Shown here piece after piece: positions 1-10,077 of a stretch of DNA of 10,077 bases; positions within the stretch are counted from its first letter, which is position 1, and each line of letters starts with the position of its first letter. Position numbers and translations under genes: made by a program. The stretch covers positions 1-10,077 of the IMG/VR virus record IMGVR_UViG_2541047687_000013; one strand, written 5' to 3'. The stretch is from a virus. Lineage: Duplodnaviria > Heunggongvirae > Uroviricota > Caudoviricetes. The notes below the pieces were generated by a model. That model was not told the origin of the DNA, did no database searches, and saw only the letters and a program-made list of their open reading frames with translations.

Positions 1-15
1 AAACCAACGTTTATC
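1..15. other. Probable crossover half-site (hix/gix/cix/pix-like) for the adjacent serine invertase, truncated by the window edge
   Basis: Positions 1-15 read AAACC-AA-CGTTT-ATC, resembling the central AAACC-nn-GGTTT core of the 26-bp sites used by Hin/Gin/Cin/Pin invertases. It sits about 60 bp upstream of the invertase start, as in Mu gin, P1 cin and e14 pin. The left half lies outside the window, so it cannot be confirmed. Confidence 0.3.
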
Positions 16-73
16 TCTCAAATCCTCCCCACATTATCTCAGTACTTTAACCACTCAAAAGGGAGTATTTTTA

Positions 74-646
74 ATGCTGATTGGCTACATACGTGTGTCA
101 ACAAATGACCAAAACACAGATTTGCAACGCAATGCATTAATGTGCGCAGGATGTGAACAGATTTTTGAGGACAAAATGAGCGGAACCAAGTCGGAACGAC
201 CAGGCCTGAAACGCGCTTTAAAGTGCCTTAAAAGAGGGGATACATTGGTGGTCTGGAAGCTGGATCGGTTGGGTAGAAGAATGAAACACCTCATTGCTCT
301 CACAGAAGAGCTACGCGCAAAAGGTGTCAATTTTCGCAGTCTGACGGATTCAATCGATACCAGCACTCCGATGGGAAGGTTCTTTTTTCATATGATGGGT
401 GCACTGGCAGAAATGGAGCGTGAACTGATAGTTGAGCGCACGCTGGCAGGACTGGCTGCTGCGCGAGCACAAGGAAGAGTTGGAGGACGTCGCCCGAAAC
501 TGACGAAGGAGCAGCATGAGCAGATCGCAAGATTGCTCCAGAAAGGGTATGACAGAAAGCGGCTGGCAATTATCTATGATATTGGACTGTCAACGATCTA
601 CCGCTATCACCCTGTTGGGACTGTCATAACGCAACCTGAAATGTAA
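74..646 (+). CDS. pin: Serine recombinase, DNA invertase of the Pin/Gin/Hin/Cin family
   Basis: 190-aa ORF with the N-terminal resolvase/invertase catalytic motif GYIRVSTNDQ (active-site Ser), the conserved LVVWKLDRLGR and FRSLTDSIDT blocks, and a C-terminal helix-turn-helix (GRRPKLT). Closely resembles e14 PinE as recalled. GGGAG Shine-Dalgarno at 61-65. Confidence 0.9.
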   Translation: MLIGYIRVSTNDQNTDLQRNALMCAGCEQIFEDKMSGTKSERPGLKRALKCLKRGDTLVVWKLDRLGRRMKHLIALTEELRAKGVNFRSLTDSIDTSTPMGRFFFHMMGALAEMERELIVERTLAGLAAARAQGRVGGRRPKLTKEQHEQIARLLQKGYDRKRLAIIYDIGLSTIYRYHPVGTVITQPEM

Positions 647-699
647 TTCTTTTTCAAATAATGAAACGCCGCGTGGATGCCATTTATCGCACAAGATAG

Positions 700-2346
700 A
701 GTGCATTTATCGCGCGGCGCATCACCGAAGTCACCGCAGACAGCGGGGAATATCAGGTGCTGGCGCGCTGGGACACGCCGAAGGTGGTGAAGGGGGTGAG
801 CTTCCTGCTCCGTCTGACCGTAACAGCGGACGACGGCAGTGAGCGGCTGGTCAGCACGGCCCGGACGACGGAAACCACATACCGCTTCAGGCAACTGGCG
901 CTGGGGAACTACAGGCTGACAGTCCGGGCGGTAAATGCGTGGGGGCAGCAGGGCGATCCGGCGTCGGTATCGTTCCGGATTGCCGCACCGGCAGCACCGT
1001 CGAGGATTGAGCTGACGCCGGGCTATTTTCAGATAACCGCCACGCCGCATCTTGCCGTTTATGACCCGACGGTACAGTTTGAGTTCTGGTTCTCGGAAAA
1101 GCGGATTACCGATATCAGGAAGGTTGAAACCACAGCGCGCTATCTTGGTACGGCGCTGTACTGGATAGCCGCCAGTATCAATATCAAACCGGGCCATGAT
1201 TATTATTTTTACGTTCGCAGTGTGAACACCGTTGGCAAATCGGCATTCGTGGAGGCTGTCGGTCAGCCGAGTGATGATGCATCAGGCTATCTGGATTTTT
1301 TCAAAGGCGAGATAGGGAAAACCCATCTGGCTCAGGAGCTGTGGACGCAGATTGATAACGGTCAGCTTGCGCCTGACCTGACTGAAATCAGGACGTCCAT
1401 AACGGATGTCAGCAATGAAATAACACAGACCGTCAATAAGAAACTGGAAGACCAGAGTGCAGCGATCCAGCAGATACAGAAGGTTCAGGTTGATACAAAT
1501 AATAACCTGAACAGCATGTGGGCAGTGAAGCTGCAGCAGATGCAGGACGGACGCCTTTATATTGCGGGTATCGGTGCCGGTATTGAGAACACCCCTGACG
1601 GCATGCAGAGTCAGGTGCTGCTGGCAGCAGACAGGATTGCGATGATTAATCCTGCGAATGGCAACACAAAGCCGATGTTTGTTGGTCAGGGCGATCAGAT
1701 ATTCATGAATGAAGTGTTCCTGAAACGCCTGACGGCCCCCACCATTACCAGCGGCGGTAATCCTCCGGCATTTTCCCTGACATCAGACGGGAGACTGACG
1801 GCGAAAAATGCGGATATCAGTGGCAGTGTGAATGCGAACTCAGGAACGCTCAACAATGTCACGATTAACCAGAACTGTACGATTAAGGGCATGCTGGAGG
1901 CGACCCAGGTCAGAGGAGATTTCGTTAAAGCTGTATCAAAAGCCTTCCCGAAAAAAGTCGGTACGTGGGGTAACACGGAAACACCAAACGGTACGGTTAC
2001 AGTCACCATCAGCGATGATCATAACTTTGACCGCCAGATTATTATTCCGCCCATTATTTTTAACGGTATAGCGTATGACGATCCGGGGAGCGGAAATAAC
2101 CCAGGAGGCACGCGATACACGGGTTATGGTTTTGAAGTTCGCAAAAACGGCGTATTAATCGCATCCAGAGAAACTAAAGGGGCCATTCCCGGTAGTTACA
2201 GTGCAGTTATTGATATGCCGAGTGGCAGGGGAAGCGTCACTCTGGAGTTTAAGATTTTCCAGAAAGGCAATCAGGGGGCAGGCAATATCACCGACTGTAC
2301 GGTGATTGTGACCAAAAAAGCCGCTTCCGGCATCAGTATTCGTTGA
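700..2346 (+). pseudogene. J: 5'-truncated host specificity protein J (central tail fibre), C-terminal ~548 codons only
   Basis: The frame opens after an in-frame TAG at 697-699 and runs to TGA at 2344-2346. The translation ([56 protein letters not shown]...) matches the C-terminal half of lambda J as recalled. Only 53 bp separate it from the invertase stop, so the N-terminal ~590 codons are absent. No Shine-Dalgarno precedes the first in-frame GTG at 757. Confidence 0.8.
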
Positions 2347-2368
2347 AATATTTATAACCCCAATAAAG

Positions 2369-2394
2369 GGCGTCAGGAATGACGCCTTTTTTAT
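2369..2394 (+). terminator. Rho-independent terminator downstream of J remnant
   Basis: Perfect 7-bp stem GGCGTCA (2369-2375), loop GGAA, TGACGCC (2380-2386), followed by TTTTTTATT. Confidence 0.7.
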
Positions 2395-2416
2395 TGCAGA
2401 AAAGCGAGAGGTAATT

Positions 2417-3016
2417 ATGCGTAAAGTTTGTGCAGCAATTTTGTCCGCAGCCATTTGTCTGGCCGTATCCGGTGCGCCTGCATGGGCGTCTGAACATCAG
2501 TCCACGCTGAGCGCGGGGTATCTTCATGCCTCGACGAACGTCCCCGGCAGTGATGATCTGAACGGGATTAACGTGAAATACCGTTATGAGTTTACGGACA
2601 CACTGGGGCTGGTGACGTCATTCAGCTATGCAGGAGACAAGAATCGCCAGCTGACCCGTTACAGCGATACCCGCTGGCATGAAGATTCCGTTCGTAACCG
2701 CTGGTTCAGCGTAATGGCGGGGCCGTCTGTGCGCGTGAATGAATGGTTCAGCGCGTATGCGATGGCGGGTGTAGCTTACAGCCGTGTGTCGACTTTCTCC
2801 GGGGATTATCTTCGCGTAACTGACAACAAGGGGAAAAAGCACGATGTGCTGACCGGAAGTGATGACGGTCGCCACAGCAACACGTCTCTGGCGTGGGGGG
2901 CTGGCGTGCAGTTTAACCCGACCGAATCCGTGGCCATTGATATTGCTTATGAAGGCTCCGGCAGTGGTGACTGGCGCACTGACGGTTTCATCGTGGGTGT
3001 CGGTTATAAATTCTGA
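2417..3016 (+). CDS. lom: Lom outer membrane protein (Ail/Lom/PagC family eight-stranded beta-barrel)
   Basis: 199-aa ORF with an N-terminal signal peptide (MRKVCAAILSAAICLAVSGAPAWA). Blocks INVKYRYE, YAMAGVAYSR and the C-terminal DIAYEGSGSGDWRTDGFIVGVGYKF match lambda Lom as recalled. GAGAGG Shine-Dalgarno at 2405-2410. Position between J and stf is as in lambda. Confidence 0.9.
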   Translation: MRKVCAAILSAAICLAVSGAPAWASEHQSTLSAGYLHASTNVPGSDDLNGINVKYRYEFTDTLGLVTSFSYAGDKNRQLTRYSDTRWHEDSVRNRWFSVMAGPSVRVNEWFSAYAMAGVAYSRVSTFSGDYLRVTDNKGKKHDVLTGSDDGRHSNTSLAWGAGVQFNPTESVAIDIAYEGSGSGDWRTDGFIVGVGYKF

Positions 3017-3042
3017 TTAGCCAGGTAACACAGTGTTATGAC

Positions 3043-3070
3043 AGCCCGCCGGTTCAGGCGGGCTTTTTTG
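3043..3070 (+). terminator. Rho-independent terminator downstream of lom
   Basis: Stem AGCCCGCC (3043-3050), loop GGTTCA, GGCGGGCT (3057-3064), followed by a T6 run and GTGGGG. Confidence 0.75.
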
Positions 3071-3080
3071 TGGGGTGAAT

Positions 3081-6000
3081 ATGGCAGTAAAGATTTCAGG
3101 TGTACTGAAAGACGGCACAGGAAAACCGGTACAGAACTGCACAATCCAGCTGAAAGCAAAACGTAACAGCACCACGGTGGTGGTGAACACGCTGGCCTCA
3201 GAAAATCCGGATGAAGCCGGGCGTTACAGCATGGACGTTGAGTACGGGCAGTACAGCGTTATTCTGTTGGTGGAGGGATTCCCGCCGTCACATGCCGGGA
3301 CCATCACCGTGTATGAAGATTCCCGACCCGGTACGCTGAATGATTTTCTCGGTGCCATGACGGAGGATGATGCCCGTCCTGAGGCACTGCGCCGTTTTGA
3401 ACTGATGGTGGAAGAGGTGGCGCGTAACGCGTCCGCGGTGGCACAGAACACGGCAGCCGTGAAGAAGTCAGCCAGCGATGCCAGCACATCAGCCCGTGAG
3501 GCGGCAACCCATGCGACTGATGCTGCAGGCTCAGCACGCGCAGCCAGCACGTCAGCCGGACAGGCCGCGTCGTCGGCTCAGTCAGCATCTTCCAGCGCAG
3601 GAACGGCATCAACAAAGGCCAGTGAAGCATCGAAAAGTGCTGCTGCTGCAGAGTCCTCAAAAAGCGCGGCAGCTACCAGTGCCGCTGCGGCGAAAACGTC
3701 AGAAACGAATGCGGCAGCGTCACAACAATCAGCAGCCACTTCTGCATCCGCCGCGACCACGAAGGCGTCAGAAGCAGCCACCTCAGCCCGGGATGCGGCG
3801 GCCTCAAAAGAGGCAGCGAAATCATCAGAAACGAACGCATCATCAAGCGCCAGTAGTGCCGCTTCCTCGGCAACGGCGGCAGCAAATTCTGCGAAGGCGG
3901 CCAAAACGTCTGAGACAAACGCCAGGTCTTCTGAAACGGCAGCGGGACAGAGCGCCTCGGCTGCGGCAGGCTCAAAAACAGCGGCTGCGTCGTCTGCCAG
4001 TGCCGCGTCAACAAGTGCCGGGCAGGCCTCAGCCAGTGCCACCGCCGCCGGAAAATCGGCAGAAAGTGCCGCATCGTCTGCTTCAACAGCCACAACGAAG
4101 GCTGGCGAAGCCACTGAACAGGCCAGCGCAGCAGCGAGGTCTGCTTCCGCAGCGAAGACATCCGAGACGAACGCGAAAGCGTCGGAAACCAGCGCAGAAT
4201 CCTCAAAAACGGCTGCCGCATCGTCCGCCAGTTCGGCGGCGTCATCGGCATCATCGGCGTCTGCTTCAAAAGATGAGGCGACCAGACAAGCGTCCGCAGC
4301 GAAGGGCAGCGCCACGACAGCATCCACGAAGGCGACAGAGGCAGCTGGCAGTGCGACGGCGGCAGCACAGAGCAAAAGTACGGCGGAATCCGCGGCAACG
4401 CGCGCCGAGACAGCGGCAAAACGGGCAGAGGATATTGCATCCGCCGTGGCGCTTGAGGATGCAAGTACGACGAAAAAGGGGATAGTACAGCTCAGCAGTG
4501 CGACCAACAGTACGTCTGAAACGCTGGCGGCAACGCCAAAGGCAGTAAAATCAGCCTATGACAATGCAGAGAAACGTCTGCAGAAAGACCAGAACGGCGC
4601 TGATATACCCGATAAGGGACGCTTCCTGAACAACATTAACGCGGTCAGTAAAACAGACTTTGCTGATAAGCGTGGTATGCGTTATGTGCGGGTTAACGCT
4701 CCTGCAGGTGCAATATCTGGAAAATATTACCCTGTTGTTGTTATGCGTTCTGCTGGCTCAGTAAGCGAACTGGCATCAAGGGTCATTATCACCACGGCAA
4801 CGCGAACCGCAGGCGATCCGATGAATAACTGCGAGTTTAACGGATTTGTTATGCCTGGTGGCTGGACTGACAGGGGGCGTTATGCTTATGGAATGTTCTG
4901 GCAATATCAAAACAATGAACGAGCCATCCACTCAATAATGATGAGTAATAAGGGCGATGATTTGCGCTCTGTGTTCTATGTTGATGGCGCTGCTTTCCCT
5001 GTTTTTGCGTTTATCGAAGATGGCCTGTCAATATCCGCACCTGGTGCTGATCTCGTTGTTAATGATACGACCTATAAGTTTGGGGCAACAAATCCGGCGA
5101 CTGAATGTATCGCGGCGGACGTTATCCTTGATTTTAAGAGTGGGCGTGGTTTTTATGAGTCTCATTCGTTAATCGTTAACGATAACTTGTCGTGCAAAAA
5201 ACTTTTTGCCACAGACGAAATTGTAGCGCGTGGTGGTAATCAGATTCGAATGATAGGTGGGGAGTATGGGGCATTATGGCGTAATGATGGCGCTAAAACT
5301 TACCTGCTGCTTACCAATCAAGGTGATGTTTATGGTGGCTGGAATACATTAAGACCGTTTGCTATTGATAACGCAACCGGCGAACTGGTTATTGGAACCA
5401 AACTGTCCGCAAGTCTGAACGGTAATGCATTAACAGCAACAAAGCTGCAAACGCCAAGACGGGTTTCTGGTGTTGAGTTTGATGGTTCCAAAGATATTAC
5501 TTTAACCGCCGCGCATGTGGCTGCTTTTGCCAGAAGGGCAACGGATACATATGCCGATGCGGATGGTGGCGTTCCCTGGAATGCCGAATCAGGCGCTTAC
5601 AATGTCACCCGCTCTGGCGACAGCTATATTCTGGTTAACTTCTATACCGGAGTCGGAAGTTGCCGGACCCTGCAGATGAAGGCGCATTACAGAAATGGTG
5701 GTCTGTTCTACCGTTCTTCAAGAGATGGCTATGGTTTTGAGGAAGACTGGGCAGAAGTTTATACCTCGAAAAATCTTCCACCAGAAAGCTACCCAGTCGG
5801 CGCACCAATCCCGTGGCCATCAGATACCGTTCCGTCTGGTTATGCCCTGATGCAGGGGCAGACTTTTGACAAATCTGCCTACCCGAAACTTGCTGCCGCT
5901 TATCCGTCAGGCGTGATCCCTGATTTGCGTGGCTGGACGATTAAGGGCAAGCCCGCCAGTGGTCGTGCCGTATTGTCTCAGGAACAGGATGGCATTAAAT

Positions 6001-6479
6001 CGCATACCCACAGCGCCAGCGCATCCAGTACGGATTTGGGGACGAAAACCACATCGTCGTTTGATTACGGCACTAAATCCACGAATAACACTGGTGCGCA
6101 TACCCATAGTTTAAGTGGCAGCACGAATGCAGCTGGTAATCACAGCCATAGAGATGGCCGTCGATTTAACCCCAGTGTTTTTAAAGATACTTATCAATAT
6201 GGTTATACAAGCTCAGGTCAAAATACCTGGGGTGTACAAGGCTCAGTAGGTATGTCTACGGGGTGGTTAGCGAATACCAGTACAGATGGTAATCATAGCC
6301 ATTCACTGTCCGGCACAGCAGCATCTGCAGGTGCACACGCGCATACTGTCGGTATTGGTGCTCATACGCACTCCGTTGCGATTGGTTCACATGGACACAC
6401 CATCACCGTTAACGCTGCTGGTAACGCGGAAAACACCGTCAAAAACATCGCATTTAACTATATTGTGAGGCTTGCATAA
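3081..6479 (+). CDS. stf: Side tail fibre protein Stf, mosaic
   Basis: The N-terminus [80 protein letters not shown] and the C-terminus ...[31 protein letters not shown] match lambda/Rac Stf as recalled. The ORF track begins at GTG 3075, but ATG 3081 with a GGGGTG Shine-Dalgarno fits the lambda start. Long Ala/Ser-rich shaft and His-x-His-rich tip. Confidence 0.9.
3460..4490 (+). repeat. GC-rich imperfect tandem repeat region encoding the Ala/Ser/Thr-rich fibre shaft of Stf
   Basis: Recurring nucleotide units such as AAAACGTCAGAAACGAATGC, TCATCAGAAACGAACGCATC, AAAACGTCTGAGACAAACGCC and AAGACATCCGAGACGAACGCG, encoding repeated AAKTSETNA / SASAAS-type peptide units. The low complexity spawns long spurious ORFs in every other frame. 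Confidence 0.8.
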
Positions 6480-7063
6480 TGGCATTCAGAATGAGTGAAC
6501 AAGCACGGACCATAAAAATTTATAATCTGCTGGCCGGAACTAATGAATTTATTGGTGAAGGTGATGCATATATTCCGCCTCATACAGGTCTGCCAGCAAA
6601 CAGTACCGATATTGCACCACCAGATATTCCTGCTGGCTTCGTGGTTGTTTTCAACAGTGATGAGGCATCGTGGCATCTCGTTGAAGACCATCGGGGTAAA
6701 ACGGTTTATGACGTAGCGTCAGGGGACGAGTTATTTATTTCTGAACTCGGTCCGTTACCGGAAAATGTTACCTGGTTATCGCCGGAAGGGGAGTTTCAGA
6801 AGTGGAACGGCACAGCCTGGGTGAAAGATGCAGAAGCAGAAAAACTGTTCCGGATCCGAGAGGCGGAAGAAATAAAAAACAGCCTGATGCAGGTAGCCAG
6901 TGAGCATATTGCGCCACTTCAGGATGCTGTAGATCTGGAAATCGCAACGGAGGAAGAAACCTCATTGCTGGAAGCCTGGAAAAAGTATCGGGTGTTGCTG
7001 AACCGTGTTGATACATCAACTGCACCTGATATTGAGTGGCCTACGAACCCTGTCAGGGAGTAA
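6479..7063 (+). CDS. tfa: Tail fibre assembly protein Tfa
   Basis: 194-aa ORF; [54 protein letters not shown]... and the C-terminal ...[21 protein letters not shown] match lambda Tfa as recalled. The ATG overlaps the stf stop (TAATG at 6477-6481), suggesting translational coupling. Confidence 0.9.
6899..7018 (+). repeat. Direct repeat copy A (tfa 3' end), partner at 7948-8067
   Basis: Manual alignment with 7948-8067 shows about 13 mismatches over 120 bp, with the first ~60 bp nearly identical. Confidence 0.8.
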
Positions 7064-7078
7064 TCATTGGGATTATGC

Positions 7079-7110
7079 CGCAGCACGTCTTAAGCAAGAA
7101 CGTGCTGCGG
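7079..7110. terminator. Hairpin between convergent tfa and methyltransferase genes, possible bidirectional terminator
   Basis: Perfect 11-bp inverted repeat CCGCAGCACGT (7078-7088) / ACGTGCTGCGG (7100-7110) with an 11-nt loop. A T6 run at 7121-7126 lies on the plus strand, but 10 nt from the stem, so a terminator role is uncertain. Confidence 0.4.
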
Positions 7111-7117
7111 TTGGATG

Positions 7118-7786
7118 CTATTTTTTCCCTGAAGCGGAAAACATTACTACAGTACCTTGAACCTTGGTTTTAACATTCTCGAAATGCTCTGAGAGTATAT
7201 GTGTTAAGCCTTCTTCGGAATCTTTTGTGTTTGAAAAGATGCCTTTCTGATTGTAAATGCGCATCAGTTTTTGACCGAAGCTATTGTGCACAACTCCATC
7301 GCCAAGAATTGTGGCTCCGTATAGAGTTCCATCGTCAGTTAAGGCCTGCGCCGCATTGCGTATTACACAGCTTTTTGTAGATATATTTCCAGGCAGGCAG
7401 TGAAGAAGGTAAAACATGGAAATGGAATCAAATTGACCATGTAACGCCGCGGGATAAGGTTCAAAAACATCATGGCTAATTTTATGTTTAATTTTTGATT
7501 CCCCAGCCCTTGTAGATGCCGCGTTCAGGCTAGCTTCGTTCAAATCCATTAAAGATATCAGACTACTCTCAGGTACGTGAGTAAGGTAAAACCCAGTTCC
7601 AACACCAATATCCAGATGGTTGTTACCTAAATGTTCCAGAAAGTGTGGAAGAAGGTGTTCCTTTGTAGGACATCCCCATGCAAGCCGATTTGATACTCCC
7701 AAAACCCACCAGTCATAAAGCTTTAGGGTAAGTGGTGTGTAAATTTTAGCCCCATCATCTGTGTTTTTTTTCATTAATTTCACCAT
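7118..7786 (-). CDS. ybcY: Class I SAM-dependent methyltransferase (Rossmann fold), substrate unknown; ybcY-like by position
   Basis: 222-aa ORF with motif I HLDIGVGTGFY (hh-D/E-h-G-x-G-x-G), an acidic post-I residue (LMDLN) and an FDSISMFYLLHCLP block typical of small-molecule/protein methyltransferases. No DPPY/NPPY or PC motifs, so probably not a DNA methyltransferase. The second ATG (7772-7774) has a GGTGA Shine-Dalgarno and may be the true start. Gene symbol is from recalled synteny with K-12 DLP12 (tfaD-ybcY-tfaX), not from sequence identity. Confidence 0.75.
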   Translation of the reverse strand: MVKLMKKNTDDGAKIYTPLTLKLYDWWVLGVSNRLAWGCPTKEHLLPHFLEHLGNNHLDIGVGTGFYLTHVPESSLISLMDLNEASLNAASTRAGESKIKHKISHDVFEPYPAALHGQFDSISMFYLLHCLPGNISTKSCVIRNAAQALTDDGTLYGATILGDGVVHNSFGQKLMRIYNQKGIFSNTKDSEEGLTHILSEHFENVKTKVQGTVVMFSASGKK

Positions 7787-7815
7787 GTTATAGTTTTATT
7801 TGTGAATTAAATCAA
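7787..7815 (-). promoter_or_regulatory. Candidate sigma70 promoter for the methyltransferase gene
   Basis: On the minus strand, TTGATT (complement of 7810-7815), a 17-nt spacer, then TATAAC (complement of 7787-7792), immediately upstream of the ORF. Consensus-like spacing; not verified. Confidence 0.3.
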
Positions 7816-7842
7816 TTATGGCGATGAATTACAAGGGGTTAA

Positions 7843-8148
7843 ATGCTGCCGCAGCATAGCGATATTGAAATAGCCTGGTATGCTTCGATACAACAGGAGC
7901 CGAATGGCTGGAAGACCGTCACCACACAGTTCTACATCCAGGAATTCAGTGAGTATATTGCGCCACTGCAGGATGCTGTAGATCTGGAAATCGCAACGGA
8001 GGAAGAAAGATCGTTGCTGGAGGCATGGAATAAATATCGGGTATTGTTGAATCGAGTTGATACATCAGTAGCTCTGGGTATGAAGCTGTTTGTAACTCAT
8101 GTTACAGTAACAGTCATTACTATCTCGAAGGTGCAAAATGTATATTGA
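7843..8148 (+). pseudogene. tfaX: Tail fibre assembly protein remnant (tfaX-like), reading through into unrelated sequence
   Basis: The ORF contains [38 protein letters not shown], almost identical to the Tfa C-terminus at 6899-7018. The Tfa-like N-terminal body is absent and the native C-terminal tail is replaced by read-through. Nucleotide repeat copy B is 7948-8067. Confidence 0.7.
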
Positions 8149-8254
8149 TTTGATATTTTATAAATTTACTTCGAATCTGGCACGTCAACTTTTGATTAAA
8201 GTAATATCAGTTTTCGGCGAAAAAAGGACCGTGTACATGAGACGATTTCATACA

Positions 8255-10077: not shown

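Follow-up and report, generated by a model that had tools for sequence, protein, structure and literature searches.

Proximal crossover site and recombinase of a very probable tail-fibre switch at the right end of a BcepMu-type prophage inserted in a lambdoid J gene

Switching of tail fibres by invertases of the Gin family sets phage host range. The window studied here (the whole stretch of viral DNA that was analysed, 10,077 nucleotides) starts with AAACCAACGTTTATCTCTC and carries a recombinase gene from position 74, which raises the question of whether its left edge cuts through the crossover site of such a switch and, if so, what the switch inverts and which element carries it. An earlier note on this DNA had read positions 1–15 as the core of an invertase crossover site placed just before an intact Pin-family gene, and had put an invertible segment with opposed fibre C-terminus/tfa pairs directly beyond the edge. 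We hold with high confidence that positions 1–19 are the invertase-proximal crossover site of a Gin/Pin-type tail-fibre switch and that positions 74–646 encode its recombinase.

A crossover site and an invertase gene at the left edge

The left end of the window is organized as follows.

1–19, plus strand: site C, right-hand 19 of its 26 bp; gap-free with Mu gixR, the same site as EC958 Phi2_3prime, 20/26 with e14 pix
1–5, plus strand: AAACC, the end of the inner (tail-fibre-side) half-site
6–7, plus strand: AA core, the place of strand exchange
8–19, plus strand: CGTTTATCTCTC, the complete outer (invertase-side) half-site
20–73, plus strand: spacer between site C and the invertase start codon, equal in length to the Mu gixR–gin spacer
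74–646, plus strand: Gin/Pin/Cin/Hin-family serine DNA invertase, 190 aa (WP_000904922.1), an intact ORF with its ATG at 74
96–110, plus strand: putative Fis core I, TGTCAACAAATGACC, by homology only
144–158, plus strand: putative Fis core II, GCGCAGGATGTGAAC, by homology only
647–724, plus strand: prophage right terminus, ending ...GCGCATCA; homology to EC958 and Eco889 stops at 724
681–690 and 704–713, plus strand: two CATTTATCGC repeats in the right terminus

The resemblance reported for positions 1–15, which read AAACCAACGTTTATC, is borne out by the window-identical DNA of the Escherichia coli genome Eco889, where an inner half-site TTCCCCCAAACC, an AA core and CGTTTATCTCTC make up the 26-bp site C. 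Written across the window edge, the full site is TTCCCCC|AAACC AA CGTTTATCTCTC, with TTCCCCC lying off the left edge and supplied by Eco889. Matches to the 15-mer with up to three mismatches are expected by chance 0.28 times per window, so such a match is not rare; the statistics of the 15-mer are weak alone, and the significance of site C comes from its context. A chance resemblance was considered and is excluded by the identity of site C to the published EC958 crossover site. The position of the proximal site just before the recombinase gene follows the layout of Mu and e14, as had been claimed. The outer half-sites match the gix/hix consensus poorly (4 of 12 positions relative to Mu gixR). 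A second copy of the site was not found within the window, for instance in its lambdoid stf/tfa region, and a scan of positions 1–760 detected neither a sigma-70 consensus promoter nor a terminator.

The gene at 74 is the intact Pin-family invertase that had been called there: its uninterrupted 190-codon frame encodes a Resolvase domain (Pfam, E=8e-51) and an HTH_7 domain (E=1e-12), with the catalytic Ser9, the DRLGR motif and a C-terminal helix-turn-helix domain in place. The Mu Gin crystal structures 4m6f and 3uj3 give a full-length alignment with the protein, over 181 residues (E=2e-93). The protein shares 75% amino acid identity with Gin, 76% with PinE, 72% with Cin and 84% with the phage P88 invertase; its matches to the resolvases of gamma-delta and Tn3 are much weaker (E=1e-32 to 1e-26).

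A Fis enhancer had likewise been suggested, by analogy, for the 5′ portion of this gene. Positions 96–110 and 144–158 both fit what we take to be the degenerate Fis core consensus, KNNYRNNWNNYRNNM, the centre of core I lying about 97 bp from the crossover core and that of core II 48 bp from the centre of core I. As a bare motif the pattern is not significant (two occurrences in the window versus 0.81 expected, equalled by 40 of 200 shuffles), and the enhancer as a pure motif was dropped for this reason; the two cores are recognisable by homology, both being conserved with their 48-bp spacing in gin, pinE, cin and the P88 gene. Synonymous differences stand at 47% in the enhancer codons versus 61%, a modest rise in conservation drawn from non-independent pairs. 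The ATTTG and TTAATG tracts between the two Fis-like cores parallel the ATTTA and TAATG of the Hin enhancer, in which two 15-bp Fis cores flank these tracts and the proximal core lies about 100 bp from hixL (PMC3798978). Basic residues at Hin positions 47, 48 and 51, together with Q151, R154 and L155, are conserved only in Fis/enhancer-dependent invertases (McLean et al. 2013, PMC3798978), and the corresponding residues K46, R47, K50, Q150, R153 and L154 (Hin numbering is +1) are present here. A Fis enhancer at 96–158, within the 5′ part of the gene, is plausible on these grounds.

Partner sites, fibre cassettes and inversion

The DNA beyond the left edge was read in genomes that share the end of the window. 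Positions 1–726 are 100% identical to Eco889 (locus L001, in which window position 1 corresponds to 9001), and positions 1–730 match about 600 of 5,426 complete E. coli genomes at ≥99% identity; in these genomes the invertase block adjoins "phage tail protein" genes or fibre cassettes. Three crossover sites are found in the Eco889 locus.

L001 8994–9019: site C, TTCCCCCAAACC AA CGTTTATCTCTC, just upstream of the invertase
L001 7379–7404, opposite strand to C: site B, TTCCCCCAAACC AA CGTTTTTATGCG, at the stop codon of the first cassette
L001 6865–6890, opposite strand to C: site A, TTCCCCCAAACC AA GGTAATTGAGGA, inside the long fibre gene

The three sites have the half-site TTCCCCCAAACC and the AA core in common, and C has the opposite orientation to A and B, which lie 2.1 kb and 1.6 kb to its left, respectively. 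The inner half-site within site A encodes part of a conserved fibre joint. Every site stands at the head of a 226–231-bp stretch, and the stretches at A and B pair with that beside C as inverted repeats (90–92% complementary). The sites bound three cassettes, Sv1, Sv2 and Sv3, which encode alternative tail-fibre C-termini, along with one tfa gene. An inverted partner site within a few kilobases to the left had been foreseen, and window-identical DNA holds two, with the invertible tail-fibre segment directly to the left of site C. The proposal of opposed fibre C-terminus/tfa pairs needs amending: opposed cassettes and a tfa gene are present, but a single tfa serves three cassettes.

Four arrangements of the segment were recorded, Sc being the constant N-terminal part of the fibre.

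L001: Sc·Sv1, then Sv2 + tfa, then Sv3′, then pin
L016: Sc·Sv3, then tfa′ + Sv2′, then Sv1′, then pin
L014: Sc·Sv2 + tfa, then Sv3′, then Sv1′, then pin
L015: as L016 but without Sv1

Inversion of L001 between sites A and C yields L016, and a second inversion yields L014. With more than two crossover sites and cassettes permuted by one and two inversions among L001, L016 and L014, this is a small multiple-inversion system and not a two-state switch.

To follow the rearrangement across the species, the three possible invertase-proximal junctions were built and searched in the 5,426 complete E. coli genomes, with the following outcome at ≥80% coverage; the counts are approximate, as some matches are two-piece joins.

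Sv3′–pin junction: 78 genomes
Sv1′–pin junction: 127 genomes
Sv2′–pin junction: 226 genomes

All three junctions also occur as single-piece matches at 100% identity. Each of them is found in copies of the prophage that share the same insertion in irp2, with Sv3′ beside the invertase in Eco889 and GN03204, Sv1′ in Z0117EC0055, AVS0973 and many others, and Sv2′ in Iso00225 and AH21B066; the common insertion indicates descent from one transposition event. These junction variants in nature, together with the alternatives published from PacBio data for EC958, support the claim that both orientations exist.

The same arrangements might have come from RecA-dependent homologous recombination between the ~230-bp inverted repeats instead of from the invertase acting at the 26-bp sites, since repeats of 226–231 bp with 90–92% identity are long and similar enough for homologous inversion. 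Mapping of the arrangements segment by segment showed, however, that every part is 100% identical and that the breakpoints lie at the 26-bp sites, where gix/pix-homologous sequences stand beside an intact Gin homologue. L001 and L014 are two precise inversions apart, and the roughly 20 differences between repeat copies used to map the breakpoints confine the crossover at two of the three junctions to a 23-bp interval, the first of the repeat, within which the inner half-site and the AA core lie; for the third junction the interval is 85 bp, a resolution that would also suit the homologous route. No mosaic repeat copies were seen in this L001/L014 comparison. Breakpoints within 23 bp are more readily explained by site-specific exchange than by homologous recombination along the repeats. 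For the sister prophage Phi1, about half (50%) of the PacBio reads from one EC958 culture were of the alternative form, and separate contigs were obtained for the alternative alleles of Phi2 (PMC4134206); programmed switching fits such a read frequency better than homologous recombination does. On the strength of the breakpoint mapping, homologous recombination is disfavoured as the source of the rearrangements, and we consider it extremely improbable. We retain inversion by the invertase at the 26-bp sites. Read in this way, the different orientations in which the region to the left of the window assembles among isolates reflect neither misassembly nor strain divergence, and the "phage tail protein" fragments found there are silent cassettes and not pseudogenes.

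Several further observations concern the cassettes. The two genomes p11A (NZ_CP049077.2, 5,295,151 bp) and p11B (NZ_CP103755.1, 5,295,156 bp) have a different invertase-proximal cassette at the same coordinate (~2,421,176–2,421,883), which points to switching between closely related isolates; Esc30, Esc31 and BLSE177-2012 show a similar cassette difference. In L015 (Iso00225, 1913–5010) the Sv1 cassette is absent entirely, which is consistent with deletion between two directly oriented sites or repeats. Deletion between direct sites is a reaction that Gin-family invertases normally avoid.

The tfa gene is co-oriented only with Sv2 (L001 7908–8522; L014 3396–4010; L016 3584–4198) and runs the wrong way round in the arrangement that expresses Sc·Sv3. 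With only one tfa for three cassettes, some arrangements lack an obvious chaperone gene in the expressed orientation. We offer, as a tentative and rather doubtful reading, that the element is a three-site, single-tfa mini-shufflon (a two-site switch in the EC958 paper), that the tfa-inverted arrangements reflect tfa-free folding or 'off' states, and that other prophages resident in the cell could be acted on in trans by the invertase.

The carrier prophage and its insertion in a lambdoid J gene

Positions 1–724 are the right end of a transposable prophage of about 37.5 kb, 100% identical to the copy inserted in irp2 of Eco889. The Eco889 prophage encodes a Mor activator, Mu Gam, an AAA+ ATPase (AAA_22) and an rve-domain transposase, and carries head, sheath, tube, baseplate and fibre genes in Mu order. 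It starts with TGATTAGACTTGAGATAAATG, finishes with CATTTATCGCGCGGCGCATCA and is flanked by a 6-bp duplication, CCTGAG; its ends have the form TGAT...ATCA, the right end being an imperfect inverted repeat of the left (TGAT, 10 nt, GATAAATG). The prophage terminus lies within 78 bp of the end of the invertase gene. Copies of the element sit between unrelated insertion flanks (irp2, dmsC, yehY, ecpC and aroA). The transposase shares 68–69% identity with those of the Burkholderia phages BcepMu and phiE255 and 99% with that of PhiKM, an Escherichia phage assigned to Bcepmuvirus. The carrier is therefore a transposable prophage of the BcepMu type, and not Mu, P1 or e14.

Two other carriers had been entertained. 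The label 'Entero_P88' on one phage record hinted at a P2-like element, and P88 carries the 84%-identical invertase. Both a P2-like carrier and Mu proper are ruled out by the transposition module, the many unrelated insertion sites and the BcepMu-like transposase.

Two observations bear on the state of individual copies. The partial genome of PhiKM (L022, PQ738613.1, 19287–20246) breaks off in the tail-fibre gene, without an invertase, probably because the invertible region upset its assembly. In the Eco889 prophage the tape-measure gene (L013 30148–33360) is annotated as a pseudogene in two pieces; some prophage copies, at least, are thus defective, though the fibre segment still differs between relatives.

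To the right of position 724 the window holds lambdoid tail genes.

725–2346, plus strand: 3′ part (two-fifths) of the lambdoid tail-tip gene J, cut by the insertion
2417–3016: lom
3075–6479: long side-tail-fibre gene (Stf, 1132 aa)
6479–7063: tfa
7118–7786, minus strand: methyltransferase
7843–8148: tfa fragment
8332–9816, minus strand: hydrolase

From position 725 the sequence is that of J as it stands intact in related genomes (...CTGACTG|CCGAAGTCACC...), and an uninterrupted J gene of 1165 aa is present in 10 of 10 contigs that encode the exact Stf protein of the window. The junction at 724/725 thus marks a prophage within a prophage, a BcepMu-type element inserted into lambdoid J and seen in no other genome searched, which gives the position its value for annotation. 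Window positions 1–1500 occur in one piece in none of the 5,426 complete E. coli genomes, where the match to J begins at 725; searching genome contigs for the exact 41 nt that span 724/725 returned no match, and the junction is absent from a species-representative collection as well. The target duplication predicted for this insertion is 6 bp long, CCGAAG at 725–730, and would be completed by ...CTGACTGCCGAAG standing just before a left end TGATTAGAC....

The invertible segment may be expected to be intact in the genome from which the window comes, as its 724 bp are 100% identical to active copies and the insertion is apparently recent. The competing view is that only the right end of the prophage survives here as a relic, with the segment deleted or truncated and nothing left to invert. 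Losses of this kind do occur: Iso00225 lacks Sv1, and fibre or tape-measure genes have become pseudogenes in EC958 and Eco889. The copies to which the 724 bp are identical demonstrably rearrange, however, and an insertion in J that is private to the genome of the window suggests recent transposition of the whole element with both of its ends. Fibre cassettes accompany the invertase block in the ~600 other genomes. A relic is thus unlikely in our judgment, and we favour a complete switch in this strain.

Within the lambdoid part, Stf contains a long low-complexity stretch rich in Ala, Ser and Thr with repeated KTSETNA-like motifs (window 3400–4500), which yields spurious ORFs at 3478–4485 (plus strand), 3578–4507 (minus strand) and 3673–4464 (minus strand). 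The tfa fragment at 7843–8148 repeats the end of the full tfa at 6479–7063, and the pair flanks the methyltransferase gene. In related genomes (L003 13399–21249) the tfa fragment, the methyltransferase and an omptin form a module that is present in two copies, separated by fragments of a phage integrase.

Mechanism and relation to known systems

By analogy with Gin and Hin, invertase dimers would bind site C and an inverted partner in the tail-fibre gene, and the paired sites would synapse where Fis occupies an enhancer, towards the 5′ side of the invertase gene. Ser9 would cut at the AA core, and rotation of one subunit pair by 180 degrees followed by religation would invert the DNA between the sites, such that Sc is fused in frame to another C-terminal receptor-binding cassette. 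With three sites, A and B set against C, successive inversions would generate several arrangements.

The switch at the edge of the window is already known, as the exact site and enzyme have been reported switching in EC958; the earlier note was right in both its observation and its interpretation. Forde et al. (2014, PMC4134206) described PacBio contigs for alternative tail-fibre orientations in three prophages of EC958, an E. coli ST131 strain. Table 3 of that study gives Phi2_3prime as GAGAGATAAACGTT GGTTTGGGGGAA and Phi2_5prime as TCCTCAATTACCTT GGTTTAGGAGAA, which bound an invertible segment of 2067 bp (PMC4134206). The former is the exact reverse complement of site C and the latter corresponds to site A. 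The EC958 invertase record (WP_000904922.1, an accession also present in Eco889) has a translation identical to the protein of the window, and the two DNAs differ by a single synonymous base. Phi2 is thus of the same prophage type, with an identical invertase, an identical 26-bp proximal site and the same three sites, but it is inserted next to aroA whereas the copy in the window lies inside a lambdoid J gene. The internal third site does not appear in Table 3, Phi2 being treated as a two-site switch, and the transposable nature of the prophage goes unmentioned (PMC4134206). Site B is also present in EC958, at the cassette stop codon (L021 4492–4505). What our analysis adds is modest: the three-site architecture and the wide spread of the BcepMu-type prophage in extraintestinal E. 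coli (~600 of 5,426 complete genomes).

Mu has the same order of fibre gene, invertible segment, site and invertase near the right phage end, identical spacing from site to ATG, an inner half-site of the form TTCC...AAACC and a conserved 5′ region that corresponds to the putative enhancer. Its gixR, TTCCTGTAAACC GA GGTTTTGGATAA, aligns with site C without gaps. Mu has two sites with a GA core, two complete Sv–U sets and, between gin and attR, com/mom, whereas the element described here has three sites with an AA core and degenerate outer half-sites, three Sv cassettes with one tfa, no mom, and a BcepMu-type transposition module with an inverted early operon. The defective lambdoid element e14, which carries two opposed stf/tfa sets, resembles it in the AA core common to pix and site C and in its invertase, PinE (76% identical). 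The pin-proximal pix of e14, TTCTCCCAAACC AA CGTTTATGAAAA, matches site C at 20 of 26 positions, 17 of them contiguous, whereas the tails of the outer half-sites are unlike each other (GAAAA in pix versus CTCTC in site C).

A further parallel is the Min system of p15B, a P1-like plasmid, which was reportedly described by Sandmeier, Iida and Arber in the early 1990s (reference 46 of PMC4134206) as having six sites and many more isomers. On that description, both systems have more than two crossover sites and several fibre cassettes permuted by one Gin-family invertase, with six sites in Min and three here.

Follow-up and report, generated by a model that had tools for sequence, protein, structure and literature searches.

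The central block of a lambdoid side tail fibre gene as a probable StfR-type distal-shaft cassette

Genes of the window and layout of the side tail fibre

The window (the whole stretch of 10,077 nucleotides that was analysed, IMG/VR record IMGVR_UViG_2541047687_000013) was annotated from its list of open reading frames together with Pfam searches. A pin-like serine recombinase gene (74-646) lies upstream of a 5'-truncated lambda-type J gene, of which the last 529 codons, including the Pfam J C-terminus, are present (757-2346). This is followed by lom (2417-3016; Pfam Ail/Lom), the side tail fibre gene stf (3075..6479, + strand; 1134 aa from the GTG at 3075) and the tail fibre assembly chaperone gene tfa (6479..7063, + strand; Pfam Caudo_TAP, E 1.6e-44; GC3 0.428). 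The same J - lom - stf - tfa order is found in lambda, Chlobot and E. coli SW071618, and from base 725 on the window matches, at 100% identity, a lambdoid prophage of SW071618 that is located beside ompT/cusS, the DLP12 position. PGAP annotation of this 100% identical locus starts stf at an alternative ATG (3081), giving 1132 aa. Beyond tfa, an intact class I SAM methyltransferase gene (7118-7786, - strand) and a tfa fragment that repeats the tfa C-terminus (7843-8148) were found, and this pair (7118-8148) resembles ybcY and tfaX of K-12 DLP12. A gene for a 494-aa alpha/beta hydrolase (8332-9816, - strand), whose product has a TAP-like C-terminal domain and an N-terminus resembling a signal peptide, sits in AT-rich sequence (GC about 0.36-0.46) that separates the end of the prophage from ompT; in K-12 this position is taken by appY.

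At the left end of the window (1-748), the sequence matches pin contexts of other genomes up to 736-748, and from 725 on it matches the DLP12-site prophage. The resulting 24-bp overlap junction (725-748) was present in none of 5426 complete E. coli genomes and may be the scar of a deletion or recombination event or a join made in assembly; if the junction is real, this prophage is without a full J. A Pin/Gin/Cin invertible segment was also looked for in the window, with no inverted repeat of at least 24 nt and no gix-like site detected.

The N-terminus of Stf (aa 3-136) belongs to the Pfam family phage_tail_N (PF08400; E 6e-71), which forms the collar on the tail tip, and matches the structure of lambda StfN (PDB 9e7m; E 2e-51). 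An Ala/Ser-rich proximal rod follows (aa 137-485; 3483..4529, + strand), lambda-like by blastn and 306 nt (102 codons) longer than that of lambda. The additional rod sequence, at window 3990-4296, is also present in K-12 StfR, and no DNA direct repeat of at least 30 nt that would explain the expansion was found in the shaft. [quoted passage not shown] Both the collar (Pfam Collar, E 4.5e-12) and the HxH-repeat needle are present and lie outside the block of sequence that separates rod and tip, and the head contains a hypervariable cassette at about 6147-6290 (Stf aa ~1025-1072).

Boundaries, distribution and base composition of the central block

The sequence-only reading had placed a foreign module at 4549-5798, inserted between a lambda-like shaft and a lambda-like tip. 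For comparison, the 774-aa Ur-lambda Stf was rebuilt from lambda orf-401 and orf-314. Four stretches of stf (nt 7-915, 1222-1475, 2725-3003 and 3256-3405) aligned to lambda by blastn at 79-88% identity, and nothing in lambda aligned to stf nt 1476-2724 (window 4550-5798). Alignment at base level showed that lambda similarity ends exactly after the motif ATPKAVK (4530-4550), at the AAA/AAG codon of K492, and resumes exactly at GAPIPWPSD, both as previously proposed. The position and the sharp edges of the module were thus borne out, with the exception of its start, which was off by one base and gave a frame with 15 stops; the in-frame block covers window 4551-5798, corresponding to Stf aa 493-908 and 416 codons. 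The two motifs are separated in lambda by 147 codons (aa 386-532) that show no relation to the block (BLASTP, E=6). The block therefore stands in place of an unrelated lambda segment and is a cassette replacement, not the insertion originally described. BLASTP with low-complexity filtering off also returned a collinear match of Stf 3-511 to Ur-lambda 1-509, which is spurious and runs through the Ala/Ser rod; the boundaries were for this reason taken from DNA blastn and the junction alignments.

Ur-lambda Stf consists of a proximal coiled coil (aa 102-393), a hinge (aa 394-422), a distal domain (aa 423-525) and then a receptor-binding domain (PMC12617516). Since ATPKAVK occupies aa 379-385 in lambda, the exchanged segment corresponds to the hinge and distal shaft. 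Outside this segment and the longer rod, the two fibres share the N-terminal collar domain, the Ala/Ser rod, the ATPKAVK repeat, the gp37-like tip and Tfa (79-88% nucleotide identity); the Ur-lambda fibre binds OmpC. Functional engineered lambda STF chimeras have been built with fusion points at R393 and S528 (PMC11338833), at distances of 8 and 5 residues from the joints found in nature at ATPKAVK and GAPIPWPSD, respectively. This proximity makes the StfR-type cassette a natural alternative scaffold of different length for DNA-delivery side fibres.

The block had been described as foreign relative to both lambda and Rac. Absence from lambda was confirmed, but the stfR gene of the Rac prophage in K-12 W3110 holds the block at 99.1% nucleotide identity and is collinear with the stf of the window (97.5% identity over nt 7-3045). 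This corrects the earlier reading of the Rac reference, as Rac StfR already carries the block. K-12 Rac StfR (b1372; WP_000279097.1, 1120 aa) has the same N-domain, shaft, block, collar and Tfa partner as the fibre described here. It differs in its chromosomal site (Rac compared to the DLP12/ompT position here) and in an unrelated tip head cassette (stf nt 3046-3219), which accounts for the length of 1134 aa here compared to 1120 aa in K-12.

About a quarter of complete E. coli genomes (1307 of 5426) contain the block at ≥80% coverage. At the same coverage, the lambda central segment was detected in 584 of the 5426 genomes, with only 96 records at ≥99% identity, and the Stf N-domain in 4800. 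The block, which is native to Rac StfR, occurs in more than twice as many of these E. coli genomes as the lambda central segment. Across hundreds of complete genomes, K-12 included, the whole stf gene keeps its collinearity at 97.5-100% identity. Among isolated phages, the block protein is 99-99.8% identical in Chlobot, 2H10, mEp332, PhiR34_1, Kati and ev099 and 71% identical in Turner and PhiR30_1. More diverged versions (54-65% identity) occur in the virulent Queuovirinae siphophages 9g (65%), JenK1 and HdK1, whose fibres keep the same order of the three main parts of the block (A, B and C, described below) over 98% of its length; the annotation of the 9g fibre reads 'similar to lambdoid Rac prophage'. 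The same block, again joined at ATPKAVK, is found in P0019, a P2-like H protein that has a tail-collar N-terminus.

Base composition was examined along the region, as the block had been called visibly AT-richer. GC drops from 0.617 in the Ala/Ser shaft to 0.470 in the block, which agrees with that description at the left boundary, and there is no step at the right boundary. The left step is mostly a matter of amino-acid composition, the shaft being 37% Ala and 25% Ser, and GC2 falls from 0.79 in the shaft to 0.462 in the block. GC3 was 0.600 in J, lom and the Stf N-domain, 0.524 in the shaft, 0.416 in the block and 0.436 in the tip and tfa; the block did not differ from tip and tfa (chi2 P = 0.61) and differed strongly from the proximal genes (P about 1e-9). 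This pattern indicates that the compositionally distinct tract is the whole distal half-fibre with its chaperone, and that the block is no island between lambda-like pieces.

Domain make-up and mosaicism of the block

The left joint of the block falls within a 42-residue Phage_fiber_2 repeat (PF03406; aa 464-504; 4464..4586, + strand; E 3e-22, 78.3 bits against a gathering threshold of 22), an alpha/beta fibrous repeat known from T4 gp34 and gp12 (PMC5537660). The end of this repeat and a hinge linker make up the first part of the block (A0, aa 493-531; 4551..4667, + strand), which is common to Mu S/S' and P2-type H proteins. Over this region, Stf 443-523 corresponds to residues 91-172 of Mu S (gp49/gp51; PDB 5yvq, 8ju3), with the Phage_fiber_2 repeat and hinge linker in common.

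Part A (aa 532-712; 4668..5210, + strand) is a beta-rich globular knob of 160-180 aa without a Pfam or NCBIfam model or a solved homologue. It is widespread, with 134 cluster representatives among 1.84 billion proteins, located within proteins of up to 2,682 aa. An AF2 monomer model built on a 45-sequence alignment was confident (pLDDT 90.1, pTM 0.86). Foldseek comparison of the knob with the PDB gave nothing below E 0.02 (TM ≤ 0.31), and comparison with BFVD gave 16 matches at E ≤ 0.001, all named ones being phage fibre or tail proteins in which the match falls on an internal domain of 130-200 residues. Five motifs (GKYYPV, PMNNCxFxG, GGWSDR, ERAIHS and FYVExRAFP) are conserved over 45 diverse fibres. 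The paper on Gifsy-1 Stf makes no mention of central domains. As a widespread and unmodelled fibre domain, the knob would merit a Pfam entry and a solved structure.

Part B (about aa 696-780; 5160..5414, + strand) is a T4 gp34-type triple beta-helix with a P4-like beta-prism, identified by the gp34 C-terminal trimerization family (Gp34_trimer, PF21446; E 3e-27, 95.7-99.3 bits against a gathering threshold of 27). Stf 708-779 aligns with gp34 1036-1107 in PDB 4uxe/5nxf/9x3r (phmmer E 2e-11 to 2e-10), a gp34 segment that the published domain map assigns to the end of the triple beta-helix and the P4 beta-prism (PMC5537660). Proteins of Aeromonas and Stenotrophomonas phages that are labelled 'small distal tail fiber subunit', one record giving gp36, match parts A and B together at 29-35% identity. 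T4 gp36 adjoins the knee protein gp35 (PMC5537660). T4 fibres resemble the present fibre in part B (gp34) and in the tip (gp37, 2xgf), but here these elements are combined in one polypeptide on a siphovirus-type N-terminal collar with no separate gp35/gp36 joint, and identity is low outside the tip.

A linker motif (aa 781-810; 5415..5504, + strand) separates part B from part C (aa 811-908; 5505..5798, + strand). Part C is a Mu S/S'-like domain, with Stf 815-909 matching residues 322-415 of PDB 8ju3 (domain E 1.9e-20), and it overlaps the Pfam family gp37_C (PF12604), to which block fragments show marginal matches (E 2e-5 to 2e-6, 25-28.5 bits against a threshold of 22.5). Mu S thus shares the repeat with its hinge linker and part C, and one P2-like H protein (P0019) represents the P2 gpH family with an identical block. 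Mu S and P2 gpH differ from the fibre described here in their baseplate-attachment N-terminus, distal tip and chaperone, and Mu S is without parts A and B.

Windowed identity profiles of related alleles (about 25 examples) showed switches near aa 517, 700-720, 795 and 905. The linker at aa 781-810 acts as an internal recombination joint: two alleles (P0071, P0077) have 100% identical parts A and B followed by an unrelated part C (falling to about 25% at the linker), and two others (P0083, P0087) show the reverse, with parts A and B at 55-65% and part C and the tip at 100%, again switching at the linker (there from about 60%). A further allele (P0116) is without part B. The block is therefore a mosaic of fibre-shaft parts in its own right.

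Several database proteins that contain the block have unusual contexts. Five of them (P0012, P0040, P0047, P0102, P0113) have unrelated N-termini fused to it, or their names or Pfam domains are those of unrelated proteins (terminase, ClpP, glycosyltransferase-like), and two more (P0033, P0038) hold the block yet are named 'short-chain fatty acid transporter'. These odd fusions and names are probably gene-calling, rearrangement or annotation artefacts.

Proposed role of the block and alternative explanations

The reading that best accounts for these data, at a probability of roughly 0.82, is that the block is simply the usual distal-shaft cassette, of StfR type, in a lambdoid side tail fibre. 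The fibre would begin with the lambda-type collar domain and the Ala/Ser coiled-coil rod, and pass at ATPKAVK into a hinge starting in the PF03406 repeat. By analogy with T4 and Mu, the hinge would lead into a trimeric distal half-fibre comprising knob A, the gp34-like helix and prism of part B and the Mu-S-like part C, and trimeric assembly of these parts is expected as in their T4 and Mu homologues. The gp37-like collar-needle-head tip, presumably folded with the help of Tfa, would end the fibre and touch the receptor. The job of the block would then be structural, in joining hinge to tip and determining how long and how stiff the distal half becomes; this half is predicted to be longer than that of lambda. 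Trimers on virions and faster adsorption have been shown for the Ur-lambda fibre only (PMC12617516).

The lambda and StfR central segments are alternative cassettes, which under the same reading would be swapped by recombination at short conserved motifs common to many unrelated fibres, and such motif-bounded exchange would also act within the block. Recombination between lambda and Rac across stf/tfa has been demonstrated by experiment (PMC3945230). The earlier suggestion of a horizontally acquired domain holds in the sense of an exchanged cassette with sharp joints, and fails where it made the block an insertion and foreign to Rac, as the block is the native StfR allele. This is tail-fibre mosaicism of a known kind, bounded by motifs, in a block already known from StfR; it documents a textbook example and adds little that is new.

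The block had further been proposed to be a receptor-binding or glycan-degrading module that would change host range. With regard to receptor binding, blocks that are 99-100% identical occur together with five or more unrelated head cassettes, located between the HxH motifs of the tip (those of the window, K-12/P0113, P0022, P0077 and P0096), and the head cassette of the window is unrelated to those of K-12 StfR, lambda and three other block-sharing alleles. On this evidence the receptor contact that varies lies outside the block, and the head cassette of the gp37-like tip is, from its sequence variation, likely to be the determinant of receptor contact. A narrower version, in which the knob (aa 532-712) is a lectin-like accessory adhesin on the shaft for LPS, O-antigen or another surface glycan, so that the cassette brings in a further recognition step and in this way influences host range, is improbable. 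The knob folds as an autonomous beta-rich domain in a confident monomer model, is kept in the fibres of many unrelated phages, has invariant polar residues (in PMNNC, GGWSDR and ERAIHS), and its alleles assort independently of the tip, those at 55-65% identity being paired with an identical part C and tip. However, divergence among the A alleles is even (50-75% per 20-aa window) with no hypervariable loops, unlike that of the head cassette, and the knob has no significant match to lectin or carbohydrate-binding families. dN/dS could not be used for the A-domain alleles, as synonymous sites are saturated at about 60% amino-acid identity. It is correspondingly improbable that the knob represents a hitherto unrecognised glycan-binding domain common to the fibres of lambdoid, P2-like, P1, T5-like, rV5-like, Queuovirinae and T4-like Aeromonas phages; if it did, swapping the shaft cassette would tune host range independently of the tip.

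A depolymerase or glycanase module is far less plausible still. Pfam, PHROGs and PDB sequence and fold searches returned only fibre-shaft domains and NCBIfam yielded no match, with no enzyme family and no PDB sequence match to an enzyme, and the structural matches of the knob in BFVD were to fibre and tail proteins. No pectate-lyase-like beta-helix, sialidase, GH or PL catalytic domain was recognised in the block, and its 416 aa are taken up entirely by four small domains of the shaft, so that a beta-helix catalytic domain of 300 or more aa would not fit. Catalysis by the block is, from its domain content, unlikely. Least probable of all is that this prophage alone acquired the block recently from a foreign source, or that the block is a chimera produced in assembly. 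The fall in GC at the left edge and the one unmatched junction of the window (725-748) would fit such an origin, but the drop is largely one of GC2, with GC3 continuous into the tip and tfa, and the junction lies 3.8 kb upstream of the block. Recent acquisition is refuted by the distribution of the gene, which is collinear and nearly unchanged across the many E. coli genomes in which it was found.

Follow-up and report, generated by a model that had tools for sequence, protein, structure and literature searches.

A probable intact counterpart of the Escherichia coli K-12 tfaD-ybcY-tfaX locus, with a tfa relic behind methyltransferase cargo

The 3' end of the tail fibre assembly gene tfa occurs twice, in the same orientation, within a 10,077-nt stretch of caudoviral DNA (positions 1 to 10,077 of IMG/VR record IMGVR_UViG_2541047687_000013, hereafter the window), with an oppositely oriented methyltransferase gene between the two copies. 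This arrangement raises the question of where the second copy came from, and of whether the conserved tfa 3' end has served to acquire, exchange or remove the gene that it brackets. The reading that we favour, to which as a whole a probability of roughly 0.8 is given, is that the window represents the intact counterpart of K-12 tfaD-ybcY-tfaX, and that the tfa relic behind the methyltransferase cargo is a scar of lambdoid module-swapping. The features concerned are collected in Table 1.

Table 1 Features of the window that bear on the origin of the duplicated tfa 3' end.
Feature	Coordinates	Strand	Remarks
tfa, tail fibre assembly	6479-7063	+	194 aa, last gene of the late operon; Caudo_TAP E=1.6e-44
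Repeat copy 1	6887-7018	+	Encodes the conserved C-terminal helical domain of Tfa
Palindromic hairpin	7078-7112		Between the converging tfa and methyltransferase genes; identified from folding energy
Class I SAM-dependent methyltransferase, K-12 ybcY orthologue	7118-7786	-	Cargo (moron); Pfam, PHROG and PGAP matches
Promoter-like site TTGATT-17-TATAAC	7787-7815	-	Immediately upstream of the methyltransferase gene
101-codon chimeric ORF	7843-8148	+	Not a real tfa gene; dinI antisense, tfa relic and unrelated tail
dinI-family relic, first codons and upstream sequence of the gene's 5' end	7862-7929	-	68 nt; nucleotide and tblastn matches
Repeat copy 2, tfa pseudogene fragment (tfaX type)	7936-8067	+	5'-truncated everywhere; in this lineage also 3'-cut at 8067
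AT-rich spacer, 32.6% G+C	8068-8331		Starts at the junction that cuts the relic; contains a hairpin (8276-8311) downstream of the hydrolase gene
TAP-like alpha/beta hydrolase (context)	8332-9816	-	Further b-region cargo; ompT follows in related phages

A repeat finder applied to the whole window reported one family only, a direct repeat of 132 nt (6887-7018 and 7936-8067) with 115/132 matching positions (87%), of which the longest exact run is 40 nt (6920-6959 and 7969-8008). A 40-nt exact match inside 10 kb would exclude chance, and tfa 3' ends align to the repeat with BLAST E values of ~1e-37 to 1e-40. An earlier note on this DNA had described a 120-bp segment at 6899-7018 that recurs in the same orientation at 7948-8067, and the comparison bore this out, with 13 mismatches in 120 positions, two of them in the first 60; both copies are thus present, although their true start lies 12 nt further 5' (6887 and 7936). 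The methyltransferase gene between them is indeed on the opposite strand, and its G+C content of 40.8% (tfa, 47.4%; stf, 53.2%) is the base composition expected of a moron. It does not, however, lie "exactly" between the copies as had been stated, since the final 45 nt of tfa, the hairpin at 7078-7112, the promoter-like site (7815-7787) and the 68-nt dinI-family relic (7862-7929) are in the interval as well.

The locus is already known, this stretch being annotated in E. coli K-12, and it is a case of ordinary lambdoid mosaicism. Positions 6625-8072 of the window are 97.7% identical to K-12 tfaD'-ybcY'-tfaX' upstream of appY-ompT and contain the same dinI'/tfa' junction, which establishes the two as orthologous, while positions 6000-10077 are 97.7% identical to an intact prophage upstream of ompT in O145 RM9872. 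Genomes that are 97.7-99.9% identical over 6000-10077 or 7078-10077 place the locus upstream of ompT-envY-ybcH-nfrA; the argU side is visible in one locus (L005) and the intD side in another (L145), in agreement with an argU-ompT neighbourhood. The DLP12 prophage of K-12 thus resembles the window in chromosomal locus, gene order and orientation. It differs in that tfaD is a pseudogene and ybcY is frameshifted, whereas the window has an intact tfa, an intact methyltransferase gene and a full J'-lom-stf module; moreover, the K-12 relic is a mosaic with another right-hand tail that ends in a TGA stop and is followed by appY, whereas the relic of the window is cut at 8067 and followed by the hydrolase gene.

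Of 5426 complete E. coli genomes, 3791 contain at least 80% of the segment from 7064 to 8067, and the block is flanked variously by ompT, ompW/yciE, potB or a bioA-ybhB-type neighbourhood. It also occurs in the isolated phages PhiR26_1, PhiR30_1, PhiR29 and ev243; searches of the literature on the PhiR and ev243 phages, and on the moron or b region, returned nothing useful. In every locus examined the methyltransferase gene is joined to the dinI relic, and to copy 2 as well unless a later deletion has removed that copy. Variable inserts (a katN-yciEFG-like block, or pin-ynaE-ynaM) are placed between the tfa stop and the hairpin. Capture of the O157 katN-yciEFG-like cargo from the chromosome beside the ompW att site was considered and rejected, the two being only 74% identical. 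In the O157-type genome PNUSAE008406, an IS66 element is inserted at 8066-8074 with an overlap of ~9 nt.

At the left of the block, tfa overlaps the end of stf, beginning at the stf stop (6479), and its product is a lambda-type Tfa, with a Caudo_TAP (PF02413) match over residues 72-191. The gene shares 92.7% identity with lambda tfa; homology to lambda continues as far as 7112, the end of the hairpin, and no further. This hairpin has predicted folding energies of -28.6 kcal/mol on the plus strand and -25.4 kcal/mol on the minus strand (z-scores -4.0 and -3.6) and is a probable two-way terminator, which delimits the variable b region on its left; it was not called by a simple terminator scan, because a T-run of the required form is absent. 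The same hairpin is found downstream of copy 2 in ompW-site prophages, and downstream of pin-ynaE-ynaM in PhiR42_1.

The methyltransferase gene probably has its true start at the ATG at 7774, and PHROG 2132, a family whose function is listed as unknown, aligns to its product from residue 5. In related genomes the corresponding gene is annotated by PGAP as a class I SAM-dependent methyltransferase; the K-12 version is frameshifted. The Pfam matches are generic (Methyltransf_12, _23, _25, _11, _31 and MTS), NCBIfam gave no name for this protein nor for Tfa, the nearest solved relatives are UbiG and juvenile-hormone acid methyltransferases (E ~1e-3), and PADLOC returned a marginal mad2 match only (E=0.0033). 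Homologues in Enterobacter (61-64% identity) are chromosomal and adjoin an M3 peptidase gene. A DNA methyltransferase or restriction-modification component was rejected, no family or motif of DNA methyltransferases having been matched; the enzyme, which would be expressed from the prophage, probably methylates small molecules or another substrate that is not DNA. Its predicted expression draws on the list of holoenzyme binding in vitro for K-12 and on sequence patterns: the hexamers of the promoter-like site are those of a constitutive RpoD holoenzyme site, accompanied by H-NS binding, in the K-12 ybcY/tfaX spacer (PMC3946193).

Whether the tfa 3' end has acted in recombination at this locus can be judged from the relic alleles. 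The relics of K-12, L022 and L014 differ from that of the window by 10.6-11.4%, whereas the adjacent 669-nt methyltransferase gene differs by 0-0.7%. In the K-12 relic the differences are mostly 3 nt apart, i.e. mostly at third codon positions, a pattern that points to a functional donor allele, and the mosaic tfaX has the same right-hand tail as the 3' ends of the single intact tfa genes that directly precede appY. The mosaic relic alleles show that the relic has crossed over with intact tfa genes from other phages. The suggestion that the tfa 3' end served as a homology arm for acquiring or swapping cargo is upheld as regards the arm; as regards the cargo it is not supported, the methyltransferase gene not being variable but linked to the dinI relic in every locus examined.

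Excision of the methyltransferase gene by recombination between the copies, as had been proposed, was likewise observed, though at the K-12-type locus. There, the single tfa of EM18-18-42 and of WGI31CT is of copy-1 type as far as 6919; from 6920 on it matches K-12 tfaX exactly, with the relic-specific bases and the TGA stop, so that the crossover lies inside the 40-nt identity block. Repeat-mediated deletion has thus occurred at this locus in at least two genomes (probably three). Six genomes at the same (appY) locus have a single intact tfa and no cassette, and such single-tfa alleles before appY (H283 and H285-H289) could be further deletion products instead of empty sites. For the configuration of the window no product was found: 0 of 5426 genomes cover at least 80% of a tfa fused to position 8068 onwards, a deletion that would yield a Tfa with a foreign C-terminal tail.

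These observations bear on two alternative views of what the repeat does. According to the first, the unit consisting of tfa 3' relic, hairpin, methyltransferase gene, dinI relic and tfa 3' relic would be a homology-flanked mobile moron carried by recombinases, with Red-type enzymes able to insert it behind any tfa and also to remove it. We consider such a mobile unit an unlikely, tentative proposal. If it were true, the success of the block (~70% of complete E. coli genomes, several att sites) would be due to flanks that every lambda-type phage must conserve. According to the second, the repeat would be a passive scar, the block having been placed by illegitimate joins and deletions, without a role for tfa 3' homology in acquiring or moving cargo. 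Several junctions are indeed situated outside the patch or arbitrarily within it (7935/7936, 8067/8068, 7042/7072, 7078, and relic starts at 6918, 6944 and 6966), and deletion products of relics of the window or ompW type were not found. Against this stand the jump of the relic alleles from ~0-1% to >10% divergence inside the patch beside an identical methyltransferase gene, the tail that K-12 tfaX shares with intact tfa genes, and the crossover of EM18-18-42 and WGI31CT, which together make a passive role improbable.

A third view concerns the ORF that contains copy 2, which might be a real gene for a Tfa reduced to its C-terminal domain, acting as a modulator of fibre assembly or as an exclusion factor and persisting for that reason. 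The ORF is open in the window, is called in phage records and forms a PHROG family (phrog_2341), its length ranging from 88 to 101 aa, and the K-12 spacer has a listed holoenzyme binding site on its tfaX side (PMC3946193). Its first 31 codons, however, run antisense to the dinI relic; codons 32-75 correspond to the tfa relic and the remainder is unrelated. The dinI relic shares 94% identity with the 5' end of a DinI-family gene annotated in Salmonella, with tblastn matches to residues 1-28 at 82-89% identity for eight loci, and in several E. coli genomes PGAP calls a DinI-family pseudogene here, whereas it begins the tfa pseudogene at the equivalent of 7936. As the fixed 5' breakpoint of copy 2 abuts the dinI relic, the 101-codon ORF is a chimera. 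Furthermore, the Caudo_TAP (PF02413) match of the 101-aa product covers profile positions 75-121 of 131 only, short of a full-length Tfa, and neither the native Tfa C-terminal tail nor its stop is present, homology ceasing at 8067 while the ORF runs into unrelated sequence. The C-terminus varies with the locus (native, potB-type, or unrelated as here), and K-12 and the deletion products have a stop codon. Tfa proteins combine a variable N-terminal fibre-binding domain with a conserved C-terminal domain (PMC9608196), and the former is lacking here. A real gene is therefore very improbable; the persistence of the relic is explained by its linkage to the methyltransferase gene and the hairpin, and the relic has no function of its own.

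The origin of copy 2 can be deduced from its distance to other tfa genes. It is 84-89% identical to every full-length tfa sampled, whereas those alleles are mutually 92-99% identical in the copy-1 segment. Over the 44 codons shared with the neighbouring tfa, dN/dS is 0.19 and dS 0.41, and the differing codons, four junction codons excluded, comprise nine synonymous and three nonsynonymous changes. The differences being mostly synonymous, the source of copy 2 was a different, once-functional tfa. Of the origins that the earlier note had offered, the joining of two tail-fibre modules with decay of one is therefore the best account. Descent of copy 2 from the adjacent tfa is not supported by the yardstick of that note itself, since the identity does not exceed that between unrelated tfa genes and is even lower. 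Birth of copy 2 as a target duplication upon insertion of the methyltransferase gene, or by recent tandem duplication and divergence, would suit direct copies on both sides of an insert but is hardly credible, given copies merely 87% identical next to a methyltransferase gene conserved at 99-100% across loci, the equal distance of copy 2 from all tfa alleles, the intervening dinI relic, and the lack of a transposase (in the ORF list and the Pfam scan of the window) or of terminal inverted repeats around the cassette (in the repeat search). On the same features, a transposon or IS element with target-site duplication was rejected for this 132-nt, 87% repeat.

The description of copy 2 as a tfa remnant holds in that it has no N-terminal body, and in the window no native stop; the loss of the stop, on the other hand, is specific to this lineage, since the native 3' end is kept in 66 of 101 scorable viral contigs and in ompW-site prophages. 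At the ompW site and in E. albertii the relics continue through the native stop and the hairpin, and in general the end of the chimeric ORF varies with the locus, the K-12 version containing an internal stop. All 102 IMG/VR viral contigs and every aligned genome locus have the same 5' junction with the dinI relic, and none of them has a tfa body upstream of copy 2; in each of these 102 contigs the copy-2 sequence is a relic. Bases diagnostic of copy 2 include, in copy-1 numbering, T6905, G6919, GA6960-61 and G6964. No full-length tfa with a copy-2 3' end of the window or ompW type was recovered (the best full-coverage match, at 95.9%, is an ordinary tfa), nor any phage tfa more than ~90% identical to copy 2, and a methyltransferase gene beside a full-length dinI was absent from a spread sample of 4305 matching genomes and from the scan of genome contigs. 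Because neither this combination nor a full-length copy-2-type tfa was found, the founding event is one that we infer rather than observe.

The favoured reading, a relic left by module-swapping, can thus be set out as follows. The window contains the right-hand part of a late operon, that of a lambda-like prophage at the argU/DLP12-ompT locus, and after it the first part of the cargo (b) region, in the order stf, tfa, hairpin, leftward methyltransferase moron with its own promoter-like site, 68-nt dinI relic and 3' end of a dead second tfa. The two copies would be the C-terminal-domain segments of two different tfa alleles, and copy 2 the remainder of an earlier tail-fibre module. That module would have been displaced by a block of stf, tfa, hairpin, methyltransferase gene and dinI, which was joined to it, probably in a single illegitimate event, and then inherited as one unit across a large share of E. 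coli lambdoid prophages. Since the conserved patch is common to every lambda-type tfa, the relic would stay competent for recombination, and crossovers with the intact tfa of other phages have, as the mosaic relic alleles show, brought the methyltransferase block before other cargo, on the appY side, on the hydrolase-ompT side and at several att-site flanks. Such exchange is mechanistically plausible: in experiments, Red-type recombinases of phages act on the stf-tfa region between lambda and the Rac and Qin prophages, and a divergence of 12% lowers the rate only ~100-fold (PMC3945230). A crossover between both copies within one genome would delete the methyltransferase gene, as is seen for the K-12-type locus, and in the lineage of the window the relic would later also have been cut at 8067 and joined to the hydrolase-ompT block.

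Relics elsewhere agree with this reading: in 36 viral contigs and in ev243, 2G7b, PhiR49, Ayreon and mEp460, a 3'-only tfa relic that starts at 6918, 6944 or 6966 lies behind another fibre module. Some features sit less easily with crossing-over. The left starts of these relics, like the 3' cut at 8067, look like illegitimate rather than homologous joints. In L022 and L014, almost the entire relic is of another allele while the 5' junction is unchanged; this needs a crossover or conversion tract that ends at most ~18 nt from the limit of homology, which simple crossing-over does not readily explain.

Phages exchange tail-fibre genes horizontally (Haggard-Ljungquist 1992; Sandmeier 1992/1994, as cited in PMC3945230). 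Lambdoid mosaicism arises at conserved patches by homologous or "relaxed" recombination (De Paepe et al. 2014, PMC3945230), where, as here, a conserved segment at the edge of a host-range module marks the boundaries of exchange between phages; unlike in that case, the segment occurs twice in the window and in direct orientation, so that intramolecular deletion is possible, and one copy is a non-coding relic. The methyltransferase gene further resembles lambda ea47 and the pin-ynaE morons of Rac and Qin, as a converging, AT-richer gene that directly follows the late-operon terminator and has a promoter-like site and a putative hairpin terminator. Relatives have ea47, pin-ynaE-ynaM, Panacea-dinI or a katN-yciEFG-like block as alternative cargo at the same point, and the effector loci of O157 lambdoid prophages are b-region cargo downstream of tail-fibre genes. 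The methyltransferase cargo is unusually widespread, occurring in ~70% of complete E. coli genomes, and the same two relics always come after it. The Pin/Gin/Cin invertible segments (Mu G, P1 C, e14) share with the window the presence of two tfa-related sequences, and a pin-type invertase gene lies at 74-646; those systems, however, consist of inverted repeats with complete alternative fibre/tfa genes that face opposite ways next to the controlling invertase gene, whereas the window has a direct repeat of which one copy is a fragment. An invertible tail-fibre segment was rejected, as the repeat is direct, no inverted partner of at least 20 nt was found near it, and ~6 kb separate it from the pin gene, which adjoins a truncated J.

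Beyond the tidying of annotation, these findings are of little significance. The "tail fiber assembly protein" that phage and genome records place downstream of ybcY-type genes is a chimeric pseudogene, K-12 tfaX is a recombinant relic, and the ybcY methyltransferase is among the most widespread lambdoid prophage cargo in E. coli; the function of this common, intact enzyme is the sole aspect that might repay experiments. The locus does offer a natural series (a possible empty site, the occupied site and repeat-mediated deletion) in which a conserved chaperone-domain sequence at the edge of a host-range module guides mosaicism.

A repeat finder applied to the window returned a single family of long direct repeats, consisting of 6887-7018 (copy 1, located within the 3' end of the tail fibre assembly gene tfa) and 7936-8067 (copy 2), which match at 115 of 132 nt and share a longest exact block of 40 nt at 6920-6959. 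The direct repeat of the tfa 3' end described in the earlier note is real, with 13 mismatches over the 120 nt of that note's own coordinates (6899-7018 and 7948-8067), two of which fall in the first 60. The methyltransferase gene (G+C content of 40.8% against 47.4% for tfa) is located between the copies as stated there, but the interval also contains other elements. At the left end of the window, the pin-type invertase gene immediately adjoins the 5'-truncated J (homology to full-length J begins near 725; window 1-760), a junction present in 0 of 5426 complete E. coli genomes. Elsewhere the pin block (1-736/748) adjoins irp2, rstB or tail gene L, suggesting that the DNA beside the invertase gene has been rearranged more than once.

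Genes and open reading frames of the window
Feature	Coordinates	Strand
pin-type serine invertase gene	74-646	
J, 5'-truncated	757-2346	
lom	2417-3016	
stf	3075-6479	
tfa	6479-7063	
class I SAM-dependent methyltransferase gene	7118-7786	minus
101-codon ORF, partial Tfa match	7843-8148	
TAP-like alpha/beta hydrolase gene	8332-9816	minus

The stretch 6625-8072 is 97.7% identical to the DLP12 prophage of E. coli K-12, in which the PGAP annotation has a pseudogene of tfa, then a class I methyltransferase gene with a frameshift and a second tfa pseudogene, followed by appY-ompT. In K-12 nomenclature these three are tfaD, ybcY and tfaX; the window contains, in intact form, an arrangement that the K-12 annotation already includes. 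The names ybcY and tfaX are used in PMC3946193. In O145 RM9872 the matching stretch ends an intact lambda-like tail gene set, and the hydrolase gene and ompT come next. The block 7064-8067 is present (at least 80%) in 3791 of 5426 complete E. coli genomes, with varying chromosomal flanks (ompT, ompW'-yciE, potB or a bioA-ybhB-type site), and is also carried by the isolated phages PhiR26_1, PhiR30_1, PhiR29 and ev243, the last of which has the methyltransferase gene, the copy-2 relic, the hydrolase gene and ompT between its tail-fibre genes and its integrase gene. Therefore, the block is cargo of the b region, past the lambda late operon, in a widespread lambdoid phage group. The order of hydrolase gene and then ompT between tfa relic and integrase gene is found inside both ev243 and PhiR26_1 (loci L007 and L008), and the hydrolase matches PADLOC candidate defence model C3a206 (E=3e-55). 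Contigs labelled as Bacillus, Planococcaceae or Segatella MAGs (L023, L029, L035), and likewise the 'B. thuringiensis plasmid' record HM037272, contain E. coli prophage sequence (97-100% identical) and almost certainly represent contamination or misbinning.

Homology to lambda covers tfa and ends at 7112, which is the end of a strong palindromic hairpin (7078-7112; folding energy -28.6 kcal/mol on one strand and -25.4 on the other, both with z-scores near -4), and the methyltransferase stop codon is located 6 nt past it. A 45-aa ORF (~7036-7173, plus strand), called by PGAP in related genomes as 'hypothetical protein' or 'nucleocapsid protein', spans the tfa stop, the hairpin and the methyltransferase 3' end, and is probably spurious. 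Immediately upstream of the methyltransferase gene, the minus strand contains the promoter-like TTGATT-17-TATAAC (7815-7787). For the spacer between ybcY and tfaX in K-12, these hexamers are reported to form a constitutive site of the RpoD holoenzyme that H-NS also binds (PMC3946193). Since the -10 element touches the annotated ATG, and residue 5 is where the PHROG profile begins, translation probably starts from the ATG at 7774. Further on, 7862-7929 shares 94% identity with the 5' end of a Salmonella DinI-family gene; this dinI relic was recovered by tblastn at eight loci, and several genomes have a DinI pseudogene at this position in their PGAP annotation. Given this likeness, codons 1-31 of the 101-codon ORF are antisense to the dinI relic; the tfa-derived part comprises codons 32-75 only (Caudo_TAP profile positions 75-121), and the PGAP tfa pseudogene begins at the equivalent of 7936. 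In other prophages (L040 2899-3450; L010 3793-4512) a full-length dinI-family gene is divergent from a decayed umuD-like S24 peptidase gene, and a Panacea-domain gene pair between dinI and tfa takes the position of the methyltransferase gene in the window.

Compared over 132 nt with the full-length tfa genes sampled, among them those of lambda, the Rac and Qin types and O157 as well as the adjacent gene, copy 2 has an identity of 84-89% to each, whereas full-length alleles are 92-99% identical among themselves, and the phage collection contained no tfa more than ~90% identical to copy 2. Across the 44 codons shared by copies 1 and 2, dN/dS is 0.19 and dS 0.41, and the differing codons outside the four junction codons comprise nine synonymous and three non-synonymous ones. 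Derivation of copy 2 by duplication of the adjacent tfa is ruled out by these values, and a reading of it as a copy of that gene does not hold. The low identity to all tfa genes, together with the mostly synonymous differences, argues that copy 2 diverged as a still-working tfa of another lineage, an origin that fits the earlier suggestion of two joined modules of which one decayed. On its 5' side, copy 2 breaks off against the dinI relic at one and the same point in every aligned genome and in each of the 102 IMG/VR contigs with copy-2 sequence, and none of these has a tfa body upstream of it. The 3' extent varies: among 101 scorable viral contigs, 66 have the native tail, 15 a potB-type tail and 20 the 8067 junction of the window, while ompW-site prophages and E. 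albertii retain the native stop and a second hairpin copy 3' of the relic. Therefore, the absence of the native stop in the window is a later, lineage-specific truncation. In O157-type PNUSAE008406 an IS66-family element (L006 5004-7444) is located exactly at the relic/spacer junction (8066-8074), and its flanking sequences overlap by about 9 nt as a target duplication.

Three lines of evidence indicate that the repeat is recombinationally active. The 669-nt methyltransferase gene of loci L022, L014 and K-12 differs from that of the window at 0-5 positions, and the 132-nt relic at 14-15; these relic alleles are mosaic. All K-12 relic differences are located right of 8021, most of them at a 3-nt spacing, which places them mostly at third codon positions and points to a functional allele as donor. 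At the appY-type locus, O169:H41, SFE8 and four more genomes contain a single intact tfa directly before appY, without the methyltransferase gene. The 3' tail of this single tfa is the same as the right part of K-12 tfaX, and such genomes are candidate empty sites. In EM18-18-42 and WGI31CT the single tfa is of copy-1 type as far as 6919; from 6920 on it shows no difference from K-12 tfaX, having the relic-specific GA (6960-61), G (6964) and TGA stop, and it is flagged by PGAP for an internal stop. This gene is the predicted product of repeat-mediated deletion, with the crossover within the 40-nt identity block; a third genome probably contains the same recombinant. Excision through the repeats, as anticipated in the earlier note, thus occurs at the K-12-type locus, but the deletion product of the window's configuration was found in 0 of 5426 genomes, and none was found for the ompW-type relic. 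Deletion in the window configuration would yield a Tfa with its last 15 residues swapped for unrelated sequence. The role of homology arm proposed for the tfa 3' end is likewise borne out at the K-12-type locus by the mosaic tfaX, but the methyltransferase gene is not swappable cargo, being joined to the dinI relic at all loci examined. Exchanges of this kind between tfa sequences are expected on mechanistic grounds: the stf-tfa region is one where lambda recombines with both Rac and Qin, chiefly via Red, and 12% divergence reduces the rate only ~100-fold (PMC3945230).

The methyltransferase gene adjoins the dinI relic in every locus examined, and is also linked to copy 2 except in Nissle-type genomes. 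In these and related genomes (L005 4001-5181) a deletion from 7872 to just before ompT has removed copy 2; all that is left in such genomes is int', the methyltransferase gene and a fragment of tfa that has lost ~100 nt internally (6842 to 6947). Variable inserts are placed between the tfa stop and the hairpin, being a katN-yciEFG-like block in the O157 type and pin-ynaE-ynaM in locus L021. The O157-type block contains four genes (Mn-catalase and yciE-, yciF- and yciG-like genes; L006 1337-3550, L016 6167-8380), and its local capture is ruled out by an identity of only 74% to E. coli chromosomal yciEFG. Other lambdoid b regions have the same start point, but contain ea47, pin or Panacea-dinI there. 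On the left, a different fibre module with only a 3' tfa relic behind it, which begins at 6918, 6944 or 6966, occurs in 36 viral contigs and in phages ev243, 2G7b, PhiR49, Ayreon and mEp460. Remnants of the tfa 3' end and hairpin are thus a general feature of the border between host-range module and cargo, likely because conservation among Tfa proteins lies in their C-terminal helical domain (PMC9608196).

The methyltransferase itself matches generic class I families only, plus a PHROG without assigned function, with no NCBIfam family and no DNA methyltransferase family among its matches. Its closest solved relatives are UbiG and juvenile-hormone acid methyltransferases (E about 1e-3), and its Enterobacter homologues (61-64% identical) are chromosomal and located beside an M3 peptidase gene. 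Its substrate is probably a small molecule or another non-DNA compound.

The arrangement in the window is textbook lambdoid mosaicism, and hence of low interest. Most probably, a displaced tfa was worn down to its conserved 3' end, and a sliver of dinI and this tfa end are stacked as recombination scars behind a very successful cargo gene. The conserved tfa patch still recombines.

Follow-up and report, generated by a model that had tools for sequence, protein, structure and literature searches.

Gene organization of the ybcY locus

The stretch of viral DNA analysed here (10,077 nt; hereafter the window) carries on its minus strand a ybcY-type methyltransferase gene, whose coding sequence from the conserved start codon occupies 7118..7774 (218 amino acids plus stop), as delimited by PHROG 2132 and an alignment of homologues. 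Its left neighbour is the tail fibre assembly gene tfa (6479..7063, plus strand; Pfam Caudo_TAP, E 1.6e-44, and RefSeq). On the other side lies a tfaX-like tail fibre assembly remnant (7843..8148, plus strand), which is divergent from the methyltransferase gene, matches Caudo_TAP at positions 75-121 only and is partial in RefSeq with its N-terminus missing. The GC content of the methyltransferase gene is 40.8%, against 48.6% for the window.

This arrangement corresponds to a known position in prophage DLP12. The gene order in K-12 is tfa' - methyltransferase - tfaX' - appY - ompT, and in strains matching the window it is tfa - methyltransferase - tfa' - alpha/beta hydrolase - ompT. Specifically, DLP12 ybcY (b0562) has the same promoter, a tfa remnant on each side and ompT downstream; the two loci differ in that DLP12 of K-12 carries appY and the window a secreted alpha/beta hydrolase gene instead. 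The name ybcY has been used for the locus beside tfaX (PMC3946193) and beside ompT (PMC6854850), and in a published map of the locus for CFT073, 536 and related strains, ybcY and ompT are 272 bp apart (PMC6854850). The positional match to ybcY of DLP12 proposed in an earlier sequence-only reading of this DNA is therefore borne out by the shared tfa-remnant and ompT neighbours.

The same protein occurs at 99-100% amino-acid identity in 15 phage records, among them two of the genus Nesevirus (ev243 and 2G7b), Kati, Turner and several PhiR phages such as PhiR29_1. In ev243, genes are ordered J - lom - tail protein - ... - methyltransferase - tfa' - alpha/beta hydrolase - ompT - int, so that the methyltransferase, the hydrolase and ompT are all cargo in the arm that leads from the tail fibres to the attachment site. 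The description of the gene as a moron is supported by its deviant base composition and its presence as cargo in lambdoid phage genomes. Literature searches on ev243 and 2G7b returned nothing relevant.

Several further features accompany these genes. The hydrolase ORF (8332..9816, minus strand) encodes a 494-aa secreted alpha/beta hydrolase of the TAP-like/prolyl aminopeptidase type, whose N-terminus appears to be a signal peptide; it sits where K-12 has appY, and it matches PHROG 20134 (function not assigned) and the PADLOC candidate defence model C3a206 (3e-55). Just downstream of its stop (8332), in a spacer of 32% GC, lies a terminator-like hairpin with a 14-bp stem and a T-rich tail (8276..8311, minus strand). 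Within the 3' half of the intact tfa, Rfam IS009 (RF02111) gives a full-length match of 227.8 bits at 6822..7020 (plus strand), and this candidate sRNA family seems to be tfa coding sequence, left as intergenic debris in K-12. RefSeq additionally calls a 45-aa ORF at about 7036..7173 (plus strand), overlapping the 3' end of tfa and antisense to the 3' end of the methyltransferase gene (WP_001309429.1, "hypothetical protein"; the K-12 version is WP_071592174.1, "nucleocapsid protein"). We considered this ORF as a real part of the feature and set it aside as a probably spurious gene call. Further upstream, the side tail fibre protein (3075..6479, plus strand; 1,134 aa) contains a low-complexity stretch of about 340 residues rich in Ala, Ser and Thr, which is a source of spurious long ORFs, both in other frames and on the complementary strand, and gpJ is reduced to its last 529 codons (757..2346).

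Positions 725-10077 of the window are 100% identical to strain SW071618. In the first ~740 bases lie a hix-like core, AAACCAACGTTT (1-12), and an invertase gene of the Pin/Hin type (74..646). A search for complete E. coli genomes covering at least 80% of window positions 1-1100 gave 0 records. The junction in 1..760 is due either to an assembly join or to a rearrangement of the prophage that only the source strain has. A candidate hix/pix-like invertase site, GAACCTTGGTTT, inside the 3' end of the methyltransferase gene (7159-7170), was rejected as a chance occurrence: with one mismatch allowed, as many matches or more were seen in 11 of 200 shuffles, and compared with hixL, each half-site matches at 7 of 12 positions only.

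The window carries an intact ybcY allele that almost certainly starts at the second ATG

The minus-strand ORF 7118..7786 runs through 222 codons without interruption, as the sequence-only reading had stated. Its translation is identical to RefSeq WP_000239881.1 ("class I SAM-dependent methyltransferase"), which is annotated in strain E2865, and the DNA of positions 7050..7900 is 100% identical to that strain. The window gene is an intact allele of ybcY. The sequence-only reading had named disabling changes relative to full-length homologues as what would overturn this view; none was found, and all residues that are invariant in 32 homologues are kept.

The first four codons of this ORF, MVKL (7775..7786, minus strand), begin at a non-conserved upstream ATG and are present in the 222-aa RefSeq model. 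Four lines of evidence place the start codon at the second ATG instead. The PHROG 2132 profile aligns over all of its 218 positions (1-218) with residues 5-222 of the 222-codon ORF (E 7.9e-157). The Met of the second ATG is the first residue in all but one of the 32 aligned homologues; the codons MVKL are missing from the homologues in other genera, most of which are ~218-224 aa long. In strain EcPF5 the first ATG reads ACG and the RefSeq model has 218 aa, and in CFT073-type copies the alignment to the 222-codon ORF begins only at base 3. The true start is thus almost certainly the second ATG (7774), judging from these alignments, giving a predicted product of 218 aa and ~24 kDa with a pI of 6.9 and 20 K+R against 21 D+E. 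No hydrophobic segment was found in the protein, and the product is best explained as a soluble protein.

The K-12 copy has lost its start codon

The sequence-only reading had described ybcY of K-12 as a disrupted pseudogene, and this is correct. The orthologue in K-12 W3110 is annotated "frameshifted" and is 98.9% identical to the window gene at the DNA level. Alignment of the two locates the lesion at the start codon and the run of eight A residues that follows it (ATG-A8, 7764..7774, minus strand): ATGAAAAAAAAC in the window becomes ATAAAAAAAC in K-12, a loss of 2 nt (the G and one A) that destroys the conserved ATG. As a result, the upstream ATG of K-12 now lies in a frame that ends after 9 codons. 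The main frame is otherwise open over 216 codons, with a K-to-R and an F-to-S substitution as its sole changes and with stops directly upstream. The K-12 ybcY is a young pseudogene lacking a start, which two restored bases could repair.

The same short stretch carries other lesions. In the poultry strain E6, A8 is shortened to A7 at the same place, a different lesion, and the gene is annotated frameshifted; in a non-laboratory isolate from chicken meat the allele, likewise annotated frameshifted, has the K-12 length of 667 nt. Mutation or slippage may thus have a small hot spot at ATG-A8.

Intact copies are the norm in E. coli

The coding sequence is present in 3,832 of 5,426 complete E. coli genomes (~70%), at up to 4 places per genome. 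In a census by length over an evenly spaced sample of 60 records, which gave 59 full-length rows, 52 rows show no length change and 7 show the 667-nt K-12-type span, mostly in laboratory K-12 derivatives. A 69-nt probe across the start codon finds the K-12 type in 4 of 40 rows and a 1-nt deletion in one row. Because both samples are rank-spaced and blind to nonsense mutations, the intact share is an estimate: about 85-90% of the sampled E. coli copies are without length change, and the K-12 lesion accounts for about 10-12%. Intact copies occur in O157:H7, O111, O121, 042, CFT073, 536, NU14, S88 and ST131. The contrast between an intact methyltransferase moron here and a pseudogene in K-12 is thus real, but the intact state is neither rare nor special. 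Existing annotation already covers the ybcY gene and its being a pseudogene in K-12, and the intact allele is ordinary.

The proposed promoter and Shine-Dalgarno sequence conflict

A sigma-70-type promoter sequence, TTGATT-17-TATAAC, lies immediately upstream of the ORF (7787..7815, minus strand), with hexamers identical in K-12. The same hexamers were given for ybcY in a genomic-SELEX study (Shimada et al., PMC3946193), inside a binding site of the sigma-70 (RpoD) holoenzyme in the divergent ybcY/tfaX spacer of K-12 that is flagged for H-NS (PMC3946193). This support consists of in-vitro binding in K-12, with hexamers picked by inspection. A generic promoter scan misses the site because TATAAC lacks the final T.

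The candidate Shine-Dalgarno sequence is GGTGA (7784..7780), 5 nt ahead of the second ATG (7774). The sequence-only reading had paired it with the promoter above, and both sequences are indeed present; however, they cannot both work as proposed. The -10 element TATAAC abuts the first ATG, ending one base before it, and leaves almost no leader. A transcript from TTGATT-17-TATAAC would begin at about 7781-7778, thereby losing the first ATG and most of GGTGA. Either the mRNA would be nearly leaderless, or transcription would begin further upstream. An alternative promoter-like site, TTAACC-16-CATAAT (7815..7842, minus strand; 9/12 matches in a consensus scan), is predicted to leave a leader of ~34 nt that includes the Shine-Dalgarno sequence. 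Binding by H-NS may keep the gene silent under laboratory conditions.

Between the convergent stops of tfa and the methyltransferase gene lies a GC-rich hairpin (7078..7110), whose folding energy on the minus strand is -23.9 kcal/mol (z -5.6), compared with -28.5 kcal/mol (z -4.3) for the plus strand. The stem is followed by no U-run on the minus strand and by a T-run ~9 nt downstream on the plus strand, and a terminator scan of the window does not include the hairpin among its calls. It is a possible bidirectional terminator.

SAM-binding motifs and family membership

The protein matches Pfam Methyltransf_12, Methyltransf_23, Methyltransf_25 and Methyltransf_11, all above their gathering cut-offs, with Methyltransf_12 at 37.6 bits against a cut-off of 30. 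SAM-binding motif I, HLDIGVGTG, is encoded at 7592..7618 (minus strand; regex match) and spans residues 57-65 when the count begins at the first ATG. Numbered from the second ATG, as are the conserved residues named below, the acidic residue after beta-2 is D77 (LMDLN), which from its position would contact the ribose hydroxyls, and H101-D102 and F115-D116-S117 are present further on. Across 32 homologues that are 56-90% identical to the window protein, 58 alignment columns are invariant; these include D55, G57, G59, T60, G61, D77, H101, D116 and S117, and D102 is kept in at least 90% of the sequences. The full set of class I SAM-binding motifs ascribed to the ORF is therefore present, with motif I, D77, H101-D102 and FDS invariant or nearly so. 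Among 87 more distant relatives (32-56% identity), Y20, D77, H125, G153, N182 and D185 are invariant, and at least 90% of the sequences keep Y12, D21, W33, C35, H53 and C126.

Assignment to a subfamily went no further than this level. The best NCBIfam match of the protein reaches 17 bits against cut-offs of 175-180 (UbiE/MenG, UbiG, BioC, NodS, CpaM and RquA), and among the 87 distant relatives BioC, UbiE, CpaM and NodS appear below threshold only (best E 1e-10). The subfamily search suggested in the sequence-only reading thus yields a Methyltransf_12 match above its cut-off and nothing sharper, no NCBIfam cut-off being reached.

The family is large. A profile search of 1.84 billion representatives recovers 424 clusters at E <= 1e-30 and 1,132 at E <= 1e-10, that is, more than 400 clusters at 50% identity. 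The distant members that carry names belong to Acidobacteria, Bacteroidota and a lichen fungus, and the cluster names are generic. PHROG 2132, WP_000239881.1, WP_000239877.1 and WP_000742375.1 match over their full length without meaningful difference. Closer relatives (79-90% identity) occur at a Citrobacter locus beside dinI, on a plasmid-like contig with ccdAB and kfrA, on an IS-rich contig and on a contig with perC and an autotransporter gene. Homologues of the STM1638 type in Salmonella, Enterobacter hormaechei and Yersinia are 56-65% identical over the full length, keep all signature residues and are likewise monocistronic; unlike the prophage-borne window gene, they sit in chromosomal islands with unrelated non-phage neighbourhoods. 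In Salmonella the copy has a cytochrome b561 gene downstream of it, as in the published STM1638-rydC-cybB layout, from which we infer that it is STM1638. No common partner gene was found across the Salmonella, Enterobacter, Yersinia, Citrobacter and plasmid-like neighbourhoods, and domain fusions in ten longer relatives are uninformative, one RCC1 fusion being of doubtful meaning.

A gene or gene fragment for an Rce1-like protein (CPBP intramembrane protease) lies ~0.5-0.8 kb downstream of the homologues in Yersinia and on an IS-rich Salmonella contig (L008, 9170..9361, and L020, 2328..3158). In the eukaryotic order of events, Rce1 proteolysis is followed by carboxyl methylation. These are two unrelated contexts, and the co-occurrence may be a coincidence.

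Predicted fold and mechanism

An AlphaFold2 model of the protein (mean pLDDT 90.8, pTM 0.88) is predicted to adopt a class I (Rossmann-type) SAM-dependent methyltransferase fold with an N-terminal helical cap. Membership of class I is indicated by the seven-stranded alpha/beta fold together with a profile match above a curated threshold. Foldseek places a bacterial phosphatidylethanolamine N-methyltransferase (PmtA) first, followed by JHAMT, a Plasmodium phosphoethanolamine N-methyltransferase and polyketide C-methyltransferases, with TM scores of 0.54-0.67 and identities of 12-21%. No single one of the solved fold neighbours stands out. PmtA (8ys9), JHAMT (7ec0), the Plasmodium PMT (3uj7), BelI/CysG (9fce/9g0k), NodS (3ofj) and UbiG (4kdr) share the fold and a similar size, and these solved small-molecule and lipid methyltransferases have matching SAM motifs and a His at the same position after motif IV. 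They differ from the window protein in sequence (13-21% identity), and the sequence match covers the SAM core alone (E 1e-6 to 1e-3). In line with this, PDB searches with the protein and two profiles returned matches to the SAM core only (best E 1e-6) and no close solved structure. The N-terminal YD and WxC signature and the HC pair are found in the ybcY family only and not in the solved neighbours. In the alignment with CysG(N-16), H125 falls on the His of its SIHALEH segment, which was mutated by the depositors.

These features suggest a mechanism in which SAM would be bound via motif I (DIGVGTG), D77 and H101-D102. The adjoining pocket is probably lined by the family-specific residues Y12, Y20-D21, W33-x-C35, H53 and H125-C126. 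H125, located where other small-molecule methyltransferases have a conserved His, may act as the general base, and the methyl group would be passed to a small molecule or a lipid head-group rather than to DNA.

A DNA target is very unlikely. An orphan DNA methyltransferase could protect phage or host DNA from restriction or play an epigenetic role; phages often carry such enzymes, and PADLOC gives a marginal match to mad2 (E 0.0033, 14 bits). PADLOC makes no defence-system assignment for the methyltransferase, however, and neither [DNS]PP[YFWH] nor PC[QK] occurs in the protein or in any of 119 aligned family sequences (two alignments). The single ENV, at residue 203, is non-conserved and considered incidental. 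Pfam N6_Mtase and N6_N4_Mtase do not match the protein, and both the Pfam matches obtained and the fold neighbours disagree with a DNA target. We agree with the sequence-only reading that the missing motifs argue against a DNA methyltransferase, and regard such an activity as highly improbable.

Purifying selection and persistence in decayed prophages

Nei-Gojobori estimates of dN/dS lie between 0.09 and 0.20 overall. Specifically, dN/dS is 0.09-0.11 against E. coli B2 alleles (536 and EcPF5; dS 0.035-0.042), 0.20 against Citrobacter (dS 0.22), 0.17 against the copy on a Salmonella plasmid-like contig (dS 0.41) and 0.11 against a second Salmonella allele (dS 1.0). These values indicate that the gene is under purifying selection. 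Additionally, the methyltransferase gene is intact in 536, EcPF5, the ST131 strain 751 and 2023CK-01341, in which the neighbouring tfa, integrase, recombinase and DinI genes are partial or frameshifted. The gene thus appears to serve the host rather than the virion.

Taken together, ybcY is best read as encoding a fitness factor of the lysogen, a cytoplasmic methyltransferase acting on a small molecule or a lipid head-group. On this reading ybcY would be a stand-alone cargo gene in the arm from the tail fibres to the attachment site of DLP12/Nesevirus-type lambdoid prophages, read in the opposite direction to the late operon from a sigma-70 promoter of its own that is bound by H-NS (K-12, in vitro). 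Its persistence would reflect a benefit to the lysogen and not to the virion, with purifying selection probably keeping it in decayed prophage remnants. To this explanation as a whole (an intact ybcY cargo gene for a small-molecule or lipid methyltransferase that benefits the lysogen and has lost its start codon in K-12) we assign a probability of roughly 0.6.

Competing explanations concern the target, the beneficiary and whether there is a function at all. A macromolecular target such as tRNA, rRNA or protein, through which the enzyme might alter translation or give resistance, is unlikely though it deserves some weight: the top structural matches are mostly small-molecule enzymes, the near-neutral protein (pI 6.9) has no additional RNA-binding domain, and weak NCBIfam matches are seen in just 1-4 of the 87 distant members, far under the cut-offs. 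That the gene is a functionless passenger, open merely through recent acquisition, could draw on its probably H-NS-silenced promoter and on its loss without obvious cost in K-12 and some wild strains. Such a passenger is difficult to reconcile with low dN/dS across dS of up to ~1, with the 58 columns invariant in 32 homologues and the more than 400 clusters at 50% identity, or with a gene that outlives its neighbours in decayed prophages, and we give it a low probability.

We consider it quite improbable that the gene acts for the phage in lytic growth or assembly instead of in the lysogen, for example by modifying a tail-fibre component. This role would fit the constant embedding of the gene among tfa genes or fragments in E. 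coli, but the gene runs against the late operon with a predicted sigma-70 promoter of its own and is intact where functional tail genes are gone, and its homologues of 56-65% identity in Salmonella, Enterobacter and Yersinia sit in non-phage contexts, with one further context being plasmid-like.

A more far-reaching reading makes ybcY the founding member of a family of lysogenic-conversion enzymes defined by the Y-D / W-x-C / H...H-C signature, which we put forward as a speculative and rather doubtful proposal. If it were true, the enzyme would methylate an abundant host molecule, such as the phosphatidylethanolamine head-group as PmtA does, or alternatively detoxify a gut or competitor-derived compound, and such a benefit would explain why the gene outlives the surrounding prophage. 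The family would then span enterobacterial prophages, plasmids and islands and also include members in Acidobacteria, Bacteroidota and fungi.

Significance of an intact ybcY

The earlier observation and interpretation hold in essence. To the existing annotation the present analysis adds the exact K-12 lesion and the corrected start codon, and further the conflict between promoter and Shine-Dalgarno sequence, the signs that the gene is under selection and persists in decayed prophages, and the finding that no known subfamily claims the protein.

Literature searches on ybcY and STM1638 yielded incidental mentions only, namely a promoter table, locus maps and one null phenotype. The null phenotype was reported for a ybcY mutant of K-12 that overexpressed Hha; since the gene is a pseudogene in this strain, it is uninformative. 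The gene has been left unstudied in part because K-12, the main strain for work on E. coli gene function, has a dead copy. Yet it is among the commonest prophage cargo genes of E. coli, present in about 70% of complete genomes and under purifying selection, and finding its substrate would add a lysogenic-conversion function beside ompT.
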